Below are positions 1 through 64,000 of a stretch of 64,000 nt of DNA, in pieces. Numbering within the stretch: position 1 is the stretch's first letter; the number at the start of each line of letters is the position of its first letter. Where the stretch lies: NCBI GenBank assembly GCA_964508365.1, contig CAZDTP010000004.1, forward strand, positions 1,681 through 65,680, given 5' to 3'. Source of the stretch: an uncultured archaeon (GTDB lineage Archaea > Asgardarchaeota > Lokiarchaeia > Sigyniarchaeales > SOKP01). The notes under the pieces are model-generated. The model was not told where the DNA came from and ran no database searches. It was given only the letters and a program-made list of their open reading frames with translations. The position numbers and the translations under genes were made by a program.

Positions 1-2
1 CA

Positions 3-1034
3 GAAATTGGTAAGCTATACAACGAGCTTGAAAAAGAATACAAGTTCTACGCTCCAACTAAAGTAAAAGGTAACATTGCTTTCAAGAAGATTTCTAATGC
101 GGAAGAAATCGAATTAGATTACTTTAATTCAAAGGTTCCCCCGAAAGACGTACTCTTTCCTCAAAAAGAAATTATTTTTGAATATAGATACGAGGGGAAA
201 GACGTTATAATTGAAGAGAGAAAAGATCTAGAGGATAAAATTCTCATTTTCGGAGTTCGTCCTTGCGACGCCTATAGTTTTAAGCTGTTGGAGGATTTTT
301 TTGCTTCTGGTGATTTTCAAGACGACATCTTTTTAAAAAAAAGGGAAAACGCAACTATTATTGGACTCGGATGTAATGCTCCTAGACAATCCTGTTTTTG
401 TACGTCTGTAGGAGGACATCCGTTCCAGAAAGAAAGCACCGATGTGTTCTTATCCGATTTAGGAGATAATTACTTAGTTGAAGCGATTAGTGACAAAGGA
501 AAAAGCCTGGTTAAAAAATTAACTTGGCTTTCTGACGCTAAAAAAGCGGATATAGATAAAGCAACGGATTTAGCAAAACAAGCGGAAGAATCGTTTACCA
601 CAAAATTTAATTTCGATTTAGTCACGAAGGTATTAGACAAGAATTTCGAACATCCCGTCTGGCAAGAAATTAGCGAAAGTTGCATCGGCTGTGGTTCTTG
701 TACTTTTCTGTGCCCTACTTGTACCTGTTTTGACGTTATCGACGAAAACGACGAATACAATAACCGAGGAAGGCGTATAAGGATTTGGGACACTTGCCAG
801 TCGTGTCTGTACACCCTTGAAACGAGCGGTCACAACCCTCGCCCCGAAAAAATCCAACGGTGCCGAAATCGAATCATGCACAAATTCAGCTATTATCCGA
901 ATAATTACGATTGCTTAGGGTGTGTGGGGTGCGGAAGATGTATAATAGCGTGCCCCGTTAATAACGAATTAAGAATTATTATAGACAAAATATTGGAAAT
1001 TGAAGAAAAAAGTGGTGAGAAAGTAAGTGCCTAA
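3..1034 (+). CDS. AsrA/FlxB-like 4Fe-4S dicluster protein (5' truncated by window edge)
   Basis: Frame is open from base 3 (EIGKLYNELEKEYKFYAP...GVRPCD) into the listed ORF; motifs CNAPRQSCFC, CIGCGSCTFLCPTCTC and CVGCGRCIIACP are typical of the AsrA/sulfhydrogenase-beta family. Confidence 0.85.
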   Translation, partial: EIGKLYNELEKEYKFYAPTKVKGNIAFKKISNAEEIELDYFNSKVPPKDVLFPQKEIIFEYRYEGKDVIIEERKDLEDKILIFGVRPCDAYSFKLLEDFFASGDFQDDIFLKKRENATIIGLGCNAPRQSCFCTSVGGHPFQKESTDVFLSDLGDNYLVEAISDKGKSLVKKLTWLSDAKKADIDKATDLAKQAEESFTTKFNFDLVTKVLDKNFEHPVWQEISESCIGCGSCTFLCPTCTCFDVIDENDEYNNRGRRIRIWDTCQSCLYTLETSGHNPRPEKIQRCRNRIMHKFSYYPNNYDCLGCVGCGRCIIACPVNNELRIIIDKILEIEEKSGEKVSA

Positions 1035-1866
1035 TCCATACATTCCTATGCTAACAAAAGTTAAATCGATGGTTTCAGAAAACGAGGTGAACGATATTAA
1101 AACCGTTGAACTTGAATTCGTTAAAGAAGAAGAATACAAAGCTTTTGACTATCTCCCCGGACAATTTGCCGAAATCAGTATCATCGGAAAGGGAGAATGT
1201 CCAATAGGTATAGCCTCTTCTCCAACTGAAGAAGGGACTATTAAATTCACGATTAAAAAAATGGGAACCGTTACCTCATCATTTCATAATTGTGATATCG
1301 GAGATACGATAGGCGTAAGAGGTCCGTTAGGAAACGGCTGGCCGATGGAAGAGCTAAAAGGAAAGAATATCGTCGTCATTGGCGGGGGATTTGCGTTTTC
1401 CACGCTACGATCGCTTGTCTTATATGTATTAGATGACAAACACAGAAAAGATTATGAGAATATTACGGTGATTTACGGAAATCGAGATTCAGGAGAAGTT
1501 CTCTATCGAGATGTTCTGGAAGAATGGGAAAAACGAGATGATATTGAGGTAGTTTTAACAATAGATCGCGAAGAAGAGGGATGGACTCGAAAAGTAGGAT
1601 TTGTTGCGGCAATAGTTAAGGGAGTTGCTCCGTCTCCAGATAATGCTGTAGCAATTATCTGTGGTCCTCCGATTATGATAAGAACTGCCGTAGATGAGTT
1701 AGTTAAGATCGGTTGGAAAGACGAACAGATTCTTAATTCTTTAGAAATGCGAATGAAATGCGGGATCGGAAAATGCGGACGATGCAATATTGGTGAGAAA
1801 TTTGTGTGCATCGATGGTCCCGTTTTCTCATTAGCAGAACTCAAAAAAATGCCAAACGAATTTTAA
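1027..1866 (+). CDS. AsrB/FlxA-like FAD/NAD(P)-binding oxidoreductase with 2Fe-2S tail
   Basis: PGQF, RGPLGNG, GGG, CGPPIM and EMRMKCGIGKCGRC...CIDGPVF motifs; overlaps the upstream gene by 8 nt. Confidence 0.9.
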   Translation: MPNPYIPMLTKVKSMVSENEVNDIKTVELEFVKEEEYKAFDYLPGQFAEISIIGKGECPIGIASSPTEEGTIKFTIKKMGTVTSSFHNCDIGDTIGVRGPLGNGWPMEELKGKNIVVIGGGFAFSTLRSLVLYVLDDKHRKDYENITVIYGNRDSGEVLYRDVLEEWEKRDDIEVVLTIDREEEGWTRKVGFVAAIVKGVAPSPDNAVAIICGPPIMIRTAVDELVKIGWKDEQILNSLEMRMKCGIGKCGRCNIGEKFVCIDGPVFSLAELKKMPNEF

Positions 1867-1920
1867 CCGAGATTAAATTACAATTCTTTTATTTCTTCTT
1901 TTATTATTATTATGTGATAA

Positions 1921-2538
1921 ATGATAAAGAACATCATATATGATTTAGGAAATGTTTTATTAAAGTTCAAACCTAACGAATTCTTGTTAAGATTTACAAA
2001 CGATACAGAATACATCGACCAATTCGTTTTAAAAGTTACTCGGAGTAAGACATGGTTAGAGCTAGATCGGGGAACTAACACCTTAGAAAATGCCAGAAAT
2101 ATTTTTTTATCGAAGTATCCTCAGGAAAAAAATTTTATTGAGCTATTTTTTGATCAATGGATGGACATGCTAACCCCGATTGAAGAAAACATAGAAATCT
2201 TAAAAGAATTAAACGAATTAGGTTATAAATCATATATTTTGTCCAATTTTATTAAAGAGACATTTAGTTATGTTTCTTCGAAATATCATTTCTTTTCTTT
2301 ATTCGATGGCCAGATAATTTCTGGATTTGAAAATATAATTAAACCAGAAAAAGCGATCTATACACTTTTACTTAATCGGTATAATTTAATTCCTGAAGAA
2401 AGCCTTTTTATCGATGATATCTTGTTTTTTCTGAAGCCAGCAAAAAAGCTTGGTATGAAAACCATATGGAATCGCCCTAAGACTGATTTAAGAGAAGAAT
2501 TGAAAAAACTCGATATACTTCCTCAAACTAGGAATTAA
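1921..2538 (+). CDS. HAD-family phosphatase
   Basis: Motif I DLGNVL, motif II LSN, IIKPEKAIY and FIDD. Confidence 0.9.
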   Translation: MIKNIIYDLGNVLLKFKPNEFLLRFTNDTEYIDQFVLKVTRSKTWLELDRGTNTLENARNIFLSKYPQEKNFIELFFDQWMDMLTPIEENIEILKELNELGYKSYILSNFIKETFSYVSSKYHFFSLFDGQIISGFENIIKPEKAIYTLLLNRYNLIPEESLFIDDILFFLKPAKKLGMKTIWNRPKTDLREELKKLDILPQTRN

Positions 2539-2704
2539 TTTTTTTTATTAAACAGGCTAATTAAGTTTGTCAAATTATCGGTTTCTCACACAAAATTAGA
2601 ATATTTCTTTAAATAATAATAATGGTTAAAGGCTAGAATTCATATATAAGATGAAATACTCGTGAGAATTTGGTTTTACGTTAAATTTATCAAAGAAATA
2701 ATAA

Positions 2705-2776
2705 TTAACAATCTATACGCTCAACAAAATCGTCAGCAGTTTTTATTATTATAGGTTTTTTTTCATACTTGTCCAT
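2705..2776 (-). CDS. Putative 23-aa small protein MDKYEKKPIIIKTADDFVERIDC
   Basis: Hand-translated; SD-like AGAGGT (2785-2790) 8 nt before the ATG. Confidence 0.45.
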   Translation of the reverse strand: MDKYEKKPIIIKTADDFVERIDC

Positions 2777-2840
2777 TTTTATTTACCTCTTTTTATTGGT
2801 TTTTTGGGTATATTTTAATTAAAAAAATTAAAAAAAAAAT

Positions 2841-2939
2841 TTACTTCATACTTTTATCGCAAGAAAACTTAAGGTATTGAATTTCATGTGAATTTAAGTT
2901 CATTTTAGCTTTTAACGCTTTAATATCGGATTTTTCCAT
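2841..2939 (-). CDS. Putative 32-aa small protein MEKSDIKALKAKMNLNSHEIQYLKFSCDKSMK
   Basis: Hand-translated; SD AGGAGGT (2948-2954) 8 nt before the ATG; followed by a long U-rich tract on the transcribed strand. Confidence 0.5.
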   Translation of the reverse strand: MEKSDIKALKAKMNLNSHEIQYLKFSCDKSMK

Positions 2940-3190
2940 TAGCTTTTACCTCCTTTTTATTATTTTTCTTTTTTTGTTTTTTTTGTTCTTAATTAAAATA
3001 AGGGAAGAATACATAATTAGTTTTTAATACTAAACTGTAAATGGACTCTTGAACATTTGATGAACTGAACTAAATACCGTGAAGACGCAATCTACTATTA
3101 ACTCAGTGGATTTATTAAATGTTTTTACTTAATTTTTTTTAAAGTCAAACACATTAAGATTATTAATTAGTAAATCTTAAGAGTCTCATA

Positions 3191-3379
3191 ATGATTGATA
3201 GCTGGCTTTCTAAGACGAAATTTAAAGACATGTATGAGAAATTTGTGAGGAAATTTTTTCTCGGTAAAGTTTCTGCCAATCAACTTACTATAATCGGGCT
3301 AATTTTTGGACTCATAGGCTCGTTTTTAATATATCTTAATTTGATAAATGGGAAATTATTTTTCTTTTCTATTCTCTAG
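3191..3379 (+). pseudogene. N-terminal fragment of a CDP-alcohol phosphatidyltransferase-like protein
   Basis: VSANQLTIIGLIFGLIG resembles the family's first TM (PNxLT); ORF stops inside the 3' end of the convergent gene before any DGxxAR motif. Confidence 0.55.
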
Positions 3380-5477
3380 AGCTTAAGTACTCTAAAGCTT
3401 TCTTTATATCGTTTGTAGGTGTTTTACAAGTTTTGTTAATGCATACATACGCAGTAGCTTTTCCCTCGTATTTATCAAAAAATTGAATATAATTGGAAAG
3501 ATTATCAATTTCTGGATTCAATTTTTCCGTAGGACGAAAAATTAACGATTTATTTGGTAAAAAATGTTTTCTAACCTCATCTAACATGGAATTCGTATCA
3601 TCTTTTCCCTCATCCCCTGCGATGACTAATGAATATGTTGGACCTATGGCATAATCCACAGCAACCATCATTAAACTATGCGCGACAGGATTAGCTCTGA
3701 CGCTTTCGGCAAAAACCCGTCCAAGATGATCTGCTTTCTTCTCATAAGTATCGTTACCAGTTAATTGTGCTAACCTTAGTAAATTTAGCATCGCAACAGA
3801 ATTCCCCGATGGAATTGCTCCGTCATAAGTCTCTTTTTGGCGCGTTAGTAACGATTCTGCGTCTTCAGCCGTAAAAAAGTATGCTCCAATTGAGGAATCC
3901 CAAAATAATTTTAACTGTTCCTCTGTCAACTTTATAGCTTTTTCAAGATATCGTGTTTCAAAAGATGCTTCATAAAGGTTGATTAACCCCCAAACTAAGA
4001 ACGCATAATCGTCTAAAAAAGCGAGTATGTCTGCACCACCCTTACGATAACGATGTAAAAGTCTTCCCTCAGAATTTTTTATTTGGTTTAGGATAAAATC
4101 TACTGCTTTTTCTGCGACCTGAATATGTTTAGGCTCGTTAAAAATATATCCTGCCTTAGCAAACGCTGCGATCATCAATCCATTCCAGTCAGTTAATACT
4201 TTGTCGTCCTTATGAGGCTTAATTCTTTTCTCTCTTGCTTCAAATAATTTGTTCCTAATTAATTCAATATCGATCGTGGGGGTATCTGATAAATAGGATT
4301 TTAAGTGAATGATGTTTTTTCCAGTTTTACTTTTAGTCGCTTCATCGAAAAAATTCCCATTTATATCAATATTATAAAGTTTTGAAAATACTTCAGCTTC
4401 TTCTACTCCTAATATTTCTTCGATTTCGCCTTTCGACCAAACATAAAATTTACCTTCTTCTCCTTCACTATCAGCATCTTCTGCGCTATAGAAGGCTCCA
4501 TCTGGGGAAGTCATATCGCGCAAAACATATGCCAATACTTCCTTTGCGGTATTAGCATATTCCTCTTTATTCGTTGCTTGATACGCATCTAAATAAGCAA
4601 GAATCAATAAGGCTTGATCGTATAACATTTTTTCAAAATGAGGTACAAGCCAGTTAGGATCGGTTGAGTAACGATGAAATCCGAAGCCAATATGATCGTA
4701 GATTCCACCCATTCGCATAGCTTTAAGCGTCTTTTCAACCATTTTAAGTGCTCCCTCGTCACCAGTTCTTCTCCAGAATCTTAATAAGAACAATAAATTG
4801 TGTGGTGTGGGGAATTTTGGTGCCGTTCCAAAACCTCCGTTCTGTTTATCGAATCTTCCCGATAATTGAGAATGCGTGTTTTTTAAGACGCTTTCAGCTA
4901 GACTTCTTCCCGGGGATTCAGAGTTTGCATCTCGTAAGGTAAAAGTTATCTTTTCGCTCGATTCTACTAATTGATTTCTTTCGTTCTTCCATAGATCTTT
5001 AACTCGTTTTATTAAATCAACTAAACCAATTCTTCCAAATCGGCTTTCTTTCGGAAAATACATTCCAGCAAAAAAGGGTTTTTTATCTGGAGTCATGATA
5101 ATTGTTAGTGGCCAACCCCCAGAACCGGTCATAAGTTGGCAGACGGTCATATAGATTTTATCTATGTCAGGTCGTTCTTCTCTATCAACTTTAATTGAAA
5201 TGAATGATTCGTTCAACAATTCCGCAACATATGGGTCTTCAAACGATTCGTGAGCCATTACATGACACCAATGGCATGTGGAATACCCGATTGATAAGAA
5301 AATTGGCTTATCTTCAGATTTTGCCTTTTCAAAGGCTTCATCACCCCAAGCATACCATTCTACTGGATTGTTAGCGTGTTGAAGTAAATATGGACTTTTT
5401 TCAGTAATAAGCTTATTAGGTTTTTTAATACCTTCTGGCTTCTCTCTTGAAATATTACTATCGTTAATAATATCCAC
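3369..5477 (-). CDS. YyaL/SPATA20-like thioredoxin-domain + glycosidase-like (alpha/alpha)6 protein
   Basis: [70 protein letters not shown]. Confidence 0.92.
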
Positions 5478-5494
5478 CCTTTTTAGTAAGTTGA

Positions 5495-6052
5495 TTAGTC
5501 TTTAACTTTATCTATGTAGATAAATTCATCAATAGATTTCCTTGGGGGTCTCTGTTTTTCTCCGAGCTTCATTGGATCAGATAAAATCGGGTTAATTATT
5601 TCTGAATGCTTTCCAACAATTACAAGAGTAATTAATCTCATTTCATTTGAAATACTAAGAATTTCTTTAGCTAGAGTCTCATTAAAACCAGCTATAGGAT
5701 GGGCTACCAGACCTAATTCAGTAGCACGCAGGATTAAAAAAGCAGTGGCCATACCAGTATCAAACAAGTAATAGAGTCTTTCTCCAATCACACAATCTTT
5801 TTTAGGTTTACTGAAAACTCCTATAATCATTGACGCTTTTTCAGCCCACTTATTACCTTCTGATAACACAGCAAAAAGTTCGTTTAATACATTTTTATCA
5901 TGAACAAAAACAAATTTCCATGGTTGCATATTTGCGCAAGACGGGGTAATTCTAGCGATTTCTGCAAGATCCTCAATTAAATCCCTTGAAATTTCTATAG
6001 GATCTAAGGATCTATATGCTCTTCTTTTTTCTATAATCTCTTTAACGCTCAT
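5495..6052 (-). CDS. Nitroreductase family protein
   Basis: [16 protein letters not shown] and DTGMA motifs. Confidence 0.9.
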
Positions 6053-6061
6053 GGTGTCTTT

Positions 6062-6547
6062 TTAATTTCCTAACTCCTCTAAGATTTTCTGTACTTCTTC
6101 TGGATGTCCGTTCACAGAAACTTTAGGCCAAATATGTGCGATCTTTCCATCGGGATTTATTAAAAAGGTACTACGCGTAACTCCTATATATTCCTTACCT
6201 CTGAATGTGTTTTTACCCCATTTTCCATACGATTTTAAGACTTCTTTATCTAGATCGCTTAATAGAGTTACTTTTAAATTTTTCTTCTCTATGAATTTTG
6301 CGTGGGATTCAGGACTATCAGGGCTTATGCCAATAACATTCGCATTTAACTTTTGAAGTTCGGTTAAAATTCCCGTAAAACCTATTGCTTCAGTAGTACA
6401 ACCTGGCGTATTATCTTTAGGATAAAAGTAGACGATGACGTACTTACCTTTAAATTCCTTAAGACATACCTTCTTATTATCTTTGTCTGGTAGGCAAAAC
6501 TCGGGAGCAGTATCTCCAACCTTTAATTCAACTTTTTTAACTGTCAT
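6062..6547 (-). CDS. bcp: Peroxiredoxin, Bcp/PrxQ type
   Basis: YFYPKDNTPGCTTEA, RSTFLINPDG; start placed at MTVKKVELKVGD (6547) rather than the track start 6619. Confidence 0.92.
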   Translation of the reverse strand: MTVKKVELKVGDTAPEFCLPDKDNKKVCLKEFKGKYVIVYFYPKDNTPGCTTEAIGFTGILTELQKLNANVIGISPDSPESHAKFIEKKNLKVTLLSDLDKEVLKSYGKWGKNTFRGKEYIGVTRSTFLINPDGKIAHIWPKVSVNGHPEEVQKILEELGN

Positions 6548-6774
6548 TATAATTTTCTCCTTAAAAATTTTGGATTTTATTCGTGTTTCAATTATAAAAT
6601 CATTTGAATAGAATATCAATATTCAGATTATTAACTATAAAAGGAACAAAAATCTTCTGTTAATTATTACCATTAGAAATTTCAAATATTAATAAAATAT
6701 AAAAAATTAGAAAAAAAGTTAAAAATTTTATTTAAGGATCGTTCCTAAATGGATTGCATCGTCACAATTCGTAA

Positions 6775-7866
6775 TTATATTCTTTTAATTAGAAGATAAT
6801 TTTTAACTTCTTTATGAAGGAAATAGTAAATGAAAATAACTGATGCGAAGTATATAACAACAGTTATGCCATTCAAAATATCACTTACTAAGAAATATGC
6901 TAAAATTGAAAAGAAAAAAAATAAACAAACAATTAAAACAAGAGACAAAATTGGGAGTATAAAATCTAATTTTGTTAAGTTTTTGATCACACCTAACAGA
7001 TATCGACCTATTAGGAATATTAATGCGAATAATACAGGAAGAATCATTTCGTAAAGATTAATGGTTATATAAAAAATTCCATATCCGTAAAAACTTAAAA
7101 AAAGACAAACGAAATAAATTAGAGAAGTGCAAACTGTTATTCCTAATAATGGATAATATAGCTCTTTCCTTTCTACAGTTAGTTCTTTTATTAAATTGCT
7201 CTTTTTATTTGTGTGTGTTGTTTCAGTCACAGGATTGTTAATTTCTTTATTTGAAATAGAATCGCGTATATAAGGTAAAGAAACAATAAATTCGGGTAAA
7301 ATTTTTCGAAGGAAGTAAAGAATTATTATGAATGAGATTAGTGTTATAAGATAGTACGATGAATCGTGGATTATATGCATGGGCATTCCATTATGTAAAA
7401 ATGCTAACATCAATACCATTCGGATCATATGTGAAAGATATGTTGATAATATTGTTATTATAATGATTTTAGTTTTCCTCCAAATTATATTAATTTCTGG
7501 TTTACGATCATGCGAAGAAGGCGTCGCAAGAATTATACCAATAAAAATACTAATCACTTCAGCACCATAACAAACGGGTAACACTCTACCAGAGACAGAA
7601 GGATTTGGTAAATATATGGCTATTAGATCAGGGTTGATAACTACATTTGCTTCAATATTGAAGATTAGGTCCAATAAGTAACTTACTTGTTTAATAAACA
7701 TCGCAGTCACCCAACTATTAAAACTCATATTAAGAAATAAAAAAATAAGACTGCCTAATATAGGCGTCCCAAAAGAGAAAAATATTAAAGAATGTTTAGA
7801 AAAAGTATATTTTATAGCTGACCATTGAAGCTCTAACCTTTCGGGTAAAACCTTTTCGGACCGCAT
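6775..7866 (-). CDS. Exosortase/archaeosortase-family membrane protein with C-terminal TM extension
   Basis: Multi-TM; Cys in PVCYG, Arg in HMIR and His in IIHD are ordered like the Cys-Arg-His triad of exo/archaeosortases. Confidence 0.65.
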   Translation of the reverse strand: MRSEKVLPERLELQWSAIKYTFSKHSLIFFSFGTPILGSLIFLFLNMSFNSWVTAMFIKQVSYLLDLIFNIEANVVINPDLIAIYLPNPSVSGRVLPVCYGAEVISIFIGIILATPSSHDRKPEINIIWRKTKIIIITILSTYLSHMIRMVLMLAFLHNGMPMHIIHDSSYYLITLISFIIILYFLRKILPEFIVSLPYIRDSISNKEINNPVTETTHTNKKSNLIKELTVERKELYYPLLGITVCTSLIYFVCLFLSFYGYGIFYITINLYEMILPVLFALIFLIGRYLLGVIKNLTKLDFILPILSLVLIVCLFFFFSILAYFLVSDILNGITVVIYFASVIFIYYFLHKEVKNYLLIKRI

Positions 7867-7909
7867 TTCGAGTTTATTATCTTTTCGATTATTTTTAATT
7901 AATTATTAA

Positions 7910-9040
7910 TTAAATTCTCTTTTCTAAACTCTTTTTAACCACACAATATACTTTTCTTCTCTCGCCAATTCCAAAACACGCATTACAATTAGTACATAAT
8001 GCAGGTGTAAGATCTCCATCTTTCCATCGATTAGGTAAATCAGGTTCATATATGAGAGGGCGACACATAGAAATAAAATTTGCTATTTCTTCCGCCAGAA
8101 ATTTATCTGCGGATAAAGGGTTTCTTATTCCCCCCATAAAAATTAATGAACAATCTTTCATTACTCGCTTAATAGCCTTAGCATTTGGTAAATAATAGTT
8201 TTCATCTTCAGTTGAACTAAAATTCACACTTGGATATGATTTTTTGTTGGTTGCTTTTAGATTTGTTCGGCCAGATGTAGGTTCAATAGCATCAAAACCT
8301 AAATCTACTAAATATTTAGCTATCTCTACTCCCTCTCTTAAAGTTAATCCCTTTCCTTCTCCTAAAAAATCTTGAGTACTCAATTTAATGGTAATTGGAA
8401 ATTCGGTTCCTAAATTATCTCTTATTTGATTAAAAATATCAATAATAATTTTTAATCTATTAAGAGTTGTACCTCCATATTCATCAATCCGCTTATTAGT
8501 GAAAGGAGAGATGAAGTCACTCAGGAGATAGCCATGACCAGCATGTAGTTGTATCATATCATAGCCGCACTCATAAACCCTGGAGCTTGCTTCAATAAAT
8601 TTTTTTGTTATTTTTTTAATTTCTTCATTTTTCAATTCACGACAAATTTTTTTTGTTATAGGATCTTTTATTGGTGATGGTCCCACTGTTTCTCGATTAC
8701 GACTAATAACATTATTCCCAGTGTGTGCTAATTGAGCTGCTACTTTAACATCTGAATATTCATGAATAGATTTTACCAATTTTTTTTGTCCAAGAATATA
8801 AGAATCATCATAGATTCGAGTCATTCGAGTGGTTTGGGCACCTATTGGATCAACAGCAATATATCCTGTAATTATTAATCCCGTCCCGCCCTTAGCTAAC
8901 TCCTCATAAAAATCAATAAGTGAATCAGTTACATAGCCATCCTTAGTTGCTCTTGATTCCCAAGTTGCTGAACGAACTATGCGATTTTTAATTGATACGG
9001 TACCAATTTTCCCGGGTTTAAAGAGATATTTTAATTCCAT
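7910..9040 (-). CDS. NADH:flavin oxidoreductase (Old Yellow Enzyme family)
   Basis: KNRIVRSAT, QLAH, QLHAGHGYL, NKRIDEYGG; SD AGGAGGTGA (9046-9054) supports the start at 9040. Confidence 0.92.
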   Translation of the reverse strand: MELKYLFKPGKIGTVSIKNRIVRSATWESRATKDGYVTDSLIDFYEELAKGGTGLIITGYIAVDPIGAQTTRMTRIYDDSYILGQKKLVKSIHEYSDVKVAAQLAHTGNNVISRNRETVGPSPIKDPITKKICRELKNEEIKKITKKFIEASSRVYECGYDMIQLHAGHGYLLSDFISPFTNKRIDEYGGTTLNRLKIIIDIFNQIRDNLGTEFPITIKLSTQDFLGEGKGLTLREGVEIAKYLVDLGFDAIEPTSGRTNLKATNKKSYPSVNFSSTEDENYYLPNAKAIKRVMKDCSLIFMGGIRNPLSADKFLAEEIANFISMCRPLIYEPDLPNRWKDGDLTPALCTNCNACFGIGERRKVYCVVKKSLEKRI

Positions 9041-9056
9041 AATTATCACCTCCTAA

Positions 9057-10547
9057 TTAAGGATCGTTTCTAAAGGGGTGCCGTGCGCTTTCAGCATTTT
9101 CGATTCCATCATCTACCGTCGGTAGCCCTTCCATCGCCTTTCTAATTGCATTTCTAGTAGCTTTATAATTATTTATAAAAACTCGTTTTCGAGCGCTCGC
9201 ACTTGGGTGTACAAATACATTTACGACAATTACAATATCTTCTGCGGCTTCCTTAGGGAGGATTCCATCTTCTACGCACTTCATTACAGCTTTAGCCACT
9301 GCCGCTTGAGCAGGACCATAAGTTAAACTTGCGTGTCGTAGAGAAGTAACTTTAACTGTAGGTATCATAATAGTAGCTGGTTTAACCTGCATGTTTGGTT
9401 CAAGAATAACCTGCAGTCCTTCACGACCTTTAGCTGGATGAGTCAATGCTCGTGCGTAAGCGTCCCCTACGGGTCCATCTTTGTTTCCTATCAACAAGTC
9501 AATATGTGCTAATTCGGCTCTATTCCCAACAAGCGATTCCCCAACTTTCAACCTAAAATCTGATATTTTTTCAGGGGTTACTCCCACTGCGTAAAATCGA
9601 CTCGTAAGTTCTTTCTCACCAATCTCAAATTTGATTTCTTTCTTTTCTATTAATCCAAGTTTTTCTAACTCAACTCGAAATTCGTCCTGTAACTCATACG
9701 AAAGAGCATCTCCTAAAATAATAGGTCGTCTGGTTGTGCCTACTGGAATTCCCATCATGTTTAAGCACTCTTTAGCTCCTAATGCTCCAGAATTAATTAG
9801 CATGCGTGCTAATTTTTGCACCTTTTTTTGAAGAGTCTGAGCTTCTTGTAAACGGTTGTTTTTCACATGGTCATAAATTTCAAGCCATACTTTAGGTATG
9901 ACATTAGCAGAACCAAGTATACAACCTGCAGCGCCACCCGCTAAAGCTCCTAATACATTTTCGTCCCAGCCAATCAAAACAGAGATTTTATCGCTAACTT
10001 TCTCTAGTAAAGCTGAAAAATACTTGTAATCACCACTAGAATCTTTTATGGCTACGAAATTTTCGATATCAACTAGATCTTCTACAACTGTCCAAGGCAA
10101 TTCCACACCAGTACAAGGGGGAATATTATACAACACTAACGGAATGTCTGTTTTTTCCGCTATCGTAAAATAATGATCGTATAATCCTTTTGCTTTAGGT
10201 TTTAAATAGTATGGTGTTACTACTATAGCAGCATCAGCCCCGATATCTGTGGCAGCTTTAGTAGCATCTATTACCATTTTTGTACCGGTCTCCCCTGTTC
10301 CAGCAATCACTGGAATTCTTCCGTTCGTTTCGTCTACTACTATTTCAATGACTCTCAAACGTTCTTCGAACGTCATGTTGACGAACTCTCCGGTCGTTCC
10401 TACTGGTACGAGTCCCGTAACTCCTTGTTCTATGAGATAATTTACTAAATTTCTAAGATTCTCTTCGTTTATTGTCTCGTCATCTTTATTGAAAGGAGTC
10501 ACCAAAGCAGGCATAACTCCTGTTGGTCTAAAATCAAATTTTCCCAT
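9057..10547 (-). CDS. fae: Fusion: DapA-like class I aldolase (N) + formaldehyde-activating enzyme Fae (C)
   Basis: N-domain GTTGEF, TPYY, YNIP, AIKDS (Schiff-base Lys); C-domain VGESLVG..ELAHIDLLIG.KDGPVG, KPATI, GPAQAAVAKAV, VFVHP, NYKAT; one continuous ORF. Confidence 0.9.
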   Translation of the reverse strand: MGKFDFRPTGVMPALVTPFNKDDETINEENLRNLVNYLIEQGVTGLVPVGTTGEFVNMTFEERLRVIEIVVDETNGRIPVIAGTGETGTKMVIDATKAATDIGADAAIVVTPYYLKPKAKGLYDHYFTIAEKTDIPLVLYNIPPCTGVELPWTVVEDLVDIENFVAIKDSSGDYKYFSALLEKVSDKISVLIGWDENVLGALAGGAAGCILGSANVIPKVWLEIYDHVKNNRLQEAQTLQKKVQKLARMLINSGALGAKECLNMMGIPVGTTRRPIILGDALSYELQDEFRVELEKLGLIEKKEIKFEIGEKELTSRFYAVGVTPEKISDFRLKVGESLVGNRAELAHIDLLIGNKDGPVGDAYARALTHPAKGREGLQVILEPNMQVKPATIMIPTVKVTSLRHASLTYGPAQAAVAKAVMKCVEDGILPKEAAEDIVIVVNVFVHPSASARKRVFINNYKATRNAIRKAMEGLPTVDDGIENAESARHPFRNDP

Positions 10548-10572
10548 TTTAATTTAACCTCTTTATTTATTA

Positions 10573-11853
10573 CTAGTAGTGTAGATTTTTAGCAGCTAAA
10601 AACGCTAGTCCGTTTTCAGTTAGAGCTTTAGCTGTTGAATTAACGGCGTCATTTCGATCTATATGATTAATTCGTAATGCATCCCAAAGTCCTGCTTCTT
10701 TAATTTCTTCTTTAGTCATGAAATATTCAAGGATATCTGAAGGATGTTCTCGTTTTTCATCAACTTCAACATTTGCTCCTTCATGTTTAGCACTAACATT
10801 CTTTACTTTACGTGCTAGTTCAAGTAACTCATCCCTTCGGTCGTATGGTTGTCTTACAATCGATTTCCAAGTTTCAGTAATGTGATGCTCAAGCCTTACA
10901 ACATCTTCGAATCCAAACGGTTTTCTTATATACGCTGCCATTTCAAGGGTTTCATTATTAACTGAATTAGCTAAATTAAAACCGATCAATGGACTTGTAC
11001 CATCCTCCCGTGCAAACAATTTAGCGGTTAATAAAGTCCAAAGACAAGAATATGGGTTATCGTTGCCCATATATACACTTATTTTAAATTCGTTGTTAAT
11101 ACCAAGTTTATGGATAAAATACCCTAATAAAACAGTGCCAGGATTTACATTAAGAACTTGTTTAATGCCGTAGTTAGTATAATAGTAAAGAAACTCGTCG
11201 ATCCATTTCAACGCAAAATCGTTTGGTTGTCCAACACCTCCAAAATATCCAGTAATCGTATCAGGACCTCCAAGATGTACGTTTATAGGCATTCCATCTG
11301 GACCTGGTGCCGTACCCTTTGTATCAAGAGTTTCAACCCAAGAAGATCCAATAACTTGCATTGCAGCAGCCATCGCTAATAGATCGCCATCTTCTTCTTG
11401 TTCCTTCATATTTCTTACGCGGATAATCCTTCCAGGGACTAATTTCTGATTTTCAATAGCATCCTTTATAATATCGATAAAAAACGGAAAATATTGGCAT
11501 GCCGAGAGCTCCAGTGTAACAGCAAAATCCTCGTTGAATGTCATTTCAGATGCTTTATCGCCTAAAATCTTTTTCCGATAATCTGCTACGCTTATAAAAG
11601 CCTGTTTATCCCGCTGGGAAATCAACCATTCGAGATTCTTTACATAATCTGAATTCTTTTTTTCCAATTGTGCTAATAGAGTCTCTAATTTACTCGCTTC
11701 TTCTGCTTTTTTATTAATCTCTTCTACTCCCCCATATTTATCTACGATTGTTAAGAGATCATTTACTAACGGATTTTTATCATCAAGGAGAAAATCATTT
11801 ATAACCTTTAACGCAGTGTCTGGAATTTTCAATTTTTTTCTAATGTCTTTCAT
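10573..11853 (-). CDS. Hypothetical 426-aa soluble protein, first gene of the dapA-fae operon
   Basis: Long ORF, co-oriented and 25 nt from the next gene; no family recognised. Confidence 0.8.
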   Translation of the reverse strand: MKDIRKKLKIPDTALKVINDFLLDDKNPLVNDLLTIVDKYGGVEEINKKAEEASKLETLLAQLEKKNSDYVKNLEWLISQRDKQAFISVADYRKKILGDKASEMTFNEDFAVTLELSACQYFPFFIDIIKDAIENQKLVPGRIIRVRNMKEQEEDGDLLAMAAAMQVIGSSWVETLDTKGTAPGPDGMPINVHLGGPDTITGYFGGVGQPNDFALKWIDEFLYYYTNYGIKQVLNVNPGTVLLGYFIHKLGINNEFKISVYMGNDNPYSCLWTLLTAKLFAREDGTSPLIGFNLANSVNNETLEMAAYIRKPFGFEDVVRLEHHITETWKSIVRQPYDRRDELLELARKVKNVSAKHEGANVEVDEKREHPSDILEYFMTKEEIKEAGLWDALRINHIDRNDAVNSTAKALTENGLAFLAAKNLHY

Positions 11854-12061
11854 TTTATCTTTTAACCTTTTTTATCGCACTTAATTTACAGGTTTAAAAT
11901 TCTACCCAGAGAATTCCCATCCTTCCAACTTTCATTGGAAGAAACCATAATCTTAATACTAGTTTCTTTATATAATAAATTTATTTAATGAAGATCAAAA
12001 AGTTTTAACTATATCCAAAACTGATATTTTAAAGGATAAAATAACTGAAGTGGAATAAAAT

Positions 12062-13420
12062 TTGTATAAGTATAAGGTTTCGATTTTAGGAACAGGCTTC
12101 ATAGGGCTCTGTTCAGCAGCCTGTTTTGCCGATAAGGATATTAAAGTGTTAGCTTCTACTCATAACGAGAAAAAAGCTAAAATGATTAATAATGGAAAAG
12201 CTCCTTTTTACGAAGCAGATTTACAAGAAATGATGGACGATATTAAGGCTAACAAGCCAGAATTATTACAATGTTTGCTTGATCCCGTTAAAGCCGTTCT
12301 TGAAACAGATCTTTCTATGATCACTCAAGGTACGCCAATGCGAAAAGATAAAAGCATAAATTTGGGATATATCGAGAGCACAGCTAGAGAAATAGGAGAA
12401 GCTCTCAAACAAAAAGATTCTTACCATCTAGTTGTCGTAAGATCCACAGTTGTTCCTGGTACTGCTAGAAACCTTGTTGGAAAATTAATCACTGAAATTT
12501 CAGGAAAAATTCCGGGAAAAGATTTTGGATTGTGTATGCAACCTGAATTTTTAGCTGAGGGACGATCGATCAAGGATACTTTAAAACCAGATAGAATTGT
12601 AATTGGTGCATTAGACGATAAAAGTGGAGATATGCTCCAAGATTTTTACGAATATTTCTACGGTGATCACCTACAACATTGCCCTATCTTAAGAATGAAT
12701 TTAGAAAGTGCTGAGCTCGTTAAATATGGGAATAATTGCCTTTTGTCTACTAAAATTAGTTACGCAAATGAATTTGCAAACTTCGCTCAATTAGTGCCTA
12801 ATGTCGATATAGTTCAAGTAATGAAGGGCGTAGGTTTGGATTATCGGATAAGTGATCGATTTTTACAAGCAGGAGTGGGATTTGGAGGTTCTTGTTTTCA
12901 TAAAGACGTAAACGCGATCAAAGCATGGTCTAAATCACAGGGATATACTTCAAGATTATTAGAAGCGGTACTTGGAATCAACGATGATCAAGCTATTAAA
13001 ATTGTCGACATGGCGGAAGAACTTGCTGGTAAACTAGCGAATAAAAGGGTTACTTTATTAGGTCTTTCATTCAAACCAGGTACTGACGACATGAGAGAAG
13101 CACCTAGCTTAAGAGTCGTTGACGAATTAATGAATCGGGGCATCAAGAACATAAATGGATACGATCCTAAAGCTAAAGAGACGGCAAAGGTAGAATTTGG
13201 AGATAAGATAAACTATACCGATTCGATTGAAGAAGCCCTTAAGGATTCAGAATGCGCTTTTTTAATAACAGAATGGGACGAGTTTAAAAATCTTACTCCA
13301 GAAGATTTTAAGAAAAGTATGAAAACACCTAATGTAATTGATGGAAGAAGAATATTCGATTACGACAAATTTAACGAAGCTTTACCATTTAGAGCTATTG
13401 GACGCATCAATTTAAAATAA
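12062..13420 (+). CDS. UDP-glucose/GDP-mannose dehydrogenase family
   Basis: GTGFIG, VVRSTVVPGT, PEFLAEG, GFGGSCFHKD, GLSFKPGTDDMRE, YDP, DGRR. Confidence 0.93.
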   Translation: MYKYKVSILGTGFIGLCSAACFADKDIKVLASTHNEKKAKMINNGKAPFYEADLQEMMDDIKANKPELLQCLLDPVKAVLETDLSMITQGTPMRKDKSINLGYIESTAREIGEALKQKDSYHLVVVRSTVVPGTARNLVGKLITEISGKIPGKDFGLCMQPEFLAEGRSIKDTLKPDRIVIGALDDKSGDMLQDFYEYFYGDHLQHCPILRMNLESAELVKYGNNCLLSTKISYANEFANFAQLVPNVDIVQVMKGVGLDYRISDRFLQAGVGFGGSCFHKDVNAIKAWSKSQGYTSRLLEAVLGINDDQAIKIVDMAEELAGKLANKRVTLLGLSFKPGTDDMREAPSLRVVDELMNRGIKNINGYDPKAKETAKVEFGDKINYTDSIEEALKDSECAFLITEWDEFKNLTPEDFKKSMKTPNVIDGRRIFDYDKFNEALPFRAIGRINLK

Positions 13421-13563
13421 TGCCTTAAGGTTTTCTTACATTATTATTATTTTCTTATTTTTTCTTTTTAACTATTATATATAGAAACAATAATTTTATA
13501 GGTAAACTAATATTTCATTACGAGTAACAGAAATAAAATGGAAAATATTAATAAATTAAAAAA

Positions 13564-13812
13564 ATGAAACGATTTACAGATTCCACAGACGAAATAACTG
13601 GAAGTATGATGATCTTGAAAAAAAAATGCGAATTGTGTGGAAAACATTTAAAACTGTATCAGCGTAATTATGATAGACATTACAAATTTGTCTTTATAAA
13701 TATCGCTCAGGAACCCTCCAAACACTATTTTTGCAGTAAAAAATGTAAAAACGAATGGATATTTAACCCAAACAAACATCATATAATTGATCTAAAAATT
13801 CCCAGTTCCTAA
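13564..13812 (+). CDS. Small TRASH/zf-FCS-like metal-binding protein
   Basis: CELCG ... YFCSKKC pattern. Confidence 0.6.
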   Translation: MKRFTDSTDEITGSMMILKKKCELCGKHLKLYQRNYDRHYKFVFINIAQEPSKHYFCSKKCKNEWIFNPNKHHIIDLKIPSS

Positions 13813-13834
13813 AATCATTAATTGGGTTTATAAA

Positions 13835-16270
13835 TCAATTTGACTCGAATTCCTTTTTTATAAAAACTAAGTTCTGCTGGGTATTTGTAATCATATCTGG
13901 AAAGTTTAATTCTTTATAGATTTCAAGCGCTCTTTGTAGATAATCAATGGATTTTTGATAATCTTTCTTATATTTATAGAAAATCATACCTAAATTATTA
14001 AGGGATCTTGCTATCCCAGGTTTAAGCCCTAAATTTTCCATTATATTTAACGCATCAGAATAGTGTTTAATTGTCTCTTCATACCGTCCTAAATCTCCTA
14101 ATATTCCTCCAATATTAGTAAGTTGACTAGCTATACCTGCTAAGTTATTCTGTGATTGTTCAATCTGTAGTGCTTTTTTGTACTCCTCAAGTGCTTTTTC
14201 AAATTCTCTCCTTATTTCATAGATAGAAGCACGGTTTCCATACCGGACAGCTAGATTTTTTTTTTCCCCTATTTTCTCCGTAAGTTCAATAGATTGATTT
14301 ATTAATTCAAAAGCGGTATCATAATCTCTATTAGTACGATAAACCATTCCAATATTATTTAAAGTCGTTGCTTGACCAGATAAATCCCCAATCTTTTTTC
14401 TTATCATCAGAGATTCATTATAATATTTCATAGCTAAATCTTTTTTTCCACTTTCATAATGAATAACTCCAATTGAATTGGCAGCTAAAGCCTTGATATT
14501 CAGGTTCTGAATTTTATCTGCAGTTTGATATGCTCTTCCAAGATATTGTAATGCTTGTGAATATTGCCCAGCTATTCTAAATATGTTTCCGATAGTATTC
14601 AACGTTGAACACATATTGTCTAAATCTCCGAGCTGCTCATTAATCTTAAGAGCTTCAGAAGAATTTTTCAAAGCAGGATTTAACAATCCCTGTGAGGTTT
14701 GGATTCCCGCTAGATTATTATAACATAAAGCTTTGCTGAATAAATCACCAGTGCGTTCGGTTATTTCGAGAGCTAGCTCAAAATTTTTTACTGCATTGTC
14801 GATATCTCCATTATCTCTATATAATGTTCCTAAATTATTCAAAATAGAGAATTTTAATACAGCAGGAGTGTCATTTGTCATTATGTTAGATGCTTCTGAG
14901 ACATATTTAAAAGCATTCTTTAGATCACCTTTCTTTCGAGATAATTCTCCTAAATTCAATAGAACACCTAATTTTTCGTTAAATTGATTTAATTTTTCTG
15001 TTAGTTCAAGAGTATGTTCAAAATTTACAATCGCTTTATCGTATTCTCCTTTGGAAAGATAAACTAGACCTAGGGCGTTAGTAAAATAAGTTTGATTCAT
15101 ATTTTCTTCCTCTTCTTTTGATAATGTTAAACCTTTTAAAGCAGTCCTTTCCGCGGATTCAATTTCGCCCAGATCATAGTAAATTTCATGAGCAAGTCTG
15201 TATTTTGAGGATTGAGATGCGTTAAAATGATTATCTTTCATATAATCATCAAAACTAAGAACTTCATTAGTTGTACCTATTTTTAGAAACTCAAATGATT
15301 CATTATAGATAGGAGCTAATTTATCTGTTACAAAGTTTAAGGTCTTTGTTTTAATTTTGTAGATGTCATTATTATTAAGCGAAGAAAGTTCTGCGAGCAT
15401 TTTATCCAATTTATTTATTTCAGTGCTAGAATTTAATTCAGAGATATCTTGTACTGGTTTGTAATAATATATTTCATACGCTCCCGAAATAGCATCTGGA
15501 TCGTGATCTATCCAAAAAATTCTCTTTATAGTATTTAATTCCTTTAGCATTGGACTTATGTCGAAATCATCGCTACCCGAATAACCCATAATGACAAGAT
15601 CCCTATCTTGCATTACCATGTTAATCAATTTTTTCTTATATGTCTCTATAGCAAATGTCTTACCTTTTTCCTTATCTTTTCCAAGAGTACTAATCGTAGT
15701 TATTAATGAATCTTTAGTTGATCTTCCCTTAATGCAATCCCATTTTGAACCATGAATTTTAATCACAGGGAACTGATTTATAATATCTTTATCATAATCT
15801 TCTTTAGTTATGATTACCATGAGCTTCGCGTGAAAGTAATTAAATATAGGATAGATTGAAAGCTTTTTCTGCATCGCAGTCTCGAGAAGATAATCAAAAT
15901 TGGTCGTTATGACATAGTTATACCTCATAATCATATTTGCTAAGAAATAATGGATTGCATTAGGTTCCTTAACATTATCTAAGTAATCAAGAAATTTTAC
16001 ATCCTTTTCAAATAAATTTTGTACTTTTTCAACTAAAAATTCATATCTCAAAGATTCTAAGGAGGATAACTTATCTTTTTCCTCTTCGGGAGCATAATAT
16101 TTGAATAGACCTTTCACAAACATTCTCGCAGATGGTACGTTAGATGGAGGGTCCATCGAGATTCCTGCTCCGACCAAAAAGGTATATATTTTCTTTTCAG
16201 AAAAAAGATCTTTAAAAATTTCTTCTTGATTCTCTTCTGAAATCTTATTAGCAATGTCTTCAATTTTCAT
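13835..16270 (-). CDS. SIR2-like domain + tetratricopeptide repeat protein
   Basis: FLVGAGIS, TTNFD, KIHGS, GYSGSDDFDI in the N-half; about 11 repeats of ~40 aa (LNNLG/IG..Y...G.Y..A) in the C-half. Confidence 0.88.
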   Translation of the reverse strand: MKIEDIANKISEENQEEIFKDLFSEKKIYTFLVGAGISMDPPSNVPSARMFVKGLFKYYAPEEEKDKLSSLESLRYEFLVEKVQNLFEKDVKFLDYLDNVKEPNAIHYFLANMIMRYNYVITTNFDYLLETAMQKKLSIYPIFNYFHAKLMVIITKEDYDKDIINQFPVIKIHGSKWDCIKGRSTKDSLITTISTLGKDKEKGKTFAIETYKKKLINMVMQDRDLVIMGYSGSDDFDISPMLKELNTIKRIFWIDHDPDAISGAYEIYYYKPVQDISELNSSTEINKLDKMLAELSSLNNNDIYKIKTKTLNFVTDKLAPIYNESFEFLKIGTTNEVLSFDDYMKDNHFNASQSSKYRLAHEIYYDLGEIESAERTALKGLTLSKEEEENMNQTYFTNALGLVYLSKGEYDKAIVNFEHTLELTEKLNQFNEKLGVLLNLGELSRKKGDLKNAFKYVSEASNIMTNDTPAVLKFSILNNLGTLYRDNGDIDNAVKNFELALEITERTGDLFSKALCYNNLAGIQTSQGLLNPALKNSSEALKINEQLGDLDNMCSTLNTIGNIFRIAGQYSQALQYLGRAYQTADKIQNLNIKALAANSIGVIHYESGKKDLAMKYYNESLMIRKKIGDLSGQATTLNNIGMVYRTNRDYDTAFELINQSIELTEKIGEKKNLAVRYGNRASIYEIRREFEKALEEYKKALQIEQSQNNLAGIASQLTNIGGILGDLGRYEETIKHYSDALNIMENLGLKPGIARSLNNLGMIFYKYKKDYQKSIDYLQRALEIYKELNFPDMITNTQQNLVFIKKEFESN

Positions 16271-16364
16271 TTTCTACCTCTTATCAAAAATAGTTACTAA
16301 AAATAAATATATAGAATGTCTTAAAGTAAACGGTAAGGTTTGAATATTATTAATTCAAAATATT

Positions 16365-17201
16365 TTAACCAAAAAGAATTTGCTTAATTTTTGTAATTCT
16401 ATCGTTTCGAGATAGACGCTTGGTTAGTGGGTTATGATCTCCATATAATCCTTCATGATATACCGGTCTTTGGGTCTTATAGAAAACACCTAAAGTATAC
16501 CTATGTTTATTTTTAGCCGTTTTCATTGCTTCCTCATAAGTTTCAGGTAATTTTTCAAGAAATTCTACTTTTTCTCGATACTCGTTCCAGGAATGATAGG
16601 GAACGGCAGGTTGTAATACTTCGATAAAAGAGAAACCTTTATGCTCGATCGCTTGAATTAAGACATCTGTGAGATGAGTAATTTCTCCAGCAAATGTTCT
16701 GGCAATAAAAGTTGCTCCAACTTCTAGCATTAACGATATAGCGTTAAATGGTGTTTCAAAACTTCCTCCAGGAGTAGAAGGTCCTTTCCATCCCTTCTCT
16801 GTCAAAGGAGAATACTGGCCAGTGGTTAATGCATACACGCTATTATTATGCAATATCATGGTGATATCCTGATTTCTTTTGGCTGCGAATATTGTATGAG
16901 CTAAACCTTCACCTAATCCGTTTCCGTCTCCAGAAAAAGTTATAATTTTTAAATCGGGATTTGCTATTTTCATCCCTTCAGCATTCGAGCTATTTCGTCC
17001 GTGCAGCCCATAAAGTCCGCTTAAATTGAGATAATCAAAGATTTTTGCGTGACACCCAATACCCGCAGTAATTACAATATCTTTTCTATTGATTCCTTTT
17101 GCTTCCAGCTTTGGAATAGCGTTTCTTAAAGCGGTAAAAATACCAAAATTCCCACAACCAGGACACCAAGTAATTTCGGCGTTAGTTTTAAGATTTTCCA
17201 T
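16365..17201 (-). CDS. korB: 2-oxoacid:ferredoxin oxidoreductase beta subunit
   Basis: TWCPGCGNFG, GIGC, LHGR, GDGNG..EG, NNSVYALTTGQYSP; start at MENLKT. Confidence 0.92.
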   Translation of the reverse strand: MENLKTNAEITWCPGCGNFGIFTALRNAIPKLEAKGINRKDIVITAGIGCHAKIFDYLNLSGLYGLHGRNSSNAEGMKIANPDLKIITFSGDGNGLGEGLAHTIFAAKRNQDITMILHNNSVYALTTGQYSPLTEKGWKGPSTPGGSFETPFNAISLMLEVGATFIARTFAGEITHLTDVLIQAIEHKGFSFIEVLQPAVPYHSWNEYREKVEFLEKLPETYEEAMKTAKNKHRYTLGVFYKTQRPVYHEGLYGDHNPLTKRLSRNDRITKIKQILFG

Positions 17202-17202
17202 A

Positions 17203-18864
17203 TTATTCCAACTCCTCCTTAATTTTAATTGAAAGCTCAATTGGATCAAAGGGACGACCGTCGTATCTTTTAATCACGCTTCTAATGTTTAATCCCCCCT
17301 TCTCTTTAAGAAGAGATGCAAATTGTCCCGTGACGCTTTGTTCAATAACTATATTGTCTTGATTTATAAATTCTTCTAATTCCCAAATAGGTAAGGGGCT
17401 CAAATAAATCGGCTGAACAATTGTCGGATTTAATCCACCATACTTAAGAGCTTCTAGTAGGCTCATATAAGTGGAACCATAAGTAAAAATATTAGTAGGG
17501 TGCTCTCCTCTAATGATGTTAACTGTATTTTGTGTTTTTAAATGTTCGATAAGTTTCCGTAGTTTTTTATTCCTTTTATCATGCATTTTCGCTATCATTT
17601 CAGCGCTCTCAGTTGTAATTCCATTCTCATCGTGTTCGTAACTATTCCATTTTATTACCTCTTTAGAAGGTGGAAAAAGCATTGGCGAAATTCCATCATC
17701 AGTGTCAAGGTATCTTTTATAATCCCCTCTTGTATACAATTTTGGTTCTGCCCATTTCGCATTATCAATGTTTAGGTTAATAGTCATACTATTCTCGGAT
17801 AAATGTTTTTCGGTTAGAAGGATAGCGGGTGTTTGAAACTTCCAAACGAGATCTAACAATTCAGCCGTTAAGGAGTAAGCCTCTTCTATCGTTCCGGGAG
17901 ATGCTACAATTCGCAAAAAATCACCATGACCTGCGGATAGAGCAAAATTTAAGTCAGCTTGTTCGGTATAAGTAGGAACTCCAGTAGCAGGTCCAGGACG
18001 CATAGACAATACACATAAGATGGGTGTTTCTGTTATACCCGCTAATGAGATGCCTTCGGTCATAAGTGCGAAACCTCCACCACTAGTACCAACCATAGAT
18101 CTCGCTCCAGTAAAAGAGGAACCAATAGCCATGTTAATTACTGCAAGTTCGCTTTCGGCATGAACAACTGCTAAACCAAAATTTTCAGCTTGTTTAGCTA
18201 AGAAGTGTAATATAGAAGAAGCAGGCGTCATTGGATATCCATAATATGTATCTAACCCGCCAGCGATAGCCCCGAGGCTTATTGCCTCGTTTCCCGTAAT
18301 TATTGGTCTATTTTTTACTCCTCTTTCTAACGGGTATTTATTTTGACATCCGTCTTTTACCATATCATATATAGTATCTGCAAATTTGATATTATTTTCG
18401 ATACCACTTGGATATTGGTTTTTGATATTTTGGTTCATTTGTTCTTTGTTCATTCCTATTGTCGAAGATAATATAGCTACGGCCCCTACACCATACATTA
18501 ATTTCTTCATAGGATACTTTTCAGCTTCTGAACTTAACGGGATGCCAATTCCATCAGCATTTTCTTGTTCGTCTGAATTAAAAATGACAATACCACTCTT
18601 AGTAACATCGTTAATGTGATTATCACTACTTCTCTTATCAAAATTGACCACAAGATTCGCTTTTATATATTGACTCGTGATCCTACTAGAGGACGTGCTT
18701 ACAACAGAAAAATTATGACCGCCCCTTATTAAACTCATGTAATCGTCCATTTGGAACACTTGCCTTCCCAAACTTGAAAAGATATGAGCTGCTACTGATC
18801 CTGCTTTCTTTACACCTTCTCCAGCTTTACCTCCAACAAGAAACGTAAATAAATCATGAACCAT
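17203..18864 (-). CDS. korA: 2-oxoacid:ferredoxin oxidoreductase alpha subunit (gamma-alpha fused)
   Basis: GGKAGEG, IRGGHN, YPMTPAS, ESELA, TSGGGFALM, RPGPATGVPT; start placed at MVHDLF. Confidence 0.92.
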   Translation of the reverse strand: MVHDLFTFLVGGKAGEGVKKAGSVAAHIFSSLGRQVFQMDDYMSLIRGGHNFSVVSTSSSRITSQYIKANLVVNFDKRSSDNHINDVTKSGIVIFNSDEQENADGIGIPLSSEAEKYPMKKLMYGVGAVAILSSTIGMNKEQMNQNIKNQYPSGIENNIKFADTIYDMVKDGCQNKYPLERGVKNRPIITGNEAISLGAIAGGLDTYYGYPMTPASSILHFLAKQAENFGLAVVHAESELAVINMAIGSSFTGARSMVGTSGGGFALMTEGISLAGITETPILCVLSMRPGPATGVPTYTEQADLNFALSAGHGDFLRIVASPGTIEEAYSLTAELLDLVWKFQTPAILLTEKHLSENSMTINLNIDNAKWAEPKLYTRGDYKRYLDTDDGISPMLFPPSKEVIKWNSYEHDENGITTESAEMIAKMHDKRNKKLRKLIEHLKTQNTVNIIRGEHPTNIFTYGSTYMSLLEALKYGGLNPTIVQPIYLSPLPIWELEEFINQDNIVIEQSVTGQFASLLKEKGGLNIRSVIKRYDGRPFDPIELSIKIKEELE

Positions 18865-18985
18865 TGATTTTAAACCTCTATTTTTTAAATTAATTCTTGA
18901 ATTAACCCTAAAATATTTAAACATATGGTTTATAACATAAAAAACATTTTTTGTTTATGAAAAAAAAAGGACATTAATTAGCTTT

Positions 18986-19023
18986 ACTAACTCCCAGAAT
19001 TTTTACTAACTCCCAGAATTTTT
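18986..19023. repeat. Perfect 19-bp tandem duplication ACTAACTCCCAGAATTTTT x2
   Basis: Units read directly at 18986-19004 and 19005-19023. Confidence 0.95.
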
Positions 19024-19214
19024 CGACAATGTGGACAAAAGAAGGTTGTTGTCATAAATATTGATGGTTTCATCATAACCTTAATTGTGCTAATTTTTTG
19101 ATGCATTCCAGGACCCCCTTCTAAAAATTCTTCAATATCGATTTCTTTTTCACAATAGGGACAAATTGGCTTTAAATCGTTTGTAAATTCAAATTTTTTT
19201 ATTAAGGACTTCAT
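18987..19214 (-). CDS. Small zinc-ribbon protein (CPYC...CPHC)
   Basis: Two CxxC pairs; TATA-like TTTAAATA about 25 nt above the ATG at 19214. Confidence 0.65.
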   Translation of the reverse strand: MKSLIKKFEFTNDLKPICPYCEKEIDIEEFLEGGPGMHQKISTIKVMMKPSIFMTTTFFCPHCRKILGVSKNSGS

Positions 19215-19493
19215 ACTAATTAATTTCACGAATATATATTTAAAATTATGCTTTATCGCTTCGAAGAGGTAGAAATTTATACGCCCTGCGTTTTTCAACC
19301 CAATGAGAGCGTCTGTTGTCACAAAGGTGTTTAATTTTCTCTTTCTTTATATTTTATTGAAGGATGAATATCTTTGTTCAATGAGCTTTCAAAACCGTAT
19401 ACTAAATTTTTTAAAACACAATTCCTTCTAAGAAGTAAGTTTATATCATAATTTTTATAATAAAACTAATAAAGAATTGAATTTATCTTAATC

Positions 19494-19537
19494 AATTACT
19501 AGAACAAACAATAATTACTAGAACAAATATTAATTAC
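19494..19537 (+). promoter_or_regulatory. Direct repeats with 19-bp period upstream of the fwd operon (candidate operator)
   Basis: AATTACTAGAACAAA at 19494 and 19513; third partial copy AATTAC at 19532. Confidence 0.45.
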
Positions 19538-19598
19538 CTAACCGAAAGAATAACCAAAATTATTAGGAGTTGCTCTTACAAATAGGGGAAAGATTACC

Positions 19599-19856
19599 AT
19601 GCAAATCTATGAATTAAAAATAAATAAAAATACATGCACCGGTTGTAATGCTTGCGTCGTTTCATGTCCAATCAACTTCAACGAGTTGAGGAAACAAAGC
19701 TTTTTGAACGAAAAAAATGCAGTAATATTGGTCAAAAATGGAATAGCTGTGCCAATTTATAGCGACGAGAGAGAAGTAAATTGTGACGGTTGCGGTGTAT
19801 GTGTAAAAATGTGCCCTCAAGTAGCTATTAGAATTGAAAATGTGGAGCGTGTTTAA
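19599..19856 (+). CDS. fwdG: 2x[4Fe-4S] ferredoxin, FwdG-like
   Basis: CTGCNACVVSCP and CDGCGVCVKMCP; first gene of the fwd cluster. Confidence 0.75.
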   Translation: MQIYELKINKNTCTGCNACVVSCPINFNELRKQSFLNEKNAVILVKNGIAVPIYSDEREVNCDGCGVCVKMCPQVAIRIENVERV

Positions 19857-19858
19857 AA

Positions 19859-20569
19859 ATGTCATTTCCTAAAATATCCAGAACAATTACAAAAGAAATG
19901 GAAAATATTAAAGTTCAGTTTCTTACTGAAAATTTAGAACTTATTTTAAATCGAGAGAAATGCGTTGGATGCGGAACTTGCGCTCGGGTGTGCCCCAAGG
20001 ATGCAATCTCTCGTGGACCAGTAGGAGCCTCACGAAGATTTCCCACAAGGGAAGATATTATACCAGAGCTCTATGATCCAAAGCTTTGTGTCTTCTGTGG
20101 AACTTGTGTTTATTGCTGTCCTTTTGGAGCATTAACCATGAAAAAAGATGGCGAAATTATCAATTTAACCGATATCCCACTCGTAGCCCAAAAGGTAATG
20201 CCCACTCTAGAGTTTGAAACTAAAAAATTATTGAATGATAGAATCGCAAAACAATGGGTTAAAGCAAAGGTGAAAATTATTGATGAAGAATGCGCAAAAG
20301 GATGCGGTTCCTGTGCTGAAGTTTGTCCATCAGGTTCGATTGAAATTGCTAAAAGAGCCGAACATGGTTGGGAAATGTCGAAAAATGTAGAGGTTGTCGA
20401 TGAGGATGCGTGTGTAGCGTGTGGAGCATGTGATAACGCATGCCCAACAGGAGCACTAATTCTCGAGATAACCGATGTTCATACTTCGGGAGAATTTGAA
20501 GAACGCTATTGGCTACCCTTATTAGAAAGATTGAAAACCTTAAGATGGAGTAAAAAAGAGGAGGCATGA
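19859..20569 (+). CDS. fwdF: Polyferredoxin, FwdF-like (four CxxCxxCxxxCP-type motifs)
   Basis: Four ferredoxin motifs; fwd context. Confidence 0.75.
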   Translation: MSFPKISRTITKEMENIKVQFLTENLELILNREKCVGCGTCARVCPKDAISRGPVGASRRFPTREDIIPELYDPKLCVFCGTCVYCCPFGALTMKKDGEIINLTDIPLVAQKVMPTLEFETKKLLNDRIAKQWVKAKVKIIDEECAKGCGSCAEVCPSGSIEIAKRAEHGWEMSKNVEVVDEDACVACGACDNACPTGALILEITDVHTSGEFEERYWLPLLERLKTLRWSKKEEA

Positions 20570-20967
20570 AAATGAGTTTAAATAACTTAATTCTTTTAAC
20601 TGGGCGAACTATTAGTCAAGGAGTAGCTCTTGAAGGAGGAAAAGCATCAAGAGAGAATGTTCGAGCTGCAGGTATCTGCACATTTGATGCTGATGATTTT
20701 AAAAAGCTTGATTGTCTCGTTGGAACTCCAGTTAAAGTCATAACAGATTACGGTGAGGTAGTGGTTTATTCAACAATTACTGAAGAAGGACCTCATCCAG
20801 GTATAATATTTATACCGATGGGACCCTGGGCAAATCAACTCGTAAATCCTAGTTCTCAAGCATGTGGCACTCCACAATATAAGGGAATGAAATCTAAAGT
20901 TGAAGTTGTAAAAAACGGAAAAGTTCTAGGTGCTATAGAATTAATAGGAAGATTAAAGGAAGCTTAA
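20566..20967 (+). CDS. fwdD: Formylmethanofuran dehydrogenase subunit D
   Basis: LLTGRTISQG, GIIFIPMGPWAN, GTPQYKG. Confidence 0.92.
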   Translation: MKMSLNNLILLTGRTISQGVALEGGKASRENVRAAGICTFDADDFKKLDCLVGTPVKVITDYGEVVVYSTITEEGPHPGIIFIPMGPWANQLVNPSSQACGTPQYKGMKSKVEVVKNGKVLGAIELIGRLKEA

Positions 20968-20980
20968 AGAAGTGAATAAT

Positions 20981-22306
20981 ATGGTAGAAAAAGTAAGAAC
21001 AGTAAAAGATGTATGCTGTCCGTTTTGTGGAACTTTATGTGATGACCTCGAAATCGATGTAGATCTAAAAACAGATGTTGTTGTAGAAGTAAGAAACGGT
21101 TGCCAGATTGGCACCAAGAAATATTTTTCATCGAATCCGAGCGATCATCGTTATACTAAACCATTAATCAAAGAAAATGGGGAACACAAAGAAGTTTCTT
21201 GGGAGGAAGCATTAGATAAAGCTGCAGATATACTGGTAAACGCACAACGACCTTTACTTTACGGTTTTTCTAGCACTGAATGTGAAGCTCAGAGCAAAGG
21301 CGTTGTTTTAGCCGAGATGCTAAACGCTATTTTAGACAATACCGCTTCTGTTTGTCACGGTCCAAGTTTATTAGCGATTCAAGATGTTGGCGCTTCACTT
21401 GCAACTTTAGGAGAAATCAAAAACCGAGCAGATACTATTATTTTTTGGGGATCTAACCCAGTTCATGCTCATCCAAGGCATTTAAGTCGCTACAGTGATT
21501 TTATTAGAGGATATTTTAGAACTGACGGTAGAAATGATAGATATATTATAGTTGTTGACCCAAGAAATACTCATACAGCTCAAGTTGCGGATAAATTCAT
21601 TCAAATTAATCCTAGCGAAGATTACGAATTGATCCAAGCAATCAGGGCAGTTTTAAGAGGAAGCGAATTAGATGTAAAAGAAGTATCTGGTGTCTCTATA
21701 GATGATATTAAAGAATTGGTCGAAAAGTTAAAATCAAGTAATTTTGGTGTAATTTTCTTTGGTATGGGCTTAACTCAGACCTCAGCACATCACCGCAATA
21801 TAGACACAGCAATACGCTTAGTCACAGAATTAAATGACTATACGAAATTTATTCTAATTCCTATGCGTGGGCATTATAATGTTACCGGAGCTAATCAAGT
21901 TTTTGCTTGGAATACAGGTTATGCATATTCAATTGATTTTTCTCGAGGATATCCTCGTTATAATCCAGGAGAATTTTCTTCCGTAGATCTTCTAATGCGG
22001 GACGAAGTTGATGCTGCTTTAATCGTAGCTTCAGACCCAGGGAGTAATTTTCCGGCAGCAGCGGTTAAAAATCTATTTAAACATCCTCTAATTGCAATCG
22101 AACCACATAAAACACCAACTTCTGCATTTGCTGATGTCGTATTACCCGCAGCTATCGCTGGAATTGAATGCGAAGGAACCGCTTATCGTATGGATACAGT
22201 ACCATTAAGGTTAAGGAAAGTGAAAGATGCACCAGGAGAATGTTTGTCTGATAAAGAGATTTTGGAGAGATTAATCGAAAAAGTTAAAGAGAAGTTGGGT
22301 GAGTAA
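20981..22306 (+). CDS. fwdB: Formylmethanofuran dehydrogenase subunit B (Cys form)
   Basis: CPFCGTLCDDL, TASVCHGPS (Cys ligand, not Sec), HPRHLSRYS, PMRGHYNV, GTAYRMD. Confidence 0.95.
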   Translation: MVEKVRTVKDVCCPFCGTLCDDLEIDVDLKTDVVVEVRNGCQIGTKKYFSSNPSDHRYTKPLIKENGEHKEVSWEEALDKAADILVNAQRPLLYGFSSTECEAQSKGVVLAEMLNAILDNTASVCHGPSLLAIQDVGASLATLGEIKNRADTIIFWGSNPVHAHPRHLSRYSDFIRGYFRTDGRNDRYIIVVDPRNTHTAQVADKFIQINPSEDYELIQAIRAVLRGSELDVKEVSGVSIDDIKELVEKLKSSNFGVIFFGMGLTQTSAHHRNIDTAIRLVTELNDYTKFILIPMRGHYNVTGANQVFAWNTGYAYSIDFSRGYPRYNPGEFSSVDLLMRDEVDAALIVASDPGSNFPAAAVKNLFKHPLIAIEPHKTPTSAFADVVLPAAIAGIECEGTAYRMDTVPLRLRKVKDAPGECLSDKEILERLIEKVKEKLGE

Positions 22307-22309
22307 AGC

Positions 22310-23119
22310 ATGGCGGAAATTAAATTAAAAATAAAAAAGAAACTAACTTTCCCATTAGAAGCAGATAGTATTACTCCTGATAATTTTGTGGGTAAAACAG
22401 CAGCTGATATTAAGAAATTACCTTTATTTTACGCAACAAAGCAAGTAACTATTGGTGATTTTTTTGATGTAACTGGTAAATCTACAGATGTAGCTAATAC
22501 TAAGATAATTATTGATGGCGATGTATCTAACGTAAAACGAATCGGGGAAAACATGACAGGTGGCGAAATAGTTATTAATAGTGATGTCGGAATGCATATT
22601 GGAAATCACATGTCAGGGGGGAAAATTACGGTTAATGGGAATGCTGACGATTGGGCAGGTGCTATGCTTCAAGGAGGGGAACTCGAAATTACTGGCGACG
22701 CGGGACATTATGTTGGATCAGCTTACAGAGGTTACTGGCAAGGTATGAAGAATGGCACGATAAAAGTCAAAGGAAAGGTAGGAGTAGAATCAATGTTATG
22801 GGCGAAGAGTTCTAAACCCTCAAACATGTGGCCAACCTTATATTGTGGAAGCGCCGATGCGTTCTTAGGTATTCATAATCATGGTGGAACGATAGTTGTT
22901 GAAGGAGATGTTGACCGATGTGCAGGCGCGGACCAAGCATGGGGAAGTATTGTGATTAAAGGAAAGGCCTCAAGACTCTTACCTTCTTATAAGAAAGTTG
23001 GTGAAGTTAATGAAGTTCAACTCCCTAATGGTGAAGTGATTAAGGGAAAATTTATTGAATATAGCGGGGATCACACAATTACGAAAGAAACTAAAGGTAG
23101 ATTATATCTAGCTGCTTAA
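22310..23119 (+). CDS. fwdC: Formylmethanofuran dehydrogenase subunit C
   Basis: Gly-rich GXGXG beta-solenoid repeats (GENMTGGEI, GNHMSGGKI, GAMLQGGEL, GSAYRG). Confidence 0.92.
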   Translation: MAEIKLKIKKKLTFPLEADSITPDNFVGKTAADIKKLPLFYATKQVTIGDFFDVTGKSTDVANTKIIIDGDVSNVKRIGENMTGGEIVINSDVGMHIGNHMSGGKITVNGNADDWAGAMLQGGELEITGDAGHYVGSAYRGYWQGMKNGTIKVKGKVGVESMLWAKSSKPSNMWPTLYCGSADAFLGIHNHGGTIVVEGDVDRCAGADQAWGSIVIKGKASRLLPSYKKVGEVNEVQLPNGEVIKGKFIEYSGDHTITKETKGRLYLAA

Positions 23120-23289
23120 TTCTTTTTTCAAAGTTATAATTTATCGAATAACTTTAGATAATAAAACTTCAATATTTTTTGTACTTGAACCTTGATTTAT
23201 ATTGAATAAAAGATGGTTTTATTGGTTATGAAATCAATATTTTATTAAGAAACCCTAATTTTCCTCCCCAGAAAGAATAGGATCGAAAC

Positions 23290-24096
23290 ATGTATCAGAG
23301 AAAAGTCAATATAACTAAAATCCACAAGGATGTCAAAAAAGAAGAAATAGATTTAGTTCTAATAGAGAGTCCAATTGATATCGTTGTAAATTCGGAACCT
23401 TTGGTAAATATTATTTGTTTGGATAAAGATTTAAAAGAGCTTACTATAGGGTTTTTGTTTTCTATTGGAATTATTAATAACATTGAAGATATATCTATAA
23501 TTAAGATTGATCAATTAGAAGGAAAAGTTTATGTTGAGCTTGAAAAATCCATAGATAACTCTAAAATTTTGGAAATGAATCCAGTTAGCAGGATCATTGA
23601 TACTACCTGTGGAATCCCTTCTCCTTGGCGTAATTTGATTAAAGATAAATTAGAGGAAGTAAAAAATTCCGTTCATTCGAAAGAAAGCATTACTCTGGAC
23701 GCTGATATTATATTTTCTGCGATGACTAAAATGCAAAAAGAAACTCCACTGTTTAAAGAAACGGGTGGGTGTCATGGGGCTGCTATATTCGATCTAGAAG
23801 GAAACCTTGTCACCGCTAGCGAAGATATTGGAAGACATAACGCTATAGATAAAGTGATTGGTGCCTTACTTTTAAAGAAGGAACCATTCAATAATAAAAT
23901 CTTAACCTCGACTGGTCGCTTGACAGGTGATTCAGTTTTGAAAGCGGTGAGGGCGCAGATCCCTATTGTAGCATCACTTTCAGCCGCTATTGAATCAGGT
24001 ATAAGATTAGCATTTTCTTATGGGATTACATTAATCGGTTTTGCTCGAGGCAAGAGAATGAACATCTATACAAACCCAAACAGAATAAAGATTTAA
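23290..24096 (+). CDS. fdhD: Formate dehydrogenase accessory sulfurtransferase
   Basis: TTCG, TGGCHGAA, EDIGRHNAIDKVIG, TGRL, SAAIESG, GFARG. Confidence 0.93.
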   Translation: MYQRKVNITKIHKDVKKEEIDLVLIESPIDIVVNSEPLVNIICLDKDLKELTIGFLFSIGIINNIEDISIIKIDQLEGKVYVELEKSIDNSKILEMNPVSRIIDTTCGIPSPWRNLIKDKLEEVKNSVHSKESITLDADIIFSAMTKMQKETPLFKETGGCHGAAIFDLEGNLVTASEDIGRHNAIDKVIGALLLKKEPFNNKILTSTGRLTGDSVLKAVRAQIPIVASLSAAIESGIRLAFSYGITLIGFARGKRMNIYTNPNRIKI

Positions 24097-24327
24097 TTAG
24101 GTATGCTATAGTGGTTATTTATAGGAGAACTCTTAATGAATTGGAACGTGAAGTAATATTTATGTTCTTTAATATAGCTTTTCTCTCTTTTTACCTTCAA
24201 TAAAATAAATGATTTTCTTTATCATTAGTCAAAAGTCAACGGAAGTAAAAATGGATGTAAAAACTTTATAGCATATATTATAATATCTAGTTCATAGTAA
24301 ATTACTTATTTTAAAAAAGTGAGATAA

Positions 24328-24924
24328 ATGAAAAAATATTTTTGGATTTTCTTATGTATTTTAGGCGGTATCTTAATGATTATTGGATCTGCCACAGGAA
24401 GTGCTTTTTATCAATATCTTTATAATCTTGCTTTACCTTACATTGCTCCAGGACTTCTACCTCTTGTTCAAGCTCTATTAACGGTCTTAGAATATATTTC
24501 ATTTTACGGAGGTTATTCTGTTTTGGTAGGAACATTCTTGATACTCATTAAACACTCTAGGTTAGGGAAAATTATCATAATGATTGCTACGAGTTTCGGA
24601 ATGTTAGGATTAATAATATTCGCAATAACATGGATAGTGAGGTATTTAGGGCTACCTCTGGATACACAGGCAGATTTAATTTTGACTCAAATCCACAGCT
24701 TGTTTACGTATAATTCGGGAATGGCATTTATAGGGACTGCACTAGCGGTTCTTGGACGGTACGGAGTAAAGAGATCCGAGAAAGCGGAAAAAGAAAGTTC
24801 TAAAATTAAAGAATATAACGAAATTACTTCTTCCTCAAATAGTGATAGTAAATTTTGTCCCAATTGCGGGGCGAAACTTCCTCTTAAAGCAAACTTTTGT
24901 AATAAGTGTGGGAAAAATTTTTGA
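24328..24924 (+). CDS. Membrane protein with C-terminal double zinc ribbon
   Basis: About 4 hydrophobic segments, then FCPNCG...FCNKCG. Confidence 0.8.
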   Translation: MKKYFWIFLCILGGILMIIGSATGSAFYQYLYNLALPYIAPGLLPLVQALLTVLEYISFYGGYSVLVGTFLILIKHSRLGKIIIMIATSFGMLGLIIFAITWIVRYLGLPLDTQADLILTQIHSLFTYNSGMAFIGTALAVLGRYGVKRSEKAEKESSKIKEYNEITSSSNSDSKFCPNCGAKLPLKANFCNKCGKNF

Positions 24925-25111
24925 TTAAATAATCCTTTCTTTTCTTTTTTATTGAAGTAACGATAAATCAAACTAGTATTAGTAGTTAAATAAAGGGAAT
25001 TCCTTTAAGATATTTAATGTAACCAATTACTAAGCTTTATATCTCAATTTTTATATATTTATATTTAGGATTGTTTTAAACTATTTAATTTGGCTTTTTT
25101 CTTTTAAGAAA

Positions 25112-26695
25112 ATGGAAATTGAAATTTTTGGTGGAGTGAACGAAATTGGAGGAAATAAAATCTTCATAAACATAGGAGATAAGAAATTCCTGTTCGATTT
25201 TGGTTTATCTTTTGCCGAAAATCAAAGGTATTATTCTGAATTTCTAAATCCTCGCAGATTTAATGGTATCATAGACTATTTATATTTAGAGTTACTACCC
25301 CCACTAAATAAACTATATCGAAACGATTTAATTGCCCCCTTTTGTGAGGTTTTGAACACTGAACCTTATAAAATAATTACGACAGAAGAAAATTTAGTTG
25401 ACGCTTTTTTCCTCACGCACGCGCATTTAGACCACTATAAATTTGTGGGTTTTCTTAAGCAAAATACTCCGATTTATTTAAATTGGATGTCAAAAACTAT
25501 TTTAGAGCATCTTACTGATACCTCAACTGACAGCCTTTTACCCGAAGTATTACAATTTTATGAATCATTTAAACTGGTTCCTAAAAAAAAAAAGAGCGCT
25601 GATGGTGAAATTGAATATAAAAGGGCTAAGAAACCAGATTACAAACACTCAGAAACGAAGAGACCAATAAAAATAATTGAAGATGGCAAATCAATACATT
25701 TTAATTCTCCTAAAGGTGAGATTAAAATCACTCAATACCAAACAGATCACTCTATTCCCGGAGCAGGCTCATACATAGTTGAATACGACGAGAGAAGTAT
25801 AATTTATACGGGAGATTTTAGAAGGCATGGATTCCATTCTGAGTGGGTGAATAAGTTCATTTCACACGCTCAAAATTCCAATCCCATAGCAATAATTACA
25901 GAAGGTACAAGAGTTCCTGATGTTGAATCATATAGGAGAGGAACTTATCATGATGATGAACAATCTGAAAATACTGTAAAAAGTCGATCAAAAAGTATCA
26001 TACAAAACCATCCGGGACTAATCCTTGTGAGATTTCCATCCAGAAATCTAGATAGAATTCTATTATATTACTCACTCGCTAAGAAATTCGAGAGGAGGTT
26101 CGCAATTAGCCCTAAGATATTCCATTATATTGATAGTTTTAGAATGAACCTTGATGGTATGGAGGAAAATACTATAAAACAATATTATAAAGACTACGAT
26201 CTTCCGAATTATAGCGATAAAAACTTAGTAGTATATTTACCCAGAAAAGGTTGGGGCAATTTTGAATCCACTGATTATAAAGGATATCAGAATGACATTT
26301 TTAACATCGATAATTATGTAACTTATAAGGATGTCAAAAAAGAACCTGATAAATACTTACTTTATCTCGATGATTTTATGCTAAGTGAGTTGATTGATCT
26401 AAATCAAAAACCGGGAACGACACTCTTTTTAAACTCAACTACAGATCCTTTTAGTGAAGAGATGAATATTCAAGAAGACAGACTAAACGCTTGGCTTAAG
26501 AGGTTTAAAATTTCGAGAAGTGAGACAATTCATTCCTCTGGTCATTGCAATGTCGATGATTTAATAGATTTTCTTCTAAGGATTGATGCCGAAAATATAA
26601 TACCCGTACATACGGAACATCCCGAAATATTTCTAGAGTTTGGATTATCTGGAAAAGTGATTTTGCCTGAAAAAGGAAAAAAATATACATTTTAG
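25112..26695 (+). CDS. MBL-fold metallo-hydrolase, RNase J-like
   Basis: GGVNEIGGN, THAHLDH, DHS, YTGDFR, HSSGH, PVHTEH. Confidence 0.85.
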   Translation: MEIEIFGGVNEIGGNKIFINIGDKKFLFDFGLSFAENQRYYSEFLNPRRFNGIIDYLYLELLPPLNKLYRNDLIAPFCEVLNTEPYKIITTEENLVDAFFLTHAHLDHYKFVGFLKQNTPIYLNWMSKTILEHLTDTSTDSLLPEVLQFYESFKLVPKKKKSADGEIEYKRAKKPDYKHSETKRPIKIIEDGKSIHFNSPKGEIKITQYQTDHSIPGAGSYIVEYDERSIIYTGDFRRHGFHSEWVNKFISHAQNSNPIAIITEGTRVPDVESYRRGTYHDDEQSENTVKSRSKSIIQNHPGLILVRFPSRNLDRILLYYSLAKKFERRFAISPKIFHYIDSFRMNLDGMEENTIKQYYKDYDLPNYSDKNLVVYLPRKGWGNFESTDYKGYQNDIFNIDNYVTYKDVKKEPDKYLLYLDDFMLSELIDLNQKPGTTLFLNSTTDPFSEEMNIQEDRLNAWLKRFKISRSETIHSSGHCNVDDLIDFLLRIDAENIIPVHTEHPEIFLEFGLSGKVILPEKGKKYTF

Positions 26696-26937
26696 TAATA
26701 ATAGAAAAAAAACACTTTCTGATTTGCTTTTAATACATATGATAGTACTTGACTAAATATTAATTATATTGACACTTTCAAGCGTGCTGAATATAATTTA
26801 CAACTAAGTAAAGATGAATTAAAATTTAAATACAAAGAAAACATGACAAACTAAATATGTTTTGATTCAACAATATTTTTATTAAATTTAGCACTTGAAT
26901 AATTATAACTATTCCAAAATTAAAAAGAGGATTTATT

Positions 26938-27825
26938 ATGGCAAAAGTTGATGAATATAAAATGTTCGCTGGCTGCACAATTGGAAATCGGATTCCATTC
27001 ATTGAAGCTAGCTCGAGAAAAGTATTTGATAAACTGGGAATAAAAACTTCCGATGCTGCTTTTGCGTGTTGCCCTGATCCTGTAGGATTTAATGCTATAG
27101 ATCATACCAGTTGGCTAGCAATGGGAGCACGTAACCTTACGCTTGCCGAGGCCGAAGGAAAAGATATCATCTCCCTCTGTAATGGTTGCTTTCAAACTCT
27201 AAAGGTGGTAAATCATGAATTGAATGATAGTGATCACGAGAGAAAAAAGATAAATGATATTTTAAGTAAAGTAGGAAGAGAATTTAAGGGTACCATTAAT
27301 GTAAAGCATTTTGTTGAAGTTTTGCACGATTATGGTCTTGAAAAGATAAAAGAATTCGTCACCCATGACTTTACCGGATTAAAAATAGCGTGCCACACAG
27401 GGTGTCACTACAACAGACCCTCAGAAATTGTTCAAACTGATGACCCAATGGAGCCCAAGAAGTTACGAGAGTTAGTCGCTGCGACTGGAGCAACACCAGT
27501 TGAATACGACGAAGAGTTTCTCTGCTGTGGAAGTGGAGTTGGTAATACTGAAGAAGAACCATCAATGCAAATATTAGCAAATAAACTATCCAGTGCTATT
27601 AAAGCCGGAGCAGATGCTTTTGTTGTTATATGTCCCGCTTGTTTTCAACAATTAGACACAAATCAAAAGAAAGCAGGAACTCAATCTAATAACACATTTG
27701 ATATTCCAGTACTCTACTTAACCGAACTATACGCTTTAGCTTTCGGATTTAAGCCTGATGATCTTGGTTTGAAATTCCATCGAGCTCGAATATCCGGTTT
27801 TCTTGAAAAGTTTGGGCTTAAATAA
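26938..27825 (+). CDS. hdrB: Heterodisulfide reductase subunit B
   Basis: GC, CCPDP, ARNL, CNGCF, HTGCH, CCG, CPACFQQLD two-CCG pattern. Confidence 0.9.
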   Translation: MAKVDEYKMFAGCTIGNRIPFIEASSRKVFDKLGIKTSDAAFACCPDPVGFNAIDHTSWLAMGARNLTLAEAEGKDIISLCNGCFQTLKVVNHELNDSDHERKKINDILSKVGREFKGTINVKHFVEVLHDYGLEKIKEFVTHDFTGLKIACHTGCHYNRPSEIVQTDDPMEPKKLRELVAATGATPVEYDEEFLCCGSGVGNTEEEPSMQILANKLSSAIKAGADAFVVICPACFQQLDTNQKKAGTQSNNTFDIPVLYLTELYALAFGFKPDDLGLKFHRARISGFLEKFGLK

Positions 27826-27835
27826 GCAGTTTTAA

Positions 27836-27866
27836 GCCTTTTTTTTTAGATTTTGTTTTTTTATTT
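27836..27866 (+). terminator. Oligo-T tracts after hdrB (archaeal-type terminator)
   Basis: T11 run followed by further T runs just 3' of the stop codon. Confidence 0.5.
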
Positions 27867-27879
27867 ACAAAATTAAGTT

Positions 27880-29187
27880 CTATTTCCCGAATAAATTAAA
27901 TCCTTCGACTTTTTCAATTTTAACTTGAATAAATTTTGCTATTTCACCATCAATATCATCTATAAATACATTCTTATACGCAAAATTTCTGCCAAATACT
28001 TGGTTAGGTTTGAATCCTTCATGTAAAATTAATACATCCCCAATCCATCCTATCCACTCTTGGTTAATTTTATCCAATGAAGCCCGAAAAATTTTAGATA
28101 ACCGAATTGATCTCTCTTTTATTACTCTACTATCAACTTGGTTCATATTTTTAGCCATAGTTCCTGGTCGAGGTGTATATTTTGAAATATTGAGAATTTC
28201 AGGTTTAAGCCATTCAATTAACTTTATTGTTTCATCGAATTCTTCTTCAGATTCTCCTGGAAAACCACATATGATATCCGTTGATATAGTAAGATTGGGA
28301 ACTTTCTCTCTTAAAATCTTTAAGTTTTCTAAGACCTTCGTAATTTTATACGTACGTTTCATTTTTTTGAGAACAGCATCACTTCCAGACTGAATAGGGA
28401 CATGTAGGAATTGATATACTTTTTCATGTTTGAAAATTGAGATTAACTGGTCGAAATTTTTGACTAAGAAACTCGGATTTATCATTCCAATTCTTAAAAA
28501 GAATTTATAGTCAAGATTTACAATGTTTCGAACTAAGTCCCCTAAATTAGTATTGTCATATTGATATACACTACAATCTTGAGAAGTTAAATAAATTTGT
28601 TTAATACCTTGCTTTAGTTGATGTTTTACATTATCTAAGATATTATCTGGATTATAGCAGAATAATTTTCCTCTTGCGTTTTTAACACAGCAGTATGTAC
28701 AAGAACCTAAACAACCTTCAGATATTGGAACTATTCCCGTTATTTTTCCTTTAGGGTAATCAATTAAGAATTCAGATTTATCGATTGAATCTTTTGATTT
28801 ATAAATGAGATTGGTTTTCCCAGATTTAATTTCTTCAAAAATTAATGGAAGATCGTTTAAATTATCAAGACCGATAATTGCTGAGAAATTAGGTATTAAA
28901 TTTTTAACGACATCTAAATATTTGGGTTCAATATGAGGTAAACACCCCGCTACAATAAAGTGCTTATTTGTATCGTTCTTAAAACTATTATATAGTTCAC
29001 TCAAACGAGATTTGATTTTATTTTCAGTTTGCTGTTTCACAGCGCATGTATTAATTATTACAAACTCTGCTTCTTCAATCGTAGACGAGTTGTATCCAGA
29101 TTTATATAAGACGCTTGAGATAATGTATGAGTCTGACTTATTAGAAGTGCAACCGTATGTTTCGATATAAAAAGAATTCTTTTCCAT
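27880..29187 (-). CDS. mtaB: tRNA methylthiotransferase, MiaB-like archaeal/CDKAL1 type (radical SAM + TRAM)
   Basis: ETYGC, INTCAV, VAGC, CLGSCTYC, HVPIQSGS, TDIICGFPGES, YTPRPGT. Confidence 0.88.
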   Translation of the reverse strand: MEKNSFYIETYGCTSNKSDSYIISSVLYKSGYNSSTIEEAEFVIINTCAVKQQTENKIKSRLSELYNSFKNDTNKHFIVAGCLPHIEPKYLDVVKNLIPNFSAIIGLDNLNDLPLIFEEIKSGKTNLIYKSKDSIDKSEFLIDYPKGKITGIVPISEGCLGSCTYCCVKNARGKLFCYNPDNILDNVKHQLKQGIKQIYLTSQDCSVYQYDNTNLGDLVRNIVNLDYKFFLRIGMINPSFLVKNFDQLISIFKHEKVYQFLHVPIQSGSDAVLKKMKRTYKITKVLENLKILREKVPNLTISTDIICGFPGESEEEFDETIKLIEWLKPEILNISKYTPRPGTMAKNMNQVDSRVIKERSIRLSKIFRASLDKINQEWIGWIGDVLILHEGFKPNQVFGRNFAYKNVFIDDIDGEIAKFIQVKIEKVEGFNLFGK

Positions 29188-29381
29188 ACTTTAGCGAAAT
29201 TTTAGTGGGTTTTTAAATACAAAAATGAAAAGTATATAAAAAATTTATGAGATCTGAGGAATTATGCATGTACATATATTTCGTAAAATAGAATTTTATC
29301 GAAAATCGTGATATAAAGGAAATTCTTTTAATTAAAACATTCTATTATTAGAATTAAGAGATTTTAATTAACAAGTGGATT

Positions 29382-29819
29382 ATGACAAAATACGCATACT
29401 GCAAGATTTGTGATAAAGAAGTAGATAACCCTGCTAGAAAGCCAATGGAGACATTTCAAAAAGTAATCTGGGTTATTTTATCAATAGCGACGGTCGGAGT
29501 CGCTTTGATAATTTATGCTATTGTTTATGCGAATAGGAAGAAGATACATTGTCCTACATGTCGATCAAAAGTAGAATTTTCAAGCAAACCACATGCAAAA
29601 CCAGAAGAAGAAAAGGAACCCTTGACTCAAAGGGAAAGAGTCCTTAAAAAAGCTGGTAAAGCTAAGGAGAAGAAAATTAAATCAGAAAAAGATGCGTCAT
29701 TAGAAGTCTCAGAAGAAGCTGAAAAAGAACAGAAATTTTGCCCTTATTGTGGTGAGGACATCGATGCGGGGATTAGTAAGTGTCCATATTGCCATTCAAC
29801 TCTGAAAACGCCTTATTAA
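29382..29819 (+). CDS. LITAF-like zinc domain (CxxC-hydrophobic-HCxxC) + C-terminal zinc ribbon
   Basis: CKIC, ~25-aa hydrophobic stretch, IHCPTC; C-terminal FCPYCG...CPYC. Confidence 0.7.
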   Translation: MTKYAYCKICDKEVDNPARKPMETFQKVIWVILSIATVGVALIIYAIVYANRKKIHCPTCRSKVEFSSKPHAKPEEEKEPLTQRERVLKKAGKAKEKKIKSEKDASLEVSEEAEKEQKFCPYCGEDIDAGISKCPYCHSTLKTPY

Positions 29820-29938
29820 TTTCAATTTTTAGGATCTTATCAATCACATAATATTTAAATAAGTAAACTATTCAAATAAACTAAAATAGAAATATTATAA
29901 TAAAATTTGAAAATCTAATATAATAAGAGGAATTGAAA

Positions 29939-30709
29939 ATGCCAAGAAAAGCTCGAAAAGAACCTACGAGAGCGCCTGATCCATTAGATCAGTATAGTAC
30001 ATGGGATTTACGCATTGCTAAATTGATTTATTACTCGATAATCTTAGCTTCTGCTATAACGATTTTAGGTATATGGTTAACAATAATAGGGTGGTTAGTA
30101 GAAACAGGCAGATGGGATATAGTTGTTAGTTGGGGGCTAGGTGCTGGGGCTCTTATTATTGTTGGAATAATAGTCCTCCATCTTTTCTTACTTGTACTTT
30201 TCTATGTGTTATTCAGAGGAGGAATATTAAAGCTATGCCAACGATTATTCAAGGACAGAGTGCTAGCTAAAAAATACGAAGATTACACTACTCTTAGACT
30301 CTTAATAGCAGTGACTCTCGTTAGCGTATACTTGTTTCTAATTACTCTCGCATTAGTAATTTTACCATCAATTTTTTGGAGTTTTGTAGCATATATGATC
30401 AGCTATATTTGGGATCATTTTAATCCCGGAGAATGGGTTCTATTTGTTGGAGTCGTCTTCTTCATAATCGTAGTTCTTGTATACTTAGGATTTGCACTTT
30501 GGAATCATGGAGTATTCGCAGTACTTAAACGCGTTAAACGAATAGAAGAGGAATATGAAGTCGAAGAAGAAATAAAGAGAGACGAATTAAAAGGAGCCGA
30601 TGAAGAAACTCTCCAAAAACTATACAACAAACAAACGGGTAAAAAAGCTATTTATCGAGGAAAAGAAACGAAAGGATATATAAGTTGGAAAAGAAGTATG
30701 CTTTCCTAA
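29939..30709 (+). CDS. Hypothetical multi-pass membrane protein
   Basis: About 4 TM segments and a charged tail; ATG at 29939. Confidence 0.75.
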   Translation: MPRKARKEPTRAPDPLDQYSTWDLRIAKLIYYSIILASAITILGIWLTIIGWLVETGRWDIVVSWGLGAGALIIVGIIVLHLFLLVLFYVLFRGGILKLCQRLFKDRVLAKKYEDYTTLRLLIAVTLVSVYLFLITLALVILPSIFWSFVAYMISYIWDHFNPGEWVLFVGVVFFIIVVLVYLGFALWNHGVFAVLKRVKRIEEEYEVEEEIKRDELKGADEETLQKLYNKQTGKKAIYRGKETKGYISWKRSMLS

Positions 30710-30796
30710 AAAATTAAGAAATAAAAAAATTTTTTAAAATTATTTTTTTTATCAATAATCTTGAAGATTATCAGACATCTCTAAATACTGTAAAAG

Positions 30797-31720
30797 TTAA
30801 CGCCTCATCATTCTTGGGTTGCGGAATAGGTCCATTTCACTCTTAGGCGGCTTGTAATCAGAAGTACCGGTAGATTTCATCTTTTTATATAAGCTCTTAA
30901 TAATTTTCTTAGCACCGTCCATAAAATTACATGCACATCCAAACAAAATCATATACCGCATGAAAGTTTTATCTTTAGCGTAATCTTCGTCGTATATTTC
31001 AATTTCGTATTCTTTTTGTATAGGGTGCCCGTCAACTCTTGCAATTAATTTCTTACCGAGATACATTTTATAATTTCTGCCCGGACCAACAACTCCTTTA
31101 GCTAAGATCATTTGAAGTTTATCATCTTTTTCTTCTGGAAGGAGAGGGAATGTCCAACGAGTACCAATGAATCTCCAACCCCTCACGAATCGAACTAAAA
31201 CTTTAACACCTGGAATTTGAGCGTAGAAAACTGGAGCTGGGTGTTTTATTTCATAACTTTGAATAAGAGAATGAGTTATGCTTAGCTCAACACCTCCTTT
31301 AAAGTTCCCACCCTTGGCTTTAGAATCCATAGTTTCTTCCATTATGGTAAAATATCTGCAAACAAGCCTCTTTTCCTCGAGTGGGCTTTCTTCCCATTGT
31401 TCTTTATTAAAAGCAATAATACTCTTCTTTTCACCGTCAATTGATATGACACCTTCGATATCAAAACTTTTAGAGAACCATCGCGTTTTCGCAGTATACT
31501 TTAATTGCTGATGTACTCCTAACTCCTCATCGTGTAGCCGAGTCCTCCAAAAATTAATTTTCATTTTTTTAAAAACAATTTTTTTAGAAGGTGTTTTAGG
31601 AAGATCGCCTGGTTTTATTGTTGCTTCTTTCTTAGATGTTGCCTTCTTCTTTGTGGGAGTAGTTCTTGCTTTCTCGCGTTTTTTAATAGTTTTCTTATCT
31701 TCTTCTGGATCTTGTTCCAT
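30797..31720 (-). CDS. Hypothetical protein, possibly Tubby-C/LURP/scramblase-like beta-barrel
   Basis: Lys-rich N-tail, beta-strand-rich core, C-terminal IARVDG..Y.I.I..+hydrophobic helix pattern; fold guess is weak. Confidence 0.6.
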   Translation of the reverse strand: MEQDPEEDKKTIKKREKARTTPTKKKATSKKEATIKPGDLPKTPSKKIVFKKMKINFWRTRLHDEELGVHQQLKYTAKTRWFSKSFDIEGVISIDGEKKSIIAFNKEQWEESPLEEKRLVCRYFTIMEETMDSKAKGGNFKGGVELSITHSLIQSYEIKHPAPVFYAQIPGVKVLVRFVRGWRFIGTRWTFPLLPEEKDDKLQMILAKGVVGPGRNYKMYLGKKLIARVDGHPIQKEYEIEIYDEDYAKDKTFMRYMILFGCACNFMDGAKKIIKSLYKKMKSTGTSDYKPPKSEMDLFRNPRMMRR

Positions 31721-31840
31721 AAATAATCACTTTTGATTAGAATCTTTTTTTATAAATAAAATTTCTTAGTAATAATAATATGATTTGCGGTTAAAAATTT
31801 TATTCACTTTATACTAAAATAAATTCAAAATAAGTTGAAG

Positions 31841-34075
31841 TTAAGGTTCAAAAGTGCACCGATCTGTATCACAAAATTTCTCGCCGATTGCCCTATCTTT
31901 TGTTTCATCTAAAAATAAAGGTTTTATTTTAGAAATCATTTCTTCGTATTTCTCCTGCGAAATTTCTTCGTAAGGCGCCTGTTTGTATCCGTGCTCTTTT
32001 ATTGGCAAGAAACTCGCGCTTTTTAGCTTATCTTCAAAGCATTCAAGAACATGTTTGATCTGATCTGCTTCATGTTGCTGAAATGTAATTGTAATAGACA
32101 CTTGGTTGTCAGACCAATATTTCTGATAATCTGCTGCATTTTGTGCTTGCTCCCATATAGAAACATCATTTTTAGAACGAACGAAATATTTTTCGTGTAC
32201 AGGAAATTCTACTACAATGGTATTGGGGGAATAAAGATCATCTTCAACAAAATATCCTGCCTTCTTTATAGGTGTTATCAAGTCTGAATTCTTAGAAATA
32301 CGTATCCGTCTAATATAATACTCAGAATGAGGGTAATGGATTCCAGGAGGGACACCTGGAAGGAGGCTTACCGTTCCACTCGGTTTAACAGTTGTTATTT
32401 TAATACTTTTTGGAATGCAAAGCCAACCAGAATATTGTTCGTCTAAAGCCTGAAGATATTCATATCCTTTATTAGACCATTCCAACATTGTTCTCCTGCC
32501 GTTTTTAACAAAAGCCTCAATTATTCCTGTTTGTGAAATTCCCATTCTTCTATTTTTAAGCATTACTGCGTTGGTTTCTTGCCAATGAGTGTTAACGAGG
32601 GTTACGGACTTAGAATAGAGATAAGCGAACTTCAATGTCTCTTGAAACTCCTCATACGAATCGTGGCGTGATGGAAAGCTTTCTACAAGGCAACAAAGTT
32701 CGAAGCTTTCGAGTGTCTGTTCTCCACAAGGATTTACGCCAGCAGCTTTCTTATCTTTATAATCTGGCTTATCTCCCATTCGGGAATACGCCTTTGCGTT
32801 ATCCAACCAAAAAATTCCAGGTTCTCCATTTACTGCAATTTGATCAGCAATAAAGGAATAATCTAATCCCTTAACAGCAAAAACACTATTATTACTTGCC
32901 CATCGATGAGAATAAAGTTTTTTTTCGTCTTGTTTAGAGGTTATGAAATCCAAATCAGTAGCATCTCCAAGAGCAATTTCAGCGCTCCTCCTAACATTTC
33001 CTGCTACGACACATTTTCCAATTAAATTCATGATGTCTAAAATATCGATGGAAGTTATATGTTTACTTATTTTAGCCTCAAGAATTTTCTGAACGCTTTC
33101 TAGCATTTCCTTTAATGGAGCTGGACCGCTAGCAATTCCTCCAAAACCTCGAATGGGTTCACCCGCAGATCTTATTAAGCTATAATCAAAAACAGGGAGC
33201 TGTTTCCCTAAAAAAAACGCTTCTAGAACTATTCGAAGTGCTTCTACCCAACCTTCTCTACTGTCAGGAATCTTAATATCAGCAGTACCTTCTTGAGGTT
33301 TCTTAATAGTTATTTTTCCCGCACCTTTTGTATCGAACCCTACACCAACACCTAACATTAGAGCATCCATTACAAACTCGAATGCTTTTGAGTATTTCAA
33401 ATCAATATCTTCAGTAGAAGCAAAGCCACAATTATTCAACGACATTGACCCATGCCGGGCAATAAATTCAGTGCCCATCATCCAAAGACCTCTTCCAGGA
33501 GGTAAGAACTTAAAATCCCATATTTTCTGGTACATGGTCTGAGCTGATCTTTGAGCTTTTGAATCGCTCCAAGGCAGGCTTAACGTCATACAATGTTCCT
33601 TTTGTATCGAATAGCAACCTTCAACGACCCTTCTAATAGTTTCCCAAAACTCCTCTTTCCTCCCTTCTTTTTCAATAAATCGGGCATATGTTCTTTTATA
33701 TGTAATGTATCCTAATGGCCCCCAATCTGGTTGTTTCCCTTTGATTTTATTAATAAAATCTTCGTCTAATTTAAATGAGATGCTTTCTAAATTGATAGCA
33801 CGAGCAAATAAATTTCGATATTTATTCAAACCTCGTTGAGTTAGTTCTACACACACTAATTCCCTTATGTGGTTAGTAGTTATTTCATCAATACCAAGTC
33901 CAATTATTTTACGCACGACATCCTCTGTAACTTTCTCTGCGATGTGTATGTCAAGCCCTGTTTCCTTATTTAAAACCTTAGCAATACTGGAAACATCAAA
34001 CTCTTTTTTTTCACCTTTAGAGTTAATTACATGCTTAGGATATAAATCTACTAACGAAAACGAATTATCGGTCAT
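31841..34075 (-). CDS. nrdJ: Class II (B12-dependent) ribonucleotide reductase with N-terminal ATP cone
   Basis: PPGRGLW, NNC, VVAGNVRRSAEIALG, NPCGEQ (radical Cys), TTVKPSGT, C-terminal CDTDRC; N-terminal VINSKGEKKEFD cone. Confidence 0.92.
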   Translation of the reverse strand: MTDNSFSLVDLYPKHVINSKGEKKEFDVSSIAKVLNKETGLDIHIAEKVTEDVVRKIIGLGIDEITTNHIRELVCVELTQRGLNKYRNLFARAINLESISFKLDEDFINKIKGKQPDWGPLGYITYKRTYARFIEKEGRKEEFWETIRRVVEGCYSIQKEHCMTLSLPWSDSKAQRSAQTMYQKIWDFKFLPPGRGLWMMGTEFIARHGSMSLNNCGFASTEDIDLKYSKAFEFVMDALMLGVGVGFDTKGAGKITIKKPQEGTADIKIPDSREGWVEALRIVLEAFFLGKQLPVFDYSLIRSAGEPIRGFGGIASGPAPLKEMLESVQKILEAKISKHITSIDILDIMNLIGKCVVAGNVRRSAEIALGDATDLDFITSKQDEKKLYSHRWASNNSVFAVKGLDYSFIADQIAVNGEPGIFWLDNAKAYSRMGDKPDYKDKKAAGVNPCGEQTLESFELCCLVESFPSRHDSYEEFQETLKFAYLYSKSVTLVNTHWQETNAVMLKNRRMGISQTGIIEAFVKNGRRTMLEWSNKGYEYLQALDEQYSGWLCIPKSIKITTVKPSGTVSLLPGVPPGIHYPHSEYYIRRIRISKNSDLITPIKKAGYFVEDDLYSPNTIVVEFPVHEKYFVRSKNDVSIWEQAQNAADYQKYWSDNQVSITITFQQHEADQIKHVLECFEDKLKSASFLPIKEHGYKQAPYEEISQEKYEEMISKIKPLFLDETKDRAIGEKFCDTDRCTFEP

Positions 34076-34380
34076 TCTATTCCTCCAAATTTGATCACAA
34101 AAAATGCCTTTTAATTTTATCGGGTTTTTTAACTAATTGATGTTTTATATGCCTTAACCTAATTTTAATTTAAAGTTTTAATACAATATATAATTATTCT
34201 TTGAAATATATTAAGTGATTGATGAATCTTATGAACTATTATTTTAGTCAATCTCATATGATAATGGATTATTTATACATTAAATTATATCTAGTTAGAT
34301 TCAAAAAGTCATTATTTTTTAATGTCGAAATTATGTCGAGATATTAATAAATTGATTTTATTTAAGGAAAAAAAAGATTA

Positions 34381-34398
34381 TTGATTTTATAAAATCAA
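34381..34398. repeat. Perfect 18-bp palindrome TTGATTTTATAAAATCAA
   Basis: Equals its own reverse complement; lies in the AT-rich intergenic region upstream of nrdJ. Confidence 0.9.
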
Positions 34399-34463
34399 CT
34401 TATTTAATAAATATTAAATTTATTTCACGTGGACACTTAATAATCAGTAAATATTTGTATAGT

Positions 34464-34595
34464 ATGAATGGTGAATCGAATTTGATATTTGAGATACTCC
34501 ATTCAATATTAGAGTTATTTCTTATTATGTTCTTAGTATTTATTGTTGGTACTTTAAAGAAAGACAACTCGATAAGATATTTTTTTTATGGATAA
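34464..34595 (+). CDS. Possible 43-aa single-TM small protein
   Basis: Hand-translated MNGESNLIFEILHSILELFLIMFLVFIVGTLKKDNSIRYFFYG; no clear SD. Confidence 0.3.
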   Translation: MNGESNLIFEILHSILELFLIMFLVFIVGTLKKDNSIRYFFYG

Positions 34596-34607
34596 GAATT
34601 TTTTTTA

Positions 34608-36230
34608 TTATTTTGAATATTTTATAACATATAAGGGCCATTTTTTGAGAATTCCTTTAGGAATTTTACCAGTTCTTACTTTTTTTGTCATAACTGATCG
34701 ATCTTCAATGAAAGTTACAGGTTTTTCAGATATAAATTCCAACTTTATTGGTAGATTATCTTTGAATTTATCTCTGATACATTCTATAATTTCAGGATTA
34801 TCTAAGGATAGAGAATTATTAAAGAGGGGTAAATATAGCGTTTTTCCTTCTAAATTGCCCTTACTCATTAATAATAAGAGGGAGTCAATTAAATTATAAT
34901 ACACATCATTTATACATTCTAAAATTTCACGAGGTTTACGAAACTTAAAACCAGGAATGTTAAAATAATCTCCAACCAAAACCTCGTATTTTTGAGGGAG
35001 ATCAATTTTTTGAGAAATTATTATGGGATAATTTAATACAAAACTATCTCTTAAAATATTTCCATCAATGAGAGGAATTCCTTCTTGGGATTTGATATTA
35101 ATAACATCACCAGTATCAATATTAACTAATGGATTATTTTTCTCCATTCTAGTCATCAAAAGCCTTCCCATTTTTTCTTTAGAATATGATATTATTTCTT
35201 TATTTCCTTTTTTTTCTAAAACGGGCAATGAAAGAGGTAGAATATACATTTGGTTTAATCTTGAAATCTCAAAATTGCCCAAACTCGATGCTATTGCTCC
35301 TACTTCTGATGCTACATATAAGTTTGTGAACTTTTCAGACCCTTTCTTCCAGTTCATAAACTTTCTTATTAATATCCAATCTTTCTCTGAAAGTGAACTA
35401 ATACTGAATACAATAGTAGCATTTCTCAATTTTTCAGACAATTTCAATTGTATTATTTCTGCAGCATTCGTTAAACTATTGGTTTTTATTATTTTTAATA
35501 AACTTTCTAATTGAGGATCGTTAATATCATTGATTGATTTAACAGACCTATTAATCGCTGTCTTAAATTTATTGATGTCTGCCCACTTCAATATCGTTGT
35601 AGCAGGAGCAGACAAAACTGCGATATCTTCTAAATTTAAAATTTTAGAAATTACATCTATATTTGTAGCATTTTTATATTCGAAAAATGAATACGAATGT
35701 GGTTTAATCATTGATAACATAATTCTCTGTGAAAATTCAGATGAATACAAAGAGATGTATTTTTTCCCATTTACTTCTTTAAGTCCATCAAATTCTAATC
35801 TTGAGGGGACAAAAATAACCGCAGAATTGGTTTTTTTTAAGCCACTCGATTCGAATATAGCTTTCATACCAGGAGCCCAGTGTCTCTTTACATTTGAAAA
35901 AGTCATTTGATACCATTTTAATGCAGATAATCTACTATCTGTTGTTCCCGATGTGTGACATATTATGAAAGGCTCTCCATTTGGAGCTTGATTCAGTAAA
36001 GTCTCTAAACTGATGGAAAAACTGCTAGATTTAATTTTTTCACTTTTGATTTTTGCAAAAATGTCTTCCACATTATCAAGACCTGAGTTTTTCAAAACTT
36101 GATTCAAGTAGTCTTGTTTTGAATTAATGTTTAACCAATTACTCCATTTAATTGTATGGAGTTCAGAATATAATTCATTAATTATTTTCTGGATTTTTTT
36201 ATCGATATCGAATATAGGCATTTTCAACAA
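34608..36230 (-). CDS. Divergent adenylate-forming (ANL/GH3-like) enzyme
   Basis: P-loop-like HTSGTT, YVASEVG and DTGD occur in ANL motif order A3/A5/A7. Confidence 0.65.
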   Translation of the reverse strand: MLKMPIFDIDKKIQKIINELYSELHTIKWSNWLNINSKQDYLNQVLKNSGLDNVEDIFAKIKSEKIKSSSFSISLETLLNQAPNGEPFIICHTSGTTDSRLSALKWYQMTFSNVKRHWAPGMKAIFESSGLKKTNSAVIFVPSRLEFDGLKEVNGKKYISLYSSEFSQRIMLSMIKPHSYSFFEYKNATNIDVISKILNLEDIAVLSAPATTILKWADINKFKTAINRSVKSINDINDPQLESLLKIIKTNSLTNAAEIIQLKLSEKLRNATIVFSISSLSEKDWILIRKFMNWKKGSEKFTNLYVASEVGAIASSLGNFEISRLNQMYILPLSLPVLEKKGNKEIISYSKEKMGRLLMTRMEKNNPLVNIDTGDVINIKSQEGIPLIDGNILRDSFVLNYPIIISQKIDLPQKYEVLVGDYFNIPGFKFRKPREILECINDVYYNLIDSLLLLMSKGNLEGKTLYLPLFNNSLSLDNPEIIECIRDKFKDNLPIKLEFISEKPVTFIEDRSVMTKKVRTGKIPKGILKKWPLYVIKYSK

Positions 36231-36276
36231 TAAAAATAAAAGAAAACATGTTTTTTTAAACTGTAGTTTAAACCAT

Positions 36277-36807
36277 TCATATTATTCCATACATTCCACT
36301 TTCAGAATCTAAGAAAATTGGGAGGTTTGGAGGAAAATATGTGAAAATTATAAATAATAAACCTAATGTTATGAATATTATCCAAGAAACATAACTAACC
36401 CATTTAGCCTTCTCTCCTAATGACATAACTTTAGCACTTACATATTGACCAATAAAAACTCCGATAATAAAACTTAGGATATCAATTATTAATAGTTCAA
36501 CTCCTAGAATAGCTGTGTAAGTATAAAAGGTTATTAATATTACACTTAAATCAATTGAAATGGCTAAGGTCTTTGCAAATATCAAATTATTTGAATCTAC
36601 TTTGATAAATTTAAGTTCTAATAAAGAGTAGATTATTAATGGCCAGTATGGTAACTTCAAGTGCTCCCATACGCTCTCATTTACCGGAAAGATACCACCT
36701 ATGGGAGGCCAACTCCCTAACCACTCAAACATAAAATGGAATAATGCTCCTACAATGCTAATAAAAATGGCACCAAAAATTTCCCACTTTAATAATTTTT
36801 TATTCAT
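36277..36807 (-). CDS. DUF6512-like membrane protein
   Basis: HFMFEW, PVNESVWEHLKL motif and several TMs. Confidence 0.7.
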   Translation of the reverse strand: MNKKLLKWEIFGAIFISIVGALFHFMFEWLGSWPPIGGIFPVNESVWEHLKLPYWPLIIYSLLELKFIKVDSNNLIFAKTLAISIDLSVILITFYTYTAILGVELLIIDILSFIIGVFIGQYVSAKVMSLGEKAKWVSYVSWIIFITLGLLFIIFTYFPPNLPIFLDSESGMYGII

Positions 36808-36972
36808 TTTCTCTCAATATTTTAATGGAATAAAACCAAATTAGAATTATAATGATTCTGATTATGAATTATAACGAGAATAGGTAAATGAATTTTTTTG
36901 TTATAGGTGAATTTTATTATTTTTTTATCAAACAAATATGTGAAAAGAAGAATCTTATAAAATTCTGTTATA

Positions 36973-37372
36973 TCATATTTCTATTTCAGTGTCACGAAAA
37001 TATTTAAGCTTCTTATAAAGGGATTTTTCTTTCTCAAAGCCCAATCGAAACTTGTCAATTCTTGGGCAATTAGTATCAAATCCACATCATTTTTTATCCA
37101 AATCATGGATTAAAGGATAATATATACATCCTTTTTGATGTAGTTCGTAGATTTTACATAGTTTGGTCTTTATATCTAAAAAATACAATGCCCTTCTACT
37201 TTAATGATTTGACAAAATCCCTCATTATTTAATTTAACAATTTTATCTTTCTTTAGATTTGTCTCAAAGTCCTTAATAATCAAGAATAGATCATTTTCAG
37301 ATAGAATAATTTCAGTTTCTAAGCAGATTTGCCAAAATCTTTACAAAGATTAATTTTTAAATGTTTTCCCAT
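36973..37372 (-). pseudogene. Decayed YkgJ/CxxCxxCC Fe/Zn-chelating paralogue
   Basis: Aligns by eye to 42991-43389 (CKDFGKICLETE; CKIYE...GCIYYPLI..LDKK*C.FD..CP); frameshift near 37190 and in-frame TGA at 37087-37089. Confidence 0.75.
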
Positions 37373-37481
37373 TGTTTAAATTAATAATTAAACCTCTTCC
37401 TTTTTAAATCCGTTAGATTTTAATTAGTTTATGACTTAAGATTTTTTAAAATAAATGATAATCTAAGAAACCATCAAAATT

Positions 37482-38393
37482 ATGACTGTTGAAGTTGAAG
37501 AATTAGATTCTGCTGACTCTAAAGAATCAAAAGAAGAAGTCACTAAAGAAAAAATTAAACTCCAATTTCATTGGTATTTGAGCATACTCTTTATAATTTA
37601 TTACTTATCTTATATCGTCTCTGGAGTCATTTTTCTGAGTTATATTATTTTTATATTTATTCCAAATGTCTTGTTAGTAGATAACCTCATTACGATATTC
37701 ACTAATCTTAAATCATTATTGGCTTTTTTAGCTTTACCTTTAGTTATTATGGTTAGTTATTTATCTCGCTTATTTATCACAGGATTGATAACTCGAATTT
37801 TCTGGAGATTAACTGAGAAAAGAAGCCCGACGAAAGATGGTATAATTCCACGAAATATCCCTTCCAAAACAGCTAATTATTACCATATAAGATCATTTAT
37901 GATAAAATATGGAAAAAACGCATTTATGAAAGGAGTGTTCCCGTGGCTGGCACCCTGGTTCTTTAATTATGTGGGAACTGGAATTATTAAAAGGGGCTCT
38001 ACATTAGAAGAATCCGTTGTTACAGATAAAAATATAAATGTCGGAAAAAATTGCTATGTTGGTTGCAATTCTGCATTATCCTCTCACTTTGTTGAAGGAA
38101 TATTTGGCAATATCGTCTATTTCGAAATCAAATTGGGAGAAAACACCACGCTCGGAGGATTTAACAATATTGCACCTGGATGTGAGCTAAGCGATAACTC
38201 ATACCTTTTACCAATGGCGGCTGCAACAAAACATAATACAACTAAAGGAGATAATTATTACTTTGGCATGCCCTTACGTCGTATTTTTAAGAAAAAGGTT
38301 ATGGATTACTTAAAAGTGAGTGAACAGGATTTATCTCGAGCTGAAGAATTAAGAATTAAACAAGAAAAAAAAAAATTAGAAAGACTAAATTGA
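37482..38393 (+). CDS. 2-TM + left-handed beta-helix protein (paralogue A1)
   Basis: Two TM helices, then hexapeptide-like turns (INVGKNCYVG, IKLGENTTLG), SHFVEG and YFGMP. Confidence 0.8.
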   Translation: MTVEVEELDSADSKESKEEVTKEKIKLQFHWYLSILFIIYYLSYIVSGVIFLSYIIFIFIPNVLLVDNLITIFTNLKSLLAFLALPLVIMVSYLSRLFITGLITRIFWRLTEKRSPTKDGIIPRNIPSKTANYYHIRSFMIKYGKNAFMKGVFPWLAPWFFNYVGTGIIKRGSTLEESVVTDKNINVGKNCYVGCNSALSSHFVEGIFGNIVYFEIKLGENTTLGGFNNIAPGCELSDNSYLLPMAAATKHNTTKGDNYYFGMPLRRIFKKKVMDYLKVSEQDLSRAEELRIKQEKKKLERLN

Positions 38394-38440
38394 GCGATTT
38401 AGTAATATTTTAATTGAAATGGAGAGGAATTTATTAGATT

Positions 38441-39361
38441 TTGATTGAAGATACAAGTGATTCTGGACCTGAACTTCAACGGGAAATAGTTCAATTCCAG
38501 TATCAGAAATACATAGCCTTCTTCTTTTTTATTTATATAGGTTCTTATTTAGCGCCAGTCATAGCTCTAATGTTTTACCTTTTCTTAATTTTAAAACCCT
38601 TATTCTTAGAGGTAGACAGTTTTATTGTTATACTCACTAGTTTTGATTCTTTGATTATTTTTTTAACCCTCCCACTTGTAGTTGTTTTCTTCTATTTATC
38701 TCACCTATTTTTCTTAGGAATTTTTACACGAATTTCATGGAGATTTACAGAGAAGAGATCTCCGACTAAAGACGGGATAATTCCTCGTGATATTCTTTCA
38801 AAAACAGCAGATTACTACCACTACAGAAGTTTTATGATTAAATACGGCAAGAATGCTTTCATGAAAGGAATTTTCCCTTGGTTGGCAAATTGGTTTTTTA
38901 ACTTTGTTAAATCAAGCAAAATTGGAAGCGGATCCACCCTTGAAGAATCTGTAGGTAATGATAGACATATTGATGTTGGAAGAAATTGTTATATTGGAGT
39001 GAATTCCATATTAGCTTCTCATGTTGTTGAAGGTATTTTTGGTAACATCGTCTATTTTAAAGTAACAGTAAAAGATAATGCAACGCTCGGAGGTTTTAAT
39101 ACCATAGCTCCTGGGTGCGAGTTAAGCGAACATTCTTATTTATTGCCAATGGCTGCAGCAACAAAATTTAATACAACTAAGGGAAATAATTACTATTATG
39201 GTATCCCTTTTAGGCGGATCTTCAAAAAGAAGCTAATGGAATACATAAAAGTTAGTGAAGATGACTTGAATAGGGCAGAAGAACTAAGAATTAGGCAAGT
39301 AAACGCGAAACTCAACAGTTCAAATAAAGAAGAAATAAACAATAAAGAAAAACTAAATTAA
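38441..39361 (+). CDS. 2-TM + left-handed beta-helix protein (paralogue A2)
   Basis: Close paralogue of A1 (EKRSPTKDGIIPR, RSFMIKYGKNAFMKG, SHVVEGIFGNIVYF). Confidence 0.8.
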   Translation: MIEDTSDSGPELQREIVQFQYQKYIAFFFFIYIGSYLAPVIALMFYLFLILKPLFLEVDSFIVILTSFDSLIIFLTLPLVVVFFYLSHLFFLGIFTRISWRFTEKRSPTKDGIIPRDILSKTADYYHYRSFMIKYGKNAFMKGIFPWLANWFFNFVKSSKIGSGSTLEESVGNDRHIDVGRNCYIGVNSILASHVVEGIFGNIVYFKVTVKDNATLGGFNTIAPGCELSEHSYLLPMAAATKFNTTKGNNYYYGIPFRRIFKKKLMEYIKVSEDDLNRAEELRIRQVNAKLNSSNKEEINNKEKLN

Positions 39362-39379
39362 AGACATATGTGAAATAAA

Positions 39380-40300
39380 ATGACAGAAGAAGAAAAAGAT
39401 GAGCAAAAAGTTGTTAAGGAAGATGATGACACGGATGAGGACTCAGAATTTATTATAGACTTTACAACAAGCTCAGCAATAAATAGAGTAAGTTTGAAAT
39501 TTTTAGTTGTGTATATCCCAATATTCTGGTTTAGCGGTTTAGTAGTAGCTACCCTATGGTATAATTATACTATTAGTCCAGTACCTTGGGTTATCAAATT
39601 ATTGTTTTTACCTGTTTTATTGATAGCATTTTCGTTTCTTTTCATATTTAGCTGCTGCTTCTTCAGTAAATTATTGCTTATATTTATTAACCTTATTCAT
39701 GTCCCCAAAGAAGGAATATTTCGCACTGAAAAAGGTGATACTGACTTTGAATTTTGGAGATTAAGAACCGAGATTAAGAAGATAACTTTATGGCTAATAA
39801 GAAATTGGCCTCTACCCTGGATTGATGTGATAGCTTTTCGTTGGTTTGGAATTAAGATGGATTTTTCAAGCCATTTAAATGATTCATGGTGCGATGCTGA
39901 ATTTATTTCTTTTGGCAAAAACGTGACGATCGGCCAAGGCGCGGCGATTATGAGTTCAATGGTGGTAGGTAATTACCTCATCATTAAAAAGATTAGATTT
40001 GATGACTATTCACTTGTAGGAGGTCAGAGTACTATCGCCCCGGGAACGCATTTTGGGGAAGATACGGTGCTCGGTGCGGTGTCTGTAACAACCTTAAATC
40101 AAGAATTAGAAGACGGCTGGATCTATTCGGGTATACCAGCTAGAAAATTAAAACCCAACCAATACGCTGAAATGCGAAGAGATATTATTCATAAAGTAGA
40201 TGTCGATGGGAGAGAAAAAGTCGAAACTGAGCACGAAGTTAATATTGATGACGATAAAAAACATCTAATTAAACAAGATGATGGAGGTGTTAACGAGTGA
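39380..40300 (+). CDS. 2-TM + left-handed beta-helix protein (paralogue B1)
   Basis: Two TM, PKEGIF, ISFGKNVTIGQGA, GEDTVLG, GWIYSGIPA. Confidence 0.8.
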   Translation: MTEEEKDEQKVVKEDDDTDEDSEFIIDFTTSSAINRVSLKFLVVYIPIFWFSGLVVATLWYNYTISPVPWVIKLLFLPVLLIAFSFLFIFSCCFFSKLLLIFINLIHVPKEGIFRTEKGDTDFEFWRLRTEIKKITLWLIRNWPLPWIDVIAFRWFGIKMDFSSHLNDSWCDAEFISFGKNVTIGQGAAIMSSMVVGNYLIIKKIRFDDYSLVGGQSTIAPGTHFGEDTVLGAVSVTTLNQELEDGWIYSGIPARKLKPNQYAEMRRDIIHKVDVDGREKVETEHEVNIDDDKKHLIKQDDGGVNE

Positions 40301-41193
40301 GTACACCAAACTCAATGCGAGTCGGTCCTTTCTGTGCTAGCGTGTTAGTTAAAAAAAAGTACTTGATAGCATACATTTTTTTAATTTGGATAAGTCTGCT
40401 TCCCGCGATATTGGAAATTTGGTGGTACTGGCAGATGTTATGGTACGAGCCGCGACCAATTCACTTTTACATATTTCTACCCCTTTATTTATTCGTTATC
40501 TATGTTACAACTGTTCTTGTCGCCATCTTTTTCGCAAAAATTATATTAGTGATCGTTAACATTTTCCATAAACCTAGAGAGGGGGTGTTCCTTAGAGATC
40601 CTTCTGATAGGGATTACCGTTATTGGAGTCTTAGAAACACGATAAAAAAATGGCCAACTTGGCTCGCACATAAATTTCCATTTCCCTTCTTAGATAACAT
40701 ATGTTTTAAAATGTTTGGCGTAAAAACTAAATTTTCTAACTCCCTTTTTGAAGGTTGGGTAGATACTGAGTTTATAGAGTTCGGTTCTAATGTTGTTGTT
40801 GGTCAAGGTGCGATTATTCAATCTTCAGTAATTATAGGAAACTTTTTAATTATCAGAAAAACAGTTATCGAAGAAAACGTACGAGTTGGGGCACATGTAA
40901 TAATTATGCCTGGAACCCACATAGGAAAAAACTGTATTTTAAATACTTGGTCTTCTACAATGGTTGGACAGGAATTAGAAGAAGGGTGGATATACAATGG
41001 TGGTCCAGCAAAAAAGTTTAAGAAAAATAGGTTTTTTGAAGATATTCCAATTGAAAAACTTACTGAAACTATCGGAGACATGGACGGATTACTAAAGAAA
41101 TACGATGATCAATATGTTAAGAGAAAAATGAAAAAAAGGAAATTTCTTACTCGAAAAGATAAAGAGGAAAATGCCACGGAAGAAAAGGAATGA
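40297..41193 (+). CDS. 2-TM + left-handed beta-helix protein (paralogue B2)
   Basis: Paralogue of B1 (PREGVF, IEFGSNVVVGQGA, GWIYNGGPA); GTG start overlaps the B1 stop. Confidence 0.8.
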   Translation: MSTPNSMRVGPFCASVLVKKKYLIAYIFLIWISLLPAILEIWWYWQMLWYEPRPIHFYIFLPLYLFVIYVTTVLVAIFFAKIILVIVNIFHKPREGVFLRDPSDRDYRYWSLRNTIKKWPTWLAHKFPFPFLDNICFKMFGVKTKFSNSLFEGWVDTEFIEFGSNVVVGQGAIIQSSVIIGNFLIIRKTVIEENVRVGAHVIIMPGTHIGKNCILNTWSSTMVGQELEEGWIYNGGPAKKFKKNRFFEDIPIEKLTETIGDMDGLLKKYDDQYVKRKMKKRKFLTRKDKEENATEEKE

Positions 41194-41984
41194 ACATGAA
41201 AATTGGATACGTACAAACTTCTCCAATTTTTGGGGACAAGGAGAAAAACTTTACACAAGTTAGGGACTTACTCGACAATGTTAAAGCGGATTTAATTGTA
41301 CTACCAGAGCTATTTGCTACAGGATACACTTTTGTATCAAAAAAAGAAGCAGAATCCTTAGCGGAACTTCCTGTTGGGAAAACTTCTGAATTTTTAATAG
41401 AACTTGCACATAAAACAAATGCAATTATTGTTGGAGGATTTATTGAAAAAGAAAATAGTCAGATATATAACTCTTCTCTAATTGTTTCGAGTAAGGGAGT
41501 TCTTGGCACTTATAGGAAACTCCATCTTTATTACAAAGAAAAACTATGGTTTTCACCTGGAAACCTGCCTTTAAAGGTTTATGAAATAAATAAAGTTAAA
41601 ATAGGAGTTATGATTTGTTTCGATTGGTTTTTTCCTGAGACGCCGCGCACTCTTGCTCTCCTAGGAGCAGATATTATAGCTCATCCCGCTAATTTAGTGC
41701 TTCCTTATTGCCAGAATGCTATGACAACCCATTGTTTAGTTAACCATGTATTTGCAATAACATCAAATAGAATAGGGCACGAAGCCAGAGGAACAGATAG
41801 TTTTACATTTACGGGAGGTAGTCAGATAACTTCGCAAAAGGGGAGTATAATATCTTCAGCGCCAACAGATCAAATTTTTGTAGATTTTACTGAAATCGAT
41901 GTAAATCAAGCTAGGGATAAGAGCATCAATATTTATAACAACCTTTTAAAAGATCGAAGACCAGAATTTTATCACATGAAATAA
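41190..41984 (+). CDS. Carbon-nitrogen hydrolase (nitrilase superfamily)
   Basis: Glu-Lys-Cys triad: LPELF, YRKLHL, ICFDW; ATGA overlap with B2. Confidence 0.92.
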   Translation: MNMKIGYVQTSPIFGDKEKNFTQVRDLLDNVKADLIVLPELFATGYTFVSKKEAESLAELPVGKTSEFLIELAHKTNAIIVGGFIEKENSQIYNSSLIVSSKGVLGTYRKLHLYYKEKLWFSPGNLPLKVYEINKVKIGVMICFDWFFPETPRTLALLGADIIAHPANLVLPYCQNAMTTHCLVNHVFAITSNRIGHEARGTDSFTFTGGSQITSQKGSIISSAPTDQIFVDFTEIDVNQARDKSINIYNNLLKDRRPEFYHMK

Positions 41985-41996
41985 ATTATTTTACTC

Positions 41997-43004
41997 ATGA
42001 AGGCAGCTATATTTGACGGGCGAGAGATTCAGATCAAGGAGATTCCTAAACCCGTCCTTAAAGATACTCAAGTTTTAATTCAAGTTAAAGCAGCAGGAAT
42101 TTGTGGAACAGATTTGGCCATAGCGAACGGTCATCTCCCTGTACCAATACCTCTAGTCTTAGGACACGAATTTTCGGGCATAGTTGTAGATATTGGTAAA
42201 AAAGTGAATCCCGACTGGTTGAAAAAACGAGTTACTTCTGAAATAAATAGCAATATTGATTTTAGTTGTTTTTTCTGTCAAAGGGATATTACATCCCAGT
42301 GCGAATCTCGGAAAGCATTGGGAATCGATATTAATGGAGCTTTTGCTGAGTTTATAGCTGTTGACTCTTATCTACTACACGAATTACCCGATAATATATC
42401 GTATAAAGAAGCTACATTTATCGAACCACTAGCGGCAGCATATCAAACTTTCGAAACAATGCCTTTAGGAAGCGATGATAAAACAATTGCAATTTTCGGA
42501 CTCGGAAAATTAGGATTATTACTCTGTCAAGTTGCTGTAATTAAAGGATTAGAGGTAATAGGAATGGATCACTCAGATAGAAAGCTTAATTTAGCTAAGA
42601 ATTTTGGGGTAAAGCATTTAATTAATAATAATGAAAATGAGAGTGTAGAAGGTAGGATAAAAAAAATAACAGGAAATCTTGGTGCCGATATCGTTGTTGA
42701 CACCACCGGTAATCCAAATGCTCTTAAAGAAATTGTTTCTTCCTGTAGAAGTAGAGGTAAAATCCATATTAAAAGTACTCATGGTTTAAAAACTCCAATT
42801 AATCTCACTGATATTGTAGTAAGAGAAATTACCATATATAGTAGTAGGTGTGGACCATTTCATAAAGCTATTGATGGACTAAGTTCGGGATTAATAAATG
42901 TTAAAGATCTAATTTCGAAAGAATTTAAATTAGAAAATATAGCTGATGCTTTTAATTCTTATAAAAAGAGTAGAGATCACATCAAGACCATCATTTTAAT
43001 TTAG
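41997..43004 (+). CDS. Zn-dependent medium-chain alcohol dehydrogenase
   Basis: GICGTD, GHEFSG, CFFC...C, GAFAEF, EPLAA, GLGKLG. Confidence 0.9.
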   Translation: MKAAIFDGREIQIKEIPKPVLKDTQVLIQVKAAGICGTDLAIANGHLPVPIPLVLGHEFSGIVVDIGKKVNPDWLKKRVTSEINSNIDFSCFFCQRDITSQCESRKALGIDINGAFAEFIAVDSYLLHELPDNISYKEATFIEPLAAAYQTFETMPLGSDDKTIAIFGLGKLGLLLCQVAVIKGLEVIGMDHSDRKLNLAKNFGVKHLINNNENESVEGRIKKITGNLGADIVVDTTGNPNALKEIVSSCRSRGKIHIKSTHGLKTPINLTDIVVREITIYSSRCGPFHKAIDGLSSGLINVKDLISKEFKLENIADAFNSYKKSRDHIKTIILI

Positions 43005-43389
43005 CGAATAAAATTTGGCTTTCTAAAAAGTTTTTAATCTCCTCACATGTTTTTAGAGCGATCTCTTTATCTGGATATAATAATTTGGGTTTCGGACATT
43101 CTTCATCAAATATACATTGTTTTTTGTCCGAATCATAAATTAGTGGGTAAAAACGGCACCCTTGTGGTCTCACTTCGTAAATTGTACACAATTTAGCAGC
43201 ACTATCAAAGAACACACAGTAACCTTTAACATTTTTCAATAGATTAAATCCTTCCACGGTTTTTCGTACAAAATTGGCTATTTTTAAATGTTTAGGGTTA
43301 TTATTTTTAATAAGATCAATATCATTAGTAGATAAGAGCATCTCTGTTTCAATACAGCATTTTCCACAATCCTTACAGATATTTTTCAT
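42991..43389 (-). CDS. YkgJ-family cysteine-cluster protein
   Basis: CKDCGKCC, CVFFD, CTIYEVRPQGCRFYP. Confidence 0.88.
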   Translation of the reverse strand: MKNICKDCGKCCIETEMLLSTNDIDLIKNNNPKHLKIANFVRKTVEGFNLLKNVKGYCVFFDSAAKLCTIYEVRPQGCRFYPLIYDSDKKQCIFDEECPKPKLLYPDKEIALKTCEEIKNFLESQILFAKLK

Positions 43390-43552
43390 AATTGTATAAA
43401 GCTCTTTATTGTTTTTATAAAAAGTAACAATTATTCGATACGATTTTCCATTAGAATCAAATTGAGAAAGTAAAAAAATAATTATTTTAAATTATAAATG
43501 TAATCTTTGTTCTTAATTATATTTCAATCGTCAAAAAAGTAACTATAAACAA

Positions 43553-43699
43553 ATGACTGAAGAACTCAAACCAGCTAAATCCAAGAAAGCTGAAGACTCT
43601 GAGGAAAAAGTTATTAAAGAACAAATGAAAGTGCAATATAGAACTTATATCTTTATTTTGCTATTATCTATTATGCTCTTGGATTGTCGTCCTTCTTGA
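43553..43699 (+). CDS. Possible 48-aa ORF or gene remnant (charged N-terminus + TM)
   Basis: Hand-translated MTEELKPAKSKKAEDSEEKVIKEQMKVQYRTYIFILLLSIMLLDCRPS. Confidence 0.35.
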   Translation: MTEELKPAKSKKAEDSEEKVIKEQMKVQYRTYIFILLLSIMLLDCRPS

Positions 43700-43706
43700 A
43701 TTAAAA

Positions 43707-44414
43707 TTATTTGAGTATAAAATATAATCTCCTATTATCTTTTCCTTTATTGACCGTTTTGGTCATCTCAATTTCTCCAATTTCTTTAAGACTCTTAACG
43801 TGGGTTCCACCGTCAACTTGTTTATCGATTTCTCCAATTTTTACTATGCGGAATTCTTGTAAATTTTTAGGTAAGCCAATTGCTAATCTTGCTAGCTCGG
43901 GTTCTTCTAAGACAGCTGCTCTAGACATCGTCTCAATAGTGATTGGAAGGTCTTGTTTAATTATTTCGTTTGATTCCTTGACATAGGTCCGCAACTTTTC
44001 TGGTGAATAATCCTCCATAGAAAAATCCATTCTTGCTTTATCCAATTCAATCTGGTTACCCGTGATTTTAGCGTTCGCTCTCCGGAATAGTAGATTTGAA
44101 ACGAGATGACAAGCAGTATGGTATCGCATATATGTATATCGCCTCTCCCAATCGATTTCGCACATAACTGCATCTCCTTCTTTTAGTCCGGGTATTTCTA
44201 CTTCGTGACTGATTTCTCCAGAAAATTTACCAACATAAACTACCTTGAATTTCTCACCATTTTTGATTATATAACCTTCGTCCCATGGTTGACCGCCTCC
44301 TTTAGGATAAAACGCAGTTTGATCTAGAGTAATATATTTACCATCCTTTACACCGACTACTTTAGCGTCCCATTTCTTCAAATATGAGTCGTTCATATAT
44401 AATGCATTCGTCAT
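43707..44414 (-). CDS. alaX: Alanyl-tRNA editing protein AlaX (AlaXM type)
   Basis: TAFYPKGGGQPWDEG, MRYHTACH (HxxxH), DGGTHV. Confidence 0.93.
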   Translation of the reverse strand: MTNALYMNDSYLKKWDAKVVGVKDGKYITLDQTAFYPKGGGQPWDEGYIIKNGEKFKVVYVGKFSGEISHEVEIPGLKEGDAVMCEIDWERRYTYMRYHTACHLVSNLLFRRANAKITGNQIELDKARMDFSMEDYSPEKLRTYVKESNEIIKQDLPITIETMSRAAVLEEPELARLAIGLPKNLQEFRIVKIGEIDKQVDGGTHVKSLKEIGEIEMTKTVNKGKDNRRLYFILK

Positions 44415-44480
44415 AGAAATAAGAAACGAATTGTTTTTTAAATTTTTAATGTAAATATTGTAATAATATAAGTGTATAAA

Positions 44481-45344
44481 TTAACTCCTAATTAACTTAA
44501 TTGATGTCAATATTATCCAAAGCATTATATTAATGGTTAATACCCATTCTATAAAGGGGTTGAATGAAGTTATAGTTAATAATAAGAGATCTAGGGCAGT
44601 AGCAAAACCTATTAATATATAATAAATTTTAAACTCTTTACTACGCATCATGAGATAAGTATAAAGACAAATTGTTGCGACAGAGCCTATAAACGCGTTA
44701 AAAGCAACTATGCTGTGAAAAATCATAAAAGTATCAAGGTAATCTGGATCGGGTAGAATACCTACTAATGCTACGCTTACTGAGCTAATAATTGCTACAC
44801 CCGTAGCAATCCTTCTTACAAATTCATTGATTCCTAACAGGGTTTTTTCCAAATATAAAATGAATGGAATTGTAAGACTACCGCTTGTTACAAATCCGAT
44901 GCTGAATAACGTTTTAGCTACGCCTTTACCTAAGGAGCTAACTGTGTTAATAAAAGGATTATAACCGGGAGTAAGAAGTGCTGCTAAAATTATGAAAGTA
45001 ATCGCAAAAGAAACTCCCGCTAACCCGAAAAAGCATTCTAACTTAGATAAATGAGCATCAACGATATGTTTCAATCTTTCACTTGATAACGATTCACTCA
45101 TGAGGTCTCTTATAATTGCGGTTTGCTTAGGATTAATCTTTAGCTTATTCGCAATACCCTTTACTCCTGAAACAGCTCTAGCAACAGTTTCTGCTCGAGT
45201 TTTGTGCCATAATGAAATAATTGATCCTTCTAAGATGACGATACCCCCCATAACCGTCGTTTTGATATTTGACAAGCCTAAAAATTTATCTTTGATAAAT
45301 TTCGATAATACTTTTTTCTTTATCTCTTCATCAGAATTTTGCAT
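44481..45344 (-). CDS. BON domain fused to DUF998-like membrane domain
   Basis: N-terminal DEEIKKKV..GIVILEG..AETVARAVSGVKGIANKL (BON); C-terminal PGYNPFINTVSSLG plus about 5 TM. Confidence 0.75.
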   Translation of the reverse strand: MQNSDEEIKKKVLSKFIKDKFLGLSNIKTTVMGGIVILEGSIISLWHKTRAETVARAVSGVKGIANKLKINPKQTAIIRDLMSESLSSERLKHIVDAHLSKLECFFGLAGVSFAITFIILAALLTPGYNPFINTVSSLGKGVAKTLFSIGFVTSGSLTIPFILYLEKTLLGINEFVRRIATGVAIISSVSVALVGILPDPDYLDTFMIFHSIVAFNAFIGSVATICLYTYLMMRSKEFKIYYILIGFATALDLLLLTITSFNPFIEWVLTINIMLWIILTSIKLIRS

Positions 45345-45544
45345 TGTAAGTTTCTCTTCTAAATTGAACCATCTAAGATTTGACCTATGCTTTTTTTCTT
45401 AAATAGTTATTGGCGAAATGTATTAATATGTGACAAAATAACAATGGATTTTGAATTTGGAGGAAAATTAAAAGATTATTAAATAGACATTAACTTTGTA
45501 CAATAGAGAATATAGTTCCAATATCAAAATTTAATTTTTCTAAT

Positions 45545-45697
45545 TTAGTCTTTCTCATAAAGTTCTCCGGGTGTTGCACCACAAAAAGCTTCAGCCTTCA
45601 TGAATTTCATTTCTTTGGAGCAATTAGGGCAAAAATACTTACCAGGTTCCTTATTTTCGAAAGAATTTCCACATTCTTTACAAACTACTGCTTTCAT
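45545..45697 (-). CDS. 50-aa zinc-ribbon protein (C-x2-C-x13-C-x2-C)
   Basis: Hand-translated MKAVVCKECGNSFENKEPGKYFCPNCSKEMKFMKAEAFCGATPGELYEKD; below the track's size cutoff. Confidence 0.7.
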   Translation of the reverse strand: MKAVVCKECGNSFENKEPGKYFCPNCSKEMKFMKAEAFCGATPGELYEKD

Positions 45698-45943
45698 ATT
45701 ATTCAAATTAGGATTGAAATTTTAAAATGTTCTGATTATGAAATAGAGATTAGATGTTTGTTTTTTAATTGAATGATAAGGTCTTTTCGCGTTGATTCAA
45801 ATATTATAGAAGTATATGATGAAAAAATAGAAATTTTATACCCTTAAACCTTTGGCTAAGGTTGTCAACAAACATCTAAATTTTTTTATGATTGTCTCAT
45901 TCCTAAAAGGGTAAATCACTTTGTTTTGAATTTGTACTCCTTA

Positions 45944-46063
45944 TCATTTAAATCGTAAAGTAAAAAATCGTGTGAATTTTTCACATACAGGACAATAATA
46001 GTAGCCTTCTTTCGAACCACTAGCTTTTGATCTACAATTAAGACAAACTATCATTTTAATCAT
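45944..46063 (-). CDS. 39-aa zinc-ribbon protein (C-x2-C-x13-C-x2-C)
   Basis: Hand-translated MIKMIVCLNCRSKASGSKEGYYYCPVCEKFTRFFTLRFK; same Cys spacing as the neighbour. Confidence 0.6.
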   Translation of the reverse strand: MIKMIVCLNCRSKASGSKEGYYYCPVCEKFTRFFTLRFK

Positions 46064-46235
46064 TTATTAAAGCACTCGATTCGTTTTAAAGCTTAAATTT
46101 ATAAAATATAGGTGGATAATAGGCTTTATTAATATTTAAAAAAGCAAGGAATTTAAGGTAAAACTATATATTTTAAATAATTTATAATAAATCTCAGATA
46201 TATCATATTATTTTAATACAGAATTATAATAACAA

Positions 46236-47279
46236 GTGTTATATATGGAAGCTGTGGAATACAAGGGCGAAAAATACGAAGTTAAAGAGGGATTTTTAGA
46301 CCTTGGTCTTCTTGAAATTGAAGATATATCTGATATCAAAGGATTAAATAAATTTGATATTAAACATTTAGAGCTGAATTCTAACGAAATTATCGAGATA
46401 AAAGGTTTAGAACAGCTTCAAAATTTAGAAATTCTTAATTGTGGAAGTAATAACTTATCCAAGATATCTGGGTTGGAAAATTTAAAAAATTTAAAAATTT
46501 TGCATTTAGCTTCTAACCAGATTACCGAAATTAACGGGCTTAATCAGTTATCTAATTTAAAAGAACTGTATCTAAGAGCTAATCCATTAACTCGCTTAAA
46601 AGGTTTAGATTCTCTAAGTTCGCTTCAGAAATTAGATTTATCCTGGAATATGATTGAAACGATTGAAGGACTCAATAATTTGGAGAATTTAGAAGTTTTG
46701 TGGTTAGCAGGAAATCAGCTCACAAAAATCCAAGGATTGGAAAAGTTGAAAAAATTAAAAGTTTTAAATTTAGCAGGAAACCAAATTTCTGAGATACAAG
46801 GACTTGATCAATTAAAAAATTTAAGTGAAATATATCTTAATGATAATAAAATACAAGAAATCAAAGGTTTAGATAATCTTACTGAATTAGACACGCTGTG
46901 GATAACAGCAAACCAAATTGAGAAGATCAACAACCTTGATAAATGTAAAAACCTACAAGTTCTTAACTTGAAAGATAACAATATATCTGAAATTAGTGGT
47001 TTATATTCGTTAACTAAATTAAATAAACTATTTTTATCTAGCAATATCATTTCTACTATTAAAGGTTTAGAAACCCTCCAAAATTTAGAGACTTTAGATT
47101 TAGGGAATAATCATATTAAGGTTATAAGAGGTTTAGAATCTTTAATGGTTTTGAAGGATTTATGGCTTCAGGAAAATAAGATTGACGAAGAATTGTTAGT
47201 GCAATTAGGTGGCTTGGATTCAGGCGGTTGTGCCATAGAACCGTTAAAATTTGTAGAATATTGCCTTGTTAACTTATAA
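46236..47279 (+). CDS. Leucine-rich repeat protein (SDS22-like 22-aa repeats)
   Basis: About 12 repeats of LxxLxLxxNxIxxIxGLxxL. Confidence 0.93.
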   Translation: MLYMEAVEYKGEKYEVKEGFLDLGLLEIEDISDIKGLNKFDIKHLELNSNEIIEIKGLEQLQNLEILNCGSNNLSKISGLENLKNLKILHLASNQITEINGLNQLSNLKELYLRANPLTRLKGLDSLSSLQKLDLSWNMIETIEGLNNLENLEVLWLAGNQLTKIQGLEKLKKLKVLNLAGNQISEIQGLDQLKNLSEIYLNDNKIQEIKGLDNLTELDTLWITANQIEKINNLDKCKNLQVLNLKDNNISEISGLYSLTKLNKLFLSSNIISTIKGLETLQNLETLDLGNNHIKVIRGLESLMVLKDLWLQENKIDEELLVQLGGLDSGGCAIEPLKFVEYCLVNL

Positions 47280-47307
47280 CCGAACTAATTTTAAAAAGAA
47301 TTCACCA

Positions 47308-48078
47308 TTATTCCAATATCCGATGAATATTATCTTTTATAATCTGATAACTTGTTGATTTATCGGGAATATCTATTATCGGTTTACCTTCCAAATCAAA
47401 TTCTGTTAAGATTTCATCCTCGGGAATCGAAGTTATCACAGTTAGATTGTACTCTTTAAGCTTATCTGTAATTTTAGCAATGTCTCCTTTAACTCTATTG
47501 ATAATTACGCCGATTTTTCTATAATTTGTAAATTTTTTGGCACTTTGACTTATTGAATTTGCCGTTTCTACGCTCCTAAGAGAAATATCTGTTACAATTA
47601 TTACATAATCAACGGATTTTATAACCATCCTATTAATTTGCTCGAGACCTGCTTCACAATCGATCAGCACGATCTCAAAATCTCTAGAAATTGATTCTAT
47701 GACTTTACGAAGCAATGCATTCGAAGGACAAAAGCAACCTGGACCTTCAGGTTGACCAATTGAAAACAAACTAAACGATTTACTTTCTTTTAGGGCATTA
47801 TAAACTTTAAAATCTATCTCCTCAGCTAAGGATTGGAAATCCTCTTTTTTACTAATTGTCTTATCGATCAAATTAGCTCTTATTTTCTCGAGGCTTATCT
47901 CAGGGACTAGTTTAACCATTTTACTCAGATGGGGATGGGTTGGATCTGCGTCTATTAGTAATATTTTATAATTATAGGATGTGGATATAGCTTTAGCAAT
48001 AAGTGTTGTCACAATTGTTTTCCCTACTCCTCCTTTTCCCGTAATAGCTACAATCAGTGGAATTTTTTTTAACTCCAT
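47308..48078 (-). CDS. cooC: CooC/AcsF-type Ni-insertion ATPase
   Basis: GKGGVGKT, IDADP, GPGCFCP (CxC), DCEAGLE. Confidence 0.88.
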   Translation of the reverse strand: MELKKIPLIVAITGKGGVGKTIVTTLIAKAISTSYNYKILLIDADPTHPHLSKMVKLVPEISLEKIRANLIDKTISKKEDFQSLAEEIDFKVYNALKESKSFSLFSIGQPEGPGCFCPSNALLRKVIESISRDFEIVLIDCEAGLEQINRMVIKSVDYVIIVTDISLRSVETANSISQSAKKFTNYRKIGVIINRVKGDIAKITDKLKEYNLTVITSIPEDEILTEFDLEGKPIIDIPDKSTSYQIIKDNIHRILE

Positions 48079-48103
48079 TCTTTGAATCCTTCCATTCGTA
48101 ATT

Positions 48104-48871
48104 TTAATTTTTTATCTCTTCTCGAGAAACTAATACTTGTTTGACATCATAACATTCTTCTTGATACGGACATACTTCACAACCCCAATCGTAATCACAA
48201 TCAATTCTCTTTCTCCACTCTTCAATTTTTTTTTTCCACTTCTCCCTAACTTCAGCTAAAATTTCTGAAGAGAGCACGATAAATTGATCAATAGAACTTG
48301 GATAAGAATTAATAAAAATAACTTCAACCGATTTTACTAGATCAGGGAACTTTTGTTTATACAACTGGACAATTGCGTTTCCCAATATCTCGAACGAAAA
48401 TCCTTTTTGGAGAGCGGAACTACTGATTCGACACCAAAATCTACGAGGAATGGTACGAATTGAGAAACCCTCTATTCCATTTGATATAAAATTTAATTGT
48501 CTTAACTCATCTTCATTTTCAGTAGTATTTTTATTTATCCCGATTAATAAAATAATCCCAAAATCAATTTTTGGCTCTTCAATTCTATTTACTTCTATTC
48601 CTAGCAACGAGATTCTTCCGTGATTGATTAATTTAATTTGTTCAATTGGAATTACAACTGAGAACGATTTTTTATTCATCCCACCAAGTTCTAAGCCTGT
48701 TTCCTCTTCAAGTATTATTTCTTTAAATCCATTCAATCCAATCTTAATTTTATTATCGACATGTGAATTGATCTGGTTATTAGTTGATTCATATGTAAAT
48801 AGGATTTTTCCAGTATCTTGTTCCTTCTCTAAGAACTCTCTTATCTTTTCAATCGCAGTTTTGGGTTCCAT
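48104..48871 (-). CDS. Short acetyl-CoA synthase beta (CdhC)-related protein with C-terminal Cys cluster
   Basis: NGIEG..RRFWCRISSSALQKGFSFEILG..FPDLVKSVEV resembles the CdhC WxRISK..KGF segment; ends CDYDWGCEVCPYQEEC. Confidence 0.6.
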   Translation of the reverse strand: MEPKTAIEKIREFLEKEQDTGKILFTYESTNNQINSHVDNKIKIGLNGFKEIILEEETGLELGGMNKKSFSVVIPIEQIKLINHGRISLLGIEVNRIEEPKIDFGIILLIGINKNTTENEDELRQLNFISNGIEGFSIRTIPRRFWCRISSSALQKGFSFEILGNAIVQLYKQKFPDLVKSVEVIFINSYPSSIDQFIVLSSEILAEVREKWKKKIEEWRKRIDCDYDWGCEVCPYQEECYDVKQVLVSREEIKN

Positions 48872-49050
48872 TAAAACAATACCAATCTAAATTAATCCAG
48901 TATTAAATTATAATGAAGGGGTATTAAACTTTATTTAGGTTTTAATGGTTTTTAAAGAGTTTTATTCTCAATATTGAATTCATAAATTTAATTTCTGAAT
49001 TCTTATTTAATGAATTATTTAATAATAATAATAATAAAAAAGGATAAATT

Positions 49051-49764
49051 ATGACGATTCAACCTAGTAATAGTAGTGAAAAGGATCCAACCTGTCATCT
49101 CTGTAATAGCTATAAATATTGTGTTTCTGGGAGACCAAATAAGAATTTAGAGAATTGTCCGATGAAGACCTCTCCAGAGATCGAGAAACAAGCTCGTGAA
49201 CTATATGAAAAAGATGATTTAATAAAGAAATCGGTACGTATAGCGTCTATTGTTGAGGCTACAGGATACATAAAATGGCCAAGATTGAGAGATACAATTG
49301 AATACGCGAAAGGAATGGAGTATAATAAATTAGGAATAGCATTTTGTGTAGGGTTGCTCAGTGAAGCAGAACAAATTGCCAAAATCTTAACAGATTACGG
49401 GTTTACGGTAGCTTCGGTCTGTTGTAAAACAGGAAGCGTCAAAAAAACGGATATAGGAGTCCCTAAAGAATACACAACGGTTTCTAAAACTGGGTATCCA
49501 ATTGGAACAATTACTTGTAATCCTGTAGCTCAAGCTCTTTTGCTAAATAAAGCTGAAACTGATTTAAATCTCATTGTAGGATTATGCGTAGGACACGATA
49601 CAACATTCACTAAGTTATCGAAAGCACCAGTTACTACCTTAATCGCAAAGGACAGATCTTCACCTCACAACCCCGCTGCGTGCTTGCTCAATCACTATGG
49701 TAAAACTTTCTTTTCAATGGATCTTAGTGAGATGAAACGAAAAGAATTTGAAAAAAAGAAGTAA
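49051..49764 (+). CDS. DUF1847-family Cys-rich metal-binding protein
   Basis: GIAFCVGL, VCCKTG, CNPVAQA, GLCVGHD. Confidence 0.85.
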   Translation: MTIQPSNSSEKDPTCHLCNSYKYCVSGRPNKNLENCPMKTSPEIEKQARELYEKDDLIKKSVRIASIVEATGYIKWPRLRDTIEYAKGMEYNKLGIAFCVGLLSEAEQIAKILTDYGFTVASVCCKTGSVKKTDIGVPKEYTTVSKTGYPIGTITCNPVAQALLLNKAETDLNLIVGLCVGHDTTFTKLSKAPVTTLIAKDRSSPHNPAACLLNHYGKTFFSMDLSEMKRKEFEKKK

Positions 49765-49859
49765 AATAGATAAATTTGCTCTTAAGATTCTTCTAACGAA
49801 TAGTTATTAAAATTTGGAAATTTAACATATATAGAAAAAATAAATTTTAGGTTATATAA

Positions 49860-50282
49860 ATGATTTCAATTCAAAAAGGGGAGGATTTGCTCTCAATTTC
49901 CTTAAGTACCATTTTAAGCTACAGGAAGGACGAGCCTGAATTTGAAAAACTTGTTTTAGATTGGAACAAGAAGATTTTAATTGAGATTGTAGATTTTTAT
50001 CCAATTGAAACTATATTTGATCACGATGAAATTAGATTCAAAGTAAGTGATATTGATAATAAAGTAGATCTGAAAGTTAGTATGAACATCTATACTCTTT
50101 TAGATCTAGCTTATGGAAGGGTAGGCCCTATAAAAGCCGTCTTTCAACGTAAAATAAGAATAAAAGGGTTATTCAAATTTGGAATTCTTTTGAAATTTAT
50201 AAAAATTTTTCTGAAAAGTATGCAAATGGTCGCTTCAGAACCTAACAATAATTATTACGAATTAAATAAACAAACTAGGTAA
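49860..50282 (+). CDS. SCP2-like sterol/lipid-binding domain protein
   Basis: D.KVSMN..TLLDLAYG..GP..AV...KIRIKG pattern of SCP2 folds. Confidence 0.7.
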   Translation: MISIQKGEDLLSISLSTILSYRKDEPEFEKLVLDWNKKILIEIVDFYPIETIFDHDEIRFKVSDIDNKVDLKVSMNIYTLLDLAYGRVGPIKAVFQRKIRIKGLFKFGILLKFIKIFLKSMQMVASEPNNNYYELNKQTR

Positions 50283-50300
50283 GATGGTGGAAGAAAACAT

Positions 50301-51776
50301 ATGACTGAAACAAAAAAAGGAAATTTGTACGAGAGGATTAGTAAAGAGGATGTGCTTAAAATATTAGAGGGGATATTTGGAAGTAAGAACGTAACAGATA
50401 AGTCGGTAGATTTATATCCCTATTCGTACGATATGACGGAATGTCAGCCTCATATGCCTGATTTCGTAGTAATTCCTGAAAATTCGGCACAACTAATAGA
50501 ATTGGTGAAATTTTGCAACAAGAATTCAATACCAATTGTACCTTACATATCTGGGAATAATGTAGGTGGTCTAACGATCCCAGAACATGGTGGTATCGTT
50601 GTCGATTTTGGGAAGAAAATGAATAAAATTCTTCACATCAATGAAAATATGATGTATGCTCTCCTAGAACCGGGAGTTACCTTCGGAGAACTAAAAAAAC
50701 ATTTAGACGAAAAGTATCCACATCTAAAATATAGTTACCCGTTCGCTCCACCTTACGCCGGAGTTGTTGGAAATGTAATTCTGAGTGGCATGAACAATCT
50801 TTCGTGTAAATTAGGCTCAATGGGTGATTCTATTAATGGTCTGGAAGTTATTACTGCTGATGGGGAACTTGTTCGAATTGGTTCTTGTTTTTATGGAAAA
50901 GACGAAGCGGATAAAGATAGTTGGTGGAGTAGGTATCCAATGCCAGACTTAATGGGCTTATTTATAAACTGGCAAGGAATGTCAGGGTTAGTAACTAAGT
51001 GTGCAGTTCAATTATGGCCCAATCCTCCCTTTCAAAAAACCTATCTTGGAATCGTTTTTGGTTTACCAGATATCGCACCGGTTATGAGAGAAGTTGGAAG
51101 GACAGAAATTGTAGATGACATTTCAGCGGTGAGCATTGAAGTAGTAAAGATGACAATAGAACTTCCAGAGCCTAAAAAAATACCAGGTGAACCCGATTTT
51201 GCTGCGCTCTTTTCTATTTCTGGCAGAACAGAAAATTTGTTCAGGGCAAAAGAAGAATATTTAAAATTAACTATAGAAAATCTGAAAAAACAAGGGATTA
51301 AAATTCTTCTCGTAGATGTTGACGAGTTTAGCAAACTATTTAGTTTAAGAGTAAGATGCCATTTGGATTTACCCGCAGTAATTCTATCGTTAGTAGAATA
51401 TTCTGGTCTAACATGGTTTGGATCCTATGCTCCTACACATAAACTCGAAGATTTGATTCCTAAGGTGAACGATTTATTTTTGAAATACAACGTTCCCCCA
51501 TTTATTTACATGAAAATCATGAAGCATTCTCATTACGGAATTTTTCGCCCGATCCTTCGATATAATAAATTCAAAGATGAGGATAAAATCCATAATCTAC
51601 TGAACGAAATTGCCGATCTATGTATCGCAGAGGGTTGTATCCCCTATAAAACGCCTGCTTGGATGACAGAAAAAATGCGAGAAGTAATTAATCCTGGTTG
51701 GCTAAAATTATTTGACAAAATTAAAAATTGCTTAGATAAAAACAATATTTTCAATCCCGGAAGGTGGAACACATAA
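50301..51776 (+). CDS. FAD-binding oxidoreductase type 4 (GlcD/D-lactate dehydrogenase-like)
   Basis: PDFVVIP, SGNNVGG, VEPG-like LEPGVT, GLEVITADG, DKNNIFNPG. Confidence 0.88.
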   Translation: MTETKKGNLYERISKEDVLKILEGIFGSKNVTDKSVDLYPYSYDMTECQPHMPDFVVIPENSAQLIELVKFCNKNSIPIVPYISGNNVGGLTIPEHGGIVVDFGKKMNKILHINENMMYALLEPGVTFGELKKHLDEKYPHLKYSYPFAPPYAGVVGNVILSGMNNLSCKLGSMGDSINGLEVITADGELVRIGSCFYGKDEADKDSWWSRYPMPDLMGLFINWQGMSGLVTKCAVQLWPNPPFQKTYLGIVFGLPDIAPVMREVGRTEIVDDISAVSIEVVKMTIELPEPKKIPGEPDFAALFSISGRTENLFRAKEEYLKLTIENLKKQGIKILLVDVDEFSKLFSLRVRCHLDLPAVILSLVEYSGLTWFGSYAPTHKLEDLIPKVNDLFLKYNVPPFIYMKIMKHSHYGIFRPILRYNKFKDEDKIHNLLNEIADLCIAEGCIPYKTPAWMTEKMREVINPGWLKLFDKIKNCLDKNNIFNPGRWNT

Positions 51777-51904
51777 ATTGTTAAATTTTTTCTAATTAAA
51801 AATTTAGAAAATGAGATTCGATCGTTAAATAAGAAATAAAAGAGAAAGATAAAAATTACTTTTAAAAATTCTGTTAATTTATTCAAATAAAGGTGATATA
51901 TTAA

Positions 51905-52936
51905 ATGATAGAAACAAATATTACAAAAATGTTTGGGATAAAACATCCTATATTTAGCGCTCCAATGGGTCCCTTTTTTACCCGCGATTTAGCCCTTGCT
52001 GTCAGTGAGGCTGGTGGTTTAGGAGTGTTATCAAACGTTAACATCATCGGCACAGATCCCGTTGACGAACATAAGGCAAGCCTTGAATATATGATTGAAC
52101 ATACTGACAAGCCATTCGGACTTAATATCCTTACATCTCGGAATAATCCTGGAGTGAGACAAATGGTTAGATCATTACCAAGAATAGTCATGGGTAATGT
52201 AAGAATGCGAGATCAATGTAAATATTGGCTAACTTCTGCAGGTTCTTCAAAAATTCTTGCAGAATCGAAAAGTTTTCAAGAATTAAGAGAAAATTCAGAA
52301 GTTAAGCACTTTCATGTAGCTCCAGCTGTATGGTTGGCTCAAAAGTGTGTAGATTCAGGAGTGGATGGAATAGTGGTAACTGGTACTGAAGGTGGAGGGC
52401 ATCAATCATATGAGAGAGTCAGTACTCTTGTTTTACTCCAACAGATTAATAAGAACTTCCCTGATTTACCAAAGATTGCTTGTGGGGGTTTTGCTACTGG
52501 CGAATCTTTAGCTGCGGCAATTTCTTTAGGTGCAGGAGCAATAGCAATGGGATCAAGATTTATAGCTTCTAAGCAGAGTGAATTTCATGAAAAATACAAA
52601 GCGTTAATTCCTCCGGGTAGCCCGCAAGATACGGGGCTCTATACTGGATCTTTCGGACCTATTCGCTTGTATAAAAACGAATATGCATTATCGCATCCCG
52701 CACCTAGCAGTAAAGAAGAAATGATCGCTTACGAAAATTCTATATCTCCAGAACAAAGAGTAAAAGATTTAGGTGCCTATGACAGGGTATATAACGGAGA
52801 TATTGATACTGGGGCTGTTCTACTAGGTCAATCAATAGGAATTATTGATAGTATAGACAATGTCAATGATATTATTGAACGGATAATAAATAAGGCTGAA
52901 ACTGTTATCAGAAGGAATAACTCTATGTTGAAATAA
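51905..52936 (+). CDS. Nitronate monooxygenase / FabK-like flavin enzyme
   Basis: KHPIFSAPM, VSEAGGLG, GTEGGGH, ACGG, AMGSRF, GQSIG. Confidence 0.88.
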   Translation: MIETNITKMFGIKHPIFSAPMGPFFTRDLALAVSEAGGLGVLSNVNIIGTDPVDEHKASLEYMIEHTDKPFGLNILTSRNNPGVRQMVRSLPRIVMGNVRMRDQCKYWLTSAGSSKILAESKSFQELRENSEVKHFHVAPAVWLAQKCVDSGVDGIVVTGTEGGGHQSYERVSTLVLLQQINKNFPDLPKIACGGFATGESLAAAISLGAGAIAMGSRFIASKQSEFHEKYKALIPPGSPQDTGLYTGSFGPIRLYKNEYALSHPAPSSKEEMIAYENSISPEQRVKDLGAYDRVYNGDIDTGAVLLGQSIGIIDSIDNVNDIIERIINKAETVIRRNNSMLK

Positions 52937-53026
52937 GACCCTATGTATACTTAATATAACCGATTTTATAATTTCTTTATAAATTGAACTAAAATTTGAT
53001 TTATTTGAACGAACAAATATTGGAGA

Positions 53027-53440
53027 ATGAATATTCTTAATATCGAATATCCAGATGATTTAATTTCCTTATCATTGAAGACTGTTTTCATTTCGAGGAA
53101 AGATGATAGGAAATTTATAAAACACGCGAAAGATTGGAATAAAAAAATCGTGCTTCACATCGAGCCATTCTATCCAGTGACAGTAGTCTTTGACGGTAGC
53201 GATATAAAATTTGAAAGGAAAGAATACCCTAACCCAGACATGAAGGTTAAAATTCATATCAACACCATGCTTGATATCGCCAATGATTGATTAAACCCAT
53301 TTTTTGCAATAGAAGAAGGGAAAAGGGAAATTGAAGGTTTGGGTGAAGATAGCGAAAAAATTCTGCGGTTTTATAATATTTTTGTAGTGTCTATGCAGAT
53401 GGTCGCTTAAGAGCCTAATGTGAATTACTATGAAATAAAT
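53027..53440 (+). pseudogene. SCP2-like paralogue with two in-frame nonsense codons
   Basis: Reading through TGA (53288-53290) and TAA (53408-53410) gives ...SMQMVA*EPNVNYYEINK versus SMQMVASEPNNNYYELNK in 49860-50282; end approximate. Confidence 0.8.
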
Positions 53441-53527
53441 AAAAATATTTTGTTTCTAACACTTCAATTTCCCAGACACAAAACTGAATAGTATTAAAAT
53501 ACAAAAAATAACAGGGGTGTAATAAAA

Positions 53528-54931
53528 ATGGAGAAAAAAAGTAATAATATTAAAAATTTATTTGTAATTAGGTATTCTAGTGAGGATATTCAAGAATGGA
53601 AAGATTTATTTGAGAAACTTGGTAGTTTTAGAGCCATAAGTCGTTATTTGCGTGATCGAAATGATGGAAGAGGTCCTTCTGCACCAACGATTATATCACA
53701 TTTAAAAAACAAATTTTGTCAAGAGGGAGAAGATTTTGATGATTGGATTAATCAGAATAGGAAAGGATATTCCGATGATGAGATTCAAGAATGGAAAAAG
53801 TTATACGAGCGTTTAGGTAGCTTTAGAGCGGTATGTAGACATATACGCAAAAAAAATAATAATCCAAACCTTTATTCATCTACAGTTGCTAATAGAATAA
53901 AAACTAAATCTTACAGAGAAAATTGGAATTTTGACAAATGGGTTAACAAATTTAAGAAAGGGTATTCTAGCGAGGATATTCAAGAATGGAAAGAATTATT
54001 TGAGCAGTTGGGAAGTTTTAGAGCAGTAAGTAGATTGATACGGGAAAAAAAAAGCAAAAAAAGTCCTAATGCTTCTATCGTTCATTATCGTTTAAAGAAA
54101 TTGTTTCAGTCAGATGAAAAAAATTTTAATAGATGGGTTGAGAAATTTTCACGAGTTGATGAAATATTGAAACAACAACATTATTCCCGGAAGGAAATGC
54201 AGGAATGGGAAAATTTATTTGAGCAACTTGGTAGTTTTAGTGCAATTAGTAAATATTTCAATTATCAAGAGGGGAAAAGTGCTGTTACATCAACAATTAT
54301 AAAGAATTTACGAAAGAAATTTAAAAAAGAAGACAGAAATTTTACCGAATGGGTAAACGAGTATTTTTCACCAGAATCAGGGATTGCTTCGAATATTGGT
54401 AGATTTGTACATAATGTTTTAGAGTTGTTGTTCATAAAATTTTGTTTAAAAAATGATTTAGATGCTTTTTATGAAGTAAGTTATGACAATGTAATTATTA
54501 GTCCAGATGAAGAAATCAAATTAATTATTATAGATTATACCATTGCAAACGATATGAGGAAAATAGTTGATAAATGTTTTAGAGGATATCATGGACCAGA
54601 AAAAAAGTTGATTATTGTTGTTTTTCTTTCAGATAAAATTATTACTCTCCCAAAGAATAGAAATATTCCATTTATTGAAAATATTGAAATTTTAAATGCT
54701 AAAGAATTTGCTAGTTTTATGGGATATACAGGAAAAGATCTATATTTGTATGAATATATTCGATATTTAGGACGAAAAGCTTTTTATGATAATAACGCAT
54801 ATGAAGAATTAGAAGAATTAAGCAGAAATGCCCTAAATGATTTAAACAGACTTGCAATAAAATATTCCTTTCGAAAAGAAGATTTTGAACGATTTATCTC
54901 ATTAAAAGGGTTGGGTTATTTATTTGAATAA
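53528..54931 (+). CDS. Protein with four ~65-aa helical repeats and a PD-(D/E)XK-like C-terminal domain
   Basis: Repeats YS..(D/E)IQEW..L(F/Y)E.LGSF.A start at 53573, 53768, 53963 and 54182; C-terminal GRFVHNVLE..FYEV..DNVI..IIDYT..K. Confidence 0.8.
   Translation: MEKKSNNIKNLFVIRYSSEDIQEWKDLFEKLGSFRAISRYLRDRNDGRGPSAPTIISHLKNKFCQEGEDFDDWINQNRKGYSDDEIQEWKKLYERLGSFRAVCRHIRKKNNNPNLYSSTVANRIKTKSYRENWNFDKWVNKFKKGYSSEDIQEWKELFEQLGSFRAVSRLIREKKSKKSPNASIVHYRLKKLFQSDEKNFNRWVEKFSRVDEILKQQHYSRKEMQEWENLFEQLGSFSAISKYFNYQEGKSAVTSTIIKNLRKKFKKEDRNFTEWVNEYFSPESGIASNIGRFVHNVLELLFIKFCLKNDLDAFYEVSYDNVIISPDEEIKLIIIDYTIANDMRKIVDKCFRGYHGPEKKLIIVVFLSDKIITLPKNRNIPFIENIEILNAKEFASFMGYTGKDLYLYEYIRYLGRKAFYDNNAYEELEELSRNALNDLNRLAIKYSFRKEDFERFISLKGLGYLFE
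53573..54365 (+). repeat. Intragenic tandem repeat, 195/195/219-nt period
   Basis: Units 1 and 3 are near-identical in DNA (tattctagYgaggatattcaagaatggaaaga...gttttagagc). Confidence 0.9.
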
Positions 54932-54936
54932 AAAGG

Positions 54937-56130
54937 ATGGTTAAAATGACAGAAATAAAGATACCGGATGAGATAATAGGAAAACAATTTTTAGAACTTT
55001 CATTTGAAAGATGCATTAAGTGCAGTACGTGTAAGTACAGTTATAAGGACTTCGAAAAATCGTGCCCGAGTGGAGAAAAATTCCTATTCGAATCGTATTG
55101 GGCATCAGGACGAATAAGAACTATCAGAGGTCTACTGTTGGGAGATTTGGAATGGACGGAGGATTTAATAGATCCTATATTTGCTTGCACAACTTGTGGA
55201 GCATGTATGGACGCTTGCCAAGCACCTCACGCTGATTATATAGTTGATATGATAGAAGCACTTCGAGAATTAGCCGTTCAACATATTGGTCCTGCGAAAA
55301 ATCAAGAACTGCTCGTATCGCGTTGCAATGAGCATTGCAATCCATATGGAGAAGAGAATTCTACGAATGAAGATTTAAAAACAAAATATAATCTTCCAGA
55401 CAAAGCTGAATGGGTGTATTTTATAGGTTGTACATCAAATTATCGGCAGCAGTCACTTAGAGATGCAACCCTAAGATTTTTAAAGAAAGCGGGGATAGAT
55501 TTTACTTTAATTGATGAGCATTGTTGTACAAGCCCGATGATTCGAACAGGTCAGTTATCTATCGTAAATGAATACATGAACTACAATAATACGGAAATTA
55601 AAAAAGCTGGAGCAAGTAAGGTGATTACCAGTTGTGCTGGATGTTATAGAACCTTGAGAAAGGATTTTGAAAAATATGGTGTGAAGCATGATTTTGAAGT
55701 ATACCATTCACTTGAGTTAGTGAAGAATCTCTTAGACGAAAAAAAGATAGAATTTAAATCTGAATATAATAAAACCGTTACCTACCACGATCCGTGCCAT
55801 CTGGGAAGGCATATGGGAATCTATGAGTTACCAAGAGAGGTTTACAAACAGATACCTGGATTAAATTTAGTAGAAATGAAAAGAAATCGAAATTTTGCAT
55901 GGTGTTGCGGTGCGGGTGGCGGTGTGAAAATAGGATATCCTAATTGGGCTCTTGAGATTTCAAAAGACCGACTTGAAGAAGCAAAAGAGACAGAAGCTAC
56001 TGTAATTTCTTCTACTTGTCCATTTTGCAAAACTAATTTAAATGATGCGAATGTAAAATATAATTTTGACTTCCAAGTTTTAGATTTGATGGAGATATTA
56101 GATCAAATTGAAATAGAAGTTAAGAATTGA
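54937..56130 (+). CDS. HdrD/GlcF-like Fe-S oxidoreductase (2x4Fe-4S + 2 CCG)
   Basis: CIKCSTC, CTTCGACMDAC, FIGC, HCCTSP, CAGC, YHDPCHLGR, CCGAGGG, CPFC. Confidence 0.9.
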   Translation: MVKMTEIKIPDEIIGKQFLELSFERCIKCSTCKYSYKDFEKSCPSGEKFLFESYWASGRIRTIRGLLLGDLEWTEDLIDPIFACTTCGACMDACQAPHADYIVDMIEALRELAVQHIGPAKNQELLVSRCNEHCNPYGEENSTNEDLKTKYNLPDKAEWVYFIGCTSNYRQQSLRDATLRFLKKAGIDFTLIDEHCCTSPMIRTGQLSIVNEYMNYNNTEIKKAGASKVITSCAGCYRTLRKDFEKYGVKHDFEVYHSLELVKNLLDEKKIEFKSEYNKTVTYHDPCHLGRHMGIYELPREVYKQIPGLNLVEMKRNRNFAWCCGAGGGVKIGYPNWALEISKDRLEEAKETEATVISSTCPFCKTNLNDANVKYNFDFQVLDLMEILDQIEIEVKN

Positions 56131-56160
56131 ATAATATTTTAAATTTAAAACTACATTTAA

Positions 56161-57441
56161 ATGGTTATTATGACCAAAATTGAACCAATAGATAAAAGTT
56201 TTTATTCAGCTTTTAATAAAGATGCTTGTACTGTTTGTGGTGAGTGTTTCCATAGATGCCCGATTATGGAGCTCACTATAGAAGAATCTGTTAGGGAGAT
56301 GAAAAAACTACTCGATGGTGAACCAACTAAAAGAGTACTGACAGAATGCCAAAGTTGTTACTCATGTAATTTTTACTGTCCTGAAAATGCTTATCCTGCT
56401 AGTTTAGTTCTACAACGCTGGAATGAACAGTATAAAAAAGAAGGTTTAAAAAAAAGAGGTAAATTTTATATGACCTTTTATCCTCATTATCCCAATTTTC
56501 GTTCTTATGTTATGGAACATTTGCCTGAGAAAACAATAGATTTAGTAAAAAACTGGGTGTCTTTAGAACCATTAGCAGGAGATACTCTAACCTACCCGGG
56601 ATGTAATGTGATTACATTTGCGGAACTAACTCAAGCGTCATTTTTTACCGACCTTGATATTCGAGGTAGATTGGAATATTGTTGTGGGGAAACTTTATTT
56701 CGAACGGGATACCGAGATGAATTATATCAAGTCACCAAAAGATTAGATAAATGGTTTAATATTCTGAAACCTAAGAAATTATTAGTTCTGTGTACTGCTG
56801 GAACTAACATGTTTAAGAATATTTTACCGCATTATGGATTAACTTACAAATTTGAAGAGATAAAATCATATATAGAATATTTATGGGAAAAACTTGAAAA
56901 TGGAGAGATTCAAATTAAGAATAAACTCAATATGACTATGACTATTCAAGACTCATGTTATTCTAAAATGTTTGGAGATGATTACATGGATTTACCACGC
57001 AAAATTTTAACCAAAATCGGAGTTAAAGTTATTGAAACAAATGCTTGTAGAGAAAATATGAGATGTTGCGGTATAGGTGCTGGTTTCTCAGTAGATTCTG
57101 CGTACCAACCGTTTAAGATCCGAAGTTCCACGCTTCGTAATTTTAAAGATATCAAAAAGACAAAAAGTGATGCGGTATGTGTTTATTGTGCTGGATGTTT
57201 AGCAACCTTCACAGCAAATAAAAAACTTTACTTTAAAAAATTAAAAGTATATCACATTATTGAGCTTATACAAATGGCAATCGGAGAAAAACCTTGTTTG
57301 ACTAAAAAAGCGAAAAAGAAAAGAGCAAAACATTTTTTCTGGGGAACCATGAAAAAGCAAGTCCCCATGATCAATTCGAAAGACACCTTTCAGTTAGCAG
57401 ATATTCCAGAAGACCCCCCATCATATGAGGAAGCGTGGTAA
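56161..57441 (+). CDS. HdrD-like (Fe-S)-binding protein
   Basis: CTVCGECFHRCP, CQSCYSCNFYCP, YCCGE, QDSC, CCGIGAG, YCAGC. Confidence 0.88.
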   Translation: MVIMTKIEPIDKSFYSAFNKDACTVCGECFHRCPIMELTIEESVREMKKLLDGEPTKRVLTECQSCYSCNFYCPENAYPASLVLQRWNEQYKKEGLKKRGKFYMTFYPHYPNFRSYVMEHLPEKTIDLVKNWVSLEPLAGDTLTYPGCNVITFAELTQASFFTDLDIRGRLEYCCGETLFRTGYRDELYQVTKRLDKWFNILKPKKLLVLCTAGTNMFKNILPHYGLTYKFEEIKSYIEYLWEKLENGEIQIKNKLNMTMTIQDSCYSKMFGDDYMDLPRKILTKIGVKVIETNACRENMRCCGIGAGFSVDSAYQPFKIRSSTLRNFKDIKKTKSDAVCVYCAGCLATFTANKKLYFKKLKVYHIIELIQMAIGEKPCLTKKAKKKRAKHFFWGTMKKQVPMINSKDTFQLADIPEDPPSYEEAW

Positions 57442-58805
57442 GATTGACAATCGGAAAAAGGATTTCTGGGTTTAGAGAGGACCTATGTGATTTATGTGGA
57501 GAGTGTTTTCATCAATGTCCTGTTTTACAGCTCTCAATTGAAGAATCAAAACAAGAAATGCAGAGATTAATTGACGGAAAAGAATCTAAGTATGTCCTCT
57601 CAAAATGTAATACTTGTTTAAGTTGTAACATTTATTGTCCTCAACAAGCAAACCCTTATCAATTAATTTTAGAACGATGGAACGATCTTTATAATAAAAG
57701 AGGTGCACCTCCACTTTATCGGTTTGTTTGTCCTACTGAAGAACCAAATATTTGGCAACTCCTAAATATATTTTTATCCGATCAAGAAAAAAAATGGGTT
57801 GATAACTGGATCAGCCACATCCCTAAAGCTAATGAGCATATTCTTTTAATAGGGAATTATACACATCTATTTCCCTTCGTTATTGGTGGAAGTGAGCTTT
57901 TAAAGTATTTTACACCTATCTCAAGGATCGATCAATGGGAAGGTGGGGCTTACTTATATCAAGGGGGATACTTAGACAATGTCCAAAGAATTGCTGCTCG
58001 ATGTGCTAAGGATTTTAACTCTTGGGGTGTAAAAAAAGTAACCCACACTCTAGATGCGGTGCATTACATCTTTTCAGAAGTGCATCCTAAAGAAATGTTA
58101 GTGAATCATACGCAAGAATTCATTAATTTTAATGAATGGATATTAAAACAGATAAATAATGGAACATTAAATTTGCCCAAAAAATTAGGTTTAACGATCA
58201 CTGTACATGATAATTGCTTTTCAAAAGCACTTGGTGGAGCATATTGGGATGTCCCACGCGAAATTTTGAAAAAATGTGGTTGTAACCTAAAAGAAATGAA
58301 ACATATTAAAAAAGATTCGCTATGTTGTGGGTTTGGTGCAGGAGCGTCGTGGGTTAAGAATATGTCTATTCCTTTTGACATTATATCAGAGGGTATAAAA
58401 AAGTTTAACGAAGCAGAAGAAACAGGAGCAGATGCATTAGTAACTTACTGTGGTGGTTGTCTTTATCTCTTATGGGCAACAAAGGAATTATTAGGTTACG
58501 ATATAGATCTTTATCATATTATAGAAATCGTCCGTATGGCTATGGGAGAGAAACTCCTCTACCCTAAAGCTCATAAAAAACGCGCTTGGGATATTATTAC
58601 AATAATTACTTATCAATTACTTGTTTCTATTGTTCAAACTAATTTTTTTATAAAAAAAATCACATATGATAAAGATATGAAAACATTTTGGCCTAAAAGA
58701 TATCTTGTTCTTAAGATCATTAGAGTATTGTTTAATGTCTCACCTATACGCAAAATGTATCGTAAAATGTTTGTGGTATTAATGCGGTTAATAAAAACCA
58801 GATAA
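57435..58805 (+). CDS. HdrD-like (Fe-S)-binding protein with degenerate first CCG domain
   Basis: CDLCGECFHQCP, CNTCLSCNIYCP, HDNC, CCGFGAG, YCGGC; first CCG is replaced by WEGG. Confidence 0.85.
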   Translation: MVRLTIGKRISGFREDLCDLCGECFHQCPVLQLSIEESKQEMQRLIDGKESKYVLSKCNTCLSCNIYCPQQANPYQLILERWNDLYNKRGAPPLYRFVCPTEEPNIWQLLNIFLSDQEKKWVDNWISHIPKANEHILLIGNYTHLFPFVIGGSELLKYFTPISRIDQWEGGAYLYQGGYLDNVQRIAARCAKDFNSWGVKKVTHTLDAVHYIFSEVHPKEMLVNHTQEFINFNEWILKQINNGTLNLPKKLGLTITVHDNCFSKALGGAYWDVPREILKKCGCNLKEMKHIKKDSLCCGFGAGASWVKNMSIPFDIISEGIKKFNEAEETGADALVTYCGGCLYLLWATKELLGYDIDLYHIIEIVRMAMGEKLLYPKAHKKRAWDIITIITYQLLVSIVQTNFFIKKITYDKDMKTFWPKRYLVLKIIRVLFNVSPIRKMYRKMFVVLMRLIKTR

Positions 58806-58830
58806 AATCAAAAATGAGTTCAATTACTCA

Positions 58831-59049
58831 TTACCACGCAAAATGTTTAAGTATCGCATTAGTAGGACATGCGTCTTGGCAAGCTAAACATTCAATACAT
58901 TCAATAATATCTTCGGCAACAACTTTACCGTTTACAAGGCTATAGACCTCTGCGGGGCAAACACTTACACAATTCGCTGCTCCTACGCAGAGATCTAAAT
59001 CAACTTCTACCCAATTATCGCCATCTTCCCATCTTTTTACATTTACCAT
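58831..59049 (-). CDS. 2x[4Fe-4S] ferredoxin
   Basis: CVGAANCVSVCP and CIECLACQDACP. Confidence 0.9.
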   Translation of the reverse strand: MVNVKRWEDGDNWVEVDLDLCVGAANCVSVCPAEVYSLVNGKVVAEDIIECIECLACQDACPTNAILKHFAW

Positions 59050-59241
59050 ATTATTTCTTTAGTGTCTTTTTAATTTATATATAATTATGTTGGTTGCATC
59101 TGAAATTAAAGATTTATGTTTTTAGTTTGAAATCAGAGTTTTTCCTCTCTTTTTATTTTCATTAATATTATGAAGTATAATCGAAGTATTTTAATAAAGA
59201 AAGTAAGAAAAAAGAAGTAAAAATTTTAAAAATTTTATCAA

Positions 59242-60342
59242 CTAAGCACTTTGAGCGTTAGCATTTACACTGCCAGTTGATGTGCCTAATGAAAATAGAT
59301 ATCTATACATCGCATCTCCGTAGTTTAAAGTAGAGTAAACGCTTCCAAAACTTGTGATCTCCATAGTTGCATGAGGCGTGTAATTAATTGATCCTGTGCT
59401 AGTTGAGCTTATGAATCTAACATTAGTGTTGTTTAAATTGTCTCTATAAAGCACATCAATGCTTCCTGTGGAAGTTTTCCAACTACCAGTTACATTTGCG
59501 CCCATAGTTATATACTGATAAAGATCTGCATCAATACTACCTGTTGATGTCATAAGGTTTAAACTAATGTCTTTTGTGTATACCATATTGTAACTCTTAA
59601 AGTTCACACTGCCTGTGGAAACTGTCCCTATTAAGTTATCGCCCATTAGACAATTGGTATAGTTTAACGATAATGAGCCAGTTGATGTTAGAGCTCTAAA
59701 ACCACAAGTAAAATTTGTTTTAGCAGCAGAAGATTCTACACTACCCGTGCTAGTCTCGAGTCTAACTTTCCCTCGAAATTCGTTATTACCTAATATATTC
59801 AATTTGACTGAGCCTGTACTCGAAGTTAATGATGTTCCATTTAGGATAACACCATCGGAAACCTGCATTTCAATAGATCCTGTAGATGTTAAGGCTGTGA
59901 GATCGTATACTACATCTGTTCTTAATGTAACAGCGACAATGATGTTATAGGATTTAAACCAATGCGAAGGATCAAACCAAATGTCTGGTGAAGTTAGTAG
60001 ATTAAAAGTAGCAGTCGTATTGTCCCACCACTCTGTATTTGGATGAAAGAAATCCTCATAAGTCTTTCCTTCCATATACAAGCCCATAATTTCTATATCA
60101 ACATCGATTTTTGCATAATAGGTCGTTGGAGAATTATTATACTTTAAGAGAATTTTTCCGATATCAACATTGAAGGTAAGATCTTCTATAGGATCGGGAG
60201 AACTTGGTTCGTACTTAAAATTAAACGAATTTTCGATAACCCCTCTAGTTACGAAACCGTAGATAATGAATCCTAAACCACCACCAACAATAAGGACAAC
60301 AGCAACAATTAGCGCAATTTTATAATTTCTCATTTTTTTCAC
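59242..60342 (-). CDS. Membrane-anchored DUF4097-like beta-strand repeat surface protein
   Basis: N-terminal basic + TM; nine (T/S/V)STGS(I/V/L) repeats. Confidence 0.75.
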   Translation of the reverse strand: MKKMRNYKIALIVAVVLIVGGGLGFIIYGFVTRGVIENSFNFKYEPSSPDPIEDLTFNVDIGKILLKYNNSPTTYYAKIDVDIEIMGLYMEGKTYEDFFHPNTEWWDNTTATFNLLTSPDIWFDPSHWFKSYNIIVAVTLRTDVVYDLTALTSTGSIEMQVSDGVILNGTSLTSSTGSVKLNILGNNEFRGKVRLETSTGSVESSAAKTNFTCGFRALTSTGSLSLNYTNCLMGDNLIGTVSTGSVNFKSYNMVYTKDISLNLMTSTGSIDADLYQYITMGANVTGSWKTSTGSIDVLYRDNLNNTNVRFISSTSTGSINYTPHATMEITSFGSVYSTLNYGDAMYRYLFSLGTSTGSVNANAQSA

Positions 60343-60515
60343 ATTAATTTTGTTTTTTTTATTTGCTTTATAATGAAAATTTTTGGATTATATTTAAATG
60401 AAATTTAGACTGATTTTTATTACTAAATATAGTATTATAAAATATTAATGTAAAATTTGCATCTTTAACAGTGTTTTATTATGAGATTTCATAAATAAAA
60501 TAAAAAAAGAAGAAT

Positions 60516-61043
60516 TTAGAGATTCTTCACTAAAGAAATTGCAAAATTCTTAGCGTTTTCGAGATCCTTTTCATTAGGGCGACCTTTAATTTTTTCTCTA
60601 TCTTTTTTCGCTTCCTCTCTTTGGTCTTCGGGCAATCTTTCTAACATAGCTAACTGAGTTTCTAAGGGAATACCTAAATTCTCGCCTACACAATCAAATT
60701 CACCTATAATTTCGCTATTATGCTTTTTAATAATATCAGTTATCCGTTTAAATGGTTCTTGATATAATTTTAAACTTGCATGCGTACAAAAATAAACAAA
60801 TTTTGCAGGGAGTTCAGGAACAGCCATTTTTATTATATTTAATATCGATTTATCAGTTCTGCTGGCATAAACTCCTGAACCTAAAAACAAAATATCATAT
60901 GAACTCAATGTTGTAGGGTCCACATCATTAGCAGGAATTAAGTCTACATCGCAGTCTGTTAACCCATCTTTCATGCTATTAGCCACTTTTTCGGTATTTC
61001 CCGTATTTGAAAAGAATGTAATTAATATCCTCAACATAATCAC
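60516..61043 (-). CDS. Flavodoxin family protein
   Basis: FFSNTGNTEKVA, LGSGVY, FCTH. Confidence 0.9.
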   Translation of the reverse strand: MIMLRILITFFSNTGNTEKVANSMKDGLTDCDVDLIPANDVDPTTLSSYDILFLGSGVYASRTDKSILNIIKMAVPELPAKFVYFCTHASLKLYQEPFKRITDIIKKHNSEIIGEFDCVGENLGIPLETQLAMLERLPEDQREEAKKDREKIKGRPNEKDLENAKNFAISLVKNL

Positions 61044-61134
61044 TAATCTCTTTTAATTAGTATAAAAATAAAAAATTATTATTATTTTTAGAATTTTTTA
61101 AAAGAAAAGCAATCTATAGATTTATGTCCCGAAA

Positions 61135-62037
61135 TTATAATTTTAAAGCATAGAAGTTTATAGCGTTCTCAACAGTTATTTTACTTACTTCTTGTTGAGA
61201 GGTATTGTGAGAATAAGCTATTGCCGCTATAGAGTATTTTACATTTAAAGGCACATTTATTGGCCCCCTTAGATAAGGGTGTTGGTAGTAACTATCTGTT
61301 TCTGTAACTAAAGCAGATAATGGAGATGGTTTTGTTACTCTACGCCATTTGTTAATCCCGTAAGCTGAACTTGGAACAGATAATGTGTAACCTTGTTTGG
61401 GCAAAAGTATTCCATACTCATCTGGACCTGAGAAACAATGCCACATTATGTGTTTAGGATTTATATTAAAATCTTTGACTATGTTAAGAATTTCTTTTGT
61501 CGCGCCATCCCTTTCATTATAACGGTGTTTAGGGTGGTCTCGATCGAACTCGTGTTCAGCCGCGTTTCTAACGTGCAGAACATACGGTTTATTAAACTCC
61601 TTTGTTAATTCGAATATTTTTTTTAGTTCTGTAACCTGCTTTTCTCTTTTTTCGAGAGTCTTTGCGTGATGAAAATCCAAACCAATTTCTCCAATTGCCA
61701 GAAATTTTTCTTGATAAATTTGAACATTTTCAACCCAGTCTTTCCAATCTCTATTATATAGGGATTTAGGTGTGAAGGTGACAGTTTGAGGTGCCCAACC
61801 AATTGTAAAACCAATTTTCTCCTTTCCTTTAACAAAATTTAGGATTAATTCAAGAGTACTGTTATTGATCGAGCTGGTTACTAAGTATACACCTCCATTA
61901 TTCAAGAAGTCTCGATATTGCTGCTCATCAGAAGGTAACCTATCGTTTTTTTTAGGTCGAGGGAATGGTAGATGACAATGAACATCGACAATTTTCAGAT
62001 TTTCTTCTGGTTCTGGGATGTTGATTTTCTTGGGCAT
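61135..62037 (-). CDS. tatD: TatD family metal-dependent hydrolase
   Basis: DVHCHL, GEIGLD, LHVR, HCFS, ETDS. Confidence 0.9.
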   Translation of the reverse strand: MPKKINIPEPEENLKIVDVHCHLPFPRPKKNDRLPSDEQQYRDFLNNGGVYLVTSSINNSTLELILNFVKGKEKIGFTIGWAPQTVTFTPKSLYNRDWKDWVENVQIYQEKFLAIGEIGLDFHHAKTLEKREKQVTELKKIFELTKEFNKPYVLHVRNAAEHEFDRDHPKHRYNERDGATKEILNIVKDFNINPKHIMWHCFSGPDEYGILLPKQGYTLSVPSSAYGINKWRRVTKPSPLSALVTETDSYYQHPYLRGPINVPLNVKYSIAAIAYSHNTSQQEVSKITVENAINFYALKL

Positions 62038-62166
62038 AATGTCTCAAAACTATAATATGAAATTTATTTTATGATGAAGTTGTTCTAATAATTTAATCTT
62101 TGTTCAAATATCAAATTAAGGAGGGTAATAAAATTTTTAATCAATCAACTTTATTTAGATGATATA

Positions 62167-62580
62167 ATGACCGAACAATTAGATTCGAAACTAAAAGAGT
62201 TAGAAATTAAAAAACAGGAGTTACAACCTAAAATTGATGAGATTGAAACAAAAAAAGCTGAGGAAATGCAAGAATTAAACAGAAAATACGATCACATGAT
62301 CCAGGACGCTAACAGTGAAGTAGATGATTTTGAACAGCAAATTATGAACGAAATTATTGAATTATTTTCTAAAGCCGTGATGGATGAGTTTGACGCGAAA
62401 AGAAGTACAAGTGAATATATGGTTACAGAAGATTTTAAAGATTTTAGGAATGGTGTTTCGAAAATTGATCTTTTTCCAAGAGATTTAATAGATAGATTAG
62501 ATGATATCATCGAAGGCGGCCTTATAGAAAATATAGCCTACGACATAGAAAAAATAGAAGCAAAATATAAGAGAAAATAG
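62167..62580 (+). CDS. Hypothetical coiled-coil protein
   Basis: Charged heptad-rich N-half; followed by an oligo-T tract. Confidence 0.75.
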   Translation: MTEQLDSKLKELEIKKQELQPKIDEIETKKAEEMQELNRKYDHMIQDANSEVDDFEQQIMNEIIELFSKAVMDEFDAKRSTSEYMVTEDFKDFRNGVSKIDLFPRDLIDRLDDIIEGGLIENIAYDIEKIEAKYKRK

Positions 62581-62728
62581 AAAAGAAACTTAATTTCGTT
62601 TTTTTTTTATTCATAATTATAACCGACTTTTAGGCTCATTCTTAGTAATACGTAGATAATAGTATGTTAAATATGCCTTTGTGAGGTTTAGCTTTTCAAG
62701 ATTAAGAAATAATAAGGAATTCGGTAAA

Positions 62729-62872
62729 ATGGAAATATTTGAAGAAGAAATCGAGATTTATAATGCTAAAATGAGATTATTAACCTGGTTATACGACGAG
62801 ATTAAAATCCAATCAGATATATCCAAGGATTTACTTAACGAAAAAGGTCAAAAACTACCACTTAATCATTAA
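62729..62872 (+). CDS. Possible small hypothetical protein
   Basis: MEIFEEEIEIYNAKMRLL...; C-terminal part of the 62681 track ORF; no motif. Confidence 0.3.
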   Translation: MEIFEEEIEIYNAKMRLLTWLYDEIKIQSDISKDLLNEKGQKLPLNH

Positions 62873-62893
62873 TTCAATCGATTACTTATTTTG

Positions 62894-63457
62894 TTAACAT
62901 AAATTTAAAATTTCTTCAACAATTTTCATAATATAATGTAAGAAATCCTCTAATTTACCATTTCTTGGAATATGAATAAAAATCACAGGGTATTTATTTT
63001 TTGAAATATCTAAAGCCCAATAGTATATATAATTACATAAATAGAATCCAGGAAAATAAGAAATAGAGAGCTTTAAGATATATTTAAGAGCTTTATAAAT
63101 TTCTTTTATATTTAAAATTGTATTGAATTTTAAAGATTTTTTTATATTAATAAACCCCATTTTATAAAATCCATCCACATCTTTACCAAAAACCCAATTT
63201 AAGGATCGTTTTTCTAAATAAATTCTTTTTTTTGAATGGATTCCCATAAGTATAACTAAATATGGTTTTAATTTAATTGACTTAATATAGTCCAAATACG
63301 ACTCAACGCTCCTTTTCCAACTAACAGGTAAAATGATTTTTTCAACAGAATATTGTTGAAATTTATCATCAAAGTTTCTAACAATATCACCACTAAGATT
63401 TGAAGAAAGTTTACCGAATTTCTCAAAACCAGTTAAAAGGATCGTTTTTTTTATCAT
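62894..63457 (-). CDS. pcp: Pyroglutamyl-peptidase I (C15)
   Basis: LLTGFEKFG, YLEKR (Glu), FYLCNYIYY (Cys), FIHIP (His). Confidence 0.88.
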   Translation of the reverse strand: MIKKTILLTGFEKFGKLSSNLSGDIVRNFDDKFQQYSVEKIILPVSWKRSVESYLDYIKSIKLKPYLVILMGIHSKKRIYLEKRSLNWVFGKDVDGFYKMGFINIKKSLKFNTILNIKEIYKALKYILKLSISYFPGFYLCNYIYYWALDISKNKYPVIFIHIPRNGKLEDFLHYIMKIVEEILNLC

Positions 63458-63507
63458 TTATCCATAAAGTGTAAAAAAAAGAATAAATATAATAAATATA
63501 AAAAATT

Positions 63508-63924
63508 TTAGCTGACTTGTTCTTTTAATTGCTCAGCTTCTAATTTGTCTAATTTTTTCATTAAAGCTCTTATATCTGTATCATAAGATTTTATTTTAGT
63601 CTTCTTTTCTTTAAGAATACTATCTAGTTTCTTGTTTAAGGCTTTAGCCTTTCCCTTAACTAAATTATCTAATTTTTTCTTTAATGAAGCTACTTCCACC
63701 GTTAACTTATTCATTTTCTTTGTCCATTCTTTAGATTTTTCTGTAGCTTCCTTTAAATCTACTTCTCCTACTTCGAGTTTAGATTTAGTGTCGTCAATTT
63801 TATCGTCAAAATCAGCTTCGATTTCTTTTTCAGCCGAAGCTTCTTTTTTAGAAGCATCTTCTTCAACTCTCGTGATTTCATCTTCCTTTTCAGAGATTTG
63901 AGATCTTATATCTTGTTCTGACAT
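63508..63924 (-). CDS. Hypothetical all-coiled-coil protein
   Basis: E/K-rich heptads throughout. Confidence 0.7.
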   Translation of the reverse strand: MSEQDIRSQISEKEDEITRVEEDASKKEASAEKEIEADFDDKIDDTKSKLEVGEVDLKEATEKSKEWTKKMNKLTVEVASLKKKLDNLVKGKAKALNKKLDSILKEKKTKIKSYDTDIRALMKKLDKLEAEQLKEQVS

Positions 63925-64000
63925 TATTATTTCTCATTTATTATTTCTTTTTTCTATATATTTGGATATATTCGCTACCTTAAAAATTATTAAGATTGAA

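Follow-up and report, generated by a model that had tools for sequence, protein, structure and literature searches.

The window analyzed here, a stretch of 64,000 nucleotides from one contig of an uncultured Asgard archaeon, carries a gene (9057-10547, reverse strand, as are all of its features given below) whose 496-residue product joins an aldolase to Fae. Its open reading frame (ORF) starts with ATG and is uninterrupted, and a ribosome-binding-like (Shine-Dalgarno-like) AGAGGT site (10557-10562) can be read 9 nt upstream, within the 25-nt spacer that separates the fusion from the gene before it. Residues 8-277 (9717-10526) form a class I (Schiff-base) aldolase domain of the DHDPS family (PF00701, E 2.2e-76), for which HMMER alignments to structures returned DHDPS as the best solved relatives (E 1e-54). 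The aldolase C-terminal helices and a linker follow (residues 278-334; 9546-9716), falling between the two Pfam envelopes and alignable across fusions, and residues 335-492 (9072-9545) make up a Fae domain (PF08714, E 8.9e-58) that is complete, covering profile positions 1-158 of 159 at 195.2 bits (cut-off 27). Among the NCBIfam models, the protein exceeds the cut-offs of both one_C_fae (TIGR03126; 192.8 bits, cut-off 118) and dapA (TIGR00674; 236.7 bits, cut-off 206.15); the NAL models reach 186 bits, below their cut-off, and the Fae-Hps model NF009833 is matched at 160.5 bits (cut-off 274) over positions 2-161 of 392 only, its Hps half being absent. Pfam and NCBIfam profile searches gave no PanB (PF02548) match on the fusion protein.

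That a single ORF unites an intact class I aldolase with a complete Fae domain bearing the AHID histidine, as an earlier sequence-only reading of this DNA had proposed, was confirmed by the ORF reading, Pfam, and NCBIfam. The same reading had named an assembly or frameshift artifact as one outcome that would undo it. The full-length architecture recurs without internal stops in well over 100 independently assembled genomes, with full-length orthologs phylum-wide, and the fusion is therefore no such artifact. It occurs in Asgard archaea, Bathyarchaeia, and some Chloroflexota.

Catalytic residues

Read directly, the protein carries GTTGE (residues 50-54), PYY (112-114), YNIPPCTG (140-147), IKDSSG (167-172), and AHIDLLIG (347-354). 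Thr51-Thr52 of GTTGE (10392-10397) presumably bind the keto-acid carboxylate, by their role in DHDPS; T52, G53, and E54 are invariant among the type-a fusions, and position 51 is Ser in a few. Tyr140 of YNIP (10128-10130, codon read), the family's catalytic Tyr, is invariant, as is, in the type-a fusions, the predicted Schiff-base lysine, Lys168 of IKDSSG (10044-10046), which aligns with the Lys of 'GIKDATG' in solved DHDPS. In the Fae domain, A347, His348 of AHID (9504-9506), and D350 do not vary among 37 type-a fusions, and neither do H490 and P491 of the C-terminal ARHP motif. By the Fae structure, the AHxD His and Asp and the ARHP residues are predicted to be catalytic. The AHID residues are lost in type-b paralogs, which keep the aldolase residues and have a degenerate Fae.

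The aldehyde side of the aldolase pocket has changed. Where DHDPS has the Arg that binds aspartate semialdehyde (E. coli R138), the fusion has Cys145, encoded by TGT at 10113-10115 and aligned by HMMER with the Arg of 'YNVPGRTG' and 'YNVPSRTA' in solved DHDPS structures. The sequence-only reading had pointed out this substitution, which stands, and had attached importance to the Cys, which was not borne out: the position is C, V, L, or A in all fusion sequences aligned and R in none, so the Cys itself is not special. Judged from alignments, Trp194 in IGWDEN (9966-9968), at the first Asp of the DHDPS GDD, is a second change in the predicted aldehyde pocket besides the lost Arg. It is W in Loki-type fusions and H (GHDE) in most others, turning GDD into G(H/W)DE. 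This motif is reminiscent of the sugar-binding GxDE of sialic-acid lyases, a likeness that makes a larger hydroxylated aldehyde possible as the substrate.

The fusion gene is a DapA paralog, not the lysine enzyme. A separate canonical dapA, which the earlier reading had suggested looking for, was found elsewhere in the genome (YNVPSRTG; TIGR00674, 338.3 bits), adjoining dapB on another contig, C24, and this pair leaves the fusion copy free for another job. The aldolase domains of all the fusions group in a single clade that excludes canonical DapA (SH-like support 92-96). DapA/DHDPS proteins are the closest sequence relatives, and the fusion keeps their catalytic Thr-Thr, Tyr, and Lys, but it differs from them in having Cys for Arg, GWDE for GDD, a clade of its own, and a fused Fae.

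Gene neighborhoods and pterin carriers

Directly upstream of the fusion lies a gene (10573-11853, reverse strand) for a 426-aa protein in which a TIM barrel follows a helical N-terminal domain (AF2 model, pLDDT 80.8). In 40 loci examined, the fusion is found directly after, or head to head with, an uncharacterized TIM-barrel gene, which encodes either this 426-aa protein or, elsewhere, a protein of about 312 aa; five loci of one Asgard family depart from this pattern. The 426-aa gene was directly upstream in 18/18 related loci checked, from three Asgard families, and within the family its gain or loss goes with that of the fusion. The two partner proteins have a complementary distribution across Asgard families, with every fusion-bearing family having one of them, and in look-ups of the 312-aa protein the next gene was DHDPS-Fae in 3/3 cases (Chloroflexota, Bathyarchaeia, and a metagenome contig). 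The upstream partner, which the sequence-only reading had overlooked, looks obligate.

Neither partner had a match in Pfam or NCBIfam, and for the 426-aa protein, Pfam at E up to 10 gave noise only, the ESM Atlas feature search yielded nothing usable (best 0.87), and a profile search of PDB sequences returned only a nucleoporin at E 0.3. Fold searches with the 426-aa model found generic TIM barrels only, at Z about 11. For the 312-aa model, Foldseek placed class II aldolases at the top (E 4e-9), and VIA-align ranked CutC first (Z 15.0), ahead of class II aldolase (13.8) and U32 (13.7); because the two methods differ on the top family, we assign the protein to no superfamily. Homology of the two partners is suggested by a weak hhalign match (E 5.7e-4 and 1.2e-3), by four short motifs that occur in a common order, and by the slot that they share. 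Complex prediction for the fusion with its 426-aa partner gave a score of 0.00, which counts neither for nor against pairing. On the other side of the fusion, a flavin oxidoreductase gene (7910-9049) was considered as the source of an enzyme reducing a dehydrated product to 2-oxobutanoate, and rejected, since the gene is there in 0/16 related loci checked.

The slot occupied by the fusion is filled in some bacteria by PanB. The 312-aa gene is present in at least 553 genomes. Across 80 genome loci of this gene, DHDPS-Fae stands beside 36 (28 directly after, 7 head to head, and 1 about 2 kb downstream), and a PanB-family gene stands directly or almost directly after another 18. The slot PanB scores 379 bits as a PanB-family protein and 324 bits against TIGR00222 (cut-off 207), and in 4 of the 18 loci a formate-THF ligase lies directly upstream. 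The hosts are folate-using bacteria, and all of those tested (5/5) have two PanB genes, the copies beside the 312-aa gene forming their own clade (SH-like 96). The two PanB clades are distinguished by only two fixed differences, both Val to Leu/Ile and one of them two residues before the Glu of the L-L-E motif, which are too few for the substrate of the slot PanB to be inferred.

H4MPT C1 enzymes are present in the genome under study, namely Mch (352.8 bits), two Ftr genes, and fwd-type genes at 19859-23119 of the window. The sequence-only reading had tied the fusion to fwd genes 9 kb away; the genes are there, but the functional link gained no support, as fwd genes are not conserved neighbors of the fusion. 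Among the bacteria, Mch was found only in fusion carriers (3/9 Chloroflexota with the fusion versus 0/11 bacteria without it), and the 6/9 fusion-bearing Chloroflexota without detected Mch count against an H4MPT-coupled reading.

Homoserine genes recur around the partner genes, whose contexts apart from the fusion and PanB bring in homoserine dehydrogenase, an aminotransferase, and threonine synthase. In two Asgard families lacking the fusion, the 426-aa gene is the first of an operon that also encodes an aminotransferase, homoserine dehydrogenase, and AOR, with a PatB-type C-S lyase also present in 3/6 loci, and a homoserine dehydrogenase gene lies directly after the 312-aa gene in two loci and two genes away in a third. 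Among eight bacteria with the PanB version, six lack Ask, Asd, Hom, and DapA (these being MAGs of unstated completeness), and threonine synthase is retained in four of the six, next to a ThrB-like kinase in two of these. A missing homoserine dehydrogenase was also considered for the archaeal genome and ruled out, as Hom was found; this genome has the ordinary homoserine route (Ask in two copies, Asd, Hom, and ThrC), so the module is unneeded for homoserine there.

Discussion

We propose, with somewhat better than even confidence, that the fusion is an H4MPT-dependent hydroxymethyltransferase, an analog of PanB that interconverts pyruvate plus methylene-H4MPT and 4-hydroxy-2-oxobutanoate (HOB), and that it is paired with the upstream TIM-barrel protein. 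The N-terminal domain would derive from DapA and act as a class I (Schiff-base) aldolase on 2-oxo acids, having lost the residues that hold aspartate semialdehyde, and the C-terminal domain is predicted to be a working Fae, interconverting formaldehyde plus H4MPT and methylene-H4MPT. Formaldehyde would be passed between the two sites, giving the net reaction 2-oxo acid + methylene-H4MPT + H2O <-> 4-hydroxy-2-oxo acid + H4MPT, in which the 2-oxo acid would most likely be pyruvate and the product HOB. The TIM-barrel protein encoded directly upstream may work as a unit with the fusion, making or consuming the C4 product. Two contextual observations guide this proposal: the PanB paralog in the same bacterial slot points to an aldol reaction that joins a 2-oxo acid and a pterin-bound C1 unit at the oxidation level of formaldehyde, and the homoserine genes around the partner gene fit HOB, which is the keto acid of homoserine.

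The fusion would accordingly be a non-homologous counterpart of PanB (PF02548, TIGR00222), which performs the same chemistry with methylene-tetrahydrofolate. In both, C3 of a 2-oxo acid would receive a hydroxymethyl group from a methylene-pterin, and both share the slot after the 312-aa partner, but they are unrelated in sequence and in fold. PanB works through an enolate, depends on a metal, and has a single active site, where methylene-THF is used, whereas in the fusion the task would be divided between a Schiff-base aldolase and a separate Fae domain, and H4MPT would carry the C1 unit. If the reaction is right, the fusion represents a new enzyme architecture by which C1 units move from the archaeal pterin carrier into central carbon at pyruvate, or back.

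The familiar precedent for such an arrangement is Fae-Hps, the bifunctional H4MPT hydro-lyase/3-hexulose-6-phosphate synthase (NF009833), which is described as common in archaea (PMC11291895). Both proteins join a complete Fae with an enzyme of aldolase type for which formaldehyde is a product or a substrate, an arrangement keeping free formaldehyde low. They differ in that the partner here is a DHDPS-family Schiff-base keto-acid aldolase rather than the OMP-decarboxylase-fold Hps, in domain order, which is reversed, with Fae C-terminal in the fusion, and in substrate, a 2-oxo acid being proposed here in place of ribulose 5-phosphate. Full-text literature searches returned no title or abstract on a DHDPS-Fae fusion and no paper containing both enzyme names.

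A second precedent is synthetic. The engineered E. coli homoserine cycle, as outlined in a review, combines a HOB aldolase (RhmA and others) with a HOB aminotransferase and runs from pyruvate and formaldehyde through HOB and homoserine to threonine, sharing with our proposal the same intermediate and node; the review describes this step from engineered bacteria only, calls HOB a non-native metabolite, and has a class II aldolase catalyze the aldol step promiscuously, as a side activity on free formaldehyde (PMC8879981). In the organisms studied here, the step would instead fall to a natural enzyme that is dedicated to it and coupled to a pterin carrier, and HOB would be a natural metabolite.

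More speculatively, and as a possibility that we hold with less confidence than the enzyme reaction itself, the module may open a natural ATP-free route from pyruvate and carrier-bound C1 through HOB and homoserine to threonine and methionine. In H4MPT users (Asgard archaea, Bathyarchaeia, and some Chloroflexota), the aldolase-Fae fusion would take the first step; in Bipolaricaulota-like bacteria that use folate and have no aspartate kinase, ASA dehydrogenase, or homoserine dehydrogenase, the second PanB would take it, with the TIM-barrel partner as a further dedicated step. Such a route would be nature's equivalent of the homoserine-cycle segment that has been engineered, and C1 units would leave the Wood-Ljungdahl pool by a new exit. 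The enzyme reaction itself, if right, would be relevant to how the Wood-Ljungdahl pathway and amino-acid metabolism are linked in sediment anaerobes that are short of energy, among them the archaea most closely related to eukaryotes, and would offer synthetic methylotrophy a dedicated natural enzyme.

The direction in which the module runs is more finely balanced, and we lean only slightly toward synthesis of HOB and homoserine from pyruvate and C1. The sequence-only reading had envisaged a retro-aldolase that delivers C1 to H4MPT. Its chemistry has gained support from the family-wide loss of the Arg, the PanB paralog in the same slot, and the recurrence of homoserine genes, but its catabolic direction has gained none: PanB-version bacteria that lack Ask, Asd, and Hom nevertheless keep ThrC, a combination that argues for HOB/homoserine synthesis at least as much as for catabolic cleavage. 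In its present form, this alternative would have the partner make HOB from homoserine or another C4 compound and the fusion cleave it to pyruvate and formaldehyde, trapped as methylene-H4MPT for the Wood-Ljungdahl branch; we consider it rather unlikely, though it accounts for several observations. The module is absent from some same-genus genomes of 98-100% completeness, which suits an accessory, possibly catabolic, role, and this patchiness within one genus is coupled to a spread over three phyla. The standard homoserine pathway is already in place in this genome, AOR, which normally oxidizes aldehydes, is encoded beside the partner gene in Asgard operons and at a Chloroflexota locus, and Fae is generally known to run toward methylene-H4MPT. 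PanB-type enzymes, however, are as generally known to be synthetic, the PanB-version bacteria have no standard source of homoserine and yet keep ThrC, and no conserved transporter or upstream catabolic gene accompanies the module in the loci compared.

The substrate could also differ from that of the proposed hydroxymethyltransferase. An aldolase acting on a larger 2-keto-3-deoxy sugar acid, comparable to the sialic-acid/KDG aldolases, with Fae trapping another aldehyde or serving a structural or regulatory role, would suit the G(H/W)DE motif and the hydrophobic YNIPxx, both of which seem to resemble the NAL subfamily, as well as the sub-threshold NAL scores, the sugar genes that lie around the fusion on one metagenome contig and at a Chloroflexota locus, and the type-b paralogs, in which only the aldolase residues survive. 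We find it improbable, given that Fae is complete here, with AHxD and ARHP invariant, that the sugar genes are not conserved neighbors, and that the enzyme sharing the slot, PanB, is a C1 transferase.

Slightly less probable again is a role in CoA synthesis, in which the fusion would be an H4MPT-dependent ketopantoate hydroxymethyltransferase that converts alpha-ketoisovalerate and methylene-H4MPT to ketopantoate. In its favor, the enzyme that takes its place in bacteria is a PanB-family member and scores above the panB equivalog cut-off. This genome nevertheless has an ordinary PanB (332 bits), and the bacteria have a second PanB besides the slot copy, the two falling in separate clades, so the case for the fusion as a missing ketopantoate hydroxymethyltransferase is weakened; the module is, moreover, dispensable within the genus, and class I aldolases are generally known to accept a branched donor only rarely.

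Least probable of all is an ordinary second DapA carrying an uncoupled housekeeping Fae that detoxifies formaldehyde from the hexulose-phosphate synthase pathway: the fusion does pass the TIGR00674 cut-off, and its Fae is the sole one found in this assembly, where stand-alone Hps genes are present, but the Arg is gone in every member, the clade is separate from DapA, same-family relatives carry a normal 427-aa Fae-Hps with or without the fusion (its absence here looks like an assembly gap), and the fusion has been retained across three phyla with a fixed partner. That same equivalog match explains the database name, every named source annotating the fusion protein as 4-hydroxy-tetrahydrodipicolinate synthase. 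The DapA label is wrong, and it inflates lysine-pathway calls in metabolic reconstructions of Asgard archaea, Bathyarchaeia, and Chloroflexota.

The fusion gene and its family

The minus-strand gene at 9057-10547 is a single uninterrupted open reading frame of 496 aa that joins a DHDPS domain (Pfam, residues 8-277, E 2.2e-76) to a formaldehyde-activating (Fae) domain (residues 335-492, E 8.9e-58, 158 of 159 profile positions), and it exceeds the NCBIfam cut-offs for both dapA (236.7 bits; cut-off 206.15) and one_C_fae (192.8 bits; cut-off 118). The fused frame described in the sequence-only reading was thereby borne out by both databases, and each motif it named was found, including the Cys codon (TGT, 10113-10115; Cys145) within YNIPPCTG. 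HMMER alignments place Cys145 opposite the Arg of YNVPGRTG or YNVPSRTA in solved DHDPS structures and, downstream of it, GWDE where those structures have "GDD". An AGAGGT site lies 9 nt 5' of the fusion ATG, within the 25-nt spacer that follows the upstream gene.

A motif table of 45 fusion-family sequences resolved two types. Type a, which includes the window gene, has GTTGE, YN, and KDSSG, followed by a full Fae domain with AH(I/V)D, VFVHP, and a C-terminal ARHPF; in type b, which has the same aldolase residues, the Fae domain is missing the His and is truncated C-terminally. The two types occur in tandem in several Asgard families, Bathyarchaeia, and Chloroflexota. At the position of the DHDPS Arg, every sequence in the table has C, V, L, or A, and none has R. 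Hence, the Cys is not a conserved catalytic novelty, as had been emphasized, but rather one way to remove a substrate clamp. GHDE replaces the DHDPS GDD in most members, with GWDE in the Loki type. A few members, the metagenome proteins P0249 and P0250, have lost the Schiff-base Lys (A or L instead); P0250 has an intact Fae domain but also lacks GTTGE and the Tyr, and its aldolase half looks dead.

A full-text literature search returned no paper with a title or abstract on the DHDPS-Fae fusion, and "dihydrodipicolinate synthase" and "formaldehyde-activating enzyme" did not co-occur in any full text searched. This widespread enzyme architecture is wrongly annotated and has gone unstudied; the function suggested for it is concrete and testable.

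A fixed partner gene

Directly upstream, a gene overlooked by the sequence-only reading (10573-11853, minus strand) encodes a 426-aa protein that belongs to no Pfam or NCBIfam family and is highly conserved (65-90% identity within the phylum). The fusion follows it in 18 of 18 related loci checked from three Asgard families (f1, f2, and f29), and, contig-end cuts aside, genomes within the family carry both genes together or neither. In other Asgard families, the partner slot is held by a protein of ~312 aa, likewise without an assigned family. The two partners have complementary distributions, with one or the other present in every family that has a full-length fusion. AF2 models of both form TIM barrels (pLDDT 80.8 for the 426-aa and 88.4 for the 312-aa protein). 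For the 312-aa model, Foldseek preferred class II aldolases (E 4e-9), and VIA-align placed CutC, RuBisCO-like proteins, a class II aldolase, and a U32 peptidase all within ~1 Z unit. Profile comparison of the two partners, at E about 1e-3 and with a shared order of four short motifs, makes their homology plausible. Divergence across 9057-11853 is uneven relative to two related loci, L008 and L010 (fusion 97% but partner only 85% identical to the one; fusion 96% and partner 76% identical to the other), which hints at recombination within the pair.

Exchange of the fusion for PanB

A pattern scan across species, each represented by one genome, confirmed 553 stretches encoding a relative of the 312-aa protein, from Asgard archaea, Bathyarchaeia, Chloroflexota, Bipolaricaulota/Acetothermia, Fraserbacteria, Acidobacteriota, and others. 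Among the best 80 of these 553 loci, the protein shows 62-70% identity across domains, and DHDPS-Fae lies beside it in 36 (28 directly after, 7 head to head, and 1 ~2 kb downstream); it was also the next gene in three of three contig look-ups made from the 312-aa protein. In another 18 of the best 80, all bacterial, the 312-aa gene is followed directly or almost directly by a PanB-family gene (PF02548, 379 bits; TIGR00222, 324 bits, cut-off 207), with formate-THF ligase directly upstream in 4 of the 18. All five tested genomes with such a locus have two PanB genes, and the 312-aa-adjacent copies form their own clade relative to the second copies and the Asgard PanBs (SH-like 96).

In the PanB reaction, C3 of a 2-oxo acid receives a hydroxymethyl unit from methylene-THF. 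To run such a transfer with methylene-H4MPT would take exactly the combination seen in the fusion, Fae and a Schiff-base 2-oxo-acid aldolase, and we propose that the fusion interconverts pyruvate plus methylene-H4MPT and 4-hydroxy-2-oxobutanoate (HOB) plus H4MPT. The aldol and C1 chemistry put forward in the sequence-only reading is probably right. The H4MPT C1 enzymes Mch, Ftr, and Fwd are all present in this genome. Among genomes of unknown completeness, 3 of 9 fusion-carrying Chloroflexota showed Mch, against 0 of 11 bacteria lacking the fusion, an imperfect correlation that is in line with a match between fusion and carrier. Seven Hermodarchaeota loci (L063, L064, L068, and similar) carry, divergent from the 312-aa gene/fusion operon, a PLP enzyme (Ala_racemase_N plus D-ser_dehydrat) of the D-serine dehydratase/D-threonine aldolase type, with a CitG-like gene on the other side.

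Substrate and direction of the reaction

Homoserine is the amino acid suggested by what surrounds the partner genes, and its keto acid is HOB, which aldol addition of formaldehyde to pyruvate also yields. Six loci from two Asgard families that lack the fusion (L044, L046, L052, L054, L055, and L057) have the 426-aa gene at the head of an operon with an AspAT-like aminotransferase, a homoserine dehydrogenase (PRK06270, 425 bits; cut-off 373), and AOR; a PatB-type C-S lyase is also present in three of the six. Ask, Asd, and DapA were not detected in one genome with the 426-aa/homoserine dehydrogenase/AOR operon (a single contig, 96% complete), where AOR might stand in for Ask plus Asd and reduce aspartate to aspartate semialdehyde. 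In a third Asgard family, the 426-aa gene adjoins an ECF-transporter S component (five loci) and, in four of the five, also a divergent threonine synthase. Homoserine dehydrogenase directly follows the 312-aa gene in two loci and lies two genes off in a third. In a review, HOB is called a non-native metabolite in the engineered homoserine cycle (PMC8879981). Ketopantoate is a less likely product of the fusion, because an ordinary PanB is present in this genome and in the 312-aa-PanB bacteria.

PanB is reversible, and the aldol addition of formaldehyde and the capture of formaldehyde by pterin are both favourable; the fusion reaction is therefore probably near equilibrium. The fixed catabolic direction first assigned to it is not supported. 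We lean slightly toward synthesis of HOB, and hence homoserine, from pyruvate and a C1 unit. Ask, Asd, Hom, and DapA were all undetected in six of the eight bacteria with the PanB version, which leaves these six without a known homoserine source, and four of them encode a threonine synthase above cut-off; a ThrB-like kinase adjoins in two. Cleavage, the original catabolic proposal, retains close to even chances: this genome holds the full standard homoserine pathway, some genomes of the genus lack the module despite being 98-100% complete, and AOR is found with the module in several contexts. The six bacteria are small MAGs labelled Bipolaricaulota, Fraserbacteria, and Thermotogae (G320, G322, G323, G334, G335, and G336; loci L091, L109, L120, L093, L099, and L100); the three tested for PanB (G320, G322, and G323) have two copies each.

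A further alternative is that the fused Fae simply serves as the housekeeping Fae of this genome, given that no other Fae was found in this assembly and that stand-alone Hps genes exist. However, nearly all relatives in the family, with or without the fusion, encode a normal 427-aa Fae-Hps. The Fae-Hps of same-genus relatives has no counterpart in the source assembly (G000), where one of the genes that neighbour it in a relative lies right at one end of contig C21 (1-393) and another on the 4.1-kb contig C113; it is probably missing through an assembly gap.

Distinctness from DapA and genomic setting

A separate canonical dapA, the presence of which had been raised as a check, was found on contig C24 (YNVPSRTG; 338 bits on the dapA model) beside a dapB-like gene. 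In a FastTree phylogeny that combined the aldolase domains of 41 fusions with 61 unfused DHDPS representatives and this canonical DapA, the fusion domains formed a single clade (SH-like 92-96) that excluded the canonical DapA and contained only two "unfused" sequences, both fragment-like in appearance. Judged by sequence, the fusion is a real gene, distinct from DapA. An assembly or frameshift artefact is ruled out by its full-length, stop-free recurrence in most families of the phylum and by the fusion proteins making up about a dozen known clusters at 50% clustering. The source names attached to near-identical proteins, together with the relatives of the genome, mark the host as an Asgard archaeon of Promethearchaeota/Lokiarchaeia type. 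Near-identical fusion and partner copies (P0001, P0018, and P0198; 94-96% identity to the Asgard genes) carry Nanopelagicaceae or Anaerolineales names in public records and probably represent mis-binned contigs.

Seven nucleotides past the fusion stop lies an Old-Yellow-Enzyme-family flavin oxidoreductase gene (PF00724; 7910-9049, minus strand), translation of which probably starts at the ATG at 9040, preceded by a strong AGGAGGTG site. None of the 16 related loci has it at that position, not even one that is 97% identical, where a membrane-protein gene comes directly next; it looks like a recent insertion peculiar to this genome. The formylmethanofuran-dehydrogenase-like set (polyferredoxin, Molydop_binding, Molybdopterin, and GXGXG) with FdhD, at 19859-24096 on the plus strand, had been linked to the fusion; that link is not supported, as these fwd genes, 9 kb off, are not conserved neighbours of it. 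A two-subunit 2-oxoacid:ferredoxin oxidoreductase is encoded at 16365-18924 (minus strand). On the same strand, at 3369-6619, lie genes for a thioredoxin-like DUF255 protein (702 aa), a nitroreductase, and a peroxiredoxin, a set that is conserved on the downstream side of the module in several genomes of this family.

Follow-up and report, generated by a model that had tools for sequence, protein, structure and literature searches.

The closest described relatives of the proteins considered here are the terminal polymerisation domains of Pls-type nonribosomal peptide synthetases (NRPSs), including Pls and PosA. In an AlphaFold description of PosA, a unit made of a transmembrane (TM) pair, two linker helices, and a five-turn left-handed beta-helix (LbH) occurs three times and forms a pseudo-trimer on a six-helix membrane bundle (PMC10522769); the growing chain of Pls is held non-covalently (PMC9205021). 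A 2023 paper states that no experimental structure of this domain existed at that time, and none was found by our PDB sequence searches. Its catalytic residues are undefined.

Here we describe a natural three-piece version of this architecture in a Lokiarchaeia-type Asgard archaeon; our literature search found no publications describing the system. The window—a stretch of 64,000 nucleotides from contig CAZDTP010000004.1—contains a confirmed four-gene cassette on the forward strand: A1 (37482..38393, 303 aa), A2 (38441..39361, 306 aa, TTG start), B1 (39380..40300, 306 aa), and B2 (40297..41193, 298 aa, GTG start). In a close relative (G159), A2 and B2 begin with ATG at positions identical to those in the window. 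The spacing is operon-like, with gaps of 47 bp (A1-A2) and 18 bp (A2-B1) and a 4 bp overlap between B1 and B2; the B2 stop in turn overlaps the next gene, a carbon-nitrogen hydrolase of the nitrilase superfamily (41190..41984, forward strand), by 4 bp, and the hydrolase is probably part of the same operon. We propose that the four gene products probably belong to a hetero-oligomeric LbH acyltransferase that sits in the membrane, has pseudo-threefold symmetry, and uses thioester-dependent chemistry.

All four proteins consist of two TM helices, a helical linker, and then an LbH, and the hydropathy profile of each has two peaks of TM strength. The AF2 monomer model of A1 shows a confident helical hairpin (residues 29-64 and 69-113) and two linker helices, with low confidence in the LbH portion (pLDDT 36-68). 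A1 and A2 are 62% identical, B1 and B2 38%, and A and B about 21% (E 2e-9). A P-x-x-(x)-G motif follows TM2, and there is a terminal (Y/W)xGxP motif in which Y260, G262, and P264 are invariant. This plan is shared with an archaeal 2TM-LbH family—two N-terminal TM helices, a linker with P-x-x-G ... W/Y-x-x-R ... P-x-L, and an LbH ending in (W/Y)xGxP. Generic hexapeptide families are matched by all four proteins; for Pfam PF00132/PF14602, only B2 (40.2 bits) exceeds the gathering score of 27, and A1 (21.9), A2 (22.4), and B1 (17.9) fall short of it. The family profiles match LpxD (E 7e-8) and LacA (E 2e-5) in the PDB.

At the level of the single repeat, these proteins are homologous to the Pls terminal domain. 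Compared by hhalign with 12 Pls repeats, the B profile reached 99.3% (E 8.8e-21, 181 columns) and the A profile 97.8% (E 1.2e-12, 179 columns), in both cases from TM2 through the linker and LbH, and the motifs are collinear between the Asgard subunits and the Pls repeats. The B profile also retrieves true NRPSs of the Pls type (E 1e-23 to 1e-26). An HMM of the TM and linker part alone (HMMER) did not detect the Pls proteins; hence, for that part, the case for homology comes from profile-profile comparison and the order of the motifs. TIGR02353 is the top NCBIfam match for B1 (37.5 bits, E 9e-10) and B2 (41.5 bits), with 10.9 bits for A2 and no score for A1; all are far under the cut-off of 423.1, genuine members score 471-612 bits, and the LbH part of the model also matches in 14 of 14 control genomes. 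A first-pass annotation of this DNA had likened the genes to split repeats of the NRPS-terminal module, and the likeness itself holds: the TIGR02353, B-profile, and hhalign results point to a specific resemblance to Pls/PosA repeats. Each gene encodes a single repeat, so that a set of three requires several genes or, in relatives, a fusion, and the four proteins contain no adenylation or thiolation domains.

Judged from gene order across genomes, the conserved unit is a triad, A-B1-B2, rather than two pairs. Separate genes in this arrangement occur at 8 loci in 4 genera; the triad also occurs, with A present in 2-3 copies, in two genomes of the same genus (G109 and G159), and genomes of the same order have A+B pairs. 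Close B2 homologues are present in 40 of the 40 family genomes searched, mostly with at least 11 matches each, and in 3/3 genomes of the same order. Among the fused forms are A~B1 with a B2 gene after it, B2~A with a B gene after it, and, in Promethearchaeota, a single chain of 797 aa, B2~A~B1; fusions always join cycle neighbours and keep the cyclic order A>B1>B2. Of the two paralogue pairs recognised in the annotation, A1 and A2 are lineage-specific duplicates of one member of the triad. The A+B pairing is conserved in other Asgard genomes; neither of the two outcomes that the annotation had named as contrary evidence (grouping with ordinary sugar O-acetyltransferases without likeness to NRPS-terminal repeats, and lack of A+B pairing elsewhere) was observed. 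On the evidence of their clades and divergence, this duplication is old within the genus and under purifying selection; A1 and A2 form separate clades, each with orthologues from G159 and G109, and their divergence (dN 0.29; dS about 2.0, saturated) gives a dN/dS of about 0.14. The idea of an old, maintained duplication is borne out, whereas the description of many synonymous changes with a conserved protein needs correction—38% of residues differ, so the divergence is not chiefly synonymous.

The A and B types differ at one histidine. The A-family His (H202 in A1) is found in 42/42 A sequences and in none of the 52 B1 or 57 B2 sequences, where the equivalent column holds Ser or Gly (52/52 B1) or Ala, Ser, or Thr (57/57 B2). 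It sits in a conserved SH[FV]VEG loop (SHFVEG/SHVVEG in A; SSMVVG/SSVIIG in B) and aligns with the catalytic His115 of E. coli LacA, where the H115A mutant loses about 90% of activity (PMC12775004). Its restriction to A, along with this alignment, points to one active site per heterotrimer, and supports the predicted division into catalytic A and non-catalytic B subunits. The His-less B1 and B2 are still 60-90% identical between genera, which indicates strong selection on proteins without the usual catalytic base; B2 keeps other His residues (H125 invariant, H91 and H200 at 98%), and the B subunits could be catalytic in another way. A similar layout is seen in single chains: Pls-type NRPSs have exactly one His-bearing repeat in three (repeat 3, QTHLFE), and bacterial stand-alone three-repeat proteins have the His in repeat 2 only in 5 of 6 examined; in the sixth, P0479, two repeats were scored and both have it. 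Nearly all archaeal single-gene 2TM-LbH relatives keep the His.

Shared repeats and a shared layout might suggest that a Pls-like gene was split, with A, B1, and B2 descending from C3, C1, and C2. In our tree a single clade holds all 12 Pls repeats (SH-aLRT 98), and the Asgard A (SH-aLRT 99) and B (99) clades lie among archaeal single-gene 2TM-LbH proteins; an AU test rejects a clade of Asgard A with the His-bearing Pls repeat 3 (delta lnL 44.7, p 0.0019). The Pls clade and the AU test rule out a true split, and the placement of the Asgard subunits with archaeal single-gene proteins argues for parallel invention. The triad therefore appears to have arisen independently of Pls/PosA, and this part of the first-pass reading falls away. 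Its origin would lie within the archaeal family of single-gene, His-bearing 2TM-LbH proteins. Pls-type NRPSs and bacterial single-chain three-repeat proteins would have triplicated in parallel, and the triad would derive from neither.

The neighbouring genes include a candidate acyl-donor maker. An adenylate-forming enzyme (34608..36230, reverse strand; ANL fold, PaaK/GH3-like) lies 1.25 kb upstream of the cassette, co-oriented with a DUF6512 protein (36277..36807, reverse strand). It has no Pfam or NCBIfam match; its AF2 model (pLDDT 89) retrieves PaaK-family ligases (E 1e-12) and GH3 enzymes (1e-10) from the PDB with Foldseek, and the motifs HTSGTT, YVASE, and DxGD are conserved. The association with the cassette is loose. 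The enzyme is found in 30/46 family genomes, and in 8 further genomes, from genera g1 and g2, a cassette is no more than about 6 kb away. It was not found in G144, a genome estimated to be 100% complete; as the linkage is seen in two related genera only, it could be inherited synteny. The pair with DUF6512 is also divergent from the cassette at locus L025. Single-gene relatives are likewise flanked by acyl-activating enzymes—a split PaaK/CapK-like ligase in Thermoplasmata and an ADP-forming acyl-CoA synthetase in Nanoarchaeota.

On the other side, the hydrolase gene is directly 3' of B2 at L018, L019, L025, and L026 (genera g1 and g2) and not in the other genera examined. The run ends with a Zn-dependent medium-chain dehydrogenase (Tdh-like; 41997..43004, forward strand), which adjoins cassettes at L018-L021, L025, and L026. 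A CxxCxxCC protein (PF03692, YkgJ-like; 42991..43389, reverse strand) is a recurrent, often divergent neighbour (L018-L021, L023, L025-L027), and a decayed, frameshifted second copy (37060..37331, reverse strand; tblastn E 4.5e-15, two frames) lies in the 670-bp spacer upstream of A1. Flanking genes vary between genera, so the context gives no consistent substrate clue. The genome contains 16 AMP-binding ligases; a PP-binding carrier domain (PF00550) was not found in the genome, estimated to be 100% complete, by a search that matched 11/14 control genomes.

Given this neighbourhood and the homology to the Pls/PosA polymerisation domain, with its common one-His-in-three layout, the cassette could be read as a carrier-independent polyamide (poly-amino-acid) synthase, which, like the Pls/PosA terminal domain, would form amide bonds iteratively and export a cationic polymer. 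The GH3/PaaK-like ligase would activate the monomer in place of A-T domains, and the hydrolase, from an amidase-family gene translationally coupled to B2, would serve as a trimming or self-protection amidase. The fold neighbours of the ligase include amide-forming GH3 enzymes and NatL2/AjiA1/ClxA, and with a non-covalently held chain, as in Pls, a carrier would be needed for the donor only. We nevertheless consider polyamide synthesis, an option raised in the first-pass annotation, unlikely: the search for a PP-binding domain in the genome was negative, the subunits cluster with archaeal single-gene proteins instead of Pls repeats, HMM scores are nearer to bacterial non-NRPS three-repeat proteins of sugar/SDR operons, the ligase and hydrolase are each absent from many cassettes, and no polymer is known from these archaea. 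A broader variant, also improbable, is a carrier-free machine at the membrane, formed by the triad together with the ligase that escapes Pfam; it would take an activated acid or amino acid, polymerise or conjugate it, and thread what it makes through the six-helix bundle. If true, this would be an independently arisen archaeal analogue of polylysine synthetase, and the third independent conversion of a homotrimeric TM-LbH enzyme to a single-site pseudo-trimer, after Pls-type NRPSs and bacterial three-repeat proteins.

The four proteins might instead be independent homotrimeric, membrane-anchored O-/N-acetyltransferases, adjacent merely through tandem duplication. LbH acyltransferases are normally homotrimeric, the generic hexapeptide matches would suit such enzymes, and the single-gene 2TM-LbH relatives in other archaea and Asgard families are dispersed rather than clustered. 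However, the strict A-B1-B2 order, the fusions that always total three repeats in cyclic order, the loss of the His from every B1 and B2 despite their conservation, and the same one-in-three pattern in single-chain relatives make this very unlikely. Complex-I chains of the CAL/CA type (for example PDB 7a23 and 7aqq, with the gamma-carbonic-anhydrase/CA-like heterotrimer of mitochondrial complex I) are among B2's best PDB sequence matches and the catalytic His is missing from two of three subunits, yet a non-enzymatic membrane scaffold like that of plant/protist complex I, with a structural LbH ring and a vestigial His, is scarcely credible beside an invariant A-family His in a loop that aligns with a known active site and several cassettes per genome, which fit diversified substrates better than a single scaffold.

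The hetero-oligomeric acyltransferase that we favour, for which the conserved triads and the natural fusions speak, would be a ring in which one A-type subunit (A1, or A2 as a probable alternative catalytic subunit) is joined by single B1 and B2 subunits, always in the order A>B1>B2. A TM hairpin from each subunit would contribute to a six-helix membrane bundle; each subunit would add two linker helices and an LbH, placed in the cytoplasm by the positive-inside rule, and the three LbHs would pack like ordinary LbH trimers. With the general-base His kept by A only, a single composite active site would be expected at an A/B interface, B1 and B2 providing scaffold and substrate-binding walls. A predicted A1+B1+B2 heterotrimer scored 0.54 (best control 0.01), graded "weak support" on a mark reached by 58/80 solved complexes and 2/110 mismatched pairs; passing scores of 0.60 or less came from only 7/80 solved complexes, plus both passing mismatches. 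At least 79% of contacts recur between runs, with partner pLDDT of at least 64, although LbH trimers are abundant in the PDB and the score could stem from resemblance to structures already solved. We regard thioester-dependent acyl transfer at the membrane as the most likely function. In this scheme an acyl or aminoacyl group would move from a thioester donor—most likely acyl-CoA, with the nearby PaaK/GH3-fold ligase as a possible source—to an acceptor with an amine or hydroxyl group; candidates for this acceptor are a lipid, a polyamine-like molecule, and an exported product.

This membrane enzyme family is strongly conserved and multi-copy in most genomes searched, and its database labels are only "hypothetical" or "DapH/DapD/GlmU-related". 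The membrane and surface chemistry of Asgard archaea attracts wide interest, and the triad product could be a lipid, surface component, or secreted molecule of these organisms. Additionally, the comparison predicts the repeat-3 His of Pls as the catalytic base of that domain. Pls-type NRPSs, bacterial three-repeat proteins, and Asgard triads seem to have reached the one-His-in-three layout independently, a pattern suggestive of a general route by which homotrimeric membrane acyltransferases become single-site pseudo-trimers.

Among known systems, mitochondrial complex I contains a membrane-associated LbH heterotrimer of gamma-carbonic-anhydrase/CA-like subunits, some of which have lost catalytic residues; this heterotrimer has a metal site rather than acyl transfer and no TM hairpin in every subunit, so the likeness is one of analogy only. 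LacA/Maa (GAT/MAT) O-acetyltransferases share the hexapeptide fold and the aligned His (PMC12775004), but are soluble homotrimers with three identical active sites and neither TM hairpin nor linker helices. The archaeal single-gene proteins (about 220-240 aa; Thermoplasmata, Nanoarchaeota, and other Asgard families), uncharacterised and carrying the same database labels, have the same layout with the His in the same loop; they are single, dispersed, and presumably homotrimeric, whereas the window has a differentiated triad with two His-less members. The uncharacterised bacterial stand-alone proteins (about 650-690 aa) resemble the triad in having three TM-LbH repeats without A-T domains and match the Asgard B family at E 1e-31 to 1e-45, ahead of Pls, but consist of a single chain and group in a clade of their own (SH-aLRT 100). 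Their gene contexts include glycosyltransferase, GMC oxidoreductase, SDR, and NDP-sugar genes; one such protein has an N-terminal SDR domain. Finally, the Pls/PosA terminal domain has the same repeat unit, collinear motifs, and a His in one of three repeats; it is one chain accompanied by adenylation/thiolation domains, whereas the Asgard system is three separate genes, sometimes two or one, in a genome without a carrier domain, and its repeats are not orthologous to C1-C3 but the outcome of an independent triplication.

Four co-directional genes on the forward strand of the window—A1 (37482-38393), A2 (38441-39361), B1 (39380-40300), and B2 (40297-41193)—were called as open reading frames (ORFs) in an AT-rich region (about 27-35% GC). 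Each encodes a protein with two hydrophobic segments of transmembrane (TM) strength, followed by a Pro/Gly turn, a helical linker, hexapeptide turns of a left-handed beta-helix (LbH), and a final (Y/W)xGxP motif; these features confirm the four 2TM-LbH genes proposed in the first-pass annotation. A1 and A2 are separated by 47 bp and A2 and B1 by 18 bp, while B1 and B2 overlap by 4 bp, a spacing that indicates an operon. A carbon-nitrogen hydrolase gene (41190-41984, forward) overlaps B2 by 4 bp, and a Zn-dehydrogenase gene (41997-43004, forward) starts 12 bp past the hydrolase. Sequence identity is 62% between A1 and A2, 38% between B1 and B2, and about 21% between A and B proteins. The AF2 monomer model of A1 contains a confident helical hairpin (residues 29-64 and 69-113) and linker helices at 129-149 and 154-164; the beta-helix is poorly modelled (LbH pLDDT 36-68). 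A short loop without charges connects the two TM segments, whose flanks are basic, and the positive-inside rule would put the LbH on the cytoplasmic side.

The A and B proteins can be told apart by a histidine. In A1 this residue (H202) lies in the loop SSH[FV]VEG, and it is invariant in 42/42 A sequences; the equivalent column holds Ser or Gly in all 52 B1 sequences and Ala, Ser, or Thr in all 57 B2 sequences. A profile search of the PDB aligns the A-family His with His115 of the E. coli galactoside acetyltransferase LacA (1KQA), and replacing His115 with Ala removes about 90% of LacA activity (PMC12775004). At the level of sequence, the proposed division into catalytic A and non-catalytic B subunits is thus upheld. 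Alignment of all repeats places the His in repeat 3 only (QTHLFE) of four Pls/PosA-type nonribosomal peptide synthetases (NRPSs), polylysine-synthetase-type enzymes whose terminal domain (TIGR02353) consists of three TM-pair + LbH repeats (C1-C3). Bacterial stand-alone three-repeat proteins carry it in repeat 2 only (LLPHA) in five of the six examined; the sixth, P0479, had two repeats scored and has a His in both. The Asgard single-chain forms have the His in their A-like middle repeat, and it is kept in nearly all archaeal single-gene relatives (217-240 aa), those with a named source coming from Thermoplasmata and Nanoarchaeota. The simplest reading is that homotrimers would have three active sites and differentiated trimers one.

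The four genes had been described as two paralogue pairs. A synteny survey of 13 loci cut from relatives' genomes instead identifies the functional unit as a triad, A-B1-B2, with A duplicated in this lineage: four other genera of the family have a cassette of these three genes, and the window's own genus has lineage-specific A copies, two each in the window genome and G109 and three in G159. An A+B pair is also present in two genomes of a sister family, and the predicted conservation of A+B pairing in other genomes was found across the cassettes of relatives. In the A-family tree, A1 and A2 form separate clades, each with orthologues from G159 and G109, and the two genes differ by a dN of 0.29 and a dS of about 2; the separate orthologue clades and the dN/dS of about 0.14 show the duplication to be old within the genus and maintained, in line with the earlier suggestion of an old, maintained duplication. 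Literature searches found no publication describing the Asgard 2TM-LbH triad.

Fusions add to this picture of the triad. Second cassettes in many genomes comprise an A~B1 fusion (580-650 aa) and then B2, other cassettes comprise a B2~A fusion (about 520-670 aa) and then a B, and a 797-aa protein of Promethearchaeota is B2~A~B1 in a single chain. All fusion junctions follow the cyclic order A>B1>B2>A, linking adjacent members, and for the window's own family the repeats of each system examined add up to three. Such an order and total are what would be expected of a ring in which three distinct subunits are arranged with a fixed handedness. Of the genomes searched, 40/40 of the window's family and 3/3 of the same order have close B2 homologues, mostly as several copies; in other Asgard families, genes of the same type are single and dispersed. 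The window's genome has six such genes, namely A1, A2, B1, B2, and a pair on another contig. The second locus in this genome (contig C55, 6091-7704, reverse strand) holds two TM-LbH genes, the upstream one with the His (FSHLIYQ) and the downstream one without, and a calcineurin-like phosphoesterase gene directly follows them.

A multimer check was made by folding A1 (residues 22-290), B1 (30-272), and B2 (12-256) together with family alignments. The heterotrimer scored 0.54 (runs 0.54, 0.52, and 0.63) against 0.01 for the best control, a result graded as "weak support", but since LbH trimers are common in the PDB the score shows likeness more than binding. The mark is reached by 58/80 solved complexes and 2/110 mismatched pairs; at 0.60 or under are only seven of the 80 solved complexes and both passing mismatches. 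Agreement of contacts between the runs is at least 79%, and partner pLDDT is at least 64.

Divergent from A1 and about 1.25 kb upstream is the gene for a 540-aa adenylating enzyme, P0366 (34608-36230, reverse strand), which had no Pfam or NCBIfam match even at E 10. Its AF2 model (pLDDT 89) has its nearest structural matches in PaaK-family acyl-CoA ligases (E 1e-12) and GH3 amido synthetases (1e-10) and also matches NatL2/AjiA1/ClxA; conserved motifs are the P-loop HTSGTT, YVASE, and DxGD; judged by its predicted structure, P0366 is an ANL adenylate-forming enzyme, and it represents a family undetected by current profile libraries. The association of this ligase with the cassette is loose—eight further genomes from two genera have a P0366-type gene no more than about 6 kb from a cassette, and the search found one in only 30/46 family genomes and none in G144 (estimated 100% complete). 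A 556-aa Pfam-less gene beside the G144 triad was considered as a divergent adenylating enzyme and rejected (hhalign probability 0.2%). A PP-binding carrier domain was not found in the window's genome (estimated 100% complete) by a search that hit 11/14 control genomes, and nothing supports the suggested polymerase activity specifically. The same genome contains two AMP-binding genes (C62:5373-6461 and C101:5386-6474) with identical scores (334.1 bits, 524-aa frames), which may mean that the assembly contains one contig twice or that the gene was duplicated very recently.

Other neighbours vary. Only two genera have the carbon-nitrogen hydrolase gene immediately after B2; recurrent neighbours of cassettes are the dehydrogenase gene and a CxxCxxCC (YkgJ-like) gene, the latter intact here at 42991-43389 (reverse), and a decayed, frameshifted second CxxCxxCC (PF03692) copy occupies the spacer upstream of A1 (37060-37331, reverse). 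Flanking genes in other genera are unrelated; they include genes for alpha/beta hydrolase, MBL, PHP, DedA/VTT, PhoU, PfkB, adenylate kinase, and aconitase proteins, with no common theme. In four genomes (G077, G171, G129, and G192) the intact CxxCxxCC copy is followed by a second cassette, either an A~B1 fusion or B2 plus an A-type gene; in the window, the stretch from this copy to the AlaX gene (43707-44414) contains no second cassette, suggesting that one was lost. A class II (B12-dependent) ribonucleotide reductase gene with an ATP-cone (31841-34075, reverse) also adjoins the locus; several genomes of two related genera have it in synteny with the cassette region, which probably reflects inherited gene order only.

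Relatives in other lineages provide some information on possible substrates. In a Thermoplasmata MAG (locus L070, 4663-6690), a lone 2TM-LbH gene directly follows a split PaaK/CapK-like ligase (ORFs of 220 and 212 aa), overlapping its end, in an isoprenoid/methyltransferase run that also has polyprenyl synthase, UbiE-like methyltransferase, and lycopene-cyclase-family genes; the ligase fragments have ANL motifs and no significant profile match to P0366. A Nanoarchaeota single-gene relative adjoins an ADP-forming acyl-CoA synthetase. In bacteria, a 680-aa single-chain three-repeat TM-LbH protein (P0436) is first in a gene run (locus L048, 8001-16407) continuing with EryCIII-like GT1 glycosyltransferase, GMC oxidoreductase, SDR, sugar nucleotidyltransferase, and epimerase/dehydratase (NDP-sugar) genes, which could be a glycolipid or glycoside acylation pathway; another bacterial three-repeat protein carries a fused SDR domain. 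Such neighbourhoods speak for a donor of the acyl-thioester (acyl-CoA) type and for an acceptor associated with the membrane. Apart from clusters of the family itself, a feature search of the ESM Atlas gave no matches.

The first-pass annotation had likened the four proteins to split repeats of the Pls terminal domain. TIGR02353 is indeed the top NCBIfam match of both B proteins (B1, E 9e-10; B2, E 6e-11); both score far below the cut-off, however, and the LbH part of the model also matches in 14/14 control genomes. A B-family profile searched against 1.8 billion representative proteins retrieved three-repeat proteins of a single chain as well as proteins of 1410-1713 aa (E 1e-23 to 1e-26) that are genuine Pls/PosA NRPSs (TIGR02353 at 471-578 bits plus an adenylation domain). 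The HMMER significance of the Pls matches comes mostly from the three LbH repeats, since a TM+linker-only B profile found nothing in true Pls NRPSs and only 15-21 bits in bacterial three-repeat proteins; homology of the linker rests on hhalign and motif order. Comparing profiles with profiles gave stronger evidence: against 12 Pls repeats, hhalign gave 99.3% for the B family (E 8.8e-21, 181 columns) and 97.8% for the A family (E 1.2e-12, 179 columns), both alignments spanning TM2 and the linker into the LbH. Motifs are collinear between Pls repeats and the Asgard B family: K-W-x-L-L-G…P-G-x-Y-P and K-L-L-L…P-K-E-G-x-F, respectively, after TM2; W-S-x4-R-x-W and Y-W-S-L-R-x2-I-K-K-W in linker helix 1; G-T-P-x-L…L-G-A-K-I-G and F-P-x-P-x-L-D…F-G-V-K in linker helix 2; and W-x-G-S-P-A and W-I-Y-x-G-x-P-A at the C-terminal end. 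The repeat-level homology is real. One candidate stand-alone TIGR02353 protein, P0475, was dropped as a partial NRPS record.

Descent by splitting of a Pls domain is a different matter. In a tree of 51 repeat units (IQ-TREE, LG+C20+F+G4, SH-aLRT)—short, divergent sequences including only four Pls-type sequences, analysed with a "quick" search and midpoint root—12/12 Pls repeats form one clade (SH-aLRT 98) and 12/12 bacterial stand-alone repeats another (100), and Asgard A (99) and Asgard B (99, subdivided into B1 and B2) share a group of unresolved branching with the archaeal single-gene proteins; a FastTree analysis of 75 units agrees. Orthology of A to Pls C3, an idea set down before tree-building from the shared His, was rejected at a cost of 44.7 lnL units (p-AU 0.0019). 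The separate clades and this rejection imply that triplication and loss of two His occurred separately in the Pls, bacterial three-repeat, and Asgard lineages; the split-Pls origin gives way to parallel invention from archaeal single-gene ancestors. The original interpretation largely holds: the Pls-repeat homology, the A+B association, and the catalytic split stand, the two pairs and the split Pls domain do not, and polymerase activity in particular is unsupported.

Apart from repeat-level homology, the Asgard genes lack every formal hallmark of TIGR02353 membership, and PDB sequence searches gave generic LbH matches only, with no solved Pls terminal domain. An AlphaFold description of the PosA terminal domain reports three pairs of membrane helices, six in all, with two further helices linking each TM pair to its LbH, and three five-turn LbHs that pack like sugar-nucleotide acyltransferase trimers (PMC10522769)—the architecture of the Asgard subunits matches this description.

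Follow-up and report, generated by a model that had tools for sequence, protein, structure and literature searches.

The locus described here raises the question of why a redox gene cluster in the window (the whole stretch of DNA analysed, 64,000 nucleotides) contains a gene for a protein in which helical repeats are joined to a nuclease-like domain, and how this gene came to lie beside a pseudogene. In our judgement it probably, though far from securely, encodes a site-specific, homing-endonuclease-like selfish DNA endonuclease. The functional statements made below rest on predicted folds with middling Z scores and on comparative genomics. The gene, its repeat units and the possible expression signals ahead of it are as follows:

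53528..54931, + strand: the gene, an open reading frame with an ATG start, encoding 467 amino acids (coordinates include the stop codon)
53573..53764, + strand: repeat unit 1, residues 16-79, modelled with four helices
53768..53959, + strand: repeat unit 2, residues 81-144, source of most of the HTH fold matches
53963..54151, + strand: repeat unit 3, residues 146-208, with an extra linker of 10 residues after it
54182..54367, + strand: repeat unit 4, residues 219-280
53492..53519, + strand: possible expression signals, read from the sequence only, inside the replaced segment described below
53492-53501, + strand: TATA-like A/T-rich stretch, a candidate signal
53514-53519, + strand: GGGGTG, 8 nt 5' of the ATG, a candidate signal

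From the N- to the C-terminus the protein consists of a leader, four HTH-like repeat units and a domain with a predicted PD-(D/E)XK fold, as derived from 108 homologues and a domain map. The reading frame is unbroken over its 467 codons, and all residues conserved in the family are retained except residue 355, which is H (mostly Q in the family; H in 11 of 65). As the reading frame is free-standing, with its own start and stop, and lies between two other reading frames, an intein or intron setting was ruled out. A scan for promoters and terminators gave no more than the shuffled expectation, the models being of bacterial type and uninformative for an archaeon.

The four repeats start exactly where the preliminary description had placed them (53573, 53768, 53963 and 54182), in direct orientation and with a spacing of 195, 195 and 219 nt. 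A hidden Markov model built from the four units found 176 units in 51 of the 112 proteins examined, so the repetition is beyond chance; the number of units per protein among the relatives ranges from 1 to 6, and unit 4 is the sole repeat retained by a one-repeat relative (P0004). The four units are 71-82 % identical in DNA over their first 77 nt and 34-48 % identical in protein over 64-68 aligned residues. Tandem Repeats Finder did not detect the array in the reading frame, because the copies are too diverged for it. Units 1 and 3 had been called almost identical in DNA and taken as a sign of recent repeat expansion. Their DNA identity is 81-82 % over the first 77-78 nt and only 63 % over the 189-nt unit, and each unit has its nearest match in the equivalently placed unit of the homologues (73-83 % identity to P0003), as against at most 47 % identity to its own sister units. 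Since the units cluster by position across homologues, the array is old, which contradicts a recent expansion. Each unit also has its own helix-3 signature, which is preserved across the homologues.

The AlphaFold model of the repeat was confident (pLDDT 89.9), and the modelled unit is a small helical bundle. Its best fold neighbour was the HTH domain of a phage small terminase (Z 7.3); other neighbours were LysR-type HTH domains (Z 6.1-6.7) and Myb/TRF/SANT domains (Z 5.2-5.9), and the HTH neighbours as a whole had Z scores of 5-7.3 across 45-68 residues. The predicted fold is in keeping with the HTH-like character earlier suggested for the repeat. Foldseek gave no match for the repeat model in PDB or BFVD at E ≤ 0.001. 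Profiles of both domains, compared with PDB sequences, matched nothing of relevance, the matches being to mevalonate kinase and a designed repeat protein. Pfam gave no Myb or HTH match on the protein itself. The weak Pfam and Atlas leads for the repeat were HTH or Myb without exception, as were the sub-threshold Pfam matches of homologues; one of these homologues (P0015) reached 28.1 bits, with a whole-protein cut-off of 24.4 and no individual stretch above threshold.

The repeat array is basic (pI 9.6), whereas the nuclease domain is acidic. The conserved positions of the repeat are those of the hydrophobic core, and its variable positions 35-37 and 40-42 form the start of helix 3. In other proteins the repeat is fused to different domains, in P0111 to a LAGLIDADG domain. 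In the repeat proteins P0006 and P0007 the C-terminal domain had a weak PDB match to 5gkk, annotated 'putative homing endonuclease' (E 0.1), and it also matched phrog_27771; this domain was not counted as a nuclease.

The C-terminal part of the protein was divided as follows:

54392..54721, + strand: nuclease core, residues 289-398, elements α1, β1-β3, α2, β4 and β5
54722..54928, + strand: C-terminal helical extension, residues 399-467, conserved along with the core
54410-12, 54422-24 and 54473-75, + strand: candidate active-site codons H295, E299 and E316
54485-87, 54533-35 and 54572-74, + strand: candidate active-site codons D320, D336 and K349

The AF2 model of this domain (pLDDT 96.5, pTM 0.91; elements H2-28, E32-35, E41-44, E52-58, H63-70 and E79-85) has the core order α-βββ-α-β. 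As modelled, it therefore shows the helix, three-stranded antiparallel meander, helix and fourth strand that define the PD-(D/E)XK core. In a fold search against 48,161 chains, nearly all of the 50 neighbours listed were PD-(D/E)XK nucleases, the exceptions including the N-domain of a rhomboid protease and two designed proteins. The best neighbour was Can2 (Z 6.7, rmsd 3.0, 108 aligned residues), and others were AF1548 (Z 5.9), Card1 (5.9), Avs3 (5.8), Bse634I (5.5), McrC (5.4), the TBP-interacting protein TIP26 (5.3), the R2 endonuclease (5.0), FokI (4.4), BamHI and EcoRII. A second fold search agreed, with HerA-DUF at Z 6.9 and LmuA at Z 6.5. These Z scores are middling (4.3-6.9) and may reflect a common arrangement only. 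No match to the domain model was found by Foldseek in PDB or BFVD at E ≤ 0.001, and a profile of 67 family members matched no nuclease among all PDB chain sequences at E ≤ 10.

The C-terminal motifs earlier picked out by eye (G..VH..LE, YEV, DNVI and IIDYT) fall on the family's most conserved columns, namely G291, H295, E299, E316, D320/N321 and D336/Y337. H295 is kept in 51 of 53 sequences, E299 in 49 of 54, E316 in 55 of 56, D320 in 58 of 59 and D336 in 62 of 64; position 349 is K in 50 of 64 and H in the remaining 14. In the model these conserved polar residues map to the location of the active site in the PD-(D/E)XK fold, with D320 just ahead of strand 2, D336 within strand 3 and K349 on the following helix. 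The canonical lysine of the (D/E)xK motif is absent, the motif being D336-Y-T with T338 at x+2; relocated lysines are known in the PD-(D/E)XK superfamily. The compressed catalytic spacing remarked on earlier is real, most relatives having about 20 residues more between D320 and D336. A prediction of a two-copy dimer of the domain scored 0.05 against a mark of 0.42, which speaks neither for nor against binding. The domain was also found behind other N-terminal arrays in about 40 proteins. Overall, the predicted folds of both parts support the earlier reading of a modular repeat-array DNA-binding nuclease, as does the variability of the locus described below.

The family could not be named from databases. 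The best scores of the protein were 18.8 bits in Pfam (cut-off 31.8) and 22 in NCBIfam (cut-off 50), PADLOC gave no significant match, and none of the three provided a name for either the repeat or the C-terminal domain. Among the homologues scanned, 49 of 62 were without any Pfam family at E ≤ 1e-4. No relative was found among viral contigs; with the single protein as the query, none was found in genome contigs and one weak match of 37 residues (L101) was found in metagenome contigs. No account of the family was found in the literature searched, which included the accessible parts of two papers on Asgard mobile elements and viruses, most subscription journals lying outside the search.

The surroundings of the gene are a redox cluster, as first noted, with SCP2, FAD oxidase, NMO and three CCG/4Fe-4S proteins nearby. 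Two further features define the locus:

53448..54966, no strand: replaced segment, without counterpart in a collinear relative (L053) and of lower G+C content
53027..53449, + strand: SCP2 paralogue, a pseudogene, with about 89 % DNA identity to the intact L053 gene

The window and L053 are collinear up to 53447 (89 % DNA identity) and again from 54967, and they differ over about 1.5 kb in between. Where the window has the nuclease gene, L053 carries a FAD-oxidase paralogue (2505-4009 of L053), and the nuclease gene takes the exact slot of this FAD-oxidase paralogue of close relatives. The left junction (53447/53448) is directly 3' of the SCP2 pseudogene, and the right one is within the initial ~10 codons of a CCG gene. 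The G+C content of the segment is 0.24-0.31, compared to 0.33-0.40 in the flanks. The SCP2 gene had rightly been described as inactivated, its reading frame being interrupted twice, by TGA (53288-53290) and by TAA (53408-53410). Neither inverted nor direct terminal repeats flank the segment, no target site or duplication was found at its junctions, and no methyltransferase domain was found in the 14 neighbouring reading frames scanned between 46236 and 62037.

The arrangement is not an assembly artefact, since one independent contig covers the whole stretch with zero differences and contigs from three other sequencing runs bridge the right junction; the identical sequence is present in contigs of four sequencing runs. 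The samples in which the sequence occurs are from salt marsh. The gene was found at this position in 0 of 19 loci from the same genus and in 0 of 64 loci from named MAGs, two sets that share some genomes; the scan of genome contigs was run with the neighbouring CCG gene as the query. It is thus neither syntenic nor invariant in relatives. The preliminary description had it 'dropped into' the cluster, which is imprecise, since it takes the place of another gene and was not inserted between two.

The family comprises about 100 representatives at 50 % identity. It is nearly confined to one family of the Promethearchaeota, occurring in 81 of the 134 genomes of that family, in 23 of 41 genomes of the genus and in 4 of 264 genomes elsewhere in the phylum. 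In the 134 species genomes of the taxonomic family, the nearest relative of the gene is 39 % identical and lies at a different locus. Subfamilies occupy fixed sites adjoining pyrG, rpS8e/hypA and hisS, with 40-50 % identity between the members at such sites. The pyrG site is occupied by a member in three genomes of three genera and in 0 of the 30 other genomes sampled. Presence is thus sporadic at otherwise conserved sites, as is characteristic of free-standing homing endonucleases. Around 12 other family loci, the 36 flanking reading frames scanned were housekeeping or metabolic and differed between sites, and a SAM-methyltransferase of small-molecule type was near one of the 12. A truncated remnant of the nuclease domain lies on another contig of the same genome (L003). 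Several family matches elsewhere contain two or more in-frame stops, counts that are not a pseudogene rate, as a match often runs past the gene's own stop, including that of the intact reading frame.

According to the reading as a homing-endonuclease-like enzyme, the basic array of four Myb/HTH-like units would recognise an extended, asymmetric DNA site, each unit contributing one recognition helix that would begin with the repeat's variable positions. The acidic PD-(D/E)XK domain would then cleave the DNA nearby, with metal ions bound by D320 and D336, probable assistance from E299/E316 and H295, and K349 on the following helix standing in for the canonical lysine. The gene may have promoted its own arrival, through a break-and-repair or recombination event, in the slot of the FAD-oxidase paralogue, and the upstream SCP2 gene, left without its partner after the swap, would subsequently have decayed. 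The neat gene-for-gene swap counts against this reading: a free-standing homing gene is normally inserted between genes, and a gene swap is an unusual footprint. The fixed sites and the 40-50 % identity between their members would likewise fit old vertical inheritance with frequent loss. It is also conceivable, although we regard it as unlikely, that the 65-aa units constitute a modular DNA-reading code, each reading a fixed short DNA step through the few residues that vary where helix 3 begins, and that arrays of 1-6 units with a common cleavage domain form a natural re-targetable nuclease system.

Other explanations were weighed against a selfish nuclease. A stand-alone defence nuclease, which would detect foreign or modified DNA through its HTH array and destroy it with its PD-(D/E)XK domain, the patchiness reflecting turnover of defence genes, would agree with the many defence nucleases among the best fold neighbours (Can2, Card1, Avs3, McrC, LmuA, HerA-DUF, Cap4 and NucC), with the patchy, lineage-restricted occurrence of the gene and with its G+C content below that of the flanks. 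We nevertheless consider it unlikely: PADLOC gave no significant match, the neighbours are the SCP2 pseudogene and redox genes rather than a methyltransferase, sensor or ATPase, the flanking genes at the 12 other loci are housekeeping or metabolic and vary by site, and site-specific subfamilies at fixed chromosomal positions are atypical of defence islands. Those fixed positions near pyrG, hisS and rpS8e across genera speak for a host-serving DNA-binding protein, such as a repair enzyme or a factor acting in transcription or on chromatin, which would use the fold for a cellular task or for binding only and would be inherited vertically and often lost. The old four-unit array, conserved by position, points the same way, and a TFIIB cyclin repeat following the nuclease domain in 4 of the 62 homologues scanned, together with TIP26 among the fold neighbours, hints at a link to transcription. 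However, the candidate catalytic residues are retained in nearly all members, which argues for an active enzyme; no orthologue of the gene above 39 % identity was found in the 134 genomes; the gene replaced another and is not ancestral at the locus; and a member is missing at the pyrG site in all 30 other genomes. A host role therefore seems to us improbable as well.

It is very unlikely that the gene is a decaying passenger, that is, an inactive remnant of a formerly mobile gene, without present function and kept by chance. The truncated domain remnant in the same genome, the family matches with at least two in-frame stops and the adjacent pseudogene would be in keeping with such decay, whereas the 467-codon reading frame is intact, has all the family-conserved residues save residue 355 and recurs identically in contigs from four sequencing runs.

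In the Asgard archaea (Promethearchaeota), a group whose DNA exchange is poorly understood, selfish site-specific nucleases have hardly been charted. The family described here combines three behaviours: in-operon replacement of gene for gene, decay of a neighbouring gene and sporadic occupancy of fixed sites (pyrG, hisS and rpS8e). Should these proteins prove to home, they would provide direct evidence for natural recombination between Asgard genomes and account in part for variation in gene content at the strain level. Small HTH units in tandem, with position-specific recognition helices and a detachable cleavage domain, are a type of architecture useful in genome engineering. A modular code, if true, would make the family one more structural class among homing endonucleases, native to the archaea most closely related to eukaryotes, and would explain the different housekeeping gene beside each site-specific subfamily; the interest of the family for DNA binding and cleavage would stand even if that idea failed.

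Several known systems resemble parts of this protein. Type IIS enzymes such as FokI have N-terminal HTH-type recognition domains and a separate C-terminal PD-(D/E)XK cleavage domain. The Asgard protein has the same predicted N-to-C build, and 2fok_A is a fold neighbour of its C-terminal domain (Z 4.4, 18 % identity). FokI has a cognate methyltransferase partner and recognises DNA through subdomains that are not repeats in sequence, whereas the Asgard gene lacks the adjacent cognate methyltransferase of type II/IIS restriction-modification, and its recognition part is a true repeat array, with 1 to 6 copies among relatives. The R2 retrotransposon protein, site-specific and selfish, combines a Myb-type part that binds DNA with a restriction-like endonuclease domain, and R2 structures (8ibw, 9dou and 9nl3) were fold neighbours of the C-terminal domain at Z 5.0-5.6. 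Both domain types occur in one protein in R2 and, by prediction, in the Asgard case; R2, however, is eukaryotic, has its two parts separated by a reverse transcriptase and shows no sequence similarity to the Asgard protein. The repeat unit resembles Myb/SANT/TRF and HTH domains (2qhb, 2din, 1w0t, 1mbe, 4xvn and LysR N-domains) in size and helix arrangement. It is Myb-like in its conserved aromatic core (W9, F19 and W57) and in the use of units in tandem, as in Myb R1R2R3, and differs by its fourth helix and its 65-aa period.

Among homing endonucleases, I-Bth0305I is a multidomain selfish nuclease, as proposed for the Asgard protein, and has a DNA-binding region and, at the C-terminus, a catalytic domain that belongs to the restriction-endonuclease-like superfamily. 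This catalytic domain is Vsr-like with an EDxHD motif, the gene lies in a group I intron of phage recA, and the enzyme combines a modular build with a very long DNA footprint of ~60 bp (PMC3239194). The Asgard gene differs in being free-standing in an archaeal chromosome and in that the DNA-binding part consists of tandem 65-aa units of four helices, and no Vsr-like or EDxHD chain was among the PDB sequences matched by the 67-member profile. Free-standing phage homing genes such as T4 segB are nuclease genes without intron or intein that occur sporadically among conserved genes, as the Asgard gene does, and they are known to bring flanking sequence along (PMC2330249). The segB-type genes encode GIY-YIG or HNH enzymes of phages, whereas the Asgard protein has a predicted PD-(D/E)XK fold and its gene replaces one of similar length.

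The 467-codon gene studied here encodes a member of an unnamed, Asgard-restricted family of modular nucleases, in which, according to predicted folds, an array of helix-turn-helix (HTH) units precedes a domain of the PD-(D/E)XK type (C-domain). As the preliminary description had stated, the gene lies within a redox cluster: its neighbours are genes for SCP2, FAD-linked oxidase, NMO-type flavoenzyme and three CCG/4Fe-4S proteins. The inactivated SCP2 gene reported directly upstream does carry two nonsense codons, and the four repeat starts were recovered exactly where they had been placed.

Features of the nuclease locus
53027-53449, + strand: pseudogene of SCP2-B, an SCP2 paralogue that precedes the nuclease gene; in-frame TGA at 53288-53290 and TAA at 53408-53410, no frameshift
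53528-54931, + strand: query ORF, intact, 467 codons, ATG to TAA
53573, 53768, 53963 and 54182, + strand: starts of the direct repeats, spaced by 195, 195 and 219 nt

Relatives of the flanking CCG gene are labelled Promethearchaeota or Promethearchaeia, i.e. Asgard archaea. The repeat-nuclease was absent from the CCG locus in all relatives compared, namely 19 same-genus loci and 64 loci from named Promethearchaeota MAGs, two non-independent sets that share genomes. Six of the 64 (L037-L040, L042 and L053, of which L042 starts within the NMO gene) have the order oxidase A, NMO, SCP2-B, oxidase B, CCG, the gene order ancestral to the window's own. Collinearity between the window and L053 extends over 51007-53447 (89 % DNA identity) and again from 54967 onwards, with 1,519 bp between the collinear blocks in the window and 1,505 bp, containing oxidase B, in L053. 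The nuclease gene thus stands in place of oxidase B, substituting for it over almost the entire coding sequence, start codon to stop codon. SCP2-B, which shares about 89 % DNA identity with its intact counterpart in L053, is a young pseudogene whose usual partner was the replaced oxidase. The replaced segment has a G+C content of 0.24-0.31, compared to 0.33-0.40 in the flanks, and no terminal repeats were found at it. A 34.5-kb contig, independently assembled from one run (possibly the source of this DNA), covers 52800-55200 with zero differences, the right junction is bridged by short contigs of three other runs, and the junctions are no assembly artefact.

The downstream CCG gene is kept in all 30 other genomes of the genus, and an FAD-oxidase gene abuts it in 17 of the 19 same-genus loci fetched; one further locus is without upstream sequence. 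In one genome (L023/L036, G014:C40) SCP2-B and oxidase B are both absent and 155 bp separate the NMO gene from the CCG gene, so this slot has been altered independently at least twice. The wider region (49860-58805) is a cluster of duplicated SCP2-FAD-oxidase pairs followed by the three CCG/4Fe-4S (HdrD/GlpC-like) genes, and its make-up varies within the genus, with one or two oxidase pairs and the NMO gene present or absent.

While ORF, repeats and locus stood as first observed, the near identity of units 1 and 3 in DNA did not: identity is 81 % for the initial 78 nt but falls to 63 % when the whole 189-nt unit is compared. The four repeats share 71-82 % DNA identity (first 77 nt) and 34-48 % protein identity, and the array was not reported by Tandem Repeats Finder. 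Units of the query were compared with those of the homologues P0001, P0002, P0003, P0004, P0005, P0009 and P0011 (27 rows, units of fewer than 46 residues dropped). Each query unit is nearest to the same-position unit of the homologues, with 73-83 % identity to that of P0003, whereas identity to sister units within the query does not exceed 47 %. The unit tree joins query units 2, 3 and 4 to their P0003 counterparts of equal number with starred support; query unit 1 likewise lies closest to unit 1 of P0003, but lacks such support. The helix-3 signature is specific to each position and is kept across proteins only 54 % identical overall. Since the units thus group by position across homologues and not within the query, the recent repeat expansion proposed earlier is ruled out, and the array is old. 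Copy number among relatives ranges from one to six units (HMM map); P0004, 63-67 % identical and with the same leader, has but a single unit-4-like repeat ahead of the C-domain.

An AlphaFold2 model of the C-domain (residues 281-467, alignment of 67 whole unaltered sequences) had a mean pLDDT of 96.5 and a pTM of 0.91, with the element order long helix, three strands, helix, fourth strand, fifth strand and helical tail. Foldseek gave no PDB match at E ≤ 0.001, its weak top rows being EcoO109I, Can2, HindIII, Mus81, BspD6I and MspJI. With an aligner independent of Foldseek (48,161 chains) the listed neighbours were almost only PD-(D/E)XK nucleases, at Z 4.3-6.7: Can2 (Z 6.7, rmsd 3.0, 108 aligned), AF1548 and Card1 (both 5.9), Avs3 (5.8), Bse634I (5.5) and McrC (5.4), as well as BamHI, SgrAI, EcoRII, Cfr10I, BglII, R2 endonuclease, cap-snatching endonucleases, FokI and NucC. 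At such middling Z values a match can be due to a common arrangement, and the weight lies in the agreement across the list. A second structural comparison added HerA-DUF (Z 6.9) and LmuA (Z 6.5), the best BFVD row was a phage 'PD-(D/E)XK nuclease superfamily protein' (E 8e-3), and Atlas look-alikes, which are leads only, were of the PDDEXK and MunI families. The TBP-interacting protein TIP26 is also among the fold neighbours. Near-invariant polar residues are H295 and E299 in the first helix, E316 where strand 1 ends, D320 immediately ahead of strand 2 and D336 within strand 3; K349, in the helix after strand 3, is H in 14 of 64 sequences. In the model they coincide with the active-site region of PD-(D/E)XK enzymes and are candidate catalytic residues. 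The motif is a variant one, because T338 takes the place of the canonical lysine two residues past D336.

The array model (residues 1-288, 36 sequences; pLDDT 89.9, pTM 0.59) has four helices per unit. Foldseek found nothing meaningful for it; in the exhaustive alignment single units matched HTH DNA-binding domains, led by a phage small-terminase HTH (Z 7.3, rmsd 1.8, 52 aligned), LysR-type N-domains (Z 6.1-6.7) and the Myb domains of plant and human telomere proteins, Cdc5L and c-Myb R1 with CoREST SANT (Z 5.2-5.9). GerE/LuxR, SpoIIID, transposase and sigma-4 HTHs were also listed, and the Atlas look-alikes (leads only) were HTH families. In an alignment of 177 units, conservation falls on hydrophobic or structural positions (Y1, W9, L12, Y13, G17, F19, V22, L26, P34, T38, I39, L43, F47, F54 and W57), and is lowest over 35-37 and 40-42, where helix 3 begins. 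With a pI of 9.6 the array is basic, unlike the acidic C-domain (pI 5.6).

A word-indexed search of 5.8 billion clusters returned 7 relatives, and an exhaustive HMMER search of 1.84 billion representatives 108 at E ≤ 0.001, 26 of them at ≤ 1e-30. Pfam, NCBIfam and PADLOC gave no match above threshold for the query protein. The only PHROGs match was phrog_1764 (E 8e-9), a phage family of unknown function, over the first half of one repeat. With purpose-built HMMs on 111 proteins plus the query, the repeat was located in 51 proteins and the C-domain in 91, with 31 carrying both modules. C-domain proteins without the repeat have other N-terminal regions, e.g. a different ~70-aa repeat (P0038, P0043, P0047), and 4 of the 62 proteins scanned have a TFIIB cyclin repeat after the C-domain. 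In P0047, P0051, P0067 and P0100 the order is the different ~70-aa repeat (…APT…L…GY…), the nuclease-fold domain and the TFIIB cyclin repeat. The Myb-like repeat is joined to an unnamed C-terminal domain in P0006 and P0007, and in the 767-aa P0111 two copies accompany a LAGLIDADG_3 homing-endonuclease domain (E 3e-12). A quick tree of 78 C-domains (matches spanning fewer than 150 profile positions left out) places 21 of 27 repeat-bearing proteins in one weakly supported group, and its supported branches force at least two changes; the modules were thus mostly co-inherited, with some shuffling. P0039 and P0044, with weak repeat matches, have ~88-aa periodic units scoring very highly to Pfam gp32 (PF08804, profile positions 1-62 only); one has a thioredoxin domain, and the kinship of both to the family is doubtful. 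The window's own genome also carries a 518-aa C-domain paralogue with a different N-terminus (L002 409-3183, G000:C108) and a truncated C-domain remnant (L003 1600-3194, G000:C28). Both are followed by a homologous ~400-aa ORF without a Pfam family, and the pair may form a two-gene module.

Of 399 genomes of the phylum, 86 have matches to the family profile, each between one and seven. Matches occur in 81 of the 134 genomes of the taxonomic family to which the window belongs, with 23 of 41 positive in its genus, but in only 4 of the 264 genomes from elsewhere in the phylum. The nearest relative of the query among the 134 species genomes is 39 % identical, closer kin (54-79 %) being found only on short unbinned contigs. 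The 36 flanking ORFs scanned at 12 further loci are ordinary genes. Three sites are occupied repeatedly: the 3' end of pyrG (members 42-50 % identical, from three genomes of three genera), the interval between rpS8e and hypA (46 %, two genomes) and a position next to hisS and an alanine-racemase-like gene (40-84 %, three genomes, L035 among them). Same-site members are each other's closest relatives. The pyrG genes of genomes sharing that site are 73-75 % identical, and none of 30 other genomes sampled from the taxonomic family has a member there. Beside two members (L104 3260-4970, L108 352-2065) pyrG (CTP synthase) lies in two frames with a switch near codon 93, and in eight genomes of four genera the pyrG match starts no earlier than residue ~90; gene splitting, a frameshift or recoding could each account for this. 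An acyl-CoA dehydrogenase gene split by one in-frame TAA (L034 4659-5963, G018:C17) adjoins P0112, a 576-aa homologue with an N-terminal zinc-ribbon-like CxxC...CxxC, and is a second instance of a damaged gene adjoining a family member. Seven of the 12 further loci (L102, L104, L105, L108, L110, L112 and L113) are no more than a few kb away from the end of their contig, as would be expected of strain-variable or repeated DNA that breaks assemblies.

The earlier interpretation, a repeat-array DNA-binding nuclease, holds as far as predicted fold and genomic behaviour are concerned. The reading that fits best, with a slightly better than even chance in our judgement, is a selfish, homing-endonuclease-like nuclease, because an array that would read DNA sequence is joined to a conserved restriction-fold domain, predicted to be catalytic; because both modules have also been exchanged onto other partners, LAGLIDADG included; because presence is sporadic at fixed sites beside conserved genes; and because a resident gene was swapped exactly and its neighbour then decayed. 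Against this reading, the motif lysine is displaced, the Z-scores are moderate and the footprint is a replacement, not an insertion; the fixed sites could also stem from old vertical descent plus loss.

We regard a defence nuclease as unlikely. A host-serving DNA-binding or transcription-linked factor, at which the TFIIB fusions and the TIP26 likeness hint, has a similarly small chance. That the protein is a dead remnant seems rather improbable.

No description of the family was found in the full-text literature searched, whose coverage is incomplete and excludes supplements, or in passages from two papers that deal with mobile elements and viruses of Asgard archaea. Among described enzymes, the putative selfish nuclease is closest in build to I-Bth0305I (PMC3239194), a homing enzyme of several domains whose C-terminal nuclease is Vsr-like and whose footprint measures ~60 bp. 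Looser analogues are FokI and the R2 protein, both also among the C-domain neighbours.
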